DNA of 64,000 nt from Nannocystis sp. RBIL2. GTDB lineage: Bacteria > Myxococcota_A > Polyangia > Nannocystales > Nannocystaceae. Position numbers and translations under genes: made by a program. Shown here one piece after another: positions 1 through 64,000 of this stretch. The stretch is taken from the NCBI RefSeq assembly GCF_026626745.1, contig NZ_JAPNJW010000001.1, positions 972,311-1,036,310 on the forward strand. The letters run 5' to 3'. The first letter of the stretch is position 1. The number at the start of each line of letters is the position of its first letter. The notes below the pieces were generated by a model that saw only the letters and a program-made list of their open reading frames with translations, did not search any database and had not been told where the DNA came from.

Positions 1-75
1 CCGCAGCGCCGGCGCCAGCTTCGCCCGCCCGCTGGCCGCCAGCGAGCGCCTGCTGACCCGCGCCGGCCCGCGGAC

Positions 76-180
76 GCACATGCCCTCGAGGCCATGACTC
101 GAAGAACATGTCCATATGGGCATGCTCTTCGGAGCATGTCCTCGTCGACATGCTCCATGCGTCATGCCAGCGCGCTCATC
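76..180. repeat. GGACATGTCC-family 14-bp phased array (8 units)
   Basis: CATG at 78, 93, 107, 121, 135, 149, 163 (plus 156). Units are CATGYYC + 7 nt. Lies 3' of the beta-helix gene. Confidence 0.8.
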
Positions 181-351
181 ATCCATCCCACTCGCGCTCT
201 CGCCTGCTCATGCACCGACGCTCGCGGCCGGAAACAAAGGTGCATATATGTACCTTTGTCCGCCCAAACCAGCCCTTACGGCTCAAAAATTACCTCTTGT
301 CTCGCGAGCTCTCACCCGCGCCGCCGAGCGCCGGCCCGTCGACAGCCCGCC

Positions 352-2172
352 TCAAGACGGATCGCAGCCGAACGGCGGCAGCGTCGCCGCCGGCGTCTCG
401 GCCCCGCCCGTGACGCGCTCGGACGTCACGCGCGAGCCGCAGGCCCACGTCAGCGTCGGGCTGAAGCAGCGCACGCAGGACACGTCGCGGACCACAGCGT
501 CGACGCCCATGGCGACGTTGATCGCCCCCTCGCCGCCGGCGTTGCGCAGCTGCACGTGCTCGAACAGGTTGCCGCGGGCCTTCTCGTACAGGCGGATCGC
601 GTCCCACGTCCCGCGGCGATCGGTGGTCCCGAAGATCTGCACCGGGCGTTCGGCCGTGCCCTCGACGCGCAGCGAGCCGCCGCCGAACTCGCCGACCCCG
701 AGCGAGAAGCCGTCGTGGACGCGCAGCTTGGCGCCGGCGCGGATCGTCAGCGTCGCCTGGTTGTCGACCGAGACCGGGCGCTTGACCTCGATCGGCACCC
801 CGAAATCGTGCCACACCGCGTCCTTGCTGACCTCGCCGCCCTCGACCTGGACCGTCGTCGCCGCGTCGAGCTTGTTCTCGGCCGGGATCATCCCGAACAG
901 CTGCGGACTCACGTCGAAGGCCGGGTGCGAGCGCTCGAACGTGTTGTCGCGGAACTCGCCGAGGCGGACGTTCGCGCCCTGGAGCGTCACCCCGCCGCCG
1001 TTGTCGCGGAACGTGCAGCCCTTCGCGCTGAGGCGCGCCTCGTTGTTGGCGTAGACCACCCCGCGGTCGGAACGCTGGCCGCCGTACTCGAACACCACGT
1101 TGCTGAAGCTCGCGGTGGCCGAGCGGTAGAGGTTGACCCCGCGCCACGCGTGCGACGTCTCGCGCGTCGCCGACGTCAGCACGATCGGCTCCTTGCCCGC
1201 CGCCTCGGCGATGAGCGCCGCCGGGTGGTCGTAGCCGACCGTGAAGTACGCGTCGTCGTCGAACTTCAGGACTGTCCCCGGGGCCAGCTCGAGCATCGCC
1301 TCGTGCTTGTCGTCGGGGCCCTCGATCTCGATCACCCCGCCGATCACGAACGGCACCTTCGGCACGTCCCAGCGGGCGCGTTCGCGGATCATCCCGCCGA
1401 GCACGTGGATCACCGAGTCGGGCGGGAACGTGTTGTCGGGCGTCACCGACCCGGCCGAGCGGGCCGGCAGCAGCAGCGCCGGCGAGCTCACGCGCTCGAG
1501 CCGGTTGCCCTTGAAGCTGCTGACGTGGCCCTTCGACGTGACGTGGACCGCCACGTTCTGGCTGTCGCGCACCGTCGAGCCGTCGATCTTCACGTCGGTC
1601 GCCTGCACGTAGATCGCCCCGCGCAGGTCCGTACCGGCGAACTCGAGCACGAGCCCGGCGATCTCCGAGCCGTCGGCGTGGTCGTACAGCGCGATCCCCT
1701 TCCACGCCCCCGGCTTGGCCTGATCGCCCGCGGCCGTGAAGCGGACCGGCGACTCGGGCGTGCCGCGCACGTGCAGCGTCGCCGGGCGCTCGAAGCCGAC
1801 CGCCAGCTCGGCGTCGGGCATGAATTGCAGGGTCACCCCTGCCTCGATCGTCAGCGACCCGTTCTCGATCCGGTAGCCCGGGTGGACCGTCACCGACTTG
1901 CAGGCCGAGCCGATCACGCGGTCGACCTGCTCCGGCTCGCGGAGCGCCTCGGGGCAGTCGCTGACCTCCGGCCGGCGCGGCGCGGGCGCAGGCGCCTGCA
2001 CCCGGTCGGGCATGTTCGGGTTCGCCTCGACCTTCTGCGACTTCTGCTCGTCCGGTCCGCAAGCGAGCGCGACGGCCACGCACCCGAGCCCGATCTGGCG
2101 CAGGCCCGCGCCGGGACGTCGGCCACGCCGGCGCGCGGGCTCGGCAGCGGACGCAGCGGCGCGGGGACGCAT
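352..2172 (-). CDS. Right-handed parallel beta-helix repeat lipoprotein (pectate-lyase-like fold), secreted
   Basis: The 1259-aa six-frame ORF 352..4131 is real only in its C-terminal 606 aa. An ATG at 2172 starts MRPRAAAS..., followed by a signal/lipobox-like stretch (VAVALAC). Repeated beta-helix rungs are present (NVAVHV, GVVYANNEARL, GGVTLQGANVRL). The upstream 650 aa are Ala/Gly/Arg junk typical of a GC artifact. Confidence 0.6.
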   Translation of the reverse strand: MRPRAAASAAEPARRRGRRPGAGLRQIGLGCVAVALACGPDEQKSQKVEANPNMPDRVQAPAPAPRRPEVSDCPEALREPEQVDRVIGSACKSVTVHPGYRIENGSLTIEAGVTLQFMPDAELAVGFERPATLHVRGTPESPVRFTAAGDQAKPGAWKGIALYDHADGSEIAGLVLEFAGTDLRGAIYVQATDVKIDGSTVRDSQNVAVHVTSKGHVSSFKGNRLERVSSPALLLPARSAGSVTPDNTFPPDSVIHVLGGMIRERARWDVPKVPFVIGGVIEIEGPDDKHEAMLELAPGTVLKFDDDAYFTVGYDHPAALIAEAAGKEPIVLTSATRETSHAWRGVNLYRSATASFSNVVFEYGGQRSDRGVVYANNEARLSAKGCTFRDNGGGVTLQGANVRLGEFRDNTFERSHPAFDVSPQLFGMIPAENKLDAATTVQVEGGEVSKDAVWHDFGVPIEVKRPVSVDNQATLTIRAGAKLRVHDGFSLGVGEFGGGSLRVEGTAERPVQIFGTTDRRGTWDAIRLYEKARGNLFEHVQLRNAGGEGAINVAMGVDAVVRDVSCVRCFSPTLTWACGSRVTSERVTGGAETPAATLPPFGCDPS

Positions 2173-2247
2173 CGGCCGAGCATGCCACGCACGTGCGCAG
2201 ACACGCAAGGCGGACGAGCGGCCCTTCGGCGGTGCTAGACTTCGGCC

Positions 2248-3033
2248 GTGGCCTCCCGCAAGCCCGCGCCCGCCGTCACGGAGCCGACCATCCGTGTCCG
2301 CCGGATCCACCGCCGCGACCTCAACAAGGTGTGGGAGTTCCTCAAGCGCGTGTTCCGCTCGGTCAACCGCGAGACCGTCGAGTACCAGCGCCCCCGCACC
2401 AAGACCCGCTTCCTCGAGATCTACGAGGAGGAGGGCATCGAGCAGCTGCTGTTCGAGATCCACGAGGGCGACGCCCCGGTGATCGTCGGCTACGCCGAGT
2501 GCGCCTACGAGGTCATCGGCTCCGACAATTGGATCAACGAGCGCTACTTCGAGAGCCGCGACATGCGCCCGCTGTTCGTCGAGGAGATCGCCATCCACCC
2601 CGACTTCCAGGGCCGCGGGATCGGCAGCTTCGTCATCGAGCAGCTCGAGCACCTCGCCCGCGTGCGCGGCTGCACGCACCTCGTCCTCGAGGTCGCCGCC
2701 AACAACAAGCGCGCGCTCCAGTTCTACCGCGCCCGCAGCTTCTCCCAGATCGACGCCGCCATCTTCCTGGCCAAGAAGGTCGTCAGCGAGCCCGAGCTGC
2801 TGCCGCCCCGCACCCTCCGCAACAGCGGCCTCGAGGCGGCCCCGTCCGACCCGCCCGAGGCCGGGCCCGAGCCCGAGGCCGAGGAGGGCTCCGAGGACAT
2901 GTCCGAAACGACAGGTGCGGAAGCACCGGACCTCGAGGACATGCCCGAAGAGGCAGACGAGCCCGAGCCCGAGCCCCCAGCGCCCCCGGCCAAGCCCGCC
3001 CGCGCCCGCCGCTCGCGCCCCCGCAAGGCCTGA
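2248..3033 (+). CDS. GNAT family N-acetyltransferase with acidic Pro-rich C-terminal tail
   Basis: Acetyl-CoA binding motif region IAIHPDFQGRGIGSFVIEQL; the C-tail EDMSETTGAEAPDLEDMPEE is encoded by partial copies of the GGACATGTCC element. Confidence 0.75.
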   Translation: MASRKPAPAVTEPTIRVRRIHRRDLNKVWEFLKRVFRSVNRETVEYQRPRTKTRFLEIYEEEGIEQLLFEIHEGDAPVIVGYAECAYEVIGSDNWINERYFESRDMRPLFVEEIAIHPDFQGRGIGSFVIEQLEHLARVRGCTHLVLEVAANNKRALQFYRARSFSQIDAAIFLAKKVVSEPELLPPRTLRNSGLEAAPSDPPEAGPEPEAEEGSEDMSETTGAEAPDLEDMPEEADEPEPEPPAPPAKPARARRSRPRKA

Positions 3034-3117
3034 CGCCGCCACCCGGACGCCGAGCGCCTCGCTCGTCCGTCGCGCCGTGTCGCCGATCGCCGTCACCACG
3101 AAGCCGTCCGGCTGCCT

Positions 3118-3960
3118 GTGCGTCGCGTCCGCTGCTGTGTTAGCGTCCGCCGCGTGACCGAGCCGGCCCCAGCCCCGCACATCGAGGCCCGCGGCCTCGG
3201 CGTGCAGTTCGCGGGCGGCGTGCAGGCCCTGAGCGGCCTCGACCTCGTCGTCCGCCGCGGCGAGCTGCTCGCCCTCATCGGCCCCTCGGGCTGCGGCAAG
3301 TCGACCTTCCTGCGCGTGGCAGCCGGCCTCGCGCCCGCCAGCGCGGGCACCATCACAGTCGCGGGCGAGGCCCCCGAGCGGGCCCGGGCGCGCCGCGCGG
3401 TCGCCTTCGTGTTTCAGGATCCGACCCTGCTCCCGTGGCGCAGCCTGCACGCCAACGTCCGCCTCCCGCTCGAGCTCGCGCGCGCCCCGAAAGCCGAGCA
3501 GACCACCGCCGCCGACGCCGCGCTCGCGCTCGTCGGCCTGTCGGAGTTCGCCGCCGCCCCGCCGACTGCGCTCTCGGGCGGCATGAAGATGCGGGCCTCC
3601 CTGGCCCGCGCCCTCGTCACCCGGCCCGAGCTGCTCCTGCTCGACGAGCCGTTCGGCGCCCTCGACGAGCTCACGCGCGAGCGGCTCAACGACGAGCTGC
3701 TGCGCCTGTGGGAGCGCGACCGCTTCACCGCCCTGGCCGTCACCCACAGCGTCGCCGAAGCGGTCCTGCTCGGCGACCGCGTCATCGTCCTCTCCGGCCG
3801 CCCCGGCCGCGTGGTCGCCGACATCCCGATCGCCCTGCCGCGCCCGCGCCGCGCCGCCCTGATCGGCAGCCCCGAGTTCGCGGCGATCGCCGCCGACGTC
3901 CGCGCCCACTTGCGCGCCGCCGCCCCGCCTGACCCTTCGGACCTGCCTGTTCGGACCTGA
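3118..3960 (+). CDS. ABC transporter ATP-binding protein, NitT/TauT (SsuB/TauB-like) family
   Basis: Walker A GPSGCGKST, ABC signature LSGGMKMRASLARAL, Walker B LLLLDEP. The probable true start is the in-frame GTG at 3154 (VTEPAPAP). Confidence 0.85.
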   Translation: MRRVRCCVSVRRVTEPAPAPHIEARGLGVQFAGGVQALSGLDLVVRRGELLALIGPSGCGKSTFLRVAAGLAPASAGTITVAGEAPERARARRAVAFVFQDPTLLPWRSLHANVRLPLELARAPKAEQTTAADAALALVGLSEFAAAPPTALSGGMKMRASLARALVTRPELLLLDEPFGALDELTRERLNDELLRLWERDRFTALAVTHSVAEAVLLGDRVIVLSGRPGRVVADIPIALPRPRRAALIGSPEFAAIAADVRAHLRAAAPPDPSDLPVRT

Positions 3961-4020
3961 CCTCTCCGCCTGTCCCTTCGCACCTGTCCCTCCACACAAG
4001 TCCCTCGGGACAGCTCTCCC
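3931..4020. repeat. Degenerate CCTGTCC-variant 14-bp phased array
   Basis: gaccTTCGgacctgCCTGTTCggacctgaCCTCTCCgCCTGTCCcttcgcaCCTGTCCctccacaCAAGTCCctcgGGACAG. Overlaps the ABC ATPase stop and the ATPase-permease spacer. Confidence 0.6.
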
Positions 4021-4129
4021 GGCCGATCCCCGCCCCGCCGCCGCAGCCGGCCTTCCTCCTCCCCACATCTCCCCGCTCCCTCGCCTGGCGCCGGCACCTC
4101 GCCTCCTCCTCTCCTCTCTGCCTCCTCGC

Positions 4130-4918
4130 ATGTCCCTCGCATCGGCCGCTCGAGCCGCGCTCCCGCCGCTCCTCGTCTTCCTCGCCCTCCTCGGCCTGTG
4201 GCAGCTCGCCTGCAGCGCCCTGGCGCTGCCGGCCTACCTCGTGCCGACCCCGGCCGAGGTCGCACGCGAGGCCGCAGCCCACGTCGGCGAGCTCGCCCAG
4301 GCCGCGCTGCTGACCGCCCTCGGCGCGCTCGGCGGCCTCGGGGCCAGCCTCGTCGTCGGCGGCCTGGTAGCAGTCCTGTTCTCGCAGTCGCAGACGGCGG
4401 CGCGCAGCCTCTACCCGTACGCGATCTTCCTGCAGACCGTCCCGATCGTCGCCGTCGCCCCGCTGATCGTCGTGTGGTTCGGCACCGGCCTGCAGAGCGT
4501 CGTCCTCACCGCCGCGATCCTCAGCGTCTTCCCGATCATCACCAACGGCACCACCGGCCTCGTCCGCGTCGACCCGCAGCTGCTCGAGCTGTTCGCCATG
4601 AGCGACGCCTCGCGCCTGCAGCTGCTGCTCAAGCTGCGCCTGCCCGGCTCGCTGCCCTACTTCGTCGCCGGCGCCAAGATCAGCGGCGGCCTCGCGGTCA
4701 TCGGCGCCATCGTCGGCGAGTTCTTCGCCGGCTTCGGCGCCGACGAGCTCGGCCTCGGCGCCCTCATCCTCCAGACCTCCGGCCGCCTGCAGACCGCCTA
4801 CCTGTTCGCCGCGATCTTCACCGCCACCCTGCTCGGCCTGCTGCTGTTCGGCCTCGTCGCCCTGCTCGGCGAGCTCGCCCTCCGCCGCTGGCGCGGCCGC
4901 GAGCTCGCAGTCTCCTGA
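4130..4918 (+). CDS. ABC transporter permease (NitT/TauT family, SsuC-like)
   Basis: Six TM helices and an EAA-like loop; immediately downstream of the ATPase. Confidence 0.85.
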   Translation: MSLASAARAALPPLLVFLALLGLWQLACSALALPAYLVPTPAEVAREAAAHVGELAQAALLTALGALGGLGASLVVGGLVAVLFSQSQTAARSLYPYAIFLQTVPIVAVAPLIVVWFGTGLQSVVLTAAILSVFPIITNGTTGLVRVDPQLLELFAMSDASRLQLLLKLRLPGSLPYFVAGAKISGGLAVIGAIVGEFFAGFGADELGLGALILQTSGRLQTAYLFAAIFTATLLGLLLFGLVALLGELALRRWRGRELAVS

Positions 4919-4924
4919 CCTTTC

Positions 4925-4995
4925 GCGCATGTCTCCTCCGACATGCCCCATCCTTCATGCACTCGAGGACATGCTCGAACGAGCATGCTCCCTCA
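4925..4995. repeat. GGACATGTCC-family 14-bp phased array (5 units) between convergent genes
   Basis: CATG at 4927, 4942, 4956, 4970, 4984. Confidence 0.8.
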
Positions 4996-5448
4996 ACCTC
5001 GCCGCGGCACCACCGGTCCGACCGCGCGCACCCGCAGCGCGGTGAGCGGCGCCCCGCTGACGCGGTCGACCAGCACCGGCTCGATCGGCAGCCCCGTGGC
5101 GGCGTCCTCGAGCACTGTCGGCGGTGGGTCTTCGCGGGCGAACTCGTCGCCCCACTGCATCAGAGTCACGATCACCGGCCGCAGCCCCCGGCCCTTCGCC
5201 GTCGGCACGTACTCCTCGCGCGGCGGATGATCCTGATAGGACCGGCGCTCGAGGATTCCCGCGGCGACCAGGTGCTCCAGGCGGGCCGTCAACGTGGCCC
5301 GCGGGATCTGCAGCCGCGCCTGAAACGCCTCGAAGCGCGTCACCCCGAGCAGCGCGTCGCGCACGAGCAGCAGCGTCCACGGGTCACCGACGACGTCGAG
5401 CGCCCGCGCGATCGAGCACTGCATCCGGTCGAGTCGCTTGCGCCGCAC
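4993..5448 (-). CDS. HxlR family transcriptional regulator
   Basis: Winged-helix HxlR signature (ARALDVVGDPWTLLLVRD ... REEYVPTAKGRGL); the start may be the internal Met (MQCSIARAL, ~5424). Confidence 0.8.
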   Translation of the reverse strand: MRRKRLDRMQCSIARALDVVGDPWTLLLVRDALLGVTRFEAFQARLQIPRATLTARLEHLVAAGILERRSYQDHPPREEYVPTAKGRGLRPVIVTLMQWGDEFAREDPPPTVLEDAATGLPIEPVLVDRVSGAPLTALRVRAVGPVVPRRG

Positions 5449-5461
5449 GAGGCCCGTTGTA

Positions 5462-6838
5462 TCACGCCCGGGCCGGACCTGTCCGAAGGGGCAGCGAGCA
5501 CAGCGCGGTCGCCAAGCCGCCGGCGATCATCACCCACCACACCCGGTCGAACCGCGCCAGCGCGTCGGCCGGCCCGCTCGCCCCGGCAGTCAGCCCGATC
5601 GCCAGCGCCACCCCGAGCGTCCCCGCGAATTGGCGCAGCGCCTGGTGGACCGCCCCGCCGACCCCGAGGCGATTGGCCGGCAGCGCCTGGCCGACCACGC
5701 TCGACAGCTGCGGCAGGCACAGCGCCACCCCCGTCCCCGTCAGCAGCATCGACGGCAGATAGTCGATCGCGTAGTCGACCTCGGCCGACAGCATCAGCAG
5801 GCGCCACAGCCCTCCGAGCGCGAACGACAGCCCGCCGACGATAAGCAGCGGTCGCTGGCCGATCCGCGCCGCCAGCCGCCCGAACCGCGGTGACAGCACC
5901 GCCACCAGCAGCGGCCCGGGCGCCACGCCGAAGCCCGCCGCGAGGATCGACCAGTCCCACACCGCGGTGAGGAACAGGACGCTGGCCAGGAACATCGCAG
6001 TGAACGCCGCGCCGAACGTCAGCGTCGCCGCGTTGGCCCAGCGGAAGTTGCTCGCCGCGAACAGCGACAGATCGATCGTCGGCGCCCGCGTGCGCGCCTG
6101 ATGGAGCACGAACACCGCCAGGGTCGCCAGGCCGGCCACCAGAGTCGCCGCGGTCCGTTGCGACGTCCAGCCCCACGCCTCGCCGAGCACCAGCGCCAGA
6201 GTGATCAACACCGCCGCGAGCACCAGCAGCACCACCCCGAGCGGCGCCGGCAGCACGCTGTCGGGGTCGCGTGACTCGGCCAGTCGTCGGCGCCCGAGCA
6301 GCACGGTCACCAGCCCGACCGGCAGGTTGATGGCGAACACCCAGCGCCAGCCGCACGCCTCGATCAGCGCCGCGCCGAGCGTCGGCCCGACCGCCCCGGC
6401 CACCGCCCCCGTCGCGCCCCACACCGCCAGCGCCACCGGCAGCTTCTCGCGCGGCGTCGCCCGCATCACCAGCGCCAGCGACGAAGGCACCAGCGCCGCG
6501 CCGCCGGCCGCCTGCAGCACGCGCGCGGCCACCAGCAGCCCCGGAGTCGGCGCCGCCGCGCACAGCAGCGACGCCAGGGTGAATCCGATCGACCCGGCCA
6601 GGAACATCGCCCGATGCCCCCAGCGATCGGCGAGCCGCCCGAACGGCACCAGCGCGGCCGCGAACACGATCGTGTACGCGTTCAGCACCCACGACAGCTC
6701 GGCTGTCGGCACCGCCGGGAACGTCGCCGCGATCGACGGGAACGCCACGAACAGCACAGTCGTGTCGAGGAACACCGCGAACACGGCCAGGCTGGCCACG
6801 ACCAACGGGGACAGACGCATCTCCATGCGTTCAATCAT
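5462..6838 (-). CDS. MFS transporter, DHA2 (EmrB/QacA-like) family, 14 TM
   Basis: Typical MFS motifs (GRLADRWGHR, multiple TM helices). The ORF extends to 6898, but the likely start is MIERMEMRLSPL around 6838-6820. Confidence 0.8.
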   Translation of the reverse strand: MIERMEMRLSPLVVASLAVFAVFLDTTVLFVAFPSIAATFPAVPTAELSWVLNAYTIVFAAALVPFGRLADRWGHRAMFLAGSIGFTLASLLCAAAPTPGLLVAARVLQAAGGAALVPSSLALVMRATPREKLPVALAVWGATGAVAGAVGPTLGAALIEACGWRWVFAINLPVGLVTVLLGRRRLAESRDPDSVLPAPLGVVLLVLAAVLITLALVLGEAWGWTSQRTAATLVAGLATLAVFVLHQARTRAPTIDLSLFAASNFRWANAATLTFGAAFTAMFLASVLFLTAVWDWSILAAGFGVAPGPLLVAVLSPRFGRLAARIGQRPLLIVGGLSFALGGLWRLLMLSAEVDYAIDYLPSMLLTGTGVALCLPQLSSVVGQALPANRLGVGGAVHQALRQFAGTLGVALAIGLTAGASGPADALARFDRVWWVMIAGGLATALCSLPLRTGPARA

Positions 6839-6971
6839 TGAACGAATAATTTCCGGATCGCAAGCCCTCGCCGCGCGGATCCGCCCGACCCGATTCAACC
6901 GAACTCACGCGCCATCCCCTTGCCGATTCCATATGACGTCCATAATCTAAAAATCACCTCAGGAGCACACG

Positions 6972-8021
6972 ATGCGGTACAGGACATTCGGTCGTCGCAC
7001 AGGCTTACGCGTCTCCGAGCTCGCCCTCGGCACCGGCAACTTCGGCACTGGTTGGGGCCACGGCAGCGAGCCCGCCGAGGCGCGGCGGATCTTCGACGCC
7101 TACGCCGAGGCGGGCGGCAACTTCATCGACACCGCCGACACCTACCAGGTCGGCCAGTCGGAGCAGTTGCTCGGCGAGTTCCTCGCGGCCGAGCGCGACC
7201 GCTTCGTCGTCGCCAGCAAGTACACCCTCGGCGTCGGGGGCGGCCTGCACGCCACCGGCAACAGCCGCAAGACCATGATCGCCGCGCTCGAGGCCAGCCT
7301 GCGCCGGCTCAAGACCGACCGCATCGAGCTGTATTGGGTCCACTTCCCCGACGGCCTGACCCCGATCGATGAGATCGTGCGCGGCCTCGACGACCTCGCG
7401 CGGGCCGGCAAGATCCTCTACGGCGGCCTTTCGAACTTCCCCGCCTGGCGGGTCGCGCGAGGCGACGCGATCGCCGAGCTGCGCGGGTGGACCCCGCTCG
7501 CGGGCGTGCAGATCGAGCACAGCCTGGTCGAGCGCACCGGGGAGCGCGAGCTGCTGCCGATGGCCGAGGCGCTGGGGCTCGGCGCGGCCCTGTGGTCGCC
7601 GCTCGGCGGCGGCTTCCTCACCGGCAAGTACCGCACCAGCGACGAGGGCCGCCTCACCGGCCTCGGCATGCTCGTCCACACCGAGAAGACCGCGCGCGAG
7701 ACCGCCATCCTCGACGCCGTGGTCGCAGTCGCCGACGAGGCCGGCGTCGCCCCGACCCAGGTCGCCCTCGCCTGGTCGCTGGCCCACGCCGATCGCTCCA
7801 CGACCGCGCGGATCCCCATCCTCGGCCCGCGCACCCGCCCACATCTCGACGCCGCCCTCGCCGCGCTCACCCTCGAGCTCGCGCCGGCCCAGCTCGCCCG
7901 CCTCGACGCCGCCAGCGCGATCGCCCTCGGCACCCCGCACCAGCAGGTCGAGAGCAGCCGCCCGCGGATCGCCGGCGGCCAGCCCGACAGCATCGTCCCG
8001 CCGCCGATCCCCGTCGCCTGA
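6972..8021 (+). CDS. Aldo/keto reductase
   Basis: AKR motifs (LGTGNFG, IDTADTY, LYWVHFPD); good RBS aggagcacacgATG. Confidence 0.9.
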   Translation: MRYRTFGRRTGLRVSELALGTGNFGTGWGHGSEPAEARRIFDAYAEAGGNFIDTADTYQVGQSEQLLGEFLAAERDRFVVASKYTLGVGGGLHATGNSRKTMIAALEASLRRLKTDRIELYWVHFPDGLTPIDEIVRGLDDLARAGKILYGGLSNFPAWRVARGDAIAELRGWTPLAGVQIEHSLVERTGERELLPMAEALGLGAALWSPLGGGFLTGKYRTSDEGRLTGLGMLVHTEKTARETAILDAVVAVADEAGVAPTQVALAWSLAHADRSTTARIPILGPRTRPHLDAALAALTLELAPAQLARLDAASAIALGTPHQQVESSRPRIAGGQPDSIVPPPIPVA

Positions 8022-8169
8022 ACCGGCGGGCGGAGCCCACGTGCCGCGCTCCGGTCGGGTCGCACTCACCTGCGGGGAAGCGCACCACGCCGCGAGAGAC
8101 CGTCTTCGCGGAGCTCCGCCGCGCGAGCCCGCGAGCTTCTGCCTCGCACTGCCCGCCGGACGCCACACT

Positions 8170-8230
8170 TCACATGTCCCCGAGGACATGCTCTTTTATT
8201 CATGTCCTCGAGACCATGCCCCCATGGATG
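8170..8230. repeat. GGACATGTCC-family 14-bp phased array (4-5 units) upstream of SBP gene
   Basis: CATG at 8173, 8187, 8201, 8215, 8223; palindromic core ATGTCCccgaGGACAT. Confidence 0.8.
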
Positions 8231-8291
8231 CGCCCCGTGGCACGGTCGAGGCCGCTGGTGCGTCCGTGGCGCTCGGGTGTACGCTTCCGGC

Positions 8292-9293
8292 ATGCGCGCT
8301 CCGCTCCGACCGGTCCCGCCGCGCCCGCGGTTCGGCGCCCTCGTCCGCCTGCTCGTCGCCTGCCTCGGCTTGCTGCTCGTCACCTGCGGCCGCCAGCAGG
8401 ACTCGCAGCAGGTGCGGATCGCCCTCAACTGGTTCCCCGAGGTCGAGCACGGCGGCTACTTCGCCGCCCTCGTCCACGGCTACTACAAGGAAGAGGGCCT
8501 CGACGTCGAGCTCGTGCCCGGGCGGCCCGACGCCCCGGTCCTGCCGCAGGTGGCCGCGGGTCGCGTCCAGTTCGGCATCGCCGACGCCAGCGAGATCCTG
8601 CTCGCGCGGGCCCAGGGCGCCCCGGTGGTCGCGCTCGTCCCCGGCCTGCAGAAGAGCCCGCGCTGCATGATGGTCCACGAGGCCTCGGGCATCACCGACC
8701 TCAACGACCTCCAGACCGGCAGCGTGCAGCTGAGCGTGCGCGAGCCGTTCGCCAGCTTCCTGCGCGCCGAGTATCGCTGGCCCGAGGCGGTCCAGGTCGT
8801 CCCCTACAGCGGCAGCGTCGCCCCGTTCCTGCTCGACCCCAAGGCCGTCCAGCAGGCCTACGTCTTCAGCGAGCCGATCATCGCCGAGTCGCAGGGCGCC
8901 AAGGTCCGCTGCATCCTCGTCGCCGACCTCGGCTTCAACCCCTACGCCAGCGTCCTCGTCACCTCCGAGTCGCTGCTGGCGAGCCGCCCCGAGCTGGTCG
9001 CCCGCGTCGTCGACGCGACCCTGCGCGGGTGGGAGCAGTACCTGCGCGACCCGAGCGCCGCCAACGCCGAGATCCGCGCCCGCAACACCGAGCTCAGCCC
9101 CGAGATCCTGGCCAAGGGCGCCGCCGCCCTCAAGCCGCTGGCGGCCCCCGAAGGCGGCACGATCGGCGCGATCGACCCGGCCCGCTGGAAGACGCTCGCC
9201 GATCAGCTCGTCGACCTCGGCCTCCTGAAGGCCGGCGCCGTCGACCCGGCCACCGCCTACAACCTCGAGATCGGCCGCAAGCCGGCGAAGTAG
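8292..9293 (+). CDS. ABC transporter substrate-binding protein (NMT1/THI5-like, SsuA/ThiY-type) with signal peptide
   Basis: ATG at 8292 gives MRAPLRP...LLVACLGLLLVTCG with a signal/lipobox; NMT1-like periplasmic domain. The ORF track start at 8202 lies inside a repeat array and is unlikely. Confidence 0.8.
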   Translation: MRAPLRPVPPRPRFGALVRLLVACLGLLLVTCGRQQDSQQVRIALNWFPEVEHGGYFAALVHGYYKEEGLDVELVPGRPDAPVLPQVAAGRVQFGIADASEILLARAQGAPVVALVPGLQKSPRCMMVHEASGITDLNDLQTGSVQLSVREPFASFLRAEYRWPEAVQVVPYSGSVAPFLLDPKAVQQAYVFSEPIIAESQGAKVRCILVADLGFNPYASVLVTSESLLASRPELVARVVDATLRGWEQYLRDPSAANAEIRARNTELSPEILAKGAAALKPLAAPEGGTIGAIDPARWKTLADQLVDLGLLKAGAVDPATAYNLEIGRKPAK

Positions 9294-9304
9294 CCGCCGG
9301 ACCC

Positions 9305-9362
9305 TTCGGGCATGCTCCGAGCGACATGTCCTGCAGGACATTTCTTTAAAGACATGCCCGAT
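9305..9362. repeat. GGACATGTCC-family 14-bp phased array (4 units) downstream of SBP gene
   Basis: CATG at 9311, 9325, (CATT 9339), 9353; ATGTCCtgcaGGACAT; AT-rich spacer ttctttaaaga. Confidence 0.8.
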
Positions 9363-9609
9363 CGTTGTCCACGCCGAGAGCTGCCAGATCCTCGCGCGCG
9401 CCGCCGCCCTCCTGATCGCCATCCACCTCGACCCCCTGGCCGTCATCCGCGGTTTGCCCGCGGCCGCCGTCGTCCCGCCCCGGGCCTTGCCGCACGACCT
9501 GTCCTCAGGGACAGCTTCGAGCCCGCCGCCCCGCCCACGCGGCCGCGCGACCCCCTCGTCCACACGCCGGCCCGCGCGGCCGCGACCTTCGCCGGCCGGC
9601 AGTTGACGA
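9361..9609 (+). pseudogene. Truncated duplicate of an internal segment of the downstream gene 9653..11014
   Basis: Positions 9368-9480 are ~90% identical to 9928-10040. Translation gives ...SCQILARAAALLIAIHLDPLAVIRGLP..., matching ...SCPILARAAALLIAIHLDPLAVARGLP... downstream. It starts directly at the edge of repeat array 9305-9362 and has no start codon. Confidence 0.35.
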
Positions 9610-9652
9610 CCCCCGCCTGCCCGGACACGATCACCCGGGCCAGGACTCTCGC

Positions 9653-11014
9653 TTGCTCGCCCTCGCCGCGCTGGTGTTCGTTCGCCTCTCGTCCGCCGCG
9701 CCGCCGGTCGCCGCGCCGCCGGTCGACCTGACCTGGCAGGCCCCGCGCGAGTGCCCCGACGGCGACGACGTCCTGCTCATGGTCGCCGGCCTGCTGCGTC
9801 AGCCGACCGGCGACGACGCGCCAGGTCGCCCCGGCGCCCGCGGGCTCATCACCCGCGCCGGCGCGGCATGGGAGCTGCGGCTCGTGCTGCGCGGGCGGGG
9901 CAGCGACTACCGTCGCACCGTCCGTGCCGAGAGCTGCCCGATCCTCGCGCGCGCCGCCGCCCTCCTGATCGCCATCCACCTCGACCCCCTGGCCGTCGCT
10001 CGCGGTTTGCCCGCGCCCGCCGTCGTCCCGCCCGCGCCCCCGGCCCTGCCGCCCGACCTGTCCCCGGGGACAGCCACGATCCCACCGCCGGGCCCCTCCG
10101 ATCTGTCCCCGCGGACATCTGCGACCTCCGCGTCCGGTACGGCCCCGCCCGCCGACCTGTCCTCGCGGACATCCACGACCTCCGCGTCCGGTACGGCCCC
10201 GCCCACCGACCTGTCCTCGCGGACATCCAGCGCTCCGCCGTCCGAGCTACCCGCGCGGCCGGTCCTGCCGCCTGACCCGCTCGCGTCCGACCCGTCTCGC
10301 GCCCCCTCGATCCCCGCCGCTCCCGACCTGTCCTTCCGGCCAGCCCCGCCTCCCTCCCCCGCAGGTCGGCTCGCCTCGCCCGCGCCCCCGCGACCGCCCG
10401 CCGGCCCGTCGCGCCCGCTCGCCCCCGAGGACATGTCCGAAGAGACAGCAGAGTTCACCGCCGCGCGAACGCCCCGGCCAGCCGCACCGCCGCGCGTGCT
10501 CGGCCACCTCCGCCTCGAAGGCGGCCTCGACGTCGGCGTCCTCCCTGGCGCCGGGGGCCTCGTCGGCCTGTTCGGCGGCGTCACCTTGCCGCGCCTGCGC
10601 CTCGAGGCCGGCCTCGTCGGCGCGCCTGGCCGGATCCTCCCCGGCCTCAGCGACCGCCCCGGCGGCCGCTTCGACCGCCTCGGCGGGGTCGTGCGGATCT
10701 GTCCGACCTGGCTCCCGCGCCCGGCGCTCGCCGTCCTGCTGTGCGCCGGCTTCGAGGTCGGCGCGCTCCACGGCGTCGCCCGCGACGTCAGCGTCCCGAG
10801 CCCGCGCTGGGCCCCGTGGGCCAGCTTCTTCCTCGGCCCCGCGCTGCGCTGGCGGGTCGCCGGCCCGCTCGGCCTGTGGCTGGCCGTCGAGGGCCTCGTG
10901 GCCGTCAACCGCCCGATCTTCACCGTCGGCGCTGAAGAGGTGTACCGCGGCGGCCGCGCGGGCCTGCGCACCACTTTCGGCCTCGACCTGCAATTCGGGC
11001 CACGGAATCGCTGA
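9653..11014 (+). CDS. Hypothetical secreted Pro/Ser-rich protein with 18-aa tandem repeats
   Basis: TTG start followed by a signal-peptide-like N-terminus; contains 54-bp tandem repeats (DLSPRTSATSASGTAPPA x ~3); the C-terminal part has non-junk composition. Confidence 0.5.
   Translation: MLALAALVFVRLSSAAPPVAAPPVDLTWQAPRECPDGDDVLLMVAGLLRQPTGDDAPGRPGARGLITRAGAAWELRLVLRGRGSDYRRTVRAESCPILARAAALLIAIHLDPLAVARGLPAPAVVPPAPPALPPDLSPGTATIPPPGPSDLSPRTSATSASGTAPPADLSSRTSTTSASGTAPPTDLSSRTSSAPPSELPARPVLPPDPLASDPSRAPSIPAAPDLSFRPAPPPSPAGRLASPAPPRPPAGPSRPLAPEDMSEETAEFTAARTPRPAAPPRVLGHLRLEGGLDVGVLPGAGGLVGLFGGVTLPRLRLEAGLVGAPGRILPGLSDRPGGRFDRLGGVVRICPTWLPRPALAVLLCAGFEVGALHGVARDVSVPSPRWAPWASFFLGPALRWRVAGPLGLWLAVEGLVAVNRPIFTVGAEEVYRGGRAGLRTTFGLDLQFGPRNR
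10100..10235 (+). repeat. 54-bp tandem coding repeats (x2.5), each beginning with a CTGTCCnnnnGGACAT element copy
   Basis: gatctgtccccgcggacatctgcgacctccgcgtccggtacggccccgcccgcc / gacctgtcctcgcggacatccacgacctccgcgtccggtacggccccgcccacc / gacctgtcctcgcggacatccagcgc...; further single copies at 10055 and 10325. Confidence 0.75.
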
Positions 11015-11035
11015 CCCGCGGAGACAGACCCGATC

Positions 11036-12238
11036 GTGCCGCTCCCCCAGGAAGCACTCCCCGACTTCGCCGCCGTCTACCGCGCGAACTACGGCTTCGT
11101 CTGGCGCACCATCCGGCACCTCGGCGTCGATCTGGCGCGGGTCGACGACGCGGTCCAGGACACCTTCCTGGTCGTCTACCGCCGCCTGCCCGAGTTCGCC
11201 GGGCGTGCCGCGGTGCGCACCTGGTTGTTCGAGATCGCGCGGCGCATCGCCAGCCGTTACCGGCGCAGCGCCGCGCGCGAGGAGCCGCGCCGCTGCGCTT
11301 TGAGCGAGGCCGAGGTCCTCGCCCCCGCGGTCGAGGCCCCCGTGGAGCAGGCCGAGGCCGCCGCGCTCCTCCAGGGCTTCCTCGACGGCCTCGACCGCGA
11401 TCAGGCCGTCGTCTTCGTCATGACCGAGCTCGAGCAGTGGCAGGCCCCCGAGATCGCCGCCGAGCTCGGCGTCAACCTCAACACCGTCTACTCGCGCCTG
11501 CGCGCCGCTCGCCGCGAGCTCGACCGCATGGTCCGCCGCCTCGACGCCCGCGACCGCCGGGCCCGGCCGCGCCAGGGCGCCCACGTGCTCGCCGCCCTGG
11601 TCGTGGTCGGCCCGCCCTGGCCGCCGCCGTGGCGCCTGGCCGCCGCGCGCGATCCGGCTGTCGTCGGGGACATGCTCGCAAAGACATGGTCGATAAGCCA
11701 TGTCGCAACGCCGGCCGCGATCGCCGGCGGCAGCCCGGTCGTCGGCCTCTCGGTCGCCAGCGCCGGCCTCTTCGCAGTGCTGGCGTTCGGCCGCCCTGCA
11801 CCCGAGCCGCCGCAGTCGGTCGTCGCCGCGGCCCACGAGCCCGCGCCCGCTCAGTCGCACTCGCCACCGCAGTCGGTCGCGCTCGCGGCCGCAGCCGCAC
11901 CGATCCCGCCCGCCTCCGCCACGGCCGCTCCCCCCGCGCCCGCGCGACGCTCGACCCCTCGCGGCGAGGAGCCCTCGCTGGCCGCCGAGCTCACCCTCGT
12001 CGAGTCGATCCGCGCCGCCCTGCTCGCCGCCGACCACCGCACCACCCTCGAGCTGGTCGCCCGCCACCAGCGGCGCTTCCCCGCCGGCGTGTTCGCCCAG
12101 GAGACCGCCGCCGCCGCCATCGAGGCCCGCTGCCGCCTCGGCGACCACGACCGCGCCCGCCGCGACGCCGCCGCGTTCGTCGCCCGCTGGCCCGCCTCCG
12201 CCCTGGCCCCGCGGGTGTCCGCGTTGTGCCGCTCGTGA
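11036..12238 (+). CDS. ECF (sigma-70 family) RNA polymerase sigma factor, fused in-frame to an anti-sigma-like extension
   Basis: Sigma region 2 (DAVQDTFLVVYRRL, RTWLFEIARR) and region 4 (TELEQWQAPEIAAELGVNLNTVYSRLRAAR) lie in the first ~175 aa. After that, with no stop, come a predicted TM helix (SPVVGLSVASAGLFAVLAF) and an Ala/Pro-rich tail. A repeat element copy sits at the junction (11665-11710). Confidence 0.65.
   Translation: MPLPQEALPDFAAVYRANYGFVWRTIRHLGVDLARVDDAVQDTFLVVYRRLPEFAGRAAVRTWLFEIARRIASRYRRSAAREEPRRCALSEAEVLAPAVEAPVEQAEAAALLQGFLDGLDRDQAVVFVMTELEQWQAPEIAAELGVNLNTVYSRLRAARRELDRMVRRLDARDRRARPRQGAHVLAALVVVGPPWPPPWRLAAARDPAVVGDMLAKTWSISHVATPAAIAGGSPVVGLSVASAGLFAVLAFGRPAPEPPQSVVAAAHEPAPAQSHSPPQSVALAAAAAPIPPASATAAPPAPARRSTPRGEEPSLAAELTLVESIRAALLAADHRTTLELVARHQRRFPAGVFAQETAAAAIEARCRLGDHDRARRDAAAFVARWPASALAPRVSALCRS
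11665..11710. repeat. GGACATGTCC-family phased array (3 units) inside ECF sigma-fusion ORF
   Basis: CATG at 11671, 11685, 11699. Confidence 0.65.
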
Positions 12239-12271
12239 GCGCGGCGCTCCGTGGCCCGCGACGCGGTCTCG

Positions 12272-12395
12272 GCCGACCTGTCCCTTGCGACCTGTCCATT
12301 CATATCATGTCTGAAGGGACACCCGTCCCTCCAGACATCTCATCCCACGACCGGCGCCACGCGACCTCGCCTTGCATGTCCCTGCGGACAGGCAC
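12272..12395. repeat. Degenerate GGACATGTCC/CCTGTCC-family array in the sigma / FG-GAP intergenic region
   Basis: gaCCTGTCCcttgcgaCCTGTCCattcatatCATGTCTgaagGGACAcccgtccctccagaCATCTCatcc ... gCATGTCCctgcGGACAGG. Confidence 0.65.
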
Positions 12396-12586
12396 GGTCG
12401 CTGCTGCCGCCGCCTCCGCGGCGAAGGGACGAAGCGCTGCAGAGACGTCCAGCGTCGACATCGCCACCTCGCGCCGGCGAGCACGCCGTGACGCGCGCGA
12501 AGACCTCGCCCACCGCCGCATCGAAGGCGCGAAGATCGGCGAACGGAACCTCGGGCCCCGAGGCACTCACTCGCTGAAAGGCCACC

Positions 12587-13942
12587 ATGCGTATCCCAGC
12601 GATCTCGACCCTCCCTATCCTCCTCTCTCTCCTCCCCGCCTGTGACCTCGATATCAAGCACTGCATCGGCGACTGCGAGCACGCGTCCGGCGGCGGATCC
12701 GGCAACACCTCCGAGGGACCCGGCGACACCACCGACGAGCCCTCCACCGACTCGGGCGCGCCCACGAGCGACTCCGGCGAGCCCGACACCGACACCGGCA
12801 TCGATCCCACCGACACCGGCGGCGAGCTCGGCACCTGCGACGTCGTCCACGACGCCCTGCCTGCCACCTGCGGCGACGGCCAGTACGAGCTCGGTGAGCT
12901 GTGCTTCTTCGGCACCTTCGGCTTCGGGAACTTTCCGGTCACCTCGAGCGTGGCCCTCCCGCTCGACGACCTCCACGGCGCCGATCTGCTCTTGACCCTG
13001 AGCGACCACACCATCCGGGGCGAGCTGTTCGCGCCGCTGACCACCGACACGAAGCTGTGGCCGCAATCGATCGGCGAGCAGCCCGTCTTGCGGGCCACCG
13101 GCGACTTCGACGAGGACGGCGTCATCGACGTCCTCGCTCACTCGCTCGGCCCCGACGGCGTCAGCGTCCACGCCCTCTTCCTCGACGGCGAGGGGGGCCT
13201 CGCCGACGACCAGATCGTCCACCTCGCGGAGAACGTCGTGACCCTCGACGCAGTCGACTGGAACGACGACGGCCACCTCGACATCATCACCCTCGCCCAC
13301 ACCGAAGCCCTCGACGGCCTCGTCATCCTGCTCGGCGACGGCACCGGCGACTTCACGGAGAGCGTCGGGCCGGCCATCGAGCTGGCCACGCCGGGCTACG
13401 TCCTCGGCGCCCTCCACGGCGACGGCCGCGCCGACGACTTCGTGTTCACCCAGAGCGGCAGCGGCACGATCGTCCGCCACAACGGCAACCTCCAGACGAC
13501 CTCCGCCCCGAGCATGCCGGCCGAGCTGTGGTTCCACGACTTCGTGATCGCCGACTTCGACGGCGACGGCTTCGGCGACATCGCCGGCGTCGCCACCAAC
13601 ACCCAGTTCGAGACCAGCGAGCTCGTGGTCTTCCTGCAGAAGAACGGCGACTTCCCGCTCACCGCTCGCTACCCGGTCAACTGCGGCGCCCGTCTGCTCG
13701 CCGCCGGCGACCTCGACAACGACGGCGTCCCCGACATCGTCACCGGCGGCGTCGATTTCATGGGCTCGCTCCGCCGCGGCGACGGCCAGGGCGGCTTCCC
13801 CCAGCACATGCAGATCGGCCTCGACGTCCTGAACGAGGGCGACGCGCTCCACATCGCCGACTTCGAGGGCGACGGCATCCCCGACGTCGTCGCCACCGGC
13901 GTGGAGAGCGCCGCGGTCGCGATCGCCTACAACCGCGGGTGA
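12587..13942 (+). CDS. FG-GAP/VCBS repeat lipoprotein (integrin-alpha-like beta-propeller)
   Basis: Signal peptide plus lipobox LLPAC; repeated FG-GAP-like units (DFDGDGxxD, DLDNDGVPD, DFEGDGIPD). Confidence 0.7.
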   Translation: MRIPAISTLPILLSLLPACDLDIKHCIGDCEHASGGGSGNTSEGPGDTTDEPSTDSGAPTSDSGEPDTDTGIDPTDTGGELGTCDVVHDALPATCGDGQYELGELCFFGTFGFGNFPVTSSVALPLDDLHGADLLLTLSDHTIRGELFAPLTTDTKLWPQSIGEQPVLRATGDFDEDGVIDVLAHSLGPDGVSVHALFLDGEGGLADDQIVHLAENVVTLDAVDWNDDGHLDIITLAHTEALDGLVILLGDGTGDFTESVGPAIELATPGYVLGALHGDGRADDFVFTQSGSGTIVRHNGNLQTTSAPSMPAELWFHDFVIADFDGDGFGDIAGVATNTQFETSELVVFLQKNGDFPLTARYPVNCGARLLAAGDLDNDGVPDIVTGGVDFMGSLRRGDGQGGFPQHMQIGLDVLNEGDALHIADFEGDGIPDVVATGVESAAVAIAYNRG

Positions 13943-13944
13943 CT

Positions 13945-14005
13945 CACAGTCATGTCCATAAATACATGTCTTTTATGACATACTCATAAAGACATGTCAT
14001 GGAGC
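13945..14005. repeat. GGACATGTCC-family 14-bp phased array with AT-rich spacers
   Basis: CATG at 13951, 13965, (CATA 13979), 13993; spacers ataaata / ttttatga / ctcataaaga. Confidence 0.8.
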
Positions 14006-14219
14006 TCGAGGTCCGTGCGCTCGGACCCGCGTCGGACCTGCTGGTCGCGCGCGCCCGCGGCTCACGGAACTCGGGCGCGGGCGCCATCCCCGTCGAAGTC
14101 GCCGACGTCGAAGTCGACCGCGCCGCGGTGGACGGGGTCAGCGGGTGACCGCGAAGCCGTCGACCTGTAGGGCGGCTCCCGTCTCTGCGCGCAATCGTCC
14201 GAACCCGCTCGCCACGCGA

Positions 14220-14292
14220 AAGGACATGTCGGACAGGGCATGTCGATAGAGACATGCCCGAATCGACATGTCCCCATCGACATGCCCTCGAG
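14220..14292. repeat. GGACATGTCC-family 14-bp phased array (5 units) abutting the SNF2 stop codon
   Basis: CATG at 14225, 14239, 14253, 14267, 14281, exactly 14 bp apart. Confidence 0.85.
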
Positions 14293-14293
14293 T

Positions 14294-17245
14294 TCACTCG
14301 AGCAGCGCCAGCAGGTCGCTGCGGGTGATCGCCGCCGCCCCCGCCGCGTCTTCGAGCGCCGCCTCGGCGATCGCCCGCTTGCGCGCCTGCAGGGACAGGA
14401 TCCGCTCCTCCACCGTCTCCTCGGCCACCAGCCGGTGCACGATCACCGGGCGCTCCTGGCCGATGCGGTGGGCGCGGTCGGCCGCCTGGTCTTCGACCGC
14501 GGGGTTCCACCACGGGTCGAGCAGGAACACGTGGTCGGCCGCCGTCAGGTTGAGGCCCGTGCCGCCGGCCTTGAGCGAGATCAGCATCACCGGCGGCCCG
14601 TCCGGGTCCTGGAACCGGTTCACCACCCCGGCGCGATCGCGGGTCGAGCCGTCGAGGCGGCAGAACGGCAGCCCCGCCGCCTGCAGCCCCGGCTCGCACA
14701 GGTCGAGCAGGCTGGTCCACTGCGAGAACACCAGCGCCTTGTGGCCCTCGGCGATCGCCTCGGTCAGGGTCTCGAGCAGCAGCTCGAGCTTCGACGAGCG
14801 CGTGGCCGACTGGCCCGGCACCAGCGCCGCGTGGCAGGCCGCCTGGCGCAGGCGCAGCAGCGCCTCGAGGGCCGCGAGCACCCCGCCGCCGGCCTGCAGC
14901 TGGGCCACCACTTCCTCGTGCGTGGCCGCCCGCACCGCGTCGTAGACGGCCCGCTCGCGCGCGTCGAGCGTGCAGCGCAGCACCACCTCGGTGCGCGGCG
15001 GCAGCTCGCGCGCCACCTCTTGCTTGCGCCGGCGCAGCACGAACGGCGCGATCCGCCGCCGCAACGCCCGCGCCGCCGCCTGGTCGCCGTCGCCGATCGG
15101 CCGGCCGAAGCGCTCCTGGAAGTCCGCGCGCCCGCCGAGCAGCCCCGGGTTGATGAAGTGGATCTGGCTCCACAGCTCGTCGAGGCGGTTCTCCACCGGC
15201 GTGCCCGTCATCGCCAGCCGCCAGTCGGCCTGCAGCCCGAACGCCGCCCGCGCGACCTGGCTCTCGGGGTTCTTGATCGCCTGCGCCTCGTCCAGGATCA
15301 CCGCGTCCCAGCGCTCGCCGGCCAGCGCCTCGGCGTCGAGCCGCAGCAGCGCGTAGCTGGTGAGCGTGAGGTCGGCCTGCGGATCGAGGCGTCGCTTCGG
15401 CCCGTGATACACGCTGACCCGAAGGCCAGGTCGGAACTTCTCCGCCTCCGCCGCCCAGTTGTGGATCACGCTGGTCGGCGCGACCACCAGAGTCCGGCCT
15501 CGCACCGCGCACAGCGCCTGCAGCGTCTTGCCGAGGCCCATGTCGTCGGCCAGCAGCGCGCCGAGCCCGGCCTCGCGCAAGAACGCCAGCCAGTCGACGC
15601 CGCGCCGCTGGTACGGCCGCAGCTCGACCTGCAGGTCGGCCGGCAGACGCGTCTCGGGGATCGCCTCGAAGCCCTCGACCAGCGCCGCCAGCCCCGCCAG
15701 CTCGGGCGGCGGCGGGTGGTCGAGCGCGCGGCACAGCTCGGCCAGCGCCGGCCGGGCCCACGTCGCCGGCTCGCCGCCCTGCTCGCGCGCCGCCAGCAGC
15801 AGCGTCACCTCCGAGCCGAACCGCGACAGCCAGTCGACCGGCAGCGGCGCGACCCCGCCGTCGTCGAGCACCACCTCGGTCGCGCCCGCCTGCCACGCCT
15901 CGAGCACCCGGCGCGCGTCCGCCTGCGAGACATGTCCCGAAGAACCTGTCTCGAAGGCAATGCCCAATCGGCCACCCTCGCCGGCGATCATGCGGGCCGC
16001 CAGCGGCCCCTTGCGCACGAACTCGCGGTGCGACTCGCCGGCGATCTCGCCGCCCTCGAACCCGCGCAGCGCCTCGGCCAGGCCGACCGCCAGCGGCCCG
16101 ACGGCGCTGGTGGTGCGCCCGAACTGCAGCCCGAGCTCGCTCAGCCGGCGCACCAGCGACGCCTCGGCGAGCGCGTCGCGGCGCGGCACCTCGCGCCCGC
16201 GGATCACCAGCCGCCCGGCCTCGACCCGCGCCGCCTCGGGTGTCCCGTAGACCAGGACCGGAAGGACAGACATGCCCGTGCCCGCGCGCCCGACTTCGAA
16301 CAGCACCCGCGGTCGCGCGTCGGACAGCACCGGCAGGCGGTCGGTCTTCTCCTTGAAGGCCTTGACCCGCGCGCGCAGGGCCGGGATGGCCTCGGCCACC
16401 AGCTCGCCCGCGCGCTCGGGCGAGAACTGCAGCCCCACGCGCAGCTCGGCCGCCTCCTTGGGCCCGATGCCGCCGTTGTCGAAGCAGCGCAGCACGTCGC
16501 CGCACAGCACTACCCCGCTGGCCGCGAACACCTCGGTGATCGTCGGGTCGCGGACGATGTACAGGCGGAAGCCCTTGCCGCCCTCGAACGCCGCCACCCG
16601 CCCGTGGTAGCCGGCCGGCTCGGCCCCGGCCTTGATCCTCTTGCCGTCGAGCGTGATGTCCTCGCAGCCGGCCAGCGCCGGCAGCAGCTTGCGCGTGATC
16701 ACCGGCGCCAGCGGACCGCGCTTGTAGATCCCCAGCGCCCCCTCGACCTCGAAGTCGGCCGCGGTCGCCACGATCCCCGGCCCCTCGACCTTGCCGCCGG
16801 TGATCGCCGCCAGGCTGTAACCGAGCGGCGTCTCCTTGCTCTCGGGACCTGTCCCTTCGGACACACGCACCCGCACCAGCTCGAGCGCGCCCTCGGCCCG
16901 GCGCAAGCGATACCCGACCCGACCCGCGCGCTCGCTGCCGCGCGGCATCGCCTCACCGGCCTCGACCGCGCGCTGGAGGGCGATCGTCGCCGCCGCCACG
17001 TGGAAGCAGCACTCGCCGGCGTCGTCGCAGTCGCAGCTCCACTCGGCGTCGCCGGGGTACAGCGCGACCGTCGGGCTCTTGCCCGCGCCCTTGATCGCGA
17101 CCCGCAGGACCACCTCGTCGCGCTCGCGCCGCACCCCCGCGACGGCCCCCGCGCGCGCGAGCTCGACCCCGCGAGACCAATCGCGGGGGCTGCACGCGGC
17201 GCGCACTGCATCGAGGAGAGCTCGCACGGGGCGGTCGCCTAGCAC
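14294..17245 (-). CDS. SNF2-family DEAD/DEAH helicase with N-terminal SWIM zinc finger
   Basis: SWIM CxC...CxH ([15 protein letters not shown]); SNF2_N ([20 protein letters not shown]); helicase C ([39 protein letters not shown]). Confidence 0.85.
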
Positions 17246-17645
17246 GACCGGGCTGCGCTGTCAGCCGCCTCGCCCCTCCGGGGCCGCAGAGCGCCCGCAA
17301 CAGGCCCGGCGGGGCGCCCGCAACCTCCGCGCCCACGACCCCGATTCGCCCGTGACTCCCGAGCCCGCGCGAGGACCGGTCTGCTCCCGCGACCCGCGAA
17401 CTCGACGCCGCCTTTCCTGACCGACTCGAAAGGTCAGCGCCCCGATTTGCTTCGAGGCCCGCTTTGCTTCGAGGCCCGCGTCAGCCCCGTCGCCGAGACA
17501 CGCGTCTTCGAGCTACGTGCCTCCGCACCTCCGGTCGTCCACGGCCTGGATGGACTGCGAGACGGACGCGAGCGCGTCGACGCGGGCAGGTAATGCGCGA
17601 TGACGACGCCCCGACCCGTCACCACCCCGCTCGACACGCTCGCGA

Positions 17646-18707
17646 TCACGTCGGCCGCGGCTCGGGCAGACCGGGCGGCAGGCGGCCCAGCGCGAGCGGC
17701 TGCAGCGGCGCCATCGGCGGGGTGCCGACGCGCTGGCGCCACGCCTCCGGCCCGAGCGGCTGGATCACGTCTCCGCGGGCGCGACAGGCCGCCAGCGCCG
17801 CGTCGAGCGTGGCCGGCTCGCACGGGTGCAGCACCACCAGCGGACCTATCGCCCCAGCGTGGGCGGGGGGCGGCTCGATCGGCGGCGCGCGCAGCAGCGC
17901 CGGCGCGAGGTAGGTCCGCGGATCGCCCGGGCGCTCGAGCTGTCCTCCGGGACAGAGCACCCTGGCCCCGGGGACAGCCGACCACGCGGCCAGGGCGGCG
18001 CGGTACACCTCGGCCAGGGCCGGCTCGACCGGCCCCGCGAACATCTCCGGGTCATCCGGCGGCCCGAACGCCGCGCCGACCCACAGCCGGTGCAGGTGCC
18101 GCTCGAGGCGCTCGAGCGGCCCCGCCACGAACGCCTGCACGATGCGCCGCGGATCGGCCCCGCCGCGGCGCAGCCCCGACAGCGCCAGCGCGTACGCGGC
18201 CAGCTCGCGGTCCGCGTCCGCGTGCACCGCCGCCACCCGCGGCCGCGCCGGCGTCACCCCGACTCGCTCCCACGCGAGCACCTCGTCCGGAGCCGCCTCG
18301 CCGGCCGCCCCGATCGTCAGCGCCTCGCCGGCCTGCTCGCGCGACAGCTCGTCGCGCAGCTCGGCCAGCAGCTCCGGCACCACCGCGCTCGCGCCCGCCT
18401 CGACCTCGAGGTGCACGCGTCGGCCCTGGCGCAGCAGCGTGCTGACGATCAGCAGGCTCTCGAGCGGCTGGTCCTTGCGCTCGCACACCCGCGCGGGCGG
18501 CCCCCCGAGCCCGTGGAAGCGCTGCTCACGGAGCGCCCACAGCCCGCGCTGCAACTTGCCGATCGTCTTGTGCCGATCCCACGCGACCATCCCGTGGGTG
18601 CGCGCCAGCGACTCGCCGATCGCGTCGGCCCGCGCCGCCAGGAGCCCCAGCAAGGCCACCTGCCGGGCCCGCGCTGCGGCCGCGATCCGCTCGGGCTTCA
18701 GGCTCAC
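17646..18707 (-). CDS. Aldehyde-dehydrogenase-like protein, degenerate and truncated (probable pseudoenzyme)
   Basis: Weak ALDH-like motifs (LHRLWVGAAFGPPDDPEMFAGPV ~ KVGDPxDxxTxxGPLI; GARVLCPGG ~ GAxLLxGG; GAIGPLVVLHPCE ~ EEIFGPVL). The catalytic Cys/Glu context is absent. The opposite-strand ORF is Arg/Ala/Ser junk. Confidence 0.45.
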   Translation of the reverse strand: MSLKPERIAAAARARQVALLGLLAARADAIGESLARTHGMVAWDRHKTIGKLQRGLWALREQRFHGLGGPPARVCERKDQPLESLLIVSTLLRQGRRVHLEVEAGASAVVPELLAELRDELSREQAGEALTIGAAGEAAPDEVLAWERVGVTPARPRVAAVHADADRELAAYALALSGLRRGGADPRRIVQAFVAGPLERLERHLHRLWVGAAFGPPDDPEMFAGPVEPALAEVYRAALAAWSAVPGARVLCPGGQLERPGDPRTYLAPALLRAPPIEPPPAHAGAIGPLVVLHPCEPATLDAALAACRARGDVIQPLGPEAWRQRVGTPPMAPLQPLALGRLPPGLPEPRPT

Positions 18708-18771
18708 GACGCCCGGTCATACCATGCCCAGGGGCACGTGCGGGCTCGCGGACGCGCTCGCCTGCGCCGAT

Positions 18772-19005
18772 CTACGTCCCCTTCGGCCCCACGACCTCGC
18801 CGGTCTCCGGATCGACAGGGAACCATGCGCCCGCGACCTCGTGACAGGCGTGCCTCAGCTCCGCGTAGACCTCGGGGGTGATCCACGTGTCGACCTCCTG
18901 CGGGTCGCGCCAGTGCATCGGGTTGTGGGCGAACGCGTTCAGGTGCTCGAGCAGGCGATAGAGCCGTTCCGCAGCCTGTTCATCCAGACATGCTCTAACG
19001 GCCAT
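18772..19005 (-). CDS. Small hypothetical protein (77 aa)
   Basis: Native-like composition (W, H, Y, F, E rich): ...HNPMHWRDPQEVDTWITPEVYAELRHACHEVAGAWFPVDPETGEVV. The N-terminus overlaps repeat array 18972-19065, so the true start may be internal. Confidence 0.35.
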   Translation of the reverse strand: MAVRACLDEQAAERLYRLLEHLNAFAHNPMHWRDPQEVDTWITPEVYAELRHACHEVAGAWFPVDPETGEVVGPKGT

Positions 19006-19065
19006 GCCCCTTCGAGCATGCCCTTTCGAGCATGCCTATCAGGACATGCCTCAAGCGACAGGCGA
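18972..19065. repeat. CATGCC-variant 14-bp phased array (6 units)
   Basis: CCTGTTC 18975; CATG at 18989, 19003, 19017, 19031, 19045. Confidence 0.85.
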
Positions 19066-19878
19066 CTGCGCCAGCAGCCCGCGCAGCAGGCTGGCCACCT
19101 GGGGCTTGGCCGCGCGCGTGCGCTCCTGGACCTCTTCGTGGTTCAGGCCGACCTGGCTGGCCGCGTTGGTGACCACGCCGACGCCGCAGACCGCCGCGCC
19201 GTGGGCGGCGGCGAGGATCGCCTCGTAGGTCGTCGACATGCCGACGACCTGGCCGCCGAGCGAGCGCAGGGCCGCCGTCTCGGCCGGGGTCTCGTACTGC
19301 GGGCCGCGGGCGTGGGCATAGACCACCTCGGCCAGCTTGCTCGCGCCGAGCCCGGGGTCGATCGCCTGCAGGCGCGCGCGCAGGTGCGGGCTGTACAGCT
19401 GGCTCATGTCGATGAAGCGGGCGCCGACCAGCGGGGTCGGGCCGAACAGGTTCATCTGGTCCTTGAGCAGCACCACCTGGCCGGTGCGCAGCGCCGGGTC
19501 GAGCCCGCCGACGGCGCAGGTCAGGCACACCCCGCGGGCGCCGTTGGCCAGCATGGCCCACAGCGGCGCGGTGACGACGTTGATCGGGTGACCCTCGTAC
19601 GGGTGGATCCGGCCGGTCTGCACGCACACGCGCAGCTTGCCGACGGTGCCGAACACCAGCGCCGTGCCGTGGCCGGCCACCGTGGGCACCGGCAGGCCGA
19701 GGCCGCGCAGCGGGATCGAGCCCTCCACCGCCATCCCGAGCCCGTCGGGCCCGTCGCCGGCCATGCCGACGAAGCCGGAGCCGGACACCACGACCCAGTC
19801 GATCTTGGCGCCCTCGAGGCGTTCACGCAGGTGTTCGGCGGCGCGGTGGTAGTGCGGGTCTTCCGAGTGGAGCAGCAT
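19051..19878 (-). CDS. Purine nucleoside phosphorylase (PNP/MTAP family)
   Basis: PNP-UDP family motifs (GSGFVGMAGDG, VGMSTTYEAILAAAHGAAV, TNAAS). Confidence 0.8.
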   Translation of the reverse strand: MLLHSEDPHYHRAAEHLRERLEGAKIDWVVVSGSGFVGMAGDGPDGLGMAVEGSIPLRGLGLPVPTVAGHGTALVFGTVGKLRVCVQTGRIHPYEGHPINVVTAPLWAMLANGARGVCLTCAVGGLDPALRTGQVVLLKDQMNLFGPTPLVGARFIDMSQLYSPHLRARLQAIDPGLGASKLAEVVYAHARGPQYETPAETAALRSLGGQVVGMSTTYEAILAAAHGAAVCGVGVVTNAASQVGLNHEEVQERTRAAKPQVASLLRGLLAQSPVA

Positions 19879-19891
19879 GCAGAGCCAAGCT

Positions 19892-20938
19892 CTACAGGCT
19901 CATCACGGCCAGCACAACGCCGAGGGCGATGCCGATCGTCACGCCGATGCCGACCGCGATCATCGTCGTCCGCGTCGCCCCGCTCGGCGGCGAGCCGGGC
20001 GTCGTGCCGGGCGGCGTCTTCTTCTGCTCCTGCCGGATCTTCTCGCTGATCTCCTCGGGCGAGCGCAGCTCCACGTCGGCGTGACGCGGGGGCACCTGCC
20101 CGCCGAGGCGCTTCGAGATCTCGGTGAGGCCGACCTTGAGCTCCTCGAACGACGGGCGCACGTCGGGTCGGCGGCTCATCATGCGCCGGCACAGGTCGGA
20201 CAGCGCCTCGTCGAAGCCCTTGATCTCGTACTTGAGCTCGGGCCGCTCCGAACGCAGGTGGCGGCGCACCACCGCGGTGTAGTGGTCGTCCTGGCCGCCC
20301 TTGCGGAACGGCGGGTGACCGCTGCACATGTGAAACAGCGAGCAGCCGAGCGCATAGACGTCGGCGCGCGCGTCGACCTCCTTGCCCATCGCCTGCTCGG
20401 GCGCGAGGTAGTCGGGCGTGCCGACGAACACGCCGGTGGCGGTGATCGACAGGTCCTCTTGCAGCGCCTTGGCCAGGCCGAAGTCGGTCACCTTGACGAT
20501 GCCCGTCGACGTCACCACCAGGTTCGACGGCTTCACGTCGCGGTGTACGACGCCCACGCGCTGGGTCTCGGCGAGCCCGATCGCCGCCTGGCGGATGACC
20601 TCCGCCGCGTCGCCCGGGTGCAGCGCGCCCCGCTTCTTGAGCATCGCGCCGATGTCCTCGCCGTCGAGGAACTCCATCGCCAGGAAGGGCCGGTCCTCGT
20701 GCTCGCCGATGAAGTACACCGCCACCACGTTGGGGTGATTCATCTGCGCCAGGGCCTTGCCCTCGCGGAGGAACCGCGTCTTGAACTCCTCGGACTCGCG
20801 GTGCTTCTTGCCGAGGATCTTGATCGCCACCCGCCGGCCGAGACCGGCGTCGACGCCCTCATAGACCTCCCCCATGGCCCCTTTGCCGACGAGGCCTTTG
20901 ACCTTGTAGGGGCCGATCTGGGTCGGAACCGACGACAT
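19892..20938 (-). CDS. Ser/Thr protein kinase with C-terminal TM anchor
   Basis: Hanks kinase motifs GKGAMGEV, VAIK, HRDVKPSNL, DFG, APE. Confidence 0.85.
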   Translation of the reverse strand: MSSVPTQIGPYKVKGLVGKGAMGEVYEGVDAGLGRRVAIKILGKKHRESEEFKTRFLREGKALAQMNHPNVVAVYFIGEHEDRPFLAMEFLDGEDIGAMLKKRGALHPGDAAEVIRQAAIGLAETQRVGVVHRDVKPSNLVVTSTGIVKVTDFGLAKALQEDLSITATGVFVGTPDYLAPEQAMGKEVDARADVYALGCSLFHMCSGHPPFRKGGQDDHYTAVVRRHLRSERPELKYEIKGFDEALSDLCRRMMSRRPDVRPSFEELKVGLTEISKRLGGQVPPRHADVELRSPEEISEKIRQEQKKTPPGTTPGSPPSGATRTTMIAVGIGVTIGIALGVVLAVMSL

Positions 20939-21145
20939 CGCCCTCAGAACCTAGCACGGACCGCGCCGGCGCCGCTACGTTGCGACCAAACGGCCGCTGC
21001 AGGCCTTCCAGGCGATCCTGCGGGCGCCGCGGCCACCTCTCGGCGACGGCGCAGGCACCGGCGCGAACACCCGGCGAGGACCCTCACGGACCCACGCGAG
21101 CCCCCATGGCCGGAGGAGTCCGCCCGTCGGCCGCGGCCGCGCGCC

Positions 21146-22561
21146 TCAGTCGCGATGAAAGCCCGGCTCGGCCGGGTTTTCGAACCGCGTCATGTGCTTG
21201 ATGAACATCAGCGGGACCTCGCCGATCGGCCCGTTGCGCTGCTTGCCGATGATGATCTCGGCCTGGTTCTCGACCTTCTTCTTCTCGTCCTCGGTCGCGG
21301 CGTAGCGCTCGGCGCGGTAGATGAACATGATGACGTCCGCATCCTGCTCGATGGCGCCGGACTCGCGCAGGTCCGACAGCTGGGGCCGGTGATCGGCGCG
21401 GGTGTCGACCGCGCGGTTGAGCTGGGACAGCGCCAGGACGGGCATCCGCAGCTCTTTGGCCATCGCCTTGAGGCCGCGCGAGATCTCGCTGATCTCCTGC
21501 TCGCGCGAGTCGTAGCGGGACTTGCCGCCGCGCGCGAGCTGCAGGTAGTCGACGATGATCATCCCGAATTGGCCCTCGATGCCAGGGAAAATGCTCTTGT
21601 CGTCCTTGAAGCGGCGCGCACGCGCGCGCATCTCGAGGATCGACGGCGCCGCCTGGTCGTCGATGTAGAACTTGCTCTGGGCCATCCGCGACGCCGCGCT
21701 GGTCATGCGGATCCACTCTTCCTCGAGATAGTTGCCGGTGCGCAGCTTGCCCGCGTCGACGCGGGCCTCGGCACACAGCACGCGCTCGACCAGCTGGCTC
21801 GCGCCCATCTCGAGCGAGAAGAACAGCACCGGGTGCATCACCGGCTTCTCGCCGTCGGGCAGGCCGTCGAAGCGCTGCGGCATGATGCAGGCGCTCTGCG
21901 CCAGGTTGAGCACGAACGCGGTCTTGCCCATCGACGGGCGCGCCGCGATGATCACGAGGTCGCCCGGCTGCAGCCCGCCGGTCATGTGGTCGAGCTGCGT
22001 GAAGCCGGTGGGCACGCCGGTGATCGGGTTCTTCCGCTTGGCCCGCTCCGAGATCTGGTTGAACACCTGGATCAGCAGGTCGCGCGACGACACGTAGCCG
22101 GTCTTGCGCCCGCGCTCGTTGACCTCGAGCACCCGCTTCTCGGCCTGGTCGATGAACTCGTCCGGGCTCTCGAGGTCGCCCATCCCCTCTTCGGCGATCT
22201 CCTTGGTGACGACGACGAGGTTGCGGATGGTCGCCTGGCGCCGGACCATCTCCGCGTGGTGCGTGATGTTGCGGCTGGTCGCGTAGCGATCGGCGAGCCG
22301 CGTCAGCGCCTCGATGCCGCCGACCAGCTTGAGCTCGTCGCTGGCCCGCAGCTGCGCCTCGAGCGTGACCGTGTCGATCGGCTCGCGCTTCTCCGACAGC
22401 GCCCGCATGGCCCGAAACACGGCCTGGTGCGACGGGACGTAGAAGTCCTCCTCGCGCACCACGTCGAGCACGTCGAGCAGCGCCTGATCGCCGCGCAGGA
22501 TGATGCCGCCGAGGATCGCCGCCTCGGCCTCGCTGTTGTGCGGGAGAGTACGTCCAACCAT
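21146..22561 (-). CDS. dnaB: Replicative DNA helicase DnaB
   Basis: N-terminal DnaB domain; Walker A GKTAF in ARPSMGKTAF; full-length 471 aa. Confidence 0.95.
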   Translation of the reverse strand: MVGRTLPHNSEAEAAILGGIILRGDQALLDVLDVVREEDFYVPSHQAVFRAMRALSEKREPIDTVTLEAQLRASDELKLVGGIEALTRLADRYATSRNITHHAEMVRRQATIRNLVVVTKEIAEEGMGDLESPDEFIDQAEKRVLEVNERGRKTGYVSSRDLLIQVFNQISERAKRKNPITGVPTGFTQLDHMTGGLQPGDLVIIAARPSMGKTAFVLNLAQSACIMPQRFDGLPDGEKPVMHPVLFFSLEMGASQLVERVLCAEARVDAGKLRTGNYLEEEWIRMTSAASRMAQSKFYIDDQAAPSILEMRARARRFKDDKSIFPGIEGQFGMIIVDYLQLARGGKSRYDSREQEISEISRGLKAMAKELRMPVLALSQLNRAVDTRADHRPQLSDLRESGAIEQDADVIMFIYRAERYAATEDEKKKVENQAEIIIGKQRNGPIGEVPLMFIKHMTRFENPAEPGFHRD

Positions 22562-22630
22562 GGCCAGCCCCGGAGGATGCCCGAGCCGCGCGCCTCCTGT
22601 CGAGCACGCGTGCGGCGCGATGGACCCGTC

Positions 22631-23128
22631 CTAGTGCGACAGCGGGCCCGCCGGCAACCACGCGGCGGGCTTGCCGTCGCGGAACCCCGGCGGGCTCGAG
22701 CCGGGCGCGCCGAGCTGCAGACCCAGCTCCGTCAGCACCTCCCGCACGCGCCGCGCGCTCGGGTCGTCCGGCTTCCACTGCAGATGAGCGTCGAGCAGCC
22801 GCGAGAAGAATTCGCCGGTGTCGTCGGCGACATGGAGGAGCGCGTCCTCCTCGTGATCCCACAGCACCCACGGCATGCCGATCGTGCGCAGCACCTTCGG
22901 TTCGACGTAGAAGCCGAACGCGTTGCCGGCGCCATCCATGGCGACGACGATGAAGTTCGGCGCGTGGCAGTCGAGCTCGTCGGCGAGCATCGGCATCGGC
23001 TGGAACGACACCCGATCGAGGTCGAGGCGGAATTGCGGGTCGGCGTCGGCGCGGGCCAAGACGGCGCGGATCGCCTCGTCCGGCGGCAGACCGAGCGCGT
23101 CGTAGTCGGCGAGGTAGCGGCGTTCCAT
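22631..23128 (-). CDS. Hypothetical protein, possibly SMI1/KNR4 (SUKH-1)-like
   Basis: ATG at 23128 (MERRYLADYDALG); Trp/acidic-rich composition. The ORF track extension to 23272 is Arg/Ala-rich and unlikely. Confidence 0.45.
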   Translation of the reverse strand: MERRYLADYDALGLPPDEAIRAVLARADADPQFRLDLDRVSFQPMPMLADELDCHAPNFIVVAMDGAGNAFGFYVEPKVLRTIGMPWVLWDHEEDALLHVADDTGEFFSRLLDAHLQWKPDDPSARRVREVLTELGLQLGAPGSSPPGFRDGKPAAWLPAGPLSH

Positions 23129-23174
23129 CCGCTCCACCCTTTCACGCCGCGGCCCATCGTGGCAAGGTGACCGC

Positions 23175-23411
23175 ATGCGCCTCGCCCTCGTCGCCCTCGC
23201 CGCCCTCGCGCTGTCCGCCTGCGCCGGCAAGCTGGAGAAAGTCACGCGCACCCAGGCCGCCGCCGACTTCAAGTGCGACGCCGAGAAGCTGAAGGTCCGC
23301 GGCGACGAGGTCTACGGCAAGTACCACGTCGCCGGCTGCGGTCAGAAGGGCGTCTACTCGGCCCAGTGCCTCATGGGCGACTGCAGCGCCCAGCGCCTCC
23401 AGGGCGAGTAG
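23175..23411 (+). CDS. Small Cys-rich lipoprotein
   Basis: Signal peptide plus lipobox ALSAC; 78 aa. Confidence 0.5.
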   Translation: MRLALVALAALALSACAGKLEKVTRTQAAADFKCDAEKLKVRGDEVYGKYHVAGCGQKGVYSAQCLMGDCSAQRLQGE

Positions 23412-23445
23412 CCGTCCGCCGCGGTCGTCCGCGGCCCGAAAGAAA

Positions 23446-23486
23446 GCGACGAGGGGCCCGCATCGCGGACCCCTCGCTCTTCATTC
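23446..23486. terminator. GC-rich hairpin between convergent genes (lipoprotein / rplI)
   Basis: CGAGGGG-N13-CCCCTCG followed by CTCTTCATTC. Confidence 0.4.
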
Positions 23487-23525
23487 ACACGCACGCGGCC
23501 GACCCGTGACGGGCCGGCTCGGCGT

Positions 23526-23972
23526 TCACACGCCGACCACGTTGACGCGGATCGTCTCGGTGATGTCGCCGCTGAAGCGCACCGGGACCTCGTAGGTGCC
23601 GATGTTCTTGAACGGCTCGTCGAGCTTGATCAGCTTGCGGTCGATCGTGATGTTCTGGTTGGCCAGCGCCTCGGCGATGTCCTTGGTGGACACCGAGCCG
23701 AACAGCTTGCCCTCGCCGCCCTTCTTGCGGGCGATCGAGACCGACACGCCCTTGAGCTTCTGCGCCATCGCCTTGTGCTCGGCGAGGACGCGCGCCTGCT
23801 CGGCGGCGATCAGGCGCTTCTGGTGCTCGAGCTGGGCGATGTTGCCGCGGGTGGCGGCGAGCGCCAGCCCGCGCGGGATGAGGTAGTTGCGGCCGTAACC
23901 CGGGCGCACCTTGACCACCTCGCCGGCGCGGCCGAGACCGGGGACGTCGCTGCGGAGGATGAGTTCCAACAT
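23526..23972 (-). CDS. rplI: 50S ribosomal protein L9
   Basis: MLELILRSDVPGLGRAGEVVKVRPGYGRNYLIPRG signature. Confidence 0.9.
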   Translation of the reverse strand: MLELILRSDVPGLGRAGEVVKVRPGYGRNYLIPRGLALAATRGNIAQLEHQKRLIAAEQARVLAEHKAMAQKLKGVSVSIARKKGGEGKLFGSVSTKDIAEALANQNITIDRKLIKLDEPFKNIGTYEVPVRFSGDITETIRVNVVGV

Positions 23973-24000
23973 GAGCGAAAAACCTTTCTGTCCTCGAAGG

Positions 24001-24240
24001 TCAGGCCACCGTGTACGGCAGCAGCGCCAGCATGCGCGCGCGCTTGACCGCCTTGGTGATCTGGCGCTGCTGCTTGGCCGTCACGCCGGAGATCCGGGCC
24101 GGGACGATCTTGCCGCGATCCGTGAGGAAGGCGCGCAGCAGCTGCGGGTTCTTGTAGTCGATGACCAGGGTCTTGTCGCTGGCGAGCAGCGAAGCACGGC
24201 TGGCCTTGCTCGGCCGGGATGAAGTCTTCTCGTCGCTCAT
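24001..24240 (-). CDS. rpsR: 30S ribosomal protein S18
   Basis: [44 protein letters not shown] signature. Confidence 0.9.
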
Positions 24241-24243
24241 GGC

Positions 24244-24744
24244 TTAGCGCCTCCTCTCTTCGTCGTCGCCGTCGTCGTCCGAGAACACGCGGTCCTCTTC
24301 CTCGCGCACCGGCTCGGGCTGCGGCTCCGGCTCCGGCGGCGGCTCGGCCACCGCCTGCAGCAGGTCCTCGGTCATCTCCGAGGGCCGCGCGTCGGGGTCG
24401 ACGTCGTCCTCGACCCGCACCGTGTAGTAGCGGAGCACGGACTCCGCGATCTGCAGGTTGCGCTCGAACTCGTGGACGATGTCGGAGCCGCCGAGGAAGC
24501 GCCAGTAGAGGTAGATGCCGGTCGGCGAGCGCTTGATCGGGAAGGCCAGCGTACGGCTGCCCCAGTTCTCGATCTTGATCAGGCGCGCGCTGTACTTCTC
24601 GAACACGCCCTGCATCTTGTTGACGAGCTCGAGGATCCCGGTCTTGTTGACGTTGGGCCGAAGGATGATGACGGTCTCGTACTCGCGCTTCGTACCCTTG
24701 CGCGACTGGACCGAGACGACCTGGCCGACTGTATTTTCGGACAT
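24244..24744 (-). CDS. rpsF: 30S ribosomal protein S6 with acidic C-terminal tail
   Basis: YETVIILRP...[13 protein letters not shown] signature; directly followed by rpsR with no ssb between them. Confidence 0.9.
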
Positions 24745-24844
24745 GTAAGTCTCCTTGTGGACTTGCTGGCCCCCACCACGGGAGCAAGGAGAAGGCCCCG
24801 GAGGGCCTCGCCGTCCGCCGCCCCCAGCAGCCGGATGGCTGTCG

Positions 24845-24887
24845 GGACAAAAAGCGAACGGCCCGCCCGGAACATCCGGACGGGCCG
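24845..24887 (-). terminator. Intrinsic terminator downstream of hppA
   Basis: On the minus strand, hairpin CGGCCCGTCCGG-ATGTT-CCGGGCGGGCCG followed by TTCGCTTTTTG. Confidence 0.55.
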
Positions 24888-24938
24888 CGAGGTGTACCCC
24901 CGAACGCGTCCCCCTGCAAGGGGGCCGCGGGGCCTAAA

Positions 24939-27158
<2,220 letters not shown>

Positions 27159-27227
27159 GGGGGGAGTCCTTTACTCGGGCCCGAAGGGGCCGGGAACTGA
27201 GATGGGAGAGCTGGCGAGGCGCCAGGG

Positions 27228-27806
27228 TCAGGTGGTGTTGAACTTGTTCATCGCCGTGACCACGCCTTCACGGGTCACGCAGGTGATCGCCGCCACGGCG
27301 CGCTCGAGCAGGTCGTCGACGACCTGGCCCTCGTCGGGCCGGAAGTCGGACAGCACGTGATCGGCGACCTCGCCGTGCACGGGCCTGCCGACGCCGAGGC
27401 GGATCCGCAGGAAGTCGCCGTTGCCGAGCAGCTGCAGGATGTCACGCAGGCCATTGTGCCCCCCGTGACCCCCGCCCTTCTTCACTGCGAGGCGACCGAG
27501 CTGAAAGTCGACCTCGTCGTGGACGACGAGGAGCTGCGCCGGCGGCACGCGCAGGAACTGAGCGGCCGGGACGACGCTCTGGCCGGACCGGTTCATGAAG
27601 GTCTGCGGCTTCAAGGCCACGACGCGCGAAGAGCCGGTGCCGATGGTGGCGACTTGCGCCTTCCACTTCTCGGACCAGCTCGGCGAGCTCGTGGCCTTGT
27701 CGCACCAGGCGTCGACCGCCATGAAGCCGATGTTGTGGCGCGTGCGCGCGTACCGGGCCCCGGGGTTCCCGAGGCCCACGAGGAGCCATGGCACCTGGTC
27801 GGCCAT
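27228..27806 (-). CDS. pth: Peptidyl-tRNA hydrolase
   Basis: LLVGLGNPG ... TRHNIGF ... GHNGLRD motifs. Confidence 0.9.
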   Translation of the reverse strand: MADQVPWLLVGLGNPGARYARTRHNIGFMAVDAWCDKATSSPSWSEKWKAQVATIGTGSSRVVALKPQTFMNRSGQSVVPAAQFLRVPPAQLLVVHDEVDFQLGRLAVKKGGGHGGHNGLRDILQLLGNGDFLRIRLGVGRPVHGEVADHVLSDFRPDEGQVVDDLLERAVAAITCVTREGVVTAMNKFNTT

Positions 27807-27838
27807 CTGCGCGCGCCCTCAACATCGGCGGTGGAGGC

Positions 27839-28531
27839 TCACTTCTTCTTGGCGTCCTTCGCCGGAGCGGCGGCCGCCTTGGCCGGAGCGGCCTTGGCCG
27901 GAGCAGCCTTGCCAGCGGCCGGCTTCTTGCCGGCAGCAGCATCGGCGCCCTCTTCCGCCTTGGTCTTGGCGGCCTCGACGAGGACGAGCGGGATGTTCGG
28001 GTTGTCGAGCAGGCGGCCCTCCGGGAACTTCACGTCGCGCACGCGCAGCGTCTGCCCGCCCTCGAGCGGCGTCACGTCGACGACGAAGCTGGTCGGGACG
28101 TCGGCCGGCTTGACCGCCACGCGGATCTGCCGGGCGATCGTCTTCAGCGTACCGCCGACGGCCACGCCGGCCGCGCGGCCCGTGAACTCGAGCGGCAGCT
28201 TGACCTCGAGCTCGCGGTTCGGGTCGACGCGCAGGAAGTCGACGTGCAGGACGTCGTCGCGGACCAGGTCGAGCTGGCGGTCGACGATGATGCACGACTC
28301 GACGCGGTCGGCCTTGCCCTCTTCCTGGACACGGACGGCAAACCAGGTGTTGCGCTTGCGGGCCGGATCGACGGCCTTGCGCAGGACCAGCGGGTCGATG
28401 GCGATCGACAGGTGCTCGCCGCCGTGGCCGTAGATCACGCCGGGGACCTTGCCGGACGCGCGGAGCTTGTGGGCGGCGCCCTTGCCGGTGCCCGTGCGGA
28501 CCTGGACCGTGATTTCGCGTTGCTGATTCAT
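27839..28531 (-). CDS. rplY: 50S ribosomal protein L25 / general stress protein Ctc, with Ala/Lys-rich tail
   Basis: ATG at 28531 (MNQQREITVQVRTGTGKGAAHKLRASGKVPGVIYG); the ORF track start at 28606 is unlikely. Confidence 0.85.
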   Translation of the reverse strand: MNQQREITVQVRTGTGKGAAHKLRASGKVPGVIYGHGGEHLSIAIDPLVLRKAVDPARKRNTWFAVRVQEEGKADRVESCIIVDRQLDLVRDDVLHVDFLRVDPNRELEVKLPLEFTGRAAGVAVGGTLKTIARQIRVAVKPADVPTSFVVDVTPLEGGQTLRVRDVKFPEGRLLDNPNIPLVLVEAAKTKAEEGADAAAGKKPAAGKAAPAKAAPAKAAAAPAKDAKKK

Positions 28532-28651
28532 GGTGATTGTCTCGCTTCTCTCGTCGGGTCCCTTGTTCGGGACCCTTGTCTCGCCGCCGGGTGGGAGCCA
28601 CACCATCGGGCTCGCCGCCGGTTGGGCAGAGGTCGTGCTCGTCGGCCTGCG

Positions 28652-29599
<948 letters not shown>

Positions 29600-29633
29600 G
29601 CGCGGGTCCTCGGTCGAAGGTCAGCGGAGAGAA

Positions 29634-29705
29634 TTGGGGCGGTAGGATTCGAACCTACGAATGGCGGAACCAAAAACCGCTGGCTTACCACTTGCCGACG
29701 CCCCA
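29634..29705 (-). tRNA. tRNA-Gln (anticodon TTG)
   Basis: Manual fold: acceptor UGGGGCG/CGCCCCA, T-arm GTAGG-TTCGAAT-CCTAC, anticodon loop UUUUGGU (UUG). Closely parallels E. coli tRNA-Gln. No encoded CCA. It sits in the conserved tRNA-Gln/prs/rplY/pth neighbourhood. Confidence 0.8.
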
Positions 29706-29714
29706 GAATTTGTT

Positions 29715-29770
29715 CGGCCCGGTGAGGCCGGGCCCTGCAGGTCCCGAAGGACTGGGCCCGAAGGACTGGG
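29715..29770. repeat. 15-bp tandem repeat (GGGCCCGAAGGACTG x ~2.5) upstream of tRNA-Gln
   Basis: ...gtcccgaaggactgggcccgaaggactgggcccgaagaattgccc; preceded by the hairpin ggcccggtgaggccgggcc (29710-29728). Confidence 0.5.
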
Positions 29771-30204
29771 CCCGAAGAATTGCCCGTGCTCTGGGGATCG
29801 CAGGAACGCCCCCCAGGGCGCGCGCTTTATAGGATTAGCCCAAAGGCGCTGTCAACCGTCCCACCAGCGCCGAACCCGACATCCGGGCGCAGGGGCCACG
29901 TCGGACGGGTCACACGGCGGCGTCTCGCGGCGGCACCTCGCGGCGGCACCTCTTCTGGCGCCTCCTGCGCCTGCCCCTGACGACCTGGTCTGAGGGCCCG
30001 GCGGATGGTGCGGTGAATTGGGGGTCCGAGGCCCGGTCCCGCGTCGCGGACGTCCGGCGAATCTCGTGAGTTCTCTTGCTCGGCAGCGGGGCACAACTCG
30101 GGTGGGATCGTGGGTCTGGGGCCCGTGCGAGGGTCCCGCTTTGTCCCACAGCCACCTTTACCCGTGTGCTAGGTTGCGGGCCTCGCAGGAGACGACCAAT
30201 TCCC

Positions 30205-31668
30205 ATGTCGCCCACGCTGAAGTCTCACGGACGATCGCGCCGAGCCCTCGCCGGCCGCGCCGGACGCACCCTCGCCCTGTTCACCCTCTGCGGCGGCCTG
30301 TCGATCTCGCCGATCGCCGCTGACGCCGCGCCGGCGGCGGATCCTGCGCCTGCCAAGACCGCGGCCAAGAAGCCGGCCAAGGGCGGTCTCGGCTTCGACC
30401 TGCCGATCCAGGAGTTCTCGCTCGCCAACGGCCTGCGCGTCTACGTGGTCGAGGATCACTCGACCCCGGCCTTCAACATGACGCTGCTGTACGACGTCGG
30501 CTCGCGCGACGAGGTCCAGGGCCGCACCGGCTTCGCCCACCTGTTCGAGCACATGATGTTCGAGGGCAGCAAGAACGTGCCGCCGATGGGCCACCTCACC
30601 TTCGTGCAGCGCGTCGGCGGCAACAACAACGCCGGCACCAGCTACGACATGACGCTCTACTACAACAACCTGCCGAGCCAGTACCTCGAGCTCGGGTTGT
30701 GGCTGGAGGCCGATCGTCTGCGCTCGCTCGAGATCACCGACGCCAACTTCGAGAACCAGCGCTCGGCCGTGAAGGAAGAGAAGGCCATGCGCATGGACAA
30801 CGTGCCGTACTCGGCCGCCGTCCAGAAGTGGCTGTCGGCCGCGTGGGCCGGCACCGGCTACGGCCACGAGGTCATCGGCAGCCTCGAGGACCTCAACGCC
30901 GCCAAGACCCCGGACGTGCAGGCGTTCTTCGACAAGTACTACGCGCCCAACAACGCGGTGCTGGTGTTCGTCGGCGACGTCGAGTTCAACGACCTCAAGA
31001 CCAAGGTCGAGAAGTACTTCGGCGACATCAAGAAGGGTCCGGACCGCACGCCCACCGCGATCGGCCAGGTCGACCGCAGCAAGCCGATGGAGACCGTCGT
31101 CGAGGATCCGCTGGCCCAGCAGTCGCTGTTCCTGCTCGGCTGGCACACCGTCGGCGCCAACCACCCCGACCGCTACGCCCTCGACCTGCTCGGCAACATC
31201 CTGCTGGTCGGCGAGTCGGCGCGCATCCCGAAGATCCTGCAGGACGAGAAGAAGCTGACCGCCTTCAGCGGCGGCACCCACTTCGCCCAGCGCGACGTCG
31301 GCCTGGTGTTCGTCCAGGCCCTGCCGAACAAGGACGTCAAGTTCGACGCGATCAAGCAGGTCGTGCGCGACGAGGTCGCCAAGATCCAGAAGAGCGGCAT
31401 CACCGCCAAGGAGCTGCAGAAGGCGATCAACAAGAAGGTCATGGACACGGTCGAGACGCTGGCCACCAACGCCGGCCGCGCCGGCGAGATCGCCCAGGGC
31501 GCCCTGTTCCACAACGACCCCAAGCACATCCTCACCGACCTGGACAAGTACCAGCAGGTCAAGCCCGCCGACATCAAGCGGGTCGCCACCGAGTACCTGG
31601 GCGCCAACTGGCTGACCCTCGAGATCAACCCCGGTTCGACCGGCGCGCCGATGATGGGCCCCGGCTGA
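30205..31668 (+). CDS. M16 family zinc metallopeptidase (insulinase-like, active subunit) with signal peptide
   Basis: HxxEH motif HLFEHMMFEG; ATG at 30205 (MSPTLKSHGRSRRALAGRAGRTLALFTLCGG). The ORF track start at 30076 is unlikely. Confidence 0.85.
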   Translation: MSPTLKSHGRSRRALAGRAGRTLALFTLCGGLSISPIAADAAPAADPAPAKTAAKKPAKGGLGFDLPIQEFSLANGLRVYVVEDHSTPAFNMTLLYDVGSRDEVQGRTGFAHLFEHMMFEGSKNVPPMGHLTFVQRVGGNNNAGTSYDMTLYYNNLPSQYLELGLWLEADRLRSLEITDANFENQRSAVKEEKAMRMDNVPYSAAVQKWLSAAWAGTGYGHEVIGSLEDLNAAKTPDVQAFFDKYYAPNNAVLVFVGDVEFNDLKTKVEKYFGDIKKGPDRTPTAIGQVDRSKPMETVVEDPLAQQSLFLLGWHTVGANHPDRYALDLLGNILLVGESARIPKILQDEKKLTAFSGGTHFAQRDVGLVFVQALPNKDVKFDAIKQVVRDEVAKIQKSGITAKELQKAINKKVMDTVETLATNAGRAGEIAQGALFHNDPKHILTDLDKYQQVKPADIKRVATEYLGANWLTLEINPGSTGAPMMGPG

Positions 31669-31701
31669 CAGCGCTGACCTCAAGGACAGGAGCCAACGAC
31701 C

Positions 31702-33296
31702 ATGTTTACGCGCACCACGAATTCCTTCGCCACTGCCCTCGTCGTCGCCGCTCTCGCCGCCCCCGGCTGCGGCAAGCCCAAGGGCGAGACCACGCCGCCG
31801 ACCGACAACAAGCCGGTCGAGGGGCCCCCGGTCGCCGACAAGCCCGCGCGGGTCTACCAGGATCCGCCGCCGCCGACCGAGCCGCGTGAGGTCCAGTTCC
31901 CCGACCTGCAGAAGATCCAGACCAAGAACGGCCTCGAGATCTACGTCGTCGAGAACCACGAGGTCCCGCTCGTCACGGCCCAGCTCGTGATCAAGGCCGG
32001 CACCATGGACGACGAGCAGCTGGCCGAGATGACGGCCAACATGCTCGGCGAGGGCACCAAGACCCGCACCAAGGCCAAGATCGACGAGGAGATCGAGTTC
32101 GTCGGCGGCAGCCTCGGCGCCGGCGCCGGCGTCCACGACACCAGCGTGTACACGCAGGTGCTCAAGCGCGACGTCAAGCTGGCGCTGACGCTGATGGCCG
32201 ACGAGGTCATGAACCCGGCGTTCCCGCCGGCCGCCCTCGACAAGCTGAAGGAGAAGTCCAAGACCAACCTCAAGGCGATGAAGTCGAACTCCGACGTGCT
32301 CGCCGACCAGCTGTTCGACATGGCCGCCTACCCGTCGGGCCACCCGTACGGGCGCCCGCTGCCGACCGAGGCGCAGATCGACGCGGTCACCGTCGACGCG
32401 GTCAAGAAGTTCCACGACACCTTCTACCGCTCGAACAACAGCTACCTGATCCTCTCCGGCGACATCACCGTGCCCGAGGCGGAGAAGCTCGGCAACGAGG
32501 TGTTCGCCAAGTGGAAGCCGATCGAGGGCCAGGCCCCGGCCAACCCGCTGAACGGCTTCAAGGCCTACAAGCACCCGCCCAAGCTGATCGTCCACCTGGT
32601 CAATCGGCCAAATTCGGCCCAGTCCGACATCCGCGTCGGCAACCTCGCGCTCGCGCGCAAGAACCCCGACTGGATCAAGCTCGACCTCGCCTCGACATCC
32701 TCGGCGGCGGCTCGACCGGGCGTTTGTTCCTCGACGTGCGCGAGGAGAAGGGCCTCACCTACGGCATCTACACCAAGATGGAGCCGGGCGTCGCCCCGGG
32801 CACCTGGCGGATCTGGACCAAGACCAAGACCGCCACCACCGGCGAGATGCTCAAGGCCATCTTCGGCCACATCACGAAGATGCGCGACACCGAGGTCACG
32901 ACCAAGGAGTTCGAGGACGTCACGCGTGAGGCGATCGGCAGCTTCCCGTTGAGCATCGAGACCGCCGACCAGGTCGCCGGCCGCGTGCGCACGATCCTCA
33001 CCTACGGCCTGCCGAGCGACTACTACAAGACCTACCGCGACGAGGTCCGCAAGGCCCAGATCGCCGACATGAAGACCATGGCGCGCAAGTTCATGAACGA
33101 CGTGCCGGTCGTGATCGTCGTCGGCCGCGCCGACAAGGCCGAGTCGCAGATCAAGGACGCGCTGCCCGACGCCACGATCGTCCACTACGACACCGACCTC
33201 AAGTGCCTCGAGAAGGACACCACCTTCTGCGCCGCCAACAACGCCCTCGCGGCCGCAGGTGCCGCGCCGGCGCCCGCGCCCGCCCCGGCCAAGTAA
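31702..33296 (+). pseudogene. M16 family peptidase (second, probably non-catalytic subunit) carrying a frameshift at ~32695
   Basis: The N-terminal 330 aa are in the frame of ORF 31702..32952. The conserved M16 C-terminal motif LDILGGGSTGRLFLDVREEKGLTYGIY continues in the frame of ORF 32511..33296. One nucleotide is missing between codons LDLAS and ILGGG (32695-32697). This is either a pseudogene or a sequencing error. Confidence 0.5.
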
Positions 33297-33324
33297 TCGA
33301 CCGCCGCGGCGGCTCGTGATACCC

Positions 33325-33362
33325 CAAAGGGGGCCCCGCGGAAGCGCGAGGCCCCCTTCGCG
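33325..33362 (+). terminator. Hairpin downstream of the M16 gene
   Basis: AAGGGGGCC-N14-GGCCCCCTT; no clear U tract. Confidence 0.3.
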
Positions 33363-33480
33363 CGTACGGGGCTCGCTCGCGCCTCGCGCGGCCCGAGCTG
33401 CTTCGACGGCCCTCCGGGACTAAATCGGGCCCTCTCGGGTACTCCCCTCTCACGGCCCCCTCTCGCCAGGAGAAATCATC

Positions 33481-35340
<1,860 letters not shown>

Positions 35341-35416
35341 CCGCGCGACCCAACTTCGCCGCGGCGATCACTCGCCGCGTCCCTCGACTGCGAGTGATTG
35401 CCGCGAGCGCCGACGG

Positions 35417-36025
35417 TCACCGACGCGCCGGCCGCTCCATCCGCCAGAACCGCACCCCGCCGAGATTCGTCAGGTCGTGCTCGCCGACGACCTCGTAGCC
35501 GTGGCGCATGTACAGGCGCTTGGCCGGCTCGCGGTCGGTCTCGAGGTAGCACGGCAGTCTGGCTGCGTCGGCGCGGGCCGACAGCGCGCGCAGCAGCGCC
35601 GAGCCGAGCTGGCGCCCTTGCAGCTCCGGCTCGACCCCCAGCACCGCGAGGAAGAAGTGCGGCGCGCGCGGGTGGTGCGTGCGCAGGAACTCGTCGAGCC
35701 GCAGCAGCCGGACCAGCGAGCGCGGGCCGGTGCTGAGGCCCGCGAGGTACATCGGCAGCAGCGCTCGCCCGCGCGGCTTCTGATCTGGCCCATAGGACAG
35801 GCTCGCCGCCGCCACCTTGCCGCCCGCGCGGACCACCTCGACAGTGCCGCTCGCCAGCGCCATCCCGGACAGCCCGCCCATCAATCGGGTCGCCCGCCCC
35901 AGCCGCCGCGGGCGCTCCTCGCCGAGCGTGGCGACCATCCCGGGGTTGTCGCAGAACGCCCGCCCGAGCAGCCCGCGCAGCTCCCCTGCTGCCCCGGCGA
36001 ACCGCTCGACTCGCGGCTCGCTCAC
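35417..36025 (-). CDS. GNAT family N-acetyltransferase
   Basis: C-terminal GNAT motifs ([33 protein letters not shown]). The GTG start at 36025 overlaps the moaC stop (GTGA), consistent with translational coupling. Confidence 0.65.
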
Positions 36026-36510
36026 GGTGCGCCCCCGCGGGTCCACACGCCCGACTTCCCGCCTGACTTTTCGACCAGGTAGACCGACTCGATCGCCATC
36101 GCCCGGTCGATCGCCTTGCACATGTCGTAGATAGTCAGCGCCGCAGCGGCCGCCGCAGTCATCGCCTCCATCTCCGGGCCGGTGCGGTCGACGGCGCTGA
36201 CGCGGACGGTGGCGCGGACGCCGGGGAGGTCGGGCTCGAGCACGAACTCGACGTCGATCCCGGTCAGCCGCACCGGGTGGCACAGCGGGATGAGCTGCGG
36301 CGTCTGCTTCGCGCCCGCGATCGCGGCCAGGCGGGCCACCGCCAGCACGTCGCCCTTGCCGATCTGGCCCTCGCGGATCCGCTCGAGCGTGGCCGGGGCC
36401 ATGCGCACGCGGGCCTCCGCCACCGCGGCGCGCGCCGTCTCGGGCTTGTCGGTCACGGCGACCATGCGCGCCGCCCCGGAGGGGTCGAAGTGGGTCAGGG
36501 GCTCGGCCAT
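36022..36510 (-). CDS. moaC: Cyclic pyranopterin monophosphate synthase MoaC
   Basis: MoaC signature ([53 protein letters not shown]). Confidence 0.9.
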
Positions 36511-36706
36511 GGCCGAGGCTAGCGCCCGCCGAGGCGAGGTCGTGCGCCCGTGGGCCCGCTCAAGCTCACACGCCTGCGGCTGGGCGCCGCGTGGCCCGAT
36601 TTGCCGGATCCCGCGAGGAAACGGCTAGAGCCGCGAACGACCTCGTGATATCTCTCGGGCCGGCTGCCGCGGCCTCGCCAGGTCCGCCTTGCACGCCTTC
36701 AAAGCT

Positions 36707-38305
36707 ATGAAGATCGGCATTCCGAAGGAGATCTACCCGGGCGAGCGCCGGGTGGCTGCCACCCCTGACACCGCCAAGCGCCTGCAGAGCCAGGGCTTCT
36801 CCGTGGTGGTCGAGTCTGGCGCGGGCGCGGCCGCCGAGTTCGGCGACGACGCCTACGCCAGCGTCGGTTGCGGGATCGCGGCCGATGCCGAAGGTCTTTG
36901 GGGACAGGTCGACATCGTCCTCAAGGTCCGCGCGCCGAGCAGCTTCGAGGCCGACCTCGCGCGCGAGGGCCAGGTGCTCATCAGCTTCATCTGGCCGGCG
37001 CAGAACCCCGACCTGGTCGAGCGCCTGCGCAGCCGCGGCGTCACAGTGCTCGGCATGGACGCGGTGCCGCGGATCTCCCGCGCGCAGAAGCTCGACGCCC
37101 TGTCGTCGATGGGCAACATCTCCGGTTACCGCGCCGTCATCGAGGCCGCCAACGTGTTCGGCCGCTTCTTCACCGGCCAGATCACCGCCGCCGGCAAGGT
37201 CCTGCCGGCCAAGCTGCTGGTCATCGGCGCCGGCGTGGCCGGCCTCGCCGTCATCGGCGTCGGCCGCGGCCTCGGTGCGATCGTCCGCGCCTTCGACACC
37301 CGCCCCGTCGTCAAGGAGCAGGTCGAGAGCATGGGCGCCGAGTTCCTCGAGCTCGACTTCCAGGAGGACGGCACCGGCATCGGCGGCTACGCCAAGGAGA
37401 TGAGCCCGGCCTTCATCGCCGCCGAGATGGACCTGTTCCGCCGCCAGGCGGAGGAGGTCGACATCATCGTCACGACCGCGCTGATCCCCGGCAAGCCGGC
37501 GCCCAAGCTGATCCTGCGCGACATGGTCGAGCGCATGAAGCCCGGCTCGGTCATCGTCGACCTGGCCGCCGAGACAGGTGGCAACTGCGAGCTGACCTCG
37601 CCCGGCGAGAAGGTCGTCCACGGCGGCGTCACCATCATCGGCTACACCGACCTGCCGAGCCGCATGGCCGCGCAGTCGAGCCAGCTCTACGGCACCAACC
37701 TGTGCCACCTGCTCGACGACATGGGCAAGGCCGCGGGCTTCCGCATCGACGAGAACGACGAGGTCGTGCGCGGCTGCCTCATCACCCACCAGGGCGAGAT
37801 CAAGTGGCCCCCGCCGCGGCCCGCCGCGCCCGCGCAGGCGCCCGCCCCTGCCGCGGCCGCGCCCAAGCCCGCCGCGCCGGTCGCCGCCGCCCCCGAGCCG
37901 CCGCGCCCCTCGTCGCCGCCGCCGAAGAGCCACGGCCACGGTCACGGACCGCCGGCGGGCGAGTCGAGCCCGTGGCCGCTGGTGCTCGCCGGCCTCGCGC
38001 TGGTCGGCATCGGCCTCGGCGTCGACGACAAGTCGAGCTTCCTCAGCCACTTCACCGTGTTCGTGCTGGCCTGCTTCATCGGCTACCAGGTCGTCTGGAG
38101 CGTCTCGCCGGCGCTGCACACCCCGCTGATGAGCGTCACCAACGCGATCAGCGGCATCATCATCATCGGCGGCATGTTGCAGATCTCGGGCGCCCCGACC
38201 TCGGCGGCGACCCTGCTCGGCGCGGCCGCCATCTTGCTGGCGATGATCAACGTCGCCGGCGGCTTCCTCGTCACCCAGCGCATGCTGAAGATGTTCCGCA
38301 AGTAA
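36707..38305 (+). CDS. pntA: NAD(P) transhydrogenase alpha subunit (fused dI plus TM dII part)
   Basis: ATG at 36707 (MKIGIPKEIYPGERRVAATP); Rossmann GAGVAGLAAIG; Pro/Ala linker; C-terminal TM helices. Confidence 0.9.
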   Translation: MKIGIPKEIYPGERRVAATPDTAKRLQSQGFSVVVESGAGAAAEFGDDAYASVGCGIAADAEGLWGQVDIVLKVRAPSSFEADLAREGQVLISFIWPAQNPDLVERLRSRGVTVLGMDAVPRISRAQKLDALSSMGNISGYRAVIEAANVFGRFFTGQITAAGKVLPAKLLVIGAGVAGLAVIGVGRGLGAIVRAFDTRPVVKEQVESMGAEFLELDFQEDGTGIGGYAKEMSPAFIAAEMDLFRRQAEEVDIIVTTALIPGKPAPKLILRDMVERMKPGSVIVDLAAETGGNCELTSPGEKVVHGGVTIIGYTDLPSRMAAQSSQLYGTNLCHLLDDMGKAAGFRIDENDEVVRGCLITHQGEIKWPPPRPAAPAQAPAPAAAAPKPAAPVAAAPEPPRPSSPPPKSHGHGHGPPAGESSPWPLVLAGLALVGIGLGVDDKSSFLSHFTVFVLACFIGYQVVWSVSPALHTPLMSVTNAISGIIIIGGMLQISGAPTSAATLLGAAAILLAMINVAGGFLVTQRMLKMFRK

Positions 38306-38323
38306 GCGGCGGGGACCACCACG

Positions 38324-39736
38324 ATGTCGTACAGCCTCCTCACCGTCATCTACATCGCCGCCAGCGCGCTGTTCATCCTCAGCCTCGGCGGCCTCTCGCG
38401 CCAGGACACCGCCCGCCGCGGCAACCTCTACGGCATCATCGGCATGCTGCTCGCGGTCGTCGCCACCGCCATCGGCATGAACGCCGACAAGCTGATGAAC
38501 ATCAGCGGCAGCGGCTTCGCCATCCTCGCCGCCGCCATCGTCCCCGGCGCGCTGATCGGCGCCGTCCTGGCCGCGCGCGTGGCCATGACTGCGATGCCCG
38601 AGCTCGTCGCGGTGCTGCACAGCTTCGTCGGCGCCGCCGCGGTGCTGGTCGGCCTGTCGTCGTACCTCGGCGCCACCAGCCACGCCGACACGGTCCACAA
38701 CGTCGAGGTCTACATCGGCGTGTTCATCGGCGCGATCACCTTCACCGGCTCGATCATCGCCTTCCTCAAGCTGCGCGGCAGCATCGGCGGCAGGCCGCTG
38801 ACCCTGCCCGGCCGCCACCTGCTCAACCTGGCGATGGTGCTCGGCTGCTTGTTCCTCGGCTGGCAGTTCCTGGCCGACCCGCACCACGGCCTCACCCCGC
38901 TGCTCATCATGACCGGCATCGCCAGCGTCATCGGCGTGCACATGGTCATGGCCATCGGCGGCGCCGACATGCCCGTCGTGGTGTCGATGCTCAACAGCTA
39001 CTCCGGCTGGGCCGCCGCGGCCGCCGGCTTCATGCTGAGCAACGACCTCCTGATCGTCACCGGCGCGCTGGTCGGCAGCAGCGGCGCGATCCTCTCGTAC
39101 ATCATGTGCCGGGCGATGAACCGCTCGTTCCTCAGCGTCATCGCCGGCGGCTTCGGCTCCGACGGCGGCGCCCCGGCGCCGAAGGGCGCGGCGGCCCAGC
39201 CGGTCGGCGAGTGCCGCGAGATCGACCTCGACGGCACCGTCGAGCTGATGCGCTCCGCTCGCAACATCATGGTCGTCCCCGGCTACGGCATGGCGGTCGC
39301 GCAGGCGCAGCACCCGGTCGCCGAGATCGCCAAGATCCTGCGCAAGGCCGGCGCCAACTTCCGCTTCGCCATCCACCCGGTCGCGGGCCGCCTGCCCGGC
39401 CACATGAACGTGCTGCTGGCCGAGGCCAACGTGCCCTACGACATCGTCCTCGAGATGGACGAGATCAACCACGACTGCCCGAACACCGACCTCGTGCTGG
39501 TCATCGGCGCCAACGACATCGTCAACCCCGGCGCCCAGGACGACCCCTCCAGCCCGATCGCCGGCATGCCCGTGATCGAGGTGTGGAAGGCCAAGACGGT
39601 GATCGTCATGAAGCGCGGCAAGGGCGTCGGCTACGCCGGCGTCGACAACCCGCTCTTCTACAAAGAGAACACCCGCATGCTCTACGGCGACGCCAAGAAG
39701 AACGTCGACGCCCTGCTCGGCAAGCTCCGCGGCTGA
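38324..39736 (+). CDS. pntB: NAD(P) transhydrogenase beta subunit
   Basis: Multi-TM N-terminus plus dIII NADP-binding domain ([26 protein letters not shown]). Confidence 0.9.
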
Positions 39737-39789
39737 GCCCTGGCCGCCCCGCCAAGCCCGCCCCCTCGCTCGAGGCGGCGGGCTTTGTC

Positions 39790-39870
39790 GCGCTCCGCCA
39801 TTGAAATAAAAGCCTGTATGGTATCTCTAATCTCGTTGCAAGCGCTGTAAAAGCACACATAATATCCCTT
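39790..39870 (+). promoter_or_regulatory. AT-rich promoter/operator region upstream of hipBA
   Basis: ccattgaaataaaagcctgtatggtatctctaatctcgttgcaagcgctgtaaaagcacacataatatccc is roughly 35% GC in a ~72% GC genome; contains TATC/ATATCC half-site-like motifs. Confidence 0.4.
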
Positions 39871-40164
39871 GTGCTGTTCACCGCCGAGGAGGTCGCCCAG
39901 GGCCTGGCCGGGCGCATGAAGGCGCTGCGACTGGCCCGCGACTGGAAGCGCGAGACGCTGGCCGAGCGAGCCGGCATCAGCGCCGGCACCGTCAAGCGGT
40001 TCGAGACGACCGGCCAGATCGCGCTCGACAACCTGCTCAAGCTGGCGCTCGCGCTCGGCTGCCTCGAGCAGTTCGAGGCGGTGTTCGCCCCGCCGCCGGC
40101 GCGCTCGCTGGCCGAGCTCGAGCAGCGCGGCCAGGCGCCCGCGCGTCAGCGAGGCCGGCGATGA
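39871..40164 (+). CDS. hipB: HTH XRE-family antitoxin HipB
   Basis: GTG start; HTH (LRLARDWKRETLAERAGISAGTVKRFE); overlaps hipA by ATGA. Confidence 0.7.
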   Translation: MLFTAEEVAQGLAGRMKALRLARDWKRETLAERAGISAGTVKRFETTGQIALDNLLKLALALGCLEQFEAVFAPPPARSLAELEQRGQAPARQRGRR

Positions 40165-41438
40165 ACCCTGCGACCCGCAAGCTCGAGGTCCGGCTCGTGC
40201 GCGCCGCCGACGAGCGCGAGGTCGTCGGCCACCTCCTGCTGCACGAGCGGTCGATCTACTTCGAGTACGCGCCGACCTGGCTGACTCGCGGTCCCTCGAT
40301 CTCGCCGCTCAAGCTGGCCCTTCAGCCAGGCATCTTCAAGGCTCCCGCCGCACGCCTGCACGGGGTGTTCGCCGACGCCTTACCCGACGGCTGGGGCCTC
40401 CTGCTGATGGACCGGCTGTTCCGCAAGCGCGGCCTCGTGCCCGATCAGCTCTCGCCGCTCGATCGCCTGGCGCACCTCGGCGCGCGCACCATGGGCGCCC
40501 TGACCTTTCACCCGTGCACCGACGCGGAGCCCGTCGAGGACCGATCGATCGCCCTCGACAAGCTGGCAGCCGCCGCCGAGGACGTCTACCGCGGTCACCC
40601 GTCGGAGCTGTTGCCGGTGCTGCAGCACGCCGGCGGCTCGCCAGGCGGCGCGCGCCCGAAGGTGCTGGTAGCAGTCCGCGGGGACAGCATGGTCTATGGG
40701 ACAGCCGTGCCGCCGCCGGATCACGAGCCGTGGCTGATCAAATTCTGGGCCGGCGACGAGCAGCGCGACGCCGGGGCGATCGAGCACGTCTACGCCCGCC
40801 TCGCGCGCCACGCCGGGCTCGAGGTGCCCGATACGCGGCTGTTCGTGGCCAGCAGCGGCCAGCGCTACTTCGGCGTGCGCCGGTTCGACCGCGACGAGGC
40901 CGGCGCGCGCACCCACGTCCACACCCTCGCCGGCCTGCTCGACGCCGACTTCCGCGAGCCGAACCTCGACTACGACATGCTGCTGCGCGTCACCATGCAC
41001 CTCACGCGCGCGCAGCCCGACGTGCGCCGGGCCTTCCGGCAGATGGTGTTCAACGTGCTCGCGCACAACCGCGACGACCACGGCAAGAACTTCTCCTTCC
41101 TCATGGACCGCGAGGGCGGCTGGCGATTGTCGCCCGCCTACGACCTCAACTTCGTCGCCGGTCCCGGCGGAGAGCACACGATGACGCTCGACGGCGAGGG
41201 CCGGCGCCCGACCTGGCAGCACATGCTGCGCCTGGCCCGTCGCGCCTCGATCGACGAGAAGACCGCGCGAGCGATCGTCGACGAGGTGCGGACCGCTCTC
41301 GCGCGCTGGCCTCGCGAGGCGCGGGCGGTCGATGTCGCCCCTGCCACCATCAGCGACATCGGCCGCCGGCTCGACGCAGTCACGGCCGACGCGGAGCTGC
41401 CCGGCAGCGGCGCCGCCCGGCGACCCCGGCGCCGCTGA
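40161..41438 (+). CDS. hipA: HipA-family Ser/Thr kinase toxin (type II TA)
   Basis: HipA N-terminal and C-terminal domains; catalytic region VLAHNRDDHGKNFSFL; 425 aa. Confidence 0.85.
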   Translation: MNPATRKLEVRLVRAADEREVVGHLLLHERSIYFEYAPTWLTRGPSISPLKLALQPGIFKAPAARLHGVFADALPDGWGLLLMDRLFRKRGLVPDQLSPLDRLAHLGARTMGALTFHPCTDAEPVEDRSIALDKLAAAAEDVYRGHPSELLPVLQHAGGSPGGARPKVLVAVRGDSMVYGTAVPPPDHEPWLIKFWAGDEQRDAGAIEHVYARLARHAGLEVPDTRLFVASSGQRYFGVRRFDRDEAGARTHVHTLAGLLDADFREPNLDYDMLLRVTMHLTRAQPDVRRAFRQMVFNVLAHNRDDHGKNFSFLMDREGGWRLSPAYDLNFVAGPGGEHTMTLDGEGRRPTWQHMLRLARRASIDEKTARAIVDEVRTALARWPREARAVDVAPATISDIGRRLDAVTADAELPGSGAARRPRRR

Positions 41439-41581
41439 ATTCGGCGCCCGCAAGCGCTCCCCGCCTCCGAGATGTCTCGAAGGACACCTTCTTGTCACCT
41501 GTCCTCCGGGACAGGCCCGCCAGCGCGCGGTTCCGGCAATCGTCCCCGCCCGCCGGGAGTCCGATACCGAGGGTCTCCACG

Positions 41582-41956
41582 ATGCGCCGCGGCGTCGCCG
41601 CGGCATACTCCCTCGACATGACCTCCTCCTCGCCCATGCCGTCGTCCGCCCTCGCCACCGCGCCGTGCTCGATCTGCCACGGTCGGGAGTTCTTCTTCCT
41701 CTCGCCATGGCGCAGCCTCGAGCACGGCGTCAACGGCTGGTACGCCCAGCCCGTGCAGACCTGCGCCCACGTCCCGGAGCGCGGCTTCCTCAGCCGGCCC
41801 TCGGAGTCGGACGTTCTGCGCGCGCCGATGGCACTGCGCGTGTGCGCCGGTTGTGGCGCCTCCATCCCCTACACCGACCCGGCCGCAGTCCGGGCGATGC
41901 TGGCGGCCGGTCAGCCGGGTGTCTCTCATGCGGGCGGCGAGCCTGGCCGGCGATGA
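41582..41956 (+). CDS. Hypothetical small Cys-rich (zinc-ribbon-like) protein
   Basis: High GC3 and native codon usage. CxxC pairs (CSICHG ... CAHV ... CAGCG). Located between hipA and HxlR; the start is uncertain (41582 or 41618). Confidence 0.4.
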   Translation: MRRGVAAAYSLDMTSSSPMPSSALATAPCSICHGREFFFLSPWRSLEHGVNGWYAQPVQTCAHVPERGFLSRPSESDVLRAPMALRVCAGCGASIPYTDPAAVRAMLAAGQPGVSHAGGEPGRR

Positions 41957-42019
41957 CAGCGCGCCTGTCGCCGTGAGCCGGGACGCTGGACCGGCTTCAT
42001 CCGGCTCGCGGCCTGGGTT

Positions 42020-42409
42020 ATGAAAGGGAACCGAGTCCGCGACATGCATCAGCAAGAGACCTGTGTGGCGGTGCGCGACGTCCTGAGCCGCGTCGGCGAC
42101 AAGTGGAGCGTCCTCGTGGTCAGCATGCTGAGCGACCGACCGCTGCGCTTCAACGAGCTGCGGCGGTCGATCGAGGGCATCTCGCAGCGCATGCTGACGC
42201 TGACGCTCCGCGGCCTCGAGCGCGACGGCCTGGTCACCCGCACCGTCACCCCTTCCGTCCCGCCGCGCGTCGACTACGAGCTGACCGAGCTCGGCCGCAC
42301 CCTGCTCGACCCGGTCCAAGCCCTCGCCGCCTGGGCCGGCGACCACCGCGGCGAGATCGCCCGCGCCCGCGAGCGCTTCGACCGCAAGGACCCGCCCCGG
42401 CAAGATTGA
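42020..42409 (+). CDS. HxlR family transcriptional regulator
   Basis: [27 protein letters not shown]...[15 protein letters not shown] signature. Confidence 0.8.
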
Positions 42410-42419
42410 CTTGATAGCG

Positions 42420-42492
42420 AGTGTCCAAATGGACATGTTTGAATCAGCATGTCCATCCGGACATTTCTGAAAGGACATGTCCCGATCCGCAG
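42420..42492. repeat. GGACATGTCC-family 14-bp phased array (4-5 units) downstream of HxlR
   Basis: CATG at 42434, 42448, (CATT 42462), 42476; ATGTCCatccGGACAT; AT-rich spacers. Confidence 0.85.
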
Positions 42493-42642
42493 ATAACTCG
42501 AAGGTGCCGGACGTCGCCAGACTGGCCTTCCCCTGCGCCCTCGCTCGCCCGTTCGACGACACCATCCCGGGCCCTTCTCACCGCGCCGCCGCTCCCGTAC
42601 GGGCCGCGGCGCCGGACCTCGGCCGTCTCCGCGGCCCTCCTC

Positions 42643-44487
42643 TCAGCGCACCTCGGCCGCCACCCGCAGCACTCCCGGCTGCGGGTAGCTGATCGCCAGA
42701 TCGGCCAGCTCCAGCCCCCCGTCGCGCAGCGCTCGCGTGCCGTCGCGGAGCAGCGCCCGCACCTGGATCCCCGGCAGTCCCGCGGCGCCTGGAGCCAGCA
42801 GCGCGTCGAGCCGGGCCTCGACGTCGCCCATCTCGAGCAGCGCGGCGAAGCACGGCCACAGCGCCCCCGCGCGGGCGCACGACAGGCGCAGGCGGTCGAT
42901 CGTCCCGGCCAGCGCAAGGCGCCCGCGCCCCGCGTCCCAGTGCGGGCGCACGAACCCGCGCCCTGCGACCAGCACCTCGCCGGGGTCCTCGCCCTCCCTG
43001 CCGGTCAGCCCCAGCCGCAGCCCGGCGACAGTCAGGGCCCAGCCGTCACCTGTCCCCGGGGACAGCGACGGCGGCAGCCGGACCTCGATCTCCGCCAGGC
43101 CGAGCGTCGTCCACTCGCCGAGCGCCTCGTCGACCCGCTCGACCCACTGCGCCCGCCCCATCAAATCGCCGAGCAGCCCGTTGGCGGTCCACGCGTCGAG
43201 CAGCGCGTCGACAGTGTCGAGGCTCAGCTCGACCTCCGCGTCGGCAGTCGGCGCAACCGGCCGCAGCGGCGGCAGCTCGAGCCCGTGCCGCGCCGGCCCC
43301 GGGATGGCCGCCAGCCGCGTGCGCACCCGGCTCGCCTCCTGGCTGGTCTTCGGGTCAGGTTTATCTGGCCGTACGGACAGGTGGGCCGCGATCCCGCCCG
43401 ACTCGATGGCCACCGCGCAGAACGCCAGGGTCGCCCGCGAGCGCGGCTCGCCGACGATCAGCTCGGCGCGCTCGGGGATCAGCGGGATCGCGCTCGCCAC
43501 CGCCAGGGCCGCGGTCAGCTGCGTCTCGACCTCCTGCCGCGCGCGCCGGTCGATGTAGCCGTCAGCCAGCGCGTAGCCGGCCAGCGCCCCGAGCGGCGCC
43601 AGCGGCCCCGTCACGAGCGCCCCCAGCCCCGCCGCGCCGAGCGTCGCCCGCGTGCGCAGCGTCCCCGTGAACTCGACCGGCCCGAGCGAGGCCAGGCGCA
43701 CGCCCAGCTGGCGCGGCCCGGCCACCCGCACCTCGAGCGCGCCGGACACCGCGATCCGGTGCTCGCCGGCCAGCGCCACGCGGAACCACAGCGCGTCGCC
43801 CCGCAGCGTCACGCTCGCCTCCTCGAGCGTCGTCCCCGGCCCGAGCAGCCCGATCGACGGCGCCGCCGCCAGCAGCTTCTCACGCAGCGGCGGCAGCACC
43901 AGCCGATCGATCGCCCTCGCCGCCACCCGGACCCCCGCGCCGCAGCCCGGCGAGTCGTCGTAGCGGGCGCGGAACGGCCCGACCAGCGCCGCGTCGGTCG
44001 CCACCTCGGCGCCGCCCTGCCGCGGCAGCTCGACCTCGATCAGCCGCAGCCCCGGCGCGTCGCCCAGCGCGACCGAGAGTGTCCCATCCGACATGTTCTC
44101 ATAAACATGTCCCTCAGGACCGCTGCCACTCATCCCGTCGTCACGCCCAGCAGCCTCTGCGACTCGGGGCATGTCCGCGAGAGCATGTCCTCTCGAATCA
44201 TCGCGCGCCGCGAACATGTCCTTTTGCGCATGTCCTTCAGGACCGGCGCGGACCTCCCCGTCGACCCGCACCACCGCCCGCGCCGCCAGCTCCGGCGGGA
44301 CCCCGCGCCCCGACCAGCGCCCGTCCGCCGCCGGCGCGTGCGGGCTTGCGACCTCGACGCGGAAAGGCTCGGCGGCGGCCGCCTCGATCAGCGCCCCGCG
44401 CCCGGCGGCCAGCAGCGCACCCGCCAGCGCCAGGCCGGCCAGGCCGGCCATCGACGCGAGCCGCCACTTATCCTCCGCGAGCGCCAT
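42643..44487 (-). CDS. Hypothetical membrane-anchored protein downstream of the MlaFE-like transporter (possible MlaD/MCE analogue), carrying a 171-bp in-frame repeat-array insert
   Basis: N-terminal TM anchor MAGLAGLALAGALLAAG. Codons ~78-135 are encoded by GGACATGTCC array 44085-44255 (GHAQKDMF...GHVYENMSDG). An alternative start is ATG 44084 (MSDGTLSV). Confidence 0.5.
   Translation of the reverse strand: MALAEDKWRLASMAGLAGLALAGALLAAGRGALIEAAAAEPFRVEVASPHAPAADGRWSGRGVPPELAARAVVRVDGEVRAGPEGHAQKDMFAARDDSRGHALADMPRVAEAAGRDDGMSGSGPEGHVYENMSDGTLSVALGDAPGLRLIEVELPRQGGAEVATDAALVGPFRARYDDSPGCGAGVRVAARAIDRLVLPPLREKLLAAAPSIGLLGPGTTLEEASVTLRGDALWFRVALAGEHRIAVSGALEVRVAGPRQLGVRLASLGPVEFTGTLRTRATLGAAGLGALVTGPLAPLGALAGYALADGYIDRRARQEVETQLTAALAVASAIPLIPERAELIVGEPRSRATLAFCAVAIESGGIAAHLSVRPDKPDPKTSQEASRVRTRLAAIPGPARHGLELPPLRPVAPTADAEVELSLDTVDALLDAWTANGLLGDLMGRAQWVERVDEALGEWTTLGLAEIEVRLPPSLSPGTGDGWALTVAGLRLGLTGREGEDPGEVLVAGRGFVRPHWDAGRGRLALAGTIDRLRLSCARAGALWPCFAALLEMGDVEARLDALLAPGAAGLPGIQVRALLRDGTRALRDGGLELADLAISYPQPGVLRVAAEVR
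44085..44255. repeat. GGACATGTCC-family composite array (171 bp = 57 codons) in-frame within a CDS
   Basis: CATG at 44092, 44106, 44170, 44186, 44215, 44229; palindromes ATGTCCctcaGGACC and ATGTCCttcaGGACC. Confidence 0.8.
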
Positions 44488-46081
44488 ACAGCACGACCAG
44501 CGACGCCAGCTCGAGCGCCACCACCCACAGCGTACAGGCCATCACGCTGCGGACCATCGCCGCGGTCACTGCGTCGGCGCTGGCCTTGTCGCTCGACCCC
44601 TTCGCCACCGCGTCCGCCGCGATCCCGCCGGCGTAGAGCGCGACGAGCACCAGCGCGCGCGCGCGGAACGGCGCGCGCGCGGCCGGCGGATCGAGCAAGT
44701 CGGCGGTGACGACCAGCCACGGGTCGGCGAGCGCCGGCACCTGCAGCTTCAAGTAGAGCAGCCCGCCGAGCACCATCCCGCCGGTGAACACCCCCGCCAG
44801 CACCACGTACGCCAGCGCCAGCCCGAGCACCGCCGGCAGCCACAAGTAGCGCGCTTCGGCGATCCCGAGCCCGCGCAGCGCCGCAGTCTGGCGCGTCAGC
44901 GACATCCCGCCGAGCCAGGCCGCGACCGCGCTGCCCGACGTCGCCGCGAACAGGATCGCCGACAGCGGCGGCGCCAGAGCCAGCACGTGCATCGACCCGA
45001 TCAGCGCGAAGATCTTGTCCGGCCGCACCGGCACCCCGCCGCCCGAGAACGCGCGGTGGAAGATGTACAGCAGGGTGAAGCCGACCAGCAGCGACACCGC
45101 GGCGATGAAACCGAGCGGGCGCCACAGGCCCTGCGCGAAGGTCACCCGCGCCACCTCGGCGAAGTCGCGCGGGCGAGCCAGCGCCGCCGGGGCGGCCGCC
45201 AGAGCCCGGGCCAGCACCGCGAACGGCGCCAACATGTCCCCGAGGACAGCTCGCAGCCGCGCCCCCAGCCGCCGCCGCGGTCGCCCGCCCGCCTGACCTG
45301 TCTCTTTGGCCAGCAGCTCGCGCAGCGCCGCCCCGAGCGCCGCGACCGTCGCCGCCGCAGTCTCGCCGCGCGCGATCGGCAGCTCGACGAGGCGCCCCGC
45401 CGCCGGGTCGAGGTAGAGGAAGCGATCGGCGAAGCCGGCCGCGAACTCGAGGTCGTGGGTGATCGCCAGCGCGGCCGCGCTCTGGCCGGCGATCTGCCCG
45501 CGCAGGGCCGCTGCGAGGCGATCGACGCGCAGCGGATCGAGCCCGACCGACGGCTCGTCGAGCAGCAAGATCCGCCGCCCGCCCGCGAGCGTGCGCGCGA
45601 CGGCCAGGCGCTGCGCCTCGCCGCCGCTGACGTGCGCGACCGCCTGCGCCTGGTCGCTCCAGCGCCGCGGCAGGTCGAGCGCGGCGATCCAGCGCTCGAC
45701 CTCCTGCGGCGTGGCGGACACCGGCTGCTCGGCGTTGCGCAGCGCCAGGGCGATGTTGCCGGAAGCGCTCAGGTGGTCGAGCAGCGCCCCGCGCTGCGGC
45801 ACGATCCCGACCGCGCCGGCCGCCGTGAACGTGGCCGCCCGGACCGCGAAGCCGCGCGCTCGCAGGCCGTCCGCGTCGTGCAGCGCCGCCATCAGCGTCG
45901 ACTTGCCGGCCCCGCTGGCGCCGAACACCGCCGCGGTCTCGCCGGCCCGCAGCGTCAGCGTCAGCGCCTCGACCAGCGGCGCGCCGTCGGGCCGCGCGAT
46001 CGTCAGCCCCTCGACGCGCAGCAGCACCGGCCGGTCCTCGCCCCGCCGCTCCGCCCCGGTCTCGCCGCCGCCCGCGCTCAC
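44468..46081 (-). CDS. Fused ABC transporter ATP-binding protein and MlaE-like permease
   Basis: Walker A GASGAGKST, signature VSGGEAQRLAVART, Walker B ILLLDEP; C-terminal half has MlaE/DUF140-like TM helices. Confidence 0.8.
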   Translation of the reverse strand: MSAGGGETGAERRGEDRPVLLRVEGLTIARPDGAPLVEALTLTLRAGETAAVFGASGAGKSTLMAALHDADGLRARGFAVRAATFTAAGAVGIVPQRGALLDHLSASGNIALALRNAEQPVSATPQEVERWIAALDLPRRWSDQAQAVAHVSGGEAQRLAVARTLAGGRRILLLDEPSVGLDPLRVDRLAAALRGQIAGQSAAALAITHDLEFAAGFADRFLYLDPAAGRLVELPIARGETAAATVAALGAALRELLAKETGQAGGRPRRRLGARLRAVLGDMLAPFAVLARALAAAPAALARPRDFAEVARVTFAQGLWRPLGFIAAVSLLVGFTLLYIFHRAFSGGGVPVRPDKIFALIGSMHVLALAPPLSAILFAATSGSAVAAWLGGMSLTRQTAALRGLGIAEARYLWLPAVLGLALAYVVLAGVFTGGMVLGGLLYLKLQVPALADPWLVVTADLLDPPAARAPFRARALVLVALYAGGIAADAVAKGSSDKASADAVTAAMVRSVMACTLWVVALELASLVVLYGARGG

Positions 46082-46150
46082 CTCAACCTGCCCCTTCGAC
46101 CCTGTCGCTTCGGACCTGGCCCTTCACACATGTCGCAAAGTCAAGACAGA
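46082..46150. repeat. Degenerate 14-bp phased array (CCTG/CATG at 46087, 46101, 46115, 46129, 46143)
   Basis: aaCCTGCCCcttcgacCCTGTCGcttcggaCCTGGCCcttcacaCATGTCGcaaagtCAAGACAG. Confidence 0.6.
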
Positions 46151-46172
46151 CCGCGGCGCTCGCAGCCCCGGC

Positions 46173-47000
46173 TCACTCCGCCAGCCAGGCCTGCAGGCGC
46201 TCCGCGTGGCGCTCCGGCAGCTCGATGCCGGGATTCCGGATCTCCGGCACCGCCGCCCCGTGGAAGTCCGAGCCGCCGGTGACCACCAGCTCGCGCCGCT
46301 TGGCCACGTTCAGCCACAGCCCGCGCTCCTGCGCCCCGTAGCGGCCGTAGTAGGCCTCGATGCCCTCGAGCCCGGCCGACCTGTACTGCGCGAACATCTC
46401 GTCGACGAGCTGGGGCGAGCGCAGCGTGTGCGGATGGGCCAGCGACATCTTCGCCCCCGAGTTGCGGCCGAGGCGGAGGCCGTCGTCGAGCGACACGCGC
46501 TCGAGCGCGACGTCGGCCGGGCCGCCGTCGTGGAGGTAGCGCTCGAACGCCTCGCGCTGCGAGCGGACCACCCCGGCCTCGACCAGCGCGCGGGCCACGT
46601 CGGGCCGGCCGGGCGTGTGGCCGTGGGTGGCGATCAGGATCTTCTCGCCGTCGAGCTTGACCCCGAGCCGGCGCAGGCGGGCGATGATCGCCTTGAGCCG
46701 CGTGCGCCTGTCCTCGAGGACATGTTCGAGCTTGCCCTGCAGCGCAGTCAGCCCGGTCCCCTCGCGGACCCCGTAGATCAGCAGGTGGACCGTCTTGCCG
46801 GCGTGGCGGCAGCTCAGCTCGACCCCGCGCAGCACCCGGGTGTTCGGCAGCGCCGCCGCCGTCGCCTCGTAGCCGGCCACCGAGTCATGGTCGGTCAGGC
46901 AGAACAGCTGCACGCCCTCGGCCTGCGCCCGCGTCGCCACCTCGGTCGGCGACAGGCTGCCGTCCGAGCACGTCGAGTGGCAGTGCAGGTCGACGCGCAT
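46173..47000 (-). CDS. PHP domain (polymerase/histidinol-phosphatase-like) metal-dependent phosphoesterase
   Basis: MRVDLHCHSTCSDGSLSP...LTDHD motifs. The start at 47000 overlaps the ppx stop. The ORF track extension to 47150 is unlikely. Confidence 0.8.
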   Translation of the reverse strand: MRVDLHCHSTCSDGSLSPTEVATRAQAEGVQLFCLTDHDSVAGYEATAAALPNTRVLRGVELSCRHAGKTVHLLIYGVREGTGLTALQGKLEHVLEDRRTRLKAIIARLRRLGVKLDGEKILIATHGHTPGRPDVARALVEAGVVRSQREAFERYLHDGGPADVALERVSLDDGLRLGRNSGAKMSLAHPHTLRSPQLVDEMFAQYRSAGLEGIEAYYGRYGAQERGLWLNVAKRRELVVTGGSDFHGAAVPEIRNPGIELPERHAERLQAWLAE

Positions 47001-47950
47001 CAATCCCTCTCGATCAGCGCGTAGCGCAGGCCGCGGTCGCGCACGACCAGGCTGGTGGCGCCGCAGTGCTGCATCGCCGCCACCAGGATCGTCAGCCCCG
47101 CGACGATCACGTCGGCGCGCGCCGGGTCGAGCGCGGGCCACAGGCGGCACCGCTCCGCGGCCGTCACCTGCGCCGCGCGGTCGCGGAGGTCGCGGACCTG
47201 GACGTAGGCGAACGCGGTGGCGTCGACCGCCTCGCGCTCATAGGCCGGCAGCTCGCGCAGCATCGCCGCAGCGGTCGTGACGGTGCCCGCGAGGCCGGTG
47301 AGGATCGGGTACGGCTCGAGCGGCTGCCCGCGCCGGAACGTGTCCAGCGCTTCGAGCTCGATCTGCGCCACCTCGGCCGGCTCCGGCGGATCGTGCGACA
47401 CGAACCGCTCGTACAGCCGCACCGCGCCGATCGGGTGCGACACCGACGAGACCAGCTGCTCGCCCTCGCCCACGGCCAGCTCGGTCGAGCCGCCGCCGAT
47501 GTCGAGCACGCGCAGCGGCCCGGCCGAGCCGGTCTCCTGCGCCACCGAGCGGAACGACAGCTCGGCCTCCTCCGCGCCGCTGAGCAGCCGTACCGGCGCG
47601 CCGAGCACCTCGGCCGCGGGCCGCAGGAAGTCGTCGCGGTTGGTGGCCAGGCGCACGCCCTCGGTCGTGACCGCCAGCGGCGTCGCGCCGTACTGCGCCG
47701 CGGTCTCGCGGTACTGCTTCAGCACCGCGAGCGTGCGCGCGATCGACTCCGGCGCCAGCACGCCGGTCGCGGCCACGCCCTTGCCAAGGCGGGTGATCGT
47801 CGCCTGGTCGAGCGCGATCTCGATGTCCTGGCCGCGCCAGCGGGCGACGAGCAGCAGGACGCTGTTGGTCCCGATATCGATGACCGCGCGCCAGGATCCT
47901 TGCGGATCCGCGGCGCGCGGCGTCGCAGGCTCACCTGAGTTTGGGGACAT
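47000..47950 (-). CDS. ppx: Ppx/GppA family exopolyphosphatase / guanosine pentaphosphate phosphohydrolase
   Basis: AVIDIGTNSVLLLVA ... LDIGGGSTEL ASKHA-fold motifs. Confidence 0.8.
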   Translation of the reverse strand: MSPNSGEPATPRAADPQGSWRAVIDIGTNSVLLLVARWRGQDIEIALDQATITRLGKGVAATGVLAPESIARTLAVLKQYRETAAQYGATPLAVTTEGVRLATNRDDFLRPAAEVLGAPVRLLSGAEEAELSFRSVAQETGSAGPLRVLDIGGGSTELAVGEGEQLVSSVSHPIGAVRLYERFVSHDPPEPAEVAQIELEALDTFRRGQPLEPYPILTGLAGTVTTAAAMLRELPAYEREAVDATAFAYVQVRDLRDRAAQVTAAERCRLWPALDPARADVIVAGLTILVAAMQHCGATSLVVRDRGLRYALIERD

Positions 47951-47962
47951 GTCCCGAAGGAC

Positions 47963-49237
47963 CTACTCGTTGCGCGGGCCCCAGTCGGGCGTGGTGCCGG
48001 CCTTGGCGATGACCTGCTGGTTGTTGCCCTTGTCGTTGGCGACGACGATGCCGCCGACGGTCGACTGGAACGCGATCATGCGGCCGTCGGGCGACCAGCT
48101 CGGGTCGAGGTTGCGGCCCGGGTTCTGGGTCAGGCGCGCCAGCTTGCCGCTGCCGACGTCGATCGAGAAGATGTCGTAGCGGTTGGAGTTGTCGCGGCCG
48201 GCGTAGGCGACGAGGTTGGCGCGGGCGCCCTGACCGGGGTTCCAGTCGGGCGTCTGGTTGTAGCTGCCCTGCTTGGTCAGGCGGGTCGCGCCGGCGCCGT
48301 TGGAGCCCATGCGGAACACCTGCGGGCCGCCCGAGCGGCTCGACACGAACGCGAGCTGGTTCGAGCCCGGGCTCCACGTCGGCGAGCCGTCGATCGCCGC
48401 GTTGTTGGTGAGGCGGGCCTTGATCGTGCCGCCCGTGTCGATGAGGTAGATCTCGGAGTTGCCGTCCTTCGACAGCGTCAGCGCGATGCTCGAGCCGTCG
48501 GGGCTCATCACGCCGCCGAGGTTGAGGCCGCGCTGGGTGCTGATCCGGCTCAGCGAGCCGCCCGAGCTCATCCACAGGTCGGGGTTGCGCTTGGCGTAGG
48601 AGGTGAAGAGCACCTGCCCGCCGGGGCCGATCGACGGCGAGATGTTGAGCGAGCGGTTGTTGGTGATCGAGGCCGGCGACTCGCCGTTCATCTCGACCGT
48701 GAAGACGTTCTTCGTGACCGTCGGCGTGCGGTTGGTGCGGACGAACGCGATGCGCGAGCCGAACACACCCGGGATCTTGGTGTAGTGCTCGATCACGTCG
48801 TTCATGAACCGGTTCGCGGCCTTGAGCGGGTCGTTGGCCGCGTAGCCGCGCGACAGCACCGGCTTGCCGCCGGCGCCCATGTCGAACAGGCGGAACTTGA
48901 ACTGACCGCCGACCTCGTCGGCGAGGATCACGGCCTGGGCGCCGATGTCCTGCCAGCCCTTCTGGTCGAAGTCGTTGGCCTTGATCAGCGCGGCCGGGAT
49001 GCTGCGCCGGTCGATGACCTCGAAGCCGCTCGAGATCAACGCGTTCTTGCGCAGGATGTCGCCGATGCGGCCGTCGGCCGGGACCGCGAGACGCAGCAGC
49101 GTGAACCCGCCGCCGAGGTCGACCTCCGAGCCCGCGGCCGGAGCCGCGTTGGCCAGGGCCGGCTGTTTGCCCGCGTAAAACGAGGCGCTGAGCAGGAGGG
49201 TGGCGAGGAAAGAAGTTCCGAGCAGGGTCCGCTTCAT
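47963..49237 (-). CDS. tolB: Tol-Pal system beta-propeller protein TolB
   Basis: ATG at 49237 (MKRTLLGTSFLATLLLSAS signal). TolB N-domain plus WD-like propeller repeats (PSWSPDG, PTWSPGS). Confidence 0.85.
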   Translation of the reverse strand: MKRTLLGTSFLATLLLSASFYAGKQPALANAAPAAGSEVDLGGGFTLLRLAVPADGRIGDILRKNALISSGFEVIDRRSIPAALIKANDFDQKGWQDIGAQAVILADEVGGQFKFRLFDMGAGGKPVLSRGYAANDPLKAANRFMNDVIEHYTKIPGVFGSRIAFVRTNRTPTVTKNVFTVEMNGESPASITNNRSLNISPSIGPGGQVLFTSYAKRNPDLWMSSGGSLSRISTQRGLNLGGVMSPDGSSIALTLSKDGNSEIYLIDTGGTIKARLTNNAAIDGSPTWSPGSNQLAFVSSRSGGPQVFRMGSNGAGATRLTKQGSYNQTPDWNPGQGARANLVAYAGRDNSNRYDIFSIDVGSGKLARLTQNPGRNLDPSWSPDGRMIAFQSTVGGIVVANDKGNNQQVIAKAGTTPDWGPRNE

Positions 49238-49450
49238 GGGCGATGGCACCTTCTGAGCGTGCCAACCATACCCGCCAGTCAAGCCCTGGGGAACCCCCCC
49301 GCGGGCCAATTGTGGCCCTTTCAGCCACGACCTCGCTGGGGGCCCGCTGCACCGCCCAGCCGCCGCAACCGGCCGAACGACGGCACAGCCGGCCGCTCGC
49401 GGACAAAATGTCAACCGCGGCGGCGCCGGATCACGGCTAGGCCCGCTGGC

Positions 49451-50305
49451 CTACTTGACCGCGCCGGCGCCTGCACCCTTGCCGCGCCACGTGAACTCGT
49501 ACTGGATCTTCTTGCACTTGCCCTTGAGCAAGTCGGCCACGCCCGCGGGCACGCTGACCTTGAGGCCGTCGATGGTGCTCTTGATCCGCGCGTCCAGCGT
49601 GGTGTCGCCCGTGCCTTCCTTCTTCTGGGCCGACAGCCGGCCATCGGGGCAGACCTCGAGGCGGAACTTGTAGGTCGCGTCCTTGCCCTCGGCGCCGAAG
49701 GTGCCGACCTTCATGCCGTTCAGCACCTTCATGACCTCGGTGGCCCACGGGTCGCCTTCTTTGTGGGTGTCGGACCAGCCGTCCGCCGAGCCGAACGGAT
49801 CGCCGGGCAACTGCTTGACCGTCGGCAGATCGTTGTGCGGCGTGTTGGAGTCCTGATTCTTGTCGGACTCCTTGGCGCCCTTCTTGTTGGGGTCGGGCTT
49901 CTCGGTCGACTTGGTGTCGTTCTTCTTCGGCTCGTTCTTCTTCGGCTCGGTGGTCGGCTTCGCCTTGTCGTCGGTGGTCACCGTCGTCTCGGCGGCTTGC
50001 TCGGCCGCGACCGTCTTCTCGACGATGATCTTCTCCGGGATCTGCGTCGGGTCGAGCTTGGGCCCGAGCCGCACCAGCTCGCCGGGCATGAACTCCATCT
50101 CGAGCTCGTCGTCGTCCTCTTCGGCCGAGACCTCGAAGGTCGGCCCGAACATCACCAGCGCGGCCACTCCGCCGGTGAGCAACGCCGAGCCCAGCAGGCT
50201 GCCGAAGAACGCCGTCGGGTTGCGCAGGATGTCGCCGAACTGGCGGCCCAGCTCGACGAACGGCGACAGCAGCATCGGCACGGTGCGGACTTTGATCTCG
50301 GACAT
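49451..50305 (-). CDS. TolA/TonB-family cell-envelope protein (TM anchor, Lys/Glu-rich linker, C-terminal domain)
   Basis: N-terminal TM, charged Pro/Lys linker (EPKKNEPKKNDTK); position between tolR and tolB. Confidence 0.6.
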   Translation of the reverse strand: MSEIKVRTVPMLLSPFVELGRQFGDILRNPTAFFGSLLGSALLTGGVAALVMFGPTFEVSAEEDDDELEMEFMPGELVRLGPKLDPTQIPEKIIVEKTVAAEQAAETTVTTDDKAKPTTEPKKNEPKKNDTKSTEKPDPNKKGAKESDKNQDSNTPHNDLPTVKQLPGDPFGSADGWSDTHKEGDPWATEVMKVLNGMKVGTFGAEGKDATYKFRLEVCPDGRLSAQKKEGTGDTTLDARIKSTIDGLKVSVPAGVADLLKGKCKKIQYEFTWRGKGAGAGAVK

Positions 50306-50318
50306 CGCTCGTTCCCTC

Positions 50319-50765
50319 TCAGGTGCGCGGCGGGACCTTCGGATCGGTCAGGAAGCCGACCTTGGACACCCCGGCCGTACGCAACGCGACGAGCACCTCG
50401 ACGATCCGGCTGAAGTCGATGTTCGAGTCGCCCTGGATGAAGGCGACCCCGTCCTGCTTGAGGCGCGCGTTGCTGCTGAGCTCGTTGGCCATGGTCGCGG
50501 GGTCGCGCGAGAGCGCGACCGTGCCCATGAAGACGTCGCCCTTGGCGTCGACCGAGACGGTCGCCAGCAGGAATTGCTCCTGCGCGATCGCCTGCGCCTT
50601 GGCCTTCGGCACGTCGATCTTCTGCGGCTGCTTCGGCGCCATCATCGGCGTCGACACCATGAAGATGATGAGCAGACACAACATCACGTCGACCAGCGGC
50701 GTGACGTTGATCGCCGAGACCGGGCCTTCGCCCTGGATCGCGTCTGCTGTGACCTTGCTGCTCAT
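50319..50765 (-). CDS. tolR: ExbD/TolR family biopolymer transport protein
   Basis: INVTPLVDVMLCLLIIFM TM plus periplasmic domain. Confidence 0.85.
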   Translation of the reverse strand: MSSKVTADAIQGEGPVSAINVTPLVDVMLCLLIIFMVSTPMMAPKQPQKIDVPKAKAQAIAQEQFLLATVSVDAKGDVFMGTVALSRDPATMANELSSNARLKQDGVAFIQGDSNIDFSRIVEVLVALRTAGVSKVGFLTDPKVPPRT

Positions 50766-50795
50766 GCGTACACCGTGATCGTAGCAGGCGACCGA

Positions 50796-51500
50796 TTAGA
50801 AGAAGTGGCGCTTGACGATGTTGGTGTAGTCGCTGCCGAACGTCGTCATCTCGGCGCCCAGCACCTTGATGCGGCGGTTGAAGTAGTTGTACGCCATGAC
50901 CGCCGGGATCGCGCTCATCAGCGACGTCGCGGTCGCCACCAGCGCCTCGGCGATCGGGCCCGAGACGACGGCGAGGTCGGCGGAACCGGACGCGGCGATG
51001 GCCGAGAAGGCCTCCATGATGCCCCACACCGTGCCGAGCAGACCGACGAACGGCGCGGCCGAGCCGATGGTGGCCAGCAGCGGCATCAGGTTCTCGAGCT
51101 TGGTGGTCTCGCTGACCTTGGCGCGGGCCAGCGCGCGCTCGATGTTCTCGAGCCCGTCCATCTTCTCGTGCATCGAGCCGGTGGCCTCGTTCTGGCCCTT
51201 CTTGACCTTGGACAGCTCGATGTAGCCGGCGCGGAACATCGCCGCCAGCGGGCTGTACTTGAGCTGCTCGGCGACCCGATAGATGTCGTCGAGGCGCTTC
51301 GACTCCCAGAACCGGTCGAGGAACGTGATCGACTGCGACTGCGCCTGGCTGATGTGGATCAGCTTGTAGAGAATCACGAAGATCGTGGTGAAGATCGAGA
51401 TGACCAGCAGGATGGCGACCACGAGCACGAGGCCCTTGGCGCCGAACAGCAGGTGGATGATGTCGATCTCGGCGAGCAAGCTGGGCGCGGGAAGCAACAC
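50796..51500 (-). CDS. tolQ: MotA/TolQ/ExbB proton channel protein
   Basis: Three TM helices; conserved LLATIGSAAPFVGLLGTVWGIMEAF. Confidence 0.85.
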   Translation of the reverse strand: MLLPAPSLLAEIDIIHLLFGAKGLVLVVAILLVISIFTTIFVILYKLIHISQAQSQSITFLDRFWESKRLDDIYRVAEQLKYSPLAAMFRAGYIELSKVKKGQNEATGSMHEKMDGLENIERALARAKVSETTKLENLMPLLATIGSAAPFVGLLGTVWGIMEAFSAIAASGSADLAVVSGPIAEALVATATSLMSAIPAVMAYNYFNRRIKVLGAEMTTFGSDYTNIVKRHFF

Positions 51501-51591
51501 GCCGGCAGGCTACACGCCCCCGCCCGGCCCCGTCAAACCGCGGGCCGCCCCCGACGGTTACGGTTTTGCTATCCTCCCGGCCGTGCCTCGC

Positions 51592-52245
51592 CCCACCCAA
51601 GCGCTCGCGCCCGCGCCGGGCTCGCACCTGCGGCGGCGCCCGAGCCCGGCGGCGGGAGCGATCCTCGCGCTCGCCACCGCGGCCGCGTGCGTGCGCGACA
51701 AAGGCGAGGTCGAGCTCAATTGGACGGTCGTCGACGCCGCCGGCCGCTCGATCTTCCCCGCCGGCGAGCTGGACGACATCTGCGGGGGCAACGTCGGCGG
51801 CGACAAATTCGGCGACCTGTGCGGCTTCATCGGCCGCACCACCGTCGACGGCCCGCGCCGCCCCTACCGGCTGCGGGCGCAGCTCCGCCTGTGCGAGCCG
51901 GATTGCCCGGAGGCCTGCGCCACCGACGAGTCCTGCCAGATCGACGTCCTCACCTACGGCTGCGAGGCCGCCCGAGGGTTCTCCATCGTCGCCGCCCGCG
52001 AGGAGGAGCCCTACGACTTCGAGGTCGCGCTGGTCGCCGAGTTCGAGGACCAATGCGTCTGCGAGCTCGGCCCCGCCTGCGCCCTGACCCCCGGCCCGCG
52101 CACCCGCAAGGTCGAGCCGGGCCTCCTGACCGACCTGCAGGTCTACCTCTTCGTGCTCACGGGCCTCGACGCCTGCGTGCAGGAGCCGCCGGAGCAGGGT
52201 CGCACCGTCATGGACCTCGAAGGATGCTGCGAAGGCTGCTCCTAG
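51592..52245 (+). CDS. Cys-rich secreted lipoprotein (hypothetical)
   Basis: In-frame GTG at 51592; lipobox ALATAAAC; 14 Cys including a C-terminal CCEGC. The ORF track start at 51385 overlaps tolQ and is unlikely. Confidence 0.5.
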   Translation, partial: PTQALAPAPGSHLRRRPSPAAGAILALATAAACVRDKGEVELNWTVVDAAGRSIFPAGELDDICGGNVGGDKFGDLCGFIGRTTVDGPRRPYRLRAQLRLCEPDCPEACATDESCQIDVLTYGCEAARGFSIVAAREEEPYDFEVALVAEFEDQCVCELGPACALTPGPRTRKVEPGLLTDLQVYLFVLTGLDACVQEPPEQGRTVMDLEGCCEGCS

Positions 52246-52982
52246 GGACCTGGCTCTTGGGGCCGGCGTGCGTCCTGCCCGCGGGCGGCGCCACCGGCCT
52301 CGAGCTGACGTGGACCGCGCGCGAGGCCAACGCGGTCGACGGCCCCGAGGCTCGCCGGGTGCGCACCTGCGAGGGTGCGGGTCTGTCCGGCGTGACCGTG
52401 CGGGTGATCGACGCCGGGGACCCCGCGCGCGACCGCGTGTTCGCGTACGCGTGTGAGACCGGCAACATGTCGCCGGCGGCGCGGGCCGTCGAGGCGGCGG
52501 AGATCTTCCTCGACCTCCGCCCTGGCACCTACGCCCTGACGGCCAGCGGCCGGGCCGCCGAGGAGGTGCCGCTGGTCGCCGCGGCGGCCGTCGGCGAGGT
52601 CGAGAGCCACGCGATCACTGCGGTCGACCTCGAGCTGGAGCGCGCCCCGCAGCCGCTCGACCTCGCGTTGACCGGCGCCTGCAGCGACCTCGTGGTCGCG
52701 CTGCGCTACGCCGACCCCGCGGCCGACCTGTTCCTCGCCGAGGCCGACGAGCCGCCGGCGCTGTACCGCCAGAACTTGAGCAGCGACCGCGGCCTGCGCC
52801 TCGGCGGCCAGGAGCAGGCTTGCGCCGGCCTCCAGGGCGCGCACCGCGTCGCCGACGTCGACCCCGGCCGCTATCGCCTCGACCTCGAGATCGACGGCCG
52901 CAGCTGCTCGCAGGCCGTGACAATCGAAGACTCACCCGTCCTGGTCGCCCTGGACCTTGAAAACCCCGCCTGTGACGGATAG
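52224..52982 (+). CDS. Cys-containing secreted lipoprotein (hypothetical)
   Basis: ATG at 52224 (MLRRLLLGTWLLGPAC); overlaps the previous gene by 22 nt. It is the only real part of the 1040-aa ORF 49860..52982. Confidence 0.5.
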   Translation: MLRRLLLGTWLLGPACVLPAGGATGLELTWTAREANAVDGPEARRVRTCEGAGLSGVTVRVIDAGDPARDRVFAYACETGNMSPAARAVEAAEIFLDLRPGTYALTASGRAAEEVPLVAAAAVGEVESHAITAVDLELERAPQPLDLALTGACSDLVVALRYADPAADLFLAEADEPPALYRQNLSSDRGLRLGGQEQACAGLQGAHRVADVDPGRYRLDLEIDGRSCSQAVTIEDSPVLVALDLENPACDG

Positions 52983-52992
52983 ACCGGCCCTG

Positions 52993-54345
52993 ATGCTCCG
53001 CGCCCGCCTCGCTCCCCTCGCGCTCGCGACCGTCGCCGCGGCCGGCTGCGCGGAGGACCCCAGCTTCTGGGTCCGCTGGCGCCTGCAGCCGCTCGACCAG
53101 GCCGAGGTCGGCGAGGCCACCGAGCTCGTCTCGGTCGATCAGTGCACGGAGCTCGGCATCAGCCGGATCCGCGTCAGCACCCGCGACGGGGGCAACGCCC
53201 TGCTCGACGAGCGCGAGTTCCCGTGCTTCCCCGCCGGCTTCGAAGATCGGGACGCTCGCGCGCCCGGGCCGGAAGTCGGCGCCGGCACGTACAGCGTCAC
53301 CGTCACCGCGCTCGGCCGGCGCGACGTCCAATTCTGCGCCGACGAGCCCACCAGCGTCATCGACACCGACGGCAGCGAGGTCGACTTCTCCTGCAAGAAG
53401 GTGCTCGCCTCCACCGCCCAGGACGTCGTCATCGGCGCGGCCGGCGAGGGCAAGCCGCTCGACGTCGTCATCGTCGGCGCCCCGCAGTGCAGCGACGGCA
53501 TCGACAACGACCGCGACGGCTACACCGACCTCGCCGACCCGTCCTGCGCGGGCGACCGCACCGGCCTCGAGGTCGGCGACAGCGCCGGCGCCCAGCTCGT
53601 CGTCCGTCCCGAGCTCATGAGCGGCAACCCGAGCGCCTACTGCGGCGGTCTCGGGCTCACCAACATCGAGGTGGCGATCGACGGGCCGACGGCCACGAAG
53701 CTCCGCTTCCCCTGCACGACCACCGCCCAGACCTTCACCCAGTCGCTCGATCCTGGCGACTACACCATCTCGGTCGCCGGCCTCGGCGCGAACGGCAAGA
53801 AGCTCGCCGAGCCCGCGCTCGACGCCGACGTCACGTCCTTCACTCTGGCGCCGGAGGGCTTCCGGAGCGTCGACCTGCTCGCCGACTTCACGATCGCCAG
53901 CTTCCTCGCGCCGATCGAGGCCGGCTTCTCGTTCTCGCTGGCGCTCCTCAGCGGCCCCGACGAGCTGCCCTTCACGACATGCACTCCGGAGCCGGGCCTC
54001 GTGATCGACCGCGCGCGGATCACCGTCCTCGACGCCGACCTCCAGGTCGTCCCGACGGCTGCGCTGCGTGACGGCCAGAACCCGCCGATCGTGCTCGACG
54101 GCGTCACCACCGTCCCCTGCGCCGAGCTCGGCAAGATCCGCGCCGTCGAGCCCCTGGTGTGGGACGACGCGCCGATGGCCCACGAGGAGCTGTACCTGCG
54201 CATCGAGGCGTACGCCGCCGGCTCCGACGAGCCCTGCTACGGCAACGGCGACGACCCGACGCCGACCGCTCCGAACGCGAGCCTGGCCATCGAGCTGCCG
54301 CGGATCGCCTTCGACGGCGCGTGCGCCGAAATGACGGACCCATGA
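52993..54345 (+). CDS. Cys-rich secreted lipoprotein with Ca-binding-like DGIDNDRDGYTD motif
   Basis: ATG at 52993 (MLRARLAPLALATVAAAGC lipobox); CSDGIDNDRDGYTDLADPSC resembles thrombospondin type-3 / myxobacterial Cys-rich repeat Ca-binding motifs. Confidence 0.6.
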   Translation: MLRARLAPLALATVAAAGCAEDPSFWVRWRLQPLDQAEVGEATELVSVDQCTELGISRIRVSTRDGGNALLDEREFPCFPAGFEDRDARAPGPEVGAGTYSVTVTALGRRDVQFCADEPTSVIDTDGSEVDFSCKKVLASTAQDVVIGAAGEGKPLDVVIVGAPQCSDGIDNDRDGYTDLADPSCAGDRTGLEVGDSAGAQLVVRPELMSGNPSAYCGGLGLTNIEVAIDGPTATKLRFPCTTTAQTFTQSLDPGDYTISVAGLGANGKKLAEPALDADVTSFTLAPEGFRSVDLLADFTIASFLAPIEAGFSFSLALLSGPDELPFTTCTPEPGLVIDRARITVLDADLQVVPTAALRDGQNPPIVLDGVTTVPCAELGKIRAVEPLVWDDAPMAHEELYLRIEAYAAGSDEPCYGNGDDPTPTAPNASLAIELPRIAFDGACAEMTDP

Positions 54346-55163
54346 CCGACACACCCGAACAACCCGGCACTACAGCCCCGCCCGCCGCGTCGACGCCCCG
54401 CTCGGACTCGCGGCGCAAGCGTCGCGGCACCGGCCCGTTCCTCACCGCCGAGCAGGAGGTCGCGCAAGCCCAGGAGGCCGCCCGCGCGCGCAATCCGGCC
54501 CCCGCGGCGGCGCTGACGAACGAGCGACCGCTCACCCCCAAGTTCGGCCGCTACGAGCGCGCCGACTTCGAGCGCGTCGAGTCGATGCTGGGCAGCTTCG
54601 CCACCCGGCGGTTCGGTCCGTTCGTCGCCCAGGTGATGAACGGCTTCTTCGGCGGCGCCACGCCGGCCGAGAAGAACAACGCCGACCTGCGCCGCGCCGC
54701 CCAGACGTTCTGCCTGTACGGCTACCGCGACCCCAAGGGCATCCGCCTGGTCGACATGTTCACCAGCGCCGGCGTGCCGCTCGAGGGCCGCCAGCGCGCC
54801 GCCCTCGACGCCTGCCTGCAGGCGCGCCTGCTGCTGGTCGCCGTCGACGACGTGAACCCCGGCAAGCAGCGCGTGCGCGGCAAGGACCTGCTGCGCGACG
54901 AGCCCGTCACCCTCACCGACAGCAACCTGTCGCAGGCCCTGCGCCCGGGCGACCGCGTGCTGACGTGGTCGATCCCGTGGGGCACCAGCTGGCAGCCGAT
55001 CGGCGTCGGCCAGCGCCTCGAGGCCCGCCGCGCCGCCGTCCTCGACCGCGGCGTCGAGCAGCTGTGCGACAGCCTCCGCGCGGTCAAGCGCGAGCTGCCC
55101 GACCGCCACGGCCCGAACCTGTTCTGGCTGGTCCACCGGCTCGCCAACGCCCCGATCGGCTGA
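54342..55163 (+). CDS. Hypothetical cytoplasmic protein (last gene of lipoprotein operon)
   Basis: The ATG at 54342 overlaps the upstream stop (ATGA); native composition. Confidence 0.55.
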   Translation: MTDTPEQPGTTAPPAASTPRSDSRRKRRGTGPFLTAEQEVAQAQEAARARNPAPAAALTNERPLTPKFGRYERADFERVESMLGSFATRRFGPFVAQVMNGFFGGATPAEKNNADLRRAAQTFCLYGYRDPKGIRLVDMFTSAGVPLEGRQRAALDACLQARLLLVAVDDVNPGKQRVRGKDLLRDEPVTLTDSNLSQALRPGDRVLTWSIPWGTSWQPIGVGQRLEARRAAVLDRGVEQLCDSLRAVKRELPDRHGPNLFWLVHRLANAPIG

Positions 55164-55171
55164 GGCTGCCC

Positions 55172-55270
55172 CTGCGGGCATGTCCGCAGGGACATGTCCC
55201 GCAGACCATGAGTAGAAGGGCATGTCCGTGAGGACATGCCCTTCGGCGCATCGAAGGGCCTACCTCAGCG
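55172..55270. repeat. GGACATGTCC-family 14-bp phased array (6-7 units) between convergent genes
   Basis: CATG at 55189, 55203, 55217, 55231, 55245, (55259 CATC). Two perfect GGACATGTCC decamers 14 bp apart. Confidence 0.9.
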
Positions 55271-57070
55271 CCGGCGTCGACGGCCCGCCAGCAGCCCGAG
55301 CCCCGCGAGCGCCAGCAGTGCCCCGCCCGGCCCGCCGTCGCTGCGGCAACCGCAGCCGCTGGCGTCGTTCTGCCCGCCGCCGGTGGCAGAGTCGGGCCCG
55401 CTGCTGCCCGAGCTGTCGGTGTCGGTGTCGCTGCCGCTCGCGCTGGTAGTCGGCGCGCCCTCGGGGAAGCGGGGCCAGCCGTGGGCCAGGTTCCACTCCT
55501 CGATCTTCTTGTTGATCGCGGCAGTGTTGTTGACCAGGTGCATCGGCTTGCCCTTGAGCGCGACCTGCTGGACCTCCTCGGCCCACCACATCTCGCCGAT
55601 GAAGTCCGGCCACGGCCCGCCGTCGGGCACGAAGATCTCGCGCTCGTCGGGCAGCGTGACCACGCTGTTGCCGTCGCACAGGTTGTACTCGGTGGCCGAG
55701 CGGAAGCTCGGCACGTCCTGCAGGTCCGGGTTGATGTGGAAGATCGGGTCCGCGATCATCTCGTTGGGCGAGATGACCGTGTACATGCGCGTCAGGTACG
55801 GGTAGCTGTCGACCAGCTCCTGCGCGTGCTCGCCGGGCGCGATGATCCGGCTGTCGAGCCCCTGCGCGAACGCGCTGCCGTCGCCCCACGCCATCGCGTC
55901 GATCTGGTCGGCGTAGGCCGGCAGGTTCGCGTAGAACTCCTCCGCCGAGAGGCCGTCGGGCACCGGCAGGAAGTCATTGAGGAGGCTCTCGACCAGCGGG
56001 TGGTTGTAGAAGCAGAAGTCGGCGCCGAAGCAGTTGGCCAGGCCCTGGTCGTTGAGCGTGTTGATGACCTGTTCGGGCGCCAGGCCGACGAACGCCGACT
56101 CGTTCCACGACGTGCTGTAGAAGTTGAACGCGAACGGCTGGACCACGCTCGACGGCCCGGCGTACTCGGTCACGAACGCCAGGCCCTCGGCCTCGAGGTC
56201 GTCGACCGCCTTGGTGATGACGTCCTTGTAGTTGGCCGCGAACTGCAGCCAGTCGATCTTCAGCGGGTTGACGAGGACGTGGCGGTAGTTGGTCGGCGCC
56301 GCGCGGTTGTCACCGAGCACGAACACGCGGATGTCCATGTTCTCGATCGACGCGAACCGCGTCAGCCGCAGCGGGAAGCAGTTCTCGTTCGACGGGTAGC
56401 GCAGCACGATCGGGTGCACGTCGCCGCCGTCGGACCCGGCCGCCAGCTTGAGCGCGACGATCACCTGGCCCTCGTCAAGGTACTGCTGCAGCACCATCTC
56501 CGAGCCGTCGATCCACTGATAGTCGTTGTCGATCAGCCACTGCTTGATCGGCTCGATCGTCTGATCTTGCAGCACCACGATCTCGAACGCGCCCGCGGTC
56601 GTCTTGAACACCACCGGATCCTCGCCGCCGTCGCTCTCGGCGCCGCTGGTGCTGCCGCCGGCCGAGTCACCGGGGGCGCCGGTGCCCGTCGCGTTGGTCG
56701 TGATCCCGCCGGAGATGCCGTCCTCGCCGCACACCTCGAAGGTCTGCTGCAGCTGGTAGGTCGGCACCGACGAGTTCAACAGCGCGTCGAACAGCGGCTG
56801 CGAGCCGACCTCGAACTCGGGGATCTGGGCGATCGGGATCAGCCACGCGAACTTCTGCGCGTTGGTGTTGGGATCGATGCTGATCTGGATGTGGACCTCG
56901 ACCTCGTTCTGATTGAGGACGAAGAGCACGTTCTCGCCGTCCTGATTGACGGGCATCGAGTTCGGCAGGCCGCCGTCGCAGAACACGCCGCCGCACGCCT
57001 CGGCCGTCTGCGGCATCGCCAGGCTCCACGCCGCGCCCAGCGCCGCACACAACAACAGGGAAGTTCGCAT
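55265..57070 (-). CDS. Secreted protein with C-terminal MYXO-CTERM sorting signal
   Basis: C-terminus GCGCRSDGGPGGALLALAGLGLLAGRRRRR (Cys motif, Gly-rich hydrophobic helix, Arg cluster). Signal peptide MRTSLLLCAALGAAWSLA from ATG 57070. Lower GC3 than its neighbours. Confidence 0.7.
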   Translation of the reverse strand: MRTSLLLCAALGAAWSLAMPQTAEACGGVFCDGGLPNSMPVNQDGENVLFVLNQNEVEVHIQISIDPNTNAQKFAWLIPIAQIPEFEVGSQPLFDALLNSSVPTYQLQQTFEVCGEDGISGGITTNATGTGAPGDSAGGSTSGAESDGGEDPVVFKTTAGAFEIVVLQDQTIEPIKQWLIDNDYQWIDGSEMVLQQYLDEGQVIVALKLAAGSDGGDVHPIVLRYPSNENCFPLRLTRFASIENMDIRVFVLGDNRAAPTNYRHVLVNPLKIDWLQFAANYKDVITKAVDDLEAEGLAFVTEYAGPSSVVQPFAFNFYSTSWNESAFVGLAPEQVINTLNDQGLANCFGADFCFYNHPLVESLLNDFLPVPDGLSAEEFYANLPAYADQIDAMAWGDGSAFAQGLDSRIIAPGEHAQELVDSYPYLTRMYTVISPNEMIADPIFHINPDLQDVPSFRSATEYNLCDGNSVVTLPDEREIFVPDGGPWPDFIGEMWWAEEVQQVALKGKPMHLVNNTAAINKKIEEWNLAHGWPRFPEGAPTTSASGSDTDTDSSGSSGPDSATGGGQNDASGCGCRSDGGPGGALLALAGLGLLAGRRRRR

Positions 57071-57213
57071 CACCGGTCTCTGGCTCCCGCAAGTCAAACA
57101 GTCGACCACGGCAGAGTCGCACACGCCTGCGCGCGCCGCCAGGGACTGGCCATTGCGGCCCCGAGGCCACGTTGGGCCGCTGCAACACGTTGCAGCGTGC
57201 CGATAGGCGGCGC

Positions 57214-58563
57214 TCAGGTGCGGAAGGTGTAAGCCCGCTGGCCGTGGACTCGCGCGACGCCGCGCGGCCGCGGCTGCATCGCGCCGCGCAGCTCGGCCAT
57301 CATCTCGAGCGACGGGCTCGGGTCGCTCGGCGACTGCGGCGGCACCACGTCGAGGGTGAAGCGGATGTCGGGCGACGGCTCGATCGAACGCAGGTACTGC
57401 AGGCAGAACTCGCGCGCCTCGTTCTCGTCGGTGGCCAGCACGGTCAGCCCGGTGGTGTAGCCGTCGGTGTTCTCGGGCCAGTGCTCGGGCCGCTCACCGG
57501 CCTCCGCGCGGGCGACCACCGTGTACATGCTGACCTGCGGCGAGCGCCCGTGGTCGGCCTCGTTGAGACAGTCGAGGATGTGCGGCGTGATCCACTCGCG
57601 CTGGCCGGCCAGCCGCGCGACCTCGCGGGCCTCGCCCTGGCGGCCGTTCTGCCACAGCGCTTCGAAGATCTCCTCCGCGACCAGGCTGCAATAACCGAGC
57701 TGCCCGGGATCCTGGGCGTAGCGCCGCTCGAGCAGGTCGAGCGCGCCGTAGAGCAGGCCGAGCGCCTCGTCGAGGTCGCAATCGGCGGCCGACAGCCGCC
57801 AACCGCCGAGCACCGCCAGCGTGAGCGCGTTGCCCTTGTCGAGCTGGCGCGCCCGCTCGAGCGCGTTCAGGGCCTGCTCGTAGCGACCGAGGCGATAGAG
57901 CGTGATCGCCTTGTTGTACTGCGCCCCCGCGTTCTCGGGGTCGAGGCTCAGCGCGAAGTCGAAGCGATCGATCGCCTCGTCGAGGCGGTCGAGGTCGGAC
58001 AGACAGATGCCGTGCTCGACCAGGATCTCGACGTTGATCGAGTCGTCGCTGAGGTAGAGGTCGTAGATCTGTTCGGCCTCTTCGAGCCGACCCTGGCGCC
58101 GCAACAGCGCCCCGAGCGCCGCGATCGCCTCGTACATCCCGCCGTGCGGGTCGCACTCGTTGGCCCGGCGATAACAGACCTCCGCGTCCATCTCGCGCCC
58201 GAGTCGCTCGAGCACCGCGCCGAGGTTGTAGTGCTGCAGGCCGCCGCCCGGATCGTGATCGATCGCCGATTCGAACGCCTCGCGGGCCTTCTCGAGATCG
58301 CCGACCAGATCCTGCACGTTGCCCAGCGCGATCAGGACGTCGGGCTCGCGCGGGAACTCGTTCGCGGCCCTGCGGGCCAGCGTCAGCGCGTGGTCGAGTT
58401 CACCGGTCTCGCACAGCCCGCGGACCCACATGCAGTACATCCGCACGAGGTCGTCGGGCGGGAGATCGGGCTCCCAACAGCTTCGCAACAAGCGGACCGC
58501 GGAATCCGCGGCGCCCTGGTTCAGCAGGGTCGCGATCGCGTCGAGTTGGGGAAGAGAAGACAT
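57214..58563 (-). CDS. Tetratricopeptide (TPR) repeat protein
   Basis: ATG at 58563 (MSSLPQLDAIATLLNQG); multiple TPR units (AxxxYxxALxLxPxxA patterns). Confidence 0.7.
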   Translation of the reverse strand: MSSLPQLDAIATLLNQGAADSAVRLLRSCWEPDLPPDDLVRMYCMWVRGLCETGELDHALTLARRAANEFPREPDVLIALGNVQDLVGDLEKAREAFESAIDHDPGGGLQHYNLGAVLERLGREMDAEVCYRRANECDPHGGMYEAIAALGALLRRQGRLEEAEQIYDLYLSDDSINVEILVEHGICLSDLDRLDEAIDRFDFALSLDPENAGAQYNKAITLYRLGRYEQALNALERARQLDKGNALTLAVLGGWRLSAADCDLDEALGLLYGALDLLERRYAQDPGQLGYCSLVAEEIFEALWQNGRQGEAREVARLAGQREWITPHILDCLNEADHGRSPQVSMYTVVARAEAGERPEHWPENTDGYTTGLTVLATDENEAREFCLQYLRSIEPSPDIRFTLDVVPPQSPSDPSPSLEMMAELRGAMQPRPRGVARVHGQRAYTFRT

Positions 58564-58681
58564 GGGAAAGCCAGGGATTTGCCAGCCTGAAGGGCCGTGG
58601 GGATATGGTTTTTGCACGGGCCCTCGCGCTTGGCAATCCTGGGGATTTCGCCCGCTCGCTTTCTCGCCCGACCCCCGGATT

Positions 58682-59497
58682 TTACGCGCCTTCGCGTCCG
58701 CCGCGAGTGGCACCAGTGGCGGGAGAACGTCGCACATTGCGACGACCGGCGAGCCAGGCGAGCGTCCGCCGCGGCAACACGCGGGCGAGCAGCGCCACCA
58801 GAGCCGAGGCCACGCCGTCGTGCGATACGGCCCGTCCGGCCAGCGCGTCGCGCAGCGCTAGGGCCACCACCCGCTCCGGCGTCGCGGCCTCGGAGATCGG
58901 CCCACGCACGCCGGCGAGCGCGAAGAACTCGGTCGCCACCGGCCCTGGACACACTGCGCACACATCGATCCCACGCGGGCGCAGCTCCTCGCGCAGCGCA
59001 TACGCCAGAGAGATCACGAAACTCTTGCTGGCTGCATAAGCCGCGAAATAGGGCGAAGGCACATACCCCGCCGCAGATGCGACCAGCACCAGCTGCGAGC
59101 CGCGGGGCATCCAGGGCAAAATCCCGTGTGTCAGCAAGGAAAGTGCGCGAATGTTCAGGTCGAGCATGCGCGCCAGCGATTCGGCGTCCTGGTCGGCGAA
59201 TAGCCCGAGGTGCCCGACGCCGGCGCTGGCCACGAACAAGCGCACGGCAGGTCGTTCGTCTCGCACGCGCGCGAGCACGGCCTCGGTCCCGGCCGGCGTC
59301 GCCAGATCGGCCGTGATCGGCACCCCGAGCCCGCGCGGCAGCTCGCGCGCGATCGCGTGCAGGCGCTGCTCGCGGCGTGCCACGAGCCAGATCTGCGCCA
59401 GGTCGGCGAACGCCGGGTGCGCCGCGATCGCCCGCGCGAACGTCTCGCCGAGCCCCGCCGAGGCCCCCGTCACGATGGCGATCGGGCGCCCCGTCAT
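58682..59497 (-). CDS. SDR family oxidoreductase
   Basis: ATG at 59497 (MTGRPIAIVTGASAGLG = TGxxxGxG); catalytic YxxxK (YAASK). Confidence 0.7.
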   Translation of the reverse strand: MTGRPIAIVTGASAGLGETFARAIAAHPAFADLAQIWLVARREQRLHAIARELPRGLGVPITADLATPAGTEAVLARVRDERPAVRLFVASAGVGHLGLFADQDAESLARMLDLNIRALSLLTHGILPWMPRGSQLVLVASAAGYVPSPYFAAYAASKSFVISLAYALREELRPRGIDVCAVCPGPVATEFFALAGVRGPISEAATPERVVALALRDALAGRAVSHDGVASALVALLARVLPRRTLAWLAGRRNVRRSPATGATRGGREGA

Positions 59498-60681
59498 GTC
59501 AGCGCGGCGAAGCGGTCGCGGACGATCCCGAGGAACATCGCCACGCCGGTCGGGATGAGGTCGTCGTCGAAGTCGAAGTCGGGGTGGTGGCAGACCGGCG
59601 TGTCCTCGTCGCCGCGGCGGGCCCCGAGGAAGAAGTACGCCGCCGGCACCGCTTGCGCGAAGTAAGCGAAGTCTTCGCCGCCCGCGAGCGGCAGGCCCGC
59701 GTTCGACACCCGTTCGCGGCCGAGCACGGCGGCGCCGACGCGGACCACCGCGTCCACGCAGGTCGCGTCGTTCATCGTCACCGGGTAGCCGACCTCGACC
59801 TGCAGGTCGATGTCGACCGCGAACGTCGCCGCAGTGCCGCTCACCACCTCGCGCAGGCGCTCCAGCACCCGCTCGGTGGTGCTCGGATCGAACGTGCGGA
59901 TCGTGCCCTTCATGTGCGCGACGTCGGGGATCACGTTGTGCGTCGTGCCCGCCGTGAATTGCGTGATGGACACCACCGCGCCGCCGGCGTAGCCGAGCCC
60001 GCGCGACACCACGGTCTGCAGCGCAGTCACGAGGTGGGCCCCGGCGACGATCGTGTCGCGGCACAATTGCGGCTGGCTGCCGTGCCCGCCCTTGCCGCGG
60101 ATCGTGATCGCAAGCATGTGGACCTGCGCCAGCATCGGCCCGGCCTGCACGCGCAGCTCGCCTTTCGGGTACGCCGGCCAGTTGTGCAGCCCGTAGATCT
60201 CGCGCACGCCAGCCAGCGCACCCGCGTCCACCATCACCTTCGCGCCGCCGCCGCGGACCCCCTCCTCGGCTGGCTGAAAGACCAGGCGGATGTTGCCCCC
60301 GCGCACTGACTCGCGGTGGCGCGCGAGGATGTCGGCGACCCCGAGCAGGATCGCGGTGTGGCCGTCGTGGCCGCACTTGTGCGCGCGCCCGGCGTGGATC
60401 GAGCGATACGGCAGGTCGGTGTTCTCGTGCATCGGCAGGCAGTCGAGGTCGGCGCGCAGCGCGATCGTCGGCCCGCTCGAGTGCGGGTGCAGGTCGGCCA
60501 CCAGCCCCGTCTCCGCGCAATCGCGCGGCTGGTATCCGCGCTCCTCGAGCCACGCGCGGACCAGCGCCTGCGTGCGCACCTCTTCGAAGCCCAGCTCCGG
60601 GTGGCGATGGAGGTCGTGGCGGATCTCTCGCAAGCGCTCGGTGAGCGCCTCGATCTCGGCGCGCGGGTCGGTCCAGGACAT
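59494..60681 (-). CDS. M20 family amidohydrolase (N-acyl-L-amino acid amidohydrolase / hippurate hydrolase-like)
   Basis: M20D motifs (HKCGHDGH, FQPAEEG, GGHGSQPQ); overlaps the SDR start (ATGA-type coupling). Confidence 0.85.
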   Translation of the reverse strand: MSWTDPRAEIEALTERLREIRHDLHRHPELGFEEVRTQALVRAWLEERGYQPRDCAETGLVADLHPHSSGPTIALRADLDCLPMHENTDLPYRSIHAGRAHKCGHDGHTAILLGVADILARHRESVRGGNIRLVFQPAEEGVRGGGAKVMVDAGALAGVREIYGLHNWPAYPKGELRVQAGPMLAQVHMLAITIRGKGGHGSQPQLCRDTIVAGAHLVTALQTVVSRGLGYAGGAVVSITQFTAGTTHNVIPDVAHMKGTIRTFDPSTTERVLERLREVVSGTAATFAVDIDLQVEVGYPVTMNDATCVDAVVRVGAAVLGRERVSNAGLPLAGGEDFAYFAQAVPAAYFFLGARRGDEDTPVCHHPDFDFDDDLIPTGVAMFLGIVRDRFAALT

Positions 60682-60756
60682 GACGGCAAGCTAGACCATC
60701 CTCCGCGCCGACGCGACCGCTTGCCCGTCTCCGGGCTCGCGCGCATCCTGGGGTCC

Positions 60757-61287
60757 ATGAGCGGCAGCACGCCTCGCGGCCCGATTCGCAGCAAAGCCCT
60801 TGTCCTTTACGAGGGCGTGCTCACCGCCCACCGCTCCTGCGGGATCGCCCTCGCCGAGGCCTTCGATCGCCCGCCGGCCGCTTATCAATCGCTGCGGCGC
60901 GGCGGGATCACCGGCCAGGGCACTTGCGGCGCCGTCGTGGCCGGTCAGCTGTTGCTCGGTGAATTCCTCGGCGACCCCGACCCGACCGGCAAGGTCACCC
61001 CGGCCTTGCGCGCCGCCATGACCCGTTATCTCGCGCGGGTCGAGGCAGAGCTCGATCGCGGCACCAGCCCCGACCTCGTCTGCAACAACCTCACCGGCCC
61101 GCACGGCGAGTTCCTCGGTCCGGCTCGCCACGCCTTTTGCACCGCCCTGGTCGGCCAGGTCGCGCAGCTCGTCGACGACACCCTGCGCGAGCACGGCGTG
61201 GCCCACACGGCCACGCCCGTCACGCTGGCCGACGGGCGCCGGTTCGACCCGACGCTCGACCTCGAACCTGCCCCGAAGACCAGCTGA
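60757..61287 (+). CDS. C_GCAxxG_C_C family (redox-active Cys) protein
   Basis: ATG at 60757 (MSGSTPRGP); motif GTCGAVVAG; the upstream ORF part is unlikely. Confidence 0.6.
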   Translation: MSGSTPRGPIRSKALVLYEGVLTAHRSCGIALAEAFDRPPAAYQSLRRGGITGQGTCGAVVAGQLLLGEFLGDPDPTGKVTPALRAAMTRYLARVEAELDRGTSPDLVCNNLTGPHGEFLGPARHAFCTALVGQVAQLVDDTLREHGVAHTATPVTLADGRRFDPTLDLEPAPKTS

Positions 61288-61342
61288 GCGGGCGGACGGC
61301 GGGCGATTGCGCCGGCCCCGGACGTCGTGCCAACCTTGGCGC

Positions 61343-61951
61343 ATGCAAGAGCCGCAGGCCAACCTTTCGCCCCCGGGAGTGCCTCCGCAAGCGCAGCCGC
61401 CGCTCGGCTCCTCGCCGACGCAGGCCACCGAAGAGCTCTTCTTCGAGGGCATCGCCAAGCACAGCGCCAACATCGGCACCTACCTGTGGTGGGTGGGCGT
61501 GTGCATCCTCGGCGGCGGCATCGCCTACGGCCTCTTGCAGATCGAGGCGCTCCAGGGCAAGCCGATGTGGCTGCTGGCGCTGATCGGCACGCCGATGCTG
61601 CTGTGGTCGTACCTGCAGCACATCAGCACGCGCTACAAGATCTCGCGCCGGCGGGTCGAGTTCCAGAAGGGCGTCATCACCCGGCGGCTCGACTCGCTCG
61701 AGCTGTGGCGCGTGCTCGACGTGCGCTACGAGCAGAGCGTCCTCGACCGGATCTTCGACAACGCCAAGATCACCCTGATCGGCACCGACCAGACCCATCC
61801 GAACCTGCTCCTGTACGGCCTGCCCAACCACCGCCAGCTGTTCGAGCGCCTGCGCGAGGCGGTGCAGTTCGCGCGCAGCAACAACCGGCCGATGGAGCTC
61901 GCGCCGGGCGCTCACGAGGGCGGCGACGCGTTCGGTCACCACCACCACTGA
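61343..61951 (+). CDS. Bacterial PH-domain (YdbT/DUF304-like) membrane protein
   Basis: Two TM helices followed by a PH-like domain (RYKISRRRVEFQKGVITRRLDSLELWRVLDV); His-rich C-terminus. Confidence 0.6.
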   Translation: MQEPQANLSPPGVPPQAQPPLGSSPTQATEELFFEGIAKHSANIGTYLWWVGVCILGGGIAYGLLQIEALQGKPMWLLALIGTPMLLWSYLQHISTRYKISRRRVEFQKGVITRRLDSLELWRVLDVRYEQSVLDRIFDNAKITLIGTDQTHPNLLLYGLPNHRQLFERLREAVQFARSNNRPMELAPGAHEGGDAFGHHHH

Positions 61952-62025
61952 GCCGCGCATCTTCGCGCCGCGCGGGTCGGACGGCCGCCGGTCCCCGGAA
62001 CTCGCTTGCGGTATTCTCGCCGACG

Positions 62026-62406
62026 ATGAAGCCGCAGAACCCGTCCGCCCTGCACATCCTGGCCTTCGTGTACCTCACCTTCAGCCACGTCACCGACGGC
62101 GAGCTGAGCCATGAGGAGATCGACACGATCGCGCGGGTGCTGCACGGCTGGCTGCCGGACGCCACCAGCGACCAGATCTCCCGCGTCATCGTCGACACCG
62201 CCGCGTGGGTCAACGGCATCGCCAGCGACGAGGAGCGGCTGGCACAGGCCGAGACCTACGCCCACCTCATGAAGGAGCAGATGAGCGAGAAGCAGCGCAG
62301 CGCGGTGCTGGTCAACCTCATCGAGCTCGCCCGCGCCGACGGCAAGATCACCGCGACCGAGGAGCAGTTCATCGGCCACCTCACGCGGACCCTCGGCCTC
62401 GCTTGA
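62026..62406 (+). CDS. TerB-like (tellurite-resistance/DjlA N-domain-like) protein
   Basis: ATG at 62026 (MKPQNPSALHILAFVYLTFSHVTDGELSHEEID ... LIELARADGKITATEEQFI). Confidence 0.5.
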   Translation: MKPQNPSALHILAFVYLTFSHVTDGELSHEEIDTIARVLHGWLPDATSDQISRVIVDTAAWVNGIASDEERLAQAETYAHLMKEQMSEKQRSAVLVNLIELARADGKITATEEQFIGHLTRTLGLA

Positions 62407-62423
62407 AGTAACGTTCGCCGCGC

Positions 62424-63239
62424 ATGCGGCCCGACGAGGCGTTCTACCTCCCGGACGGCGACTCAGACCGCGCCGCCCGCTTCATCGCCACCCCCTGGAC
62501 CCGCGGCCCCTGGGACCTGCGGCTGCAGCACGGTGGCCCGCCGACTGCTCTCATGCTGCGCGCCATGGAGCGCCGCGCGGGCGAGCTCGGTGACTTCGAG
62601 CTCGCCCGCGTCACGACCGACTTCCTGCGCCCGGTCCCGATCGCCGCCTGCGACCTCGTCGTCGAGCCGCTGCGCGCCGGTCGGCAGGCGCTCGGCCTGC
62701 AGTGCACCCTCGCGGTCGACGGCCGCGCGTGCGCCCGCGCGAGCGCCTTGTTCATCCGCCGCGCCGCCGTCCCCGTCCCGCCCGCGCTCGCGCCCGCGGA
62801 CGACCCGCTCGACCCGCGCGGCCTGCCCGAGGGGACCTTCGACTTCTTCCCCGACCCCGTCGGCTACCACACCGCGATGGAGCTGCGCCTCGGGACATGT
62901 CCTCTGGAACCTGGCTTCGGGGACGGGTGGCTGCGCCTCCGCGGTCGACTGGTCGCCGGCGAGGCGCCGAGCCCGGCCCAGCGGGTCGCCGTCGCCGCCG
63001 ACGCGATCAACGGCGTCGGCTTCGCCCTCGAGTTCGCCCGCTGGACCTTCATCAACGCCGATCTCACCATCTACCTCCACCGCGCGCTCGAGGGCGAGTT
63101 CGTGCGCCTGCGGACCCATCACGTCTCGCAACCCGACGGCCGCGGCCTGGTCGACGCCGAGCTGGGCGACCACCGCGGCCCGATCGGCCGCGCGCTCGAG
63201 GCCCAGGTGCTCGCGCCGCGCGAACCTTCGGACGGTTGA
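62424..63239 (+). CDS. Acyl-CoA thioesterase II-like (double hotdog) family protein
   Basis: TesB-like motifs (RGPWDLRLQHGGPPTALML, FFPDPVGYHTAMELRLG); contains a short in-frame element copy (LGTCPLEPGFGDGW). Confidence 0.6.
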   Translation: MRPDEAFYLPDGDSDRAARFIATPWTRGPWDLRLQHGGPPTALMLRAMERRAGELGDFELARVTTDFLRPVPIAACDLVVEPLRAGRQALGLQCTLAVDGRACARASALFIRRAAVPVPPALAPADDPLDPRGLPEGTFDFFPDPVGYHTAMELRLGTCPLEPGFGDGWLRLRGRLVAGEAPSPAQRVAVAADAINGVGFALEFARWTFINADLTIYLHRALEGEFVRLRTHHVSQPDGRGLVDAELGDHRGPIGRALEAQVLAPREPSDG

Positions 63240-63240
63240 T

Positions 63241-63367
63241 ACGAGGCGACGGCCCCGCAGTCGACCGCCCGCCCCCGCACCTGTCCCCGAGGACAGTCTA
63301 TTCAATTGGGGCGAGGCGACGCCCCGCAGTCGGCCGTCCGCCTCGCACCTGTCCCGGAGGACTGCCG
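63241..63367. repeat. ~70-bp direct repeat x2, each ending in a CTGTCCnnnnGGACAG palindrome
   Basis: gaggcgacggccccgcagtcgaccgcccgcccccgcacctgtccccgaggacag vs gaggcgacgccccgcagtcggccgtccgcctcgcacctgtcccggaggactg. Confidence 0.7.
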
Positions 63368-63368
63368 A

Positions 63369-64000
63369 TCAGACCAGCGAGTAACCGCCGTCGGCCACGA
63401 CGTCGGCCGCGGTCATGAACGACGACTCGTCGGAGGCGAGGAACACCGCCGCGTTGGCGATCTCGTCGGGCGTGCCGCTGCGGCCGAGCGGCGAGGCGCC
63501 GTGGGTCGACGACTTGACGTGGGCGATGGTCGCCTCGTCGAGGCCCATGTTGACCAGGATCGGCGTCTCGGTGAGGCCCGGGCTGAGCGAGTTGACGCGG
63601 ATCTTCCGCGGCGCCAGCTCGACCGCGAAGGTGCGGGCGAACTGCCGCACCGCCGCCTTGGTCGCCCCGTACACCGACATGAACGGCGTCGCCTTCTGAT
63701 GCAGCCCCGACGCGATCAAAACCACCGAGCTGCCGGCCGGCATCAGCGGCAGCGCCTTCTGCACCGTGAAGAACACGCCCTTGATGTTGGTGTCGAGCAG
63801 CATGTCGAGCGACGCCTCGTCGACCACGTCGACCGGGCCCATCACGCTGCGGCCGGCGTTGGCGACCACGACGTCGACACGACCGAACTTCTCCTTCACC
63901 GCGGCGTACAGCCGCTCGATGTCGGCGACGCGGGTGACGTCGGCCTCGACCGTCAGAGCGTCCGCGCCGAGCTCCTGCTGCGCCGCGTGCAGCGACGACG
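63369..64000 (-). CDS. SDR family oxidoreductase (3' portion; gene continues past window end)
   Basis: NAG, YGATKAA (YxxxK), PG...T motifs. The upstream in-frame sequence continues beyond 64000. Confidence 0.7.
   Translation of the reverse strand, partial: SSLHAAQQELGADALTVEADVTRVADIERLYAAVKEKFGRVDVVVANAGRSVMGPVDVVDEASLDMLLDTNIKGVFFTVQKALPLMPAGSSVVLIASGLHQKATPFMSVYGATKAAVRQFARTFAVELAPRKIRVNSLSPGLTETPILVNMGLDEATIAHVKSSTHGASPLGRSGTPDEIANAAVFLASDESSFMTAADVVADGGYSLV

Follow-up and report, generated by a model that had tools for sequence, protein, structure and literature searches.

A probable accessory islet of independent units, including hipBA, a zinc-ribbon-like protein gene, and hxlR, downstream of pntAB in Nannocystis

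Positions 39790 through 42492 of the stretch of Nannocystis chromosome analyzed here (the window; 64,000 nucleotides) are mostly ordinary, and we are fairly confident that they are best explained as an accessory islet of independent units: a hipBA toxin-antitoxin operon, a copy of a palindromic repeat, a gene for a zinc-ribbon-like protein, an hxlR regulator gene, and a closing repeat array. This small islet would occupy a variable chromosomal slot, with the core pntAB operon on one side and a conserved Mla-like operon on the other, and its genes would form independent units rather than a single system. All features described in an earlier sequence-only reading of this DNA were found at or near the coordinates it gave, with three details corrected (the AT-rich stretch, the start of the small open reading frame [ORF], and the array). 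An Rfam scan of the whole 64-kb window returned one tRNA and nothing else; the region thus contains no known RNA.

The slot downstream of pntAB

The pntAB unit ends at a terminator-like hairpin past pntB (39754 through 39790, + strand; AAGCCCGCC...GGCGGGCTT, then TTTGT), which was defined by its fold and its conservation. The segment from 39740 through 39800 folds at -34.2 kcal/mol (z = -2.8), and the hairpin sequence is kept in N. pusilla, N. punicea, and N. bainbridge. Five genomes were compared across the islet, comprising the window and those of N. pusilla, N. punicea, N. radixulma, and N. bainbridge. hipB, hipA, the small ORF, and hxlR follow pntAB in N. pusilla, N. punicea, and N. radixulma; three of the four genes do so in N. 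bainbridge, where the small ORF alone is missing. The metagenomic relatives L090 and L104 (PntB 92% and 81% identical) keep moaC-pntA-pntB and also the downstream 614-aa gene, mlaEF, and the next gene; none of the four islet genes is present in their pntAB slot, which is filled with unrelated genes.

Synteny in four other species, host-like codon usage, and the different contents of the slot in L090 and L104 together point to an old accessory islet and not to a recent import. Recent horizontal import of the whole islet, as its AT-rich edges would suggest, is improbable in our judgment, although several observations lean that way: GC content in the area is lowest at the promoter (39%) and the array (47%), the nearest relatives of HipA outside Nannocystis are at most 52% identical and belong to other phyla and to plasmids, and an IS110-family transposase fragment lies between pntB and hipB in N. 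radixulma. Set against these are the presence of the same locus in four other species and a synonymous divergence of the islet locus that equals or exceeds that of pntB. The GC3 of the islet genes is 0.88 to 0.95; the codon usage of hipB, hipA, and hxlR is mid-range among window genes, with the small ORF sixth least typical of 52; and low GC is confined to noncoding functional elements, namely the promoter and the repeat array. The sequence-only reading had proposed a compact, probably horizontally acquired module inserted right after core pntAB, to be checked by its GC skew and codon adaptation. The accessory slot is supported, as L090 and L104 hold other genes there; recent or foreign import is contradicted by synteny and GC3, and the coding sequences show no compositional foreignness. 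Related genomes do carry pntAB followed by the same genes, with the small ORF retained in four of the five genomes.

hipBA and its promoter region

hipB (39871 through 40164, + strand) encodes a 97-aa HTH (Xre/HTH_3) antitoxin, assigned by its Pfam domain (HTH_3, 34.3 bits; cutoff 23) and its position, and hipA (40161 through 41438, + strand) encodes a 425-aa HipA-family Ser/Thr kinase toxin, assigned by its Pfam domains (HipA_C, PF07804, 175 bits, cutoff 30.5; Couple_hipA, PF13657, 63.5 bits, cutoff 22.5) and catalytic motifs. The two genes overlap by 4 nt (ATGA, 40161 through 40164), and hipB starts with GTG at 39871, so that the overlapping pair of a GTG-started hipB and a full hipA kinase is borne out as originally described; ATG occupies the start position in three of the four orthologous loci. 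A phmmer alignment places Ser150, Asp309, and Asp332 of Escherichia coli HipA (3tpd_A) on GGSPGGARPK, NRDDHGKNFS, and SPAYD of the window protein (paired segments, window/3tpd_A: GGSPGGARPK/ISVAGAQEK, RDDHGKNFS/TDGHAKNFS, and SPAYD/TPFYD), which has the residues of the family: the Ser of the Gly-rich loop, the catalytic Asp, and the Mg-binding Asp. Both genes are under purifying selection (dN/dS of 0.12 to 0.32 for hipB and 0.15 to 0.24 for hipA). Among 76 non-Nannocystis loci from other phyla, 75 encode a HipB homolog immediately before HipA, and ∼940 plasmids carry 40 to 45% identical genes annotated as a HipA-family toxin and an HTH protein. hipBA thus reads as a canonical bicistronic type II toxin-antitoxin operon and adds one to a family that is very large and well known.

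The locus resembles E. coli K-12 hipBA, and other HipA-family modules with the order hipB-hipA (Gerdes et al. 2021, PMC8262856), in having an upstream HTH antitoxin gene that overlaps a gene for a kinase of ∼430 residues with an N-terminal Couple_hipA domain, a HipA_C domain, and the three conserved residues. It differs in that the similarity to E. coli HipA is distant (49.5 bits), and both the HipB and YjjJ equivalog models of NCBIfam score far below cutoff (E. coli-type HipB, NF007271: 21.1 bits against a cutoff of 79); in a check for antiphage defense, PADLOC gives only marginal matches to HipA (16.9 bits). By position, the hipB product appears to be an HTH antitoxin of the HipB kind and no equivalog of E. 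coli HipB. HipB would bind and neutralize HipA and repress the promoter. By analogy with characterized HipA kinases, we infer that free HipA would phosphorylate an aminoacyl-tRNA synthetase, with toxicity arising as stalled translation leads to the stringent response and growth arrest, and that it would inactivate itself through autophosphorylation of the conserved P-loop Ser. As this HipA is far from the characterized ones, its target may differ.

The promoter region of hipBA (39800 through 39870, + strand) was assigned from conserved -35 and -10 elements and from its composition. GC content is 43.2% for 39790 through 39870 and 36.6% for 39800 through 39870, and the 80-mer that starts at 39801 (39% GC) has the lowest GC of all 80-mers in the 64 kb (71.6% GC overall). 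The AT-rich stretch is therefore real, while the ∼35% GC first ascribed to 39790 through 39870 holds only for the inner 70 bp. Within it lie a -35 element (TTGCAA, 39836 through 39841) and a -10 element (CATAAT, 39858 through 39863), which are conserved and free of indels in the five genomes and make up the sole σ70-like promoter site in 39600 through 42700 (0.0 expected), in agreement with the earlier placement of the promoter. Seven nucleotides separate the end of the -10 element from the hipB start codon, a distance that is fixed across the five genomes and from which we infer that the hipBA mRNA is probably leaderless. A leaderless mRNA with a GTG start is unusual. The region also contains a direct repeat (TAAAAGC...ATA, copies 41 bp apart) and a weak inverted repeat, AGCACA-N12-TGTGCT, which spans the -10 element and the hipB start codon and is a candidate HipB operator. 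The HipB operator of E. coli is TATCC-N8-GGATA; a search of the hipBA promoter for this palindrome found none and returned just the weak inverted repeat and the 41-bp direct repeat. In its operators as in its probably leaderless transcript, the Nannocystis locus is thus unlike that of E. coli.

The four-cysteine protein gene and hxlR

A gene at 41618 through 41956 (+ strand), supported by conservation and an AlphaFold model, encodes a 112-aa protein with a four-Cys (CxxC...CxxC), zinc-ribbon-like arrangement from a rare, uncharacterized family. The ATG at 41618 is invariant in four genomes, and 1-bp indels upstream of it break the frame between species, which sets the start at 41618 and rules out one at 41582. 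The ORF and its CxxC pairs therefore stand as first noted, and the 124-aa protein proposed for 41582 through 41956 is shortened to 112 aa. A further ORF (41472 through 41621), which overlaps the ATG at 41618 by ATGA, was rejected as coding, its third-position GC being just 0.55 to 0.62.

The four Cys are invariant, dN/dS is 0.3 to 0.5 (below 1 in all pairs), and distant homologs with 23 to 46% identity keep the four Cys and the length. AlphaFold reached a pLDDT of 88 with an alignment of 13 sequences; just three close sequences gave an unusable model (pLDDT of 45). The predicted fold has the two CxxC knuckles on β-hairpins expected of a zinc ribbon, conserved across the family, and the closest known systems with such domains include the TFIIS C-terminal domain, the TFIIB ribbon, Trm112, and the NrdR N-terminal domain. 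The family amounts to ∼11 clusters among 1.84 billion proteins (representatives), and the protein has no match in Pfam, NCBIfam, PADLOC, PHROGs, or PDB sequences. In the neighborhoods of distant members we found no common partner, the neighbors being a hemerythrin, a Tox-PAAR-like protein, DUF465, a glycosyltransferase, and proteins without a Pfam match; neither HipA nor HxlR occurs near those examined. That the small ORF is an artifact of high GC, or that an antisense ORF (41380 through 41865) is the real gene instead, deserves almost no credence: DNA of 72% GC does give long chance ORFs, and the antisense ORF uses the same wobble positions and leaves codon-position GC ambiguous over 41520 through 41700, but the retained Cys and length of the distant homologs, the dN/dS values, the confident model, and the conserved start codon all speak for the 112-aa frame. 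Comparison of the sequences thus portrays a real gene that is under purifying selection yet dispensable and has no conserved genomic partner.

The sequence-only reading offered the small ORF as a possible third component of a HipBA variant or as an independent small regulator. In HipBST (E. coli O127, Legionella), HipT lacks the N-terminal subdomain, which is supplied by HipS, encoded by a gene between hipB and hipT. The Nannocystis locus would share with HipBST the presence of a small third protein in a HipA-family toxin system. A tripartite variant, with the zinc-ribbon protein modulating HipA or HipB as HipS does, draws on the position of the small gene, which in four of the five genomes (the window and three of the four other species) follows hipA at a distance of 180 bp and is encoded on the same strand, and on the purifying selection acting on it. 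We nevertheless regard such a variant as highly unlikely. N. bainbridge has lost the small ORF by a clean deletion, with hipB, hipA, and hxlR intact and under selection, which also argues against the one compact module originally proposed. The suggested search for HipA homologs with neighboring CxxC small ORFs found a family member at 0 of 76 non-Nannocystis hipBA loci, distant family members occur in six independent contexts without HipA, and a hairpin element separates hipA from the small gene. Neither HipS nor the N-terminal domain of HipA resembles the small protein; the Nannocystis HipA is full length, with Couple_hipA present, unlike HipT; and the zinc-ribbon gene lies downstream and is dispensable, so that the truncated kinase and HipS-like protein that define HipBST are both missing. 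The evidence instead favors independence from HipBA, the other option offered. The 112-aa gene would encode a stand-alone four-Cys zinc-ribbon protein, most likely a small zinc-dependent nucleic acid- or protein-binding factor unrelated to HipBA and possibly, in a putative regulatory role, an independent small regulator.

hxlR (42020 through 42409, + strand) encodes a winged-helix regulator of the HxlR/DUF24 type that is 129 aa long and carries an N-terminal Cys (ETC...), and the regulator described after the small ORF is confirmed by Pfam (HxlR, PF01638, 95.7 bits, cutoff 20.8; residues 25 through 110). hxlR is a separate regulator. The domain and the Cys, at residue 15 (ETCVAV), are shared with HypR, YodB, and the RrpA and RrpB proteins of Campylobacter, which are thiol-sensing regulators of the HxlR/DUF24 (MarR) type; the nearest NCBIfam models are likewise those of the redox regulators RrpB and RrpA. 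Unlike these, the Nannocystis protein falls below both the RrpA and RrpB cutoffs and its gene has no divergent oxidoreductase target gene. Approximately 45 bp upstream of hxlR are conserved in all five genomes, including the one without the small ORF. The HxlR protein would be a winged-helix regulator that senses thiols or electrophiles, encoded by a gene with a conserved upstream region of its own.

HxlR-type regulators usually govern a neighboring gene. The small gene is a candidate: it lies on the same strand across a 64-bp gap, the two are adjacent in four genomes, and no other candidate target adjoins hxlR, as the downstream gene is convergent. HxlR could then control both genes as a two-gene unit with the Cys-rich protein as a redox-responsive effector. 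We consider this unlikely, though less so than a tripartite HipBA, given that hxlR is intact and its 45-bp upstream region is kept where the small gene is deleted, and that distant relatives of the small protein have no HxlR neighbor. It is possible that the small gene is cotranscribed with hxlR or receives read-through from hipA.

The 14-bp-phased repeats

A degenerate copy of a 14-bp-phased repeat (41468 through 41520, no strand assigned), identified by fold and comparison, begins 30 nt past the hipA stop codon. Within it lies a perfect stem of 7 bp closed by a 4-nt loop (CCTGTCC-TCCG-GGACAGG, 41498 through 41515). Three of the five genomes have the copy, namely the window, N. pusilla, and N. 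punicea, the last of which retains the ACATGTCC core at this site; N. radixulma lacks it. The element was thus correctly recognized in the sequence-only reading as a degenerate copy, and the hipBA transcript probably has its 3′ end there.

The closing array (42421 through 42490, no strand assigned) consists of five 14-bp-phased units (consensus GGACATGTCC plus 4 nt), recognized by phase, fold, and conserved position, and sits between the convergent genes hxlR (+ strand) and 42643 through 44487 (- strand). Described earlier as a perfect array at 42420 through 42492, it is exact in its 14-bp phase and its five units and imperfect in sequence, the units being 67 to 100% alike with the CATG core in only three of the five. 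Each of the five Nannocystis genomes has an array of four to six units at this site; core and phase are constant, and the spacers differ. Across the window, the pattern GGACATGTN8ACATGTCC with up to three mismatches occurs 27 times (0.08 expected), and CATG copies are spaced 14 bp apart 33 times, 28 bp apart 23 times, and 42 bp apart 18 times, as compared to one to four times for other distances. Nannocystis loci contain four to six CATG pairs at 14 bp per 13 kb; L090 and L104 contain none, and 1.5 Mb of other loci contain 11. Copy number varies between species, and arrays are also found in frame within a coding gene, where they add 6 to 47 codons to the 614-aa protein of the Mla operon.

The repeats form strong hairpins (fold z of -3.3 to -8.6), adjacent units always giving 8- to 10-bp stems with 4-nt loops; the closing array folds at -29.9 kcal/mol on the + strand (z = -3.3) and -33.1 kcal/mol on the - strand (z = -4.1). 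Seven of nine intergenic arrays begin within 25 nt of a stop codon, the arrays near 2850 through 3050 and 11620 through 11700 being left unclassed as coding or intergenic because our crude gene caller is unreliable there. The arrays lack a U-tract and are therefore not predicted to act as canonical intrinsic terminators. Multicopy palindromic units, mainly extragenic at gene 3′ ends and able to form hairpins, are what is expected of REP-like elements. With the REP and BIME elements of enterobacteria and pseudomonads the arrays share short, clustered extragenic palindromes, mostly past gene 3′ ends or between convergent genes, copy numbers that differ between relatives, and hairpin formation. 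They differ in that the Nannocystis unit, strictly phased at 14 bp, is a perfect palindrome of 10 bp, compared with an imperfect palindrome of ∼35 bp for REP, which means that they are not classical REP elements; in this sample they are limited to Nannocystis loci and also lie in frame inside a coding gene. A literature search for the GGACATGTCC repeat, or for repetitive or palindromic elements in Nannocystis, returned nothing relevant, only papers on p53.

The closing array is most likely REP-like and would form or stabilize the transcript 3′ ends of both convergent genes. For the GGACATGTCC repeats as a whole we propose, tentatively and at a little under even confidence, an undescribed family, seen in this sample in Nannocystis loci only, that marks or creates transcript 3′ ends, turns over fast, expands in frame, and is REP-like but differs in architecture and may have an enzyme of its own for propagation. 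An alternative we hold to be rather doubtful, if the strongest of those weighed here, is that the arrays act as DNA, either as sites that a dimeric protein binds cooperatively (one of a nucleoid or partition-like kind, or a factor sensitive to methylation at CATG) or as target or recognition sites of a mobile-element enzyme. It would account for the conservation of palindromic core and phase without that of the spacers, and the varying copy number and in-frame arrays suggest an active copy-generating process. The strong bias to within 25 nt after stop codons and the invariable stems and loops of adjacent units fit a role at transcript 3′ ends better, and no enzyme gene associated with the arrays was noticed in an unsystematic look through the window.

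The value of these results is chiefly one of annotation: the start of the small gene is corrected, the hipB mRNA is probably leaderless, and the islet appears to be old and of genus level. Two by-products are of some value, a rare family of four-Cys small proteins with a confident predicted fold and a family of 14-bp-phased palindromic repeats, the latter of which could throw light on transcript ends in myxobacterial genomes of very high GC.

The hipBA operon and its slot after pntB

Downstream of pntA (36689-38305, + strand) and pntB (38324-39736, +), the window carries overlapping hipB (39871-40164, +) and hipA (40161-41438, +), a small ORF for a 112-aa four-Cys protein (41618-41956, +) and hxlR (42020-42409, +). 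A gene for a 614-aa protein (42643-44487, -) is convergent to hxlR, and an ABC/MlaE fusion gene (44468-46081) lies behind it. The GTG start of hipB at 39871 and its ATGA overlap with hipA are as the sequence-only reading had them, and HipA is, as proposed there, a full kinase (Pfam Couple_hipA and HipA_C, 175 bits); HipB has an HTH_3 domain. Ser150, Asp309 and Asp332 of E. coli HipA (3tpd), the autophosphorylated, catalytic and Mg-binding residues, align with GGSPGGARPK, RDDHGKNFS and SPAYD; overall similarity is low (49.5 bits).

HipA is 95% identical to its ortholog in N. pusilla Na p29, 92% in N. punicea, 91% in N. bainbridge and 86% in N. radixulma; the best match outside Nannocystis (GTDB, one genome per species) has 52% identity. 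These matches place the window on a Nannocystis chromosome (Myxococcota). Judged from substitutions among Nannocystis orthologs (dN/dS 0.15-0.24 for hipA; 0.12-0.32 for hipB), purifying selection acts on both genes. Compared pair by pair between the window and the other four species, dS is higher in hipA (0.17-0.40) and hipB (0.06-0.35) than in neighbouring pntB (0.03-0.18); pntB may be under stronger codon bias, or the islet may have had a different history. Of 76 homologous loci in other phyla, 75 have a HipB homolog immediately 5' of hipA, and genes with 40-45% identity, annotated as a HipA-family toxin with an HTH neighbour, occur on ∼940 plasmids. The HipA family is defined through hipB-hipA gene organisation (PMC8262856), and the operon in the window matches that definition. 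By analogy with characterised members, HipB would neutralise HipA and autorepress the operon, and HipA would phosphorylate an aminoacyl-tRNA synthetase, with the stringent response and growth arrest expected to follow.

The locus had been taken for a probably horizontally acquired module. Recent import is contradicted by four other Nannocystis species, in which the islet follows pntAB at normal GC; its coding GC3 is 0.88-0.95 and its codon usage host-like. More distant relatives were sought by a metagenome scan with PntB. Two loci, L090 and L104 (PntB identity 92% and 81%), keep moaC-pntA-pntB, the 614-aa gene, mlaEF and the next gene; hipB, hipA, the small gene and hxlR are all missing from the slot in both. 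A 541-aa PD40-repeat ORF occupies the slot in L090 and a 433-aa VWA ORF in L104; what follows pntB thus varies. As an accessory islet, the hipBA/zinc-ribbon/hxlR set is old, fully ameliorated and, in this sample, confined to the Nannocystis species. In N. radixulma, the pntB terminator and the hipBA promoter are separated by ∼1.1 kb of additional DNA, which includes an IS110/IS116/IS902-family transposase fragment (L004:4780-5367; Pfam Transposase_20, 64.6 bits).

Promoter and candidate operator

pntB is followed by a conserved GC-rich hairpin and TTTGT (39754-39790). The AT-rich stretch reported at 39790-39870 is present, with a GC content of 43.2% rather than about 35% (36.6% over 39800-39870; window overall, 71.6%), and the 80-mer at 39801 has the lowest GC of the whole 64 kb. 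The sole sigma-70-like site in 39600-42700 is TTGCAA-16-CATAAT at 39836-39863; both hexamers are kept in all five genomes (-10 variants CATAAT, TATAAT and TATACT). The distance from the -10 end to the hipB start codon is 7 nt in every genome, and the five-genome alignment contains no Shine-Dalgarno sequence between them, from which we infer a leaderless hipB mRNA.

A search of the hipBA promoter region for an operator of the E. coli HipB type was negative. Candidates there are a direct repeat, TAAAAGC...ATA, with 41-bp spacing, and an inverted repeat, AGCACA-N12-TGTGCT (39849-39878), across the -10 and the hipB start codon. That codon, GTG in N. pusilla as in the window, is ATG in N. punicea, N. 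bainbridge and N. radixulma; the other arm of the inverted repeat changes along with it, from C to T, so that the two arms stay complementary. As a single lineage event, this co-variation argues weakly for an operator; AGCACA-N12-TGTGCT may be a HipB operator or a coincidence.

The small zinc-ribbon protein and HxlR

An ORF alone is little evidence in high-GC DNA, and here an antisense ORF uses the same wobble positions. The + strand gene is supported as real by its orthologs (110-112 aa; intact in three Nannocystis genomes and two metagenomic clusters), dN/dS of 0.31-0.52, a family profile and an AlphaFold model. Its start had been placed at 41582; the true start is 41618, where the ATG is invariant in orthologs, and 1-bp indels further upstream disrupt the frame. 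The profile search, over 1.84 billion representatives, recovered only 11 family members (∼105 aa), which share C17, C20, C76 and C79 and nearly always a C-terminal Arg; AlphaFold with the family alignment (pLDDT 87.8) places the CxxC knuckles on two β-hairpins. Our best guess at its role is binding of nucleic acids or proteins. Arg is the last residue in 12 of 13 members (often ...YR) on otherwise variable C-terminal tails, which hints at C-terminal recognition or processing.

The suggestion that this protein is a third HipBA component fares poorly. N. bainbridge lacks window positions 41438-41992, comprising the degenerate repeat element after hipA and the small gene, yet keeps hipBA and hxlR. 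This absence is most simply a secondary deletion, because N. radixulma, which by dS diverges most among the five, has the gene. The family profile detected no member among six-frame ORFs of 76 non-Nannocystis hipBA loci. Distant members adjoin genes for hemerythrin, a Tox-PAAR-like protein (upstream), DUF465 (upstream) or a glycosyltransferase, with neither HipA nor HxlR nearby in the contexts examined. Given the N. bainbridge loss, the 76 loci and these unrelated contexts, a tripartite HipBA variant is not supported; the small protein is independent and dispensable.

The HxlR assignment is borne out (Pfam HxlR, 95.7 bits). Among NCBIfam models, those of the redox regulators RrpB and RrpA come nearest, without reaching cut-off, and the protein has an N-terminal Cys. 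That the small gene and hxlR form one operon is unlikely: the 45 bp 5' of the hxlR start are conserved in all five genomes, even in N. bainbridge, where the small gene is deleted, which suggests that hxlR has a control region of its own.

Repeats phased at 14 bp

The element copy after hipA (41468-41520) exists, with a perfect 7-bp stem and 4-nt loop at 41498-41515; N. punicea keeps the ACATGTCC core at this place, and the element is absent in N. radixulma. The array after hxlR (42421-42490), described as perfect, has five units in exact 14-bp phase and is imperfect in sequence. It recurs in all five genomes with 4-6 units; spacers differ, core and phase are kept. Across the window, the GGACATGTCC palindrome forms about a dozen arrays, strictly phased at 14 bp (for example 76-169, 4925-4990, 9308-9359, 13948-13999, 14222-14287, 18986-19051 and 55176-55241). 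GGACATGTN8ACATGTCC (≤3 mismatches) occurs 27 times in the window versus 0.08 expected, and CATG-CATG distances of 14, 28, 42 and 56 bp occur 33, 23, 18 and 7 times versus 1-4 at other distances. CATG pairs at 14 bp are absent in L090 and L104 and near-absent in 1.5 Mb of other fetched loci; a literature search returned nothing on 14-bp-phased Nannocystis repeats.

Neighbouring units form 8-10-bp stems with 4-nt loops (array folds, z -3.3 to -8.6), and seven of nine intergenic arrays start ≤25 nt after a stop codon, four lying between convergent genes. We read the repeats as REP-like elements at transcript 3' ends. Because the arrays have no U-tract, we infer a role in termination or RNA stability only tentatively, and action at the DNA level is a live rival.

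A second variant has a non-palindromic core, GACCTGTCC, with a 14-bp period (3953-3989, 10054-10216, 12274-12297, 46085-46125); the copy after hipA belongs to it, and at 10094-10244 it forms part of a 54-bp tandem repeat (2.8 copies). Phased CATG arrays at 2895-2946 and 11668-11705 fall within long ORFs of crude gene calls, with blurred codon-position GC, and may be intergenic with wrong calls or further in-frame insertions. Three hairpin pairs of the 14-bp repeat (44077-44240) lie in frame inside the 614-aa gene, downstream of the ABC/MlaE gene, and translate to PEGHxxKDM-like motifs; the ORF is open in all five genomes, with 614 aa in N. pusilla as in the window and 573 aa in N. punicea, N. 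bainbridge and N. radixulma, and the L090 and L104 orthologs (567 and 562 aa) lack the repeat stretch.

The sequence-only reading of the locus is correct but ordinary annotation: the hipBA operon is canonical, its accessory slot is old and its neighbours are unrelated to it. Less ordinary are two side products, the phased repeat family and the rare zinc-ribbon family.
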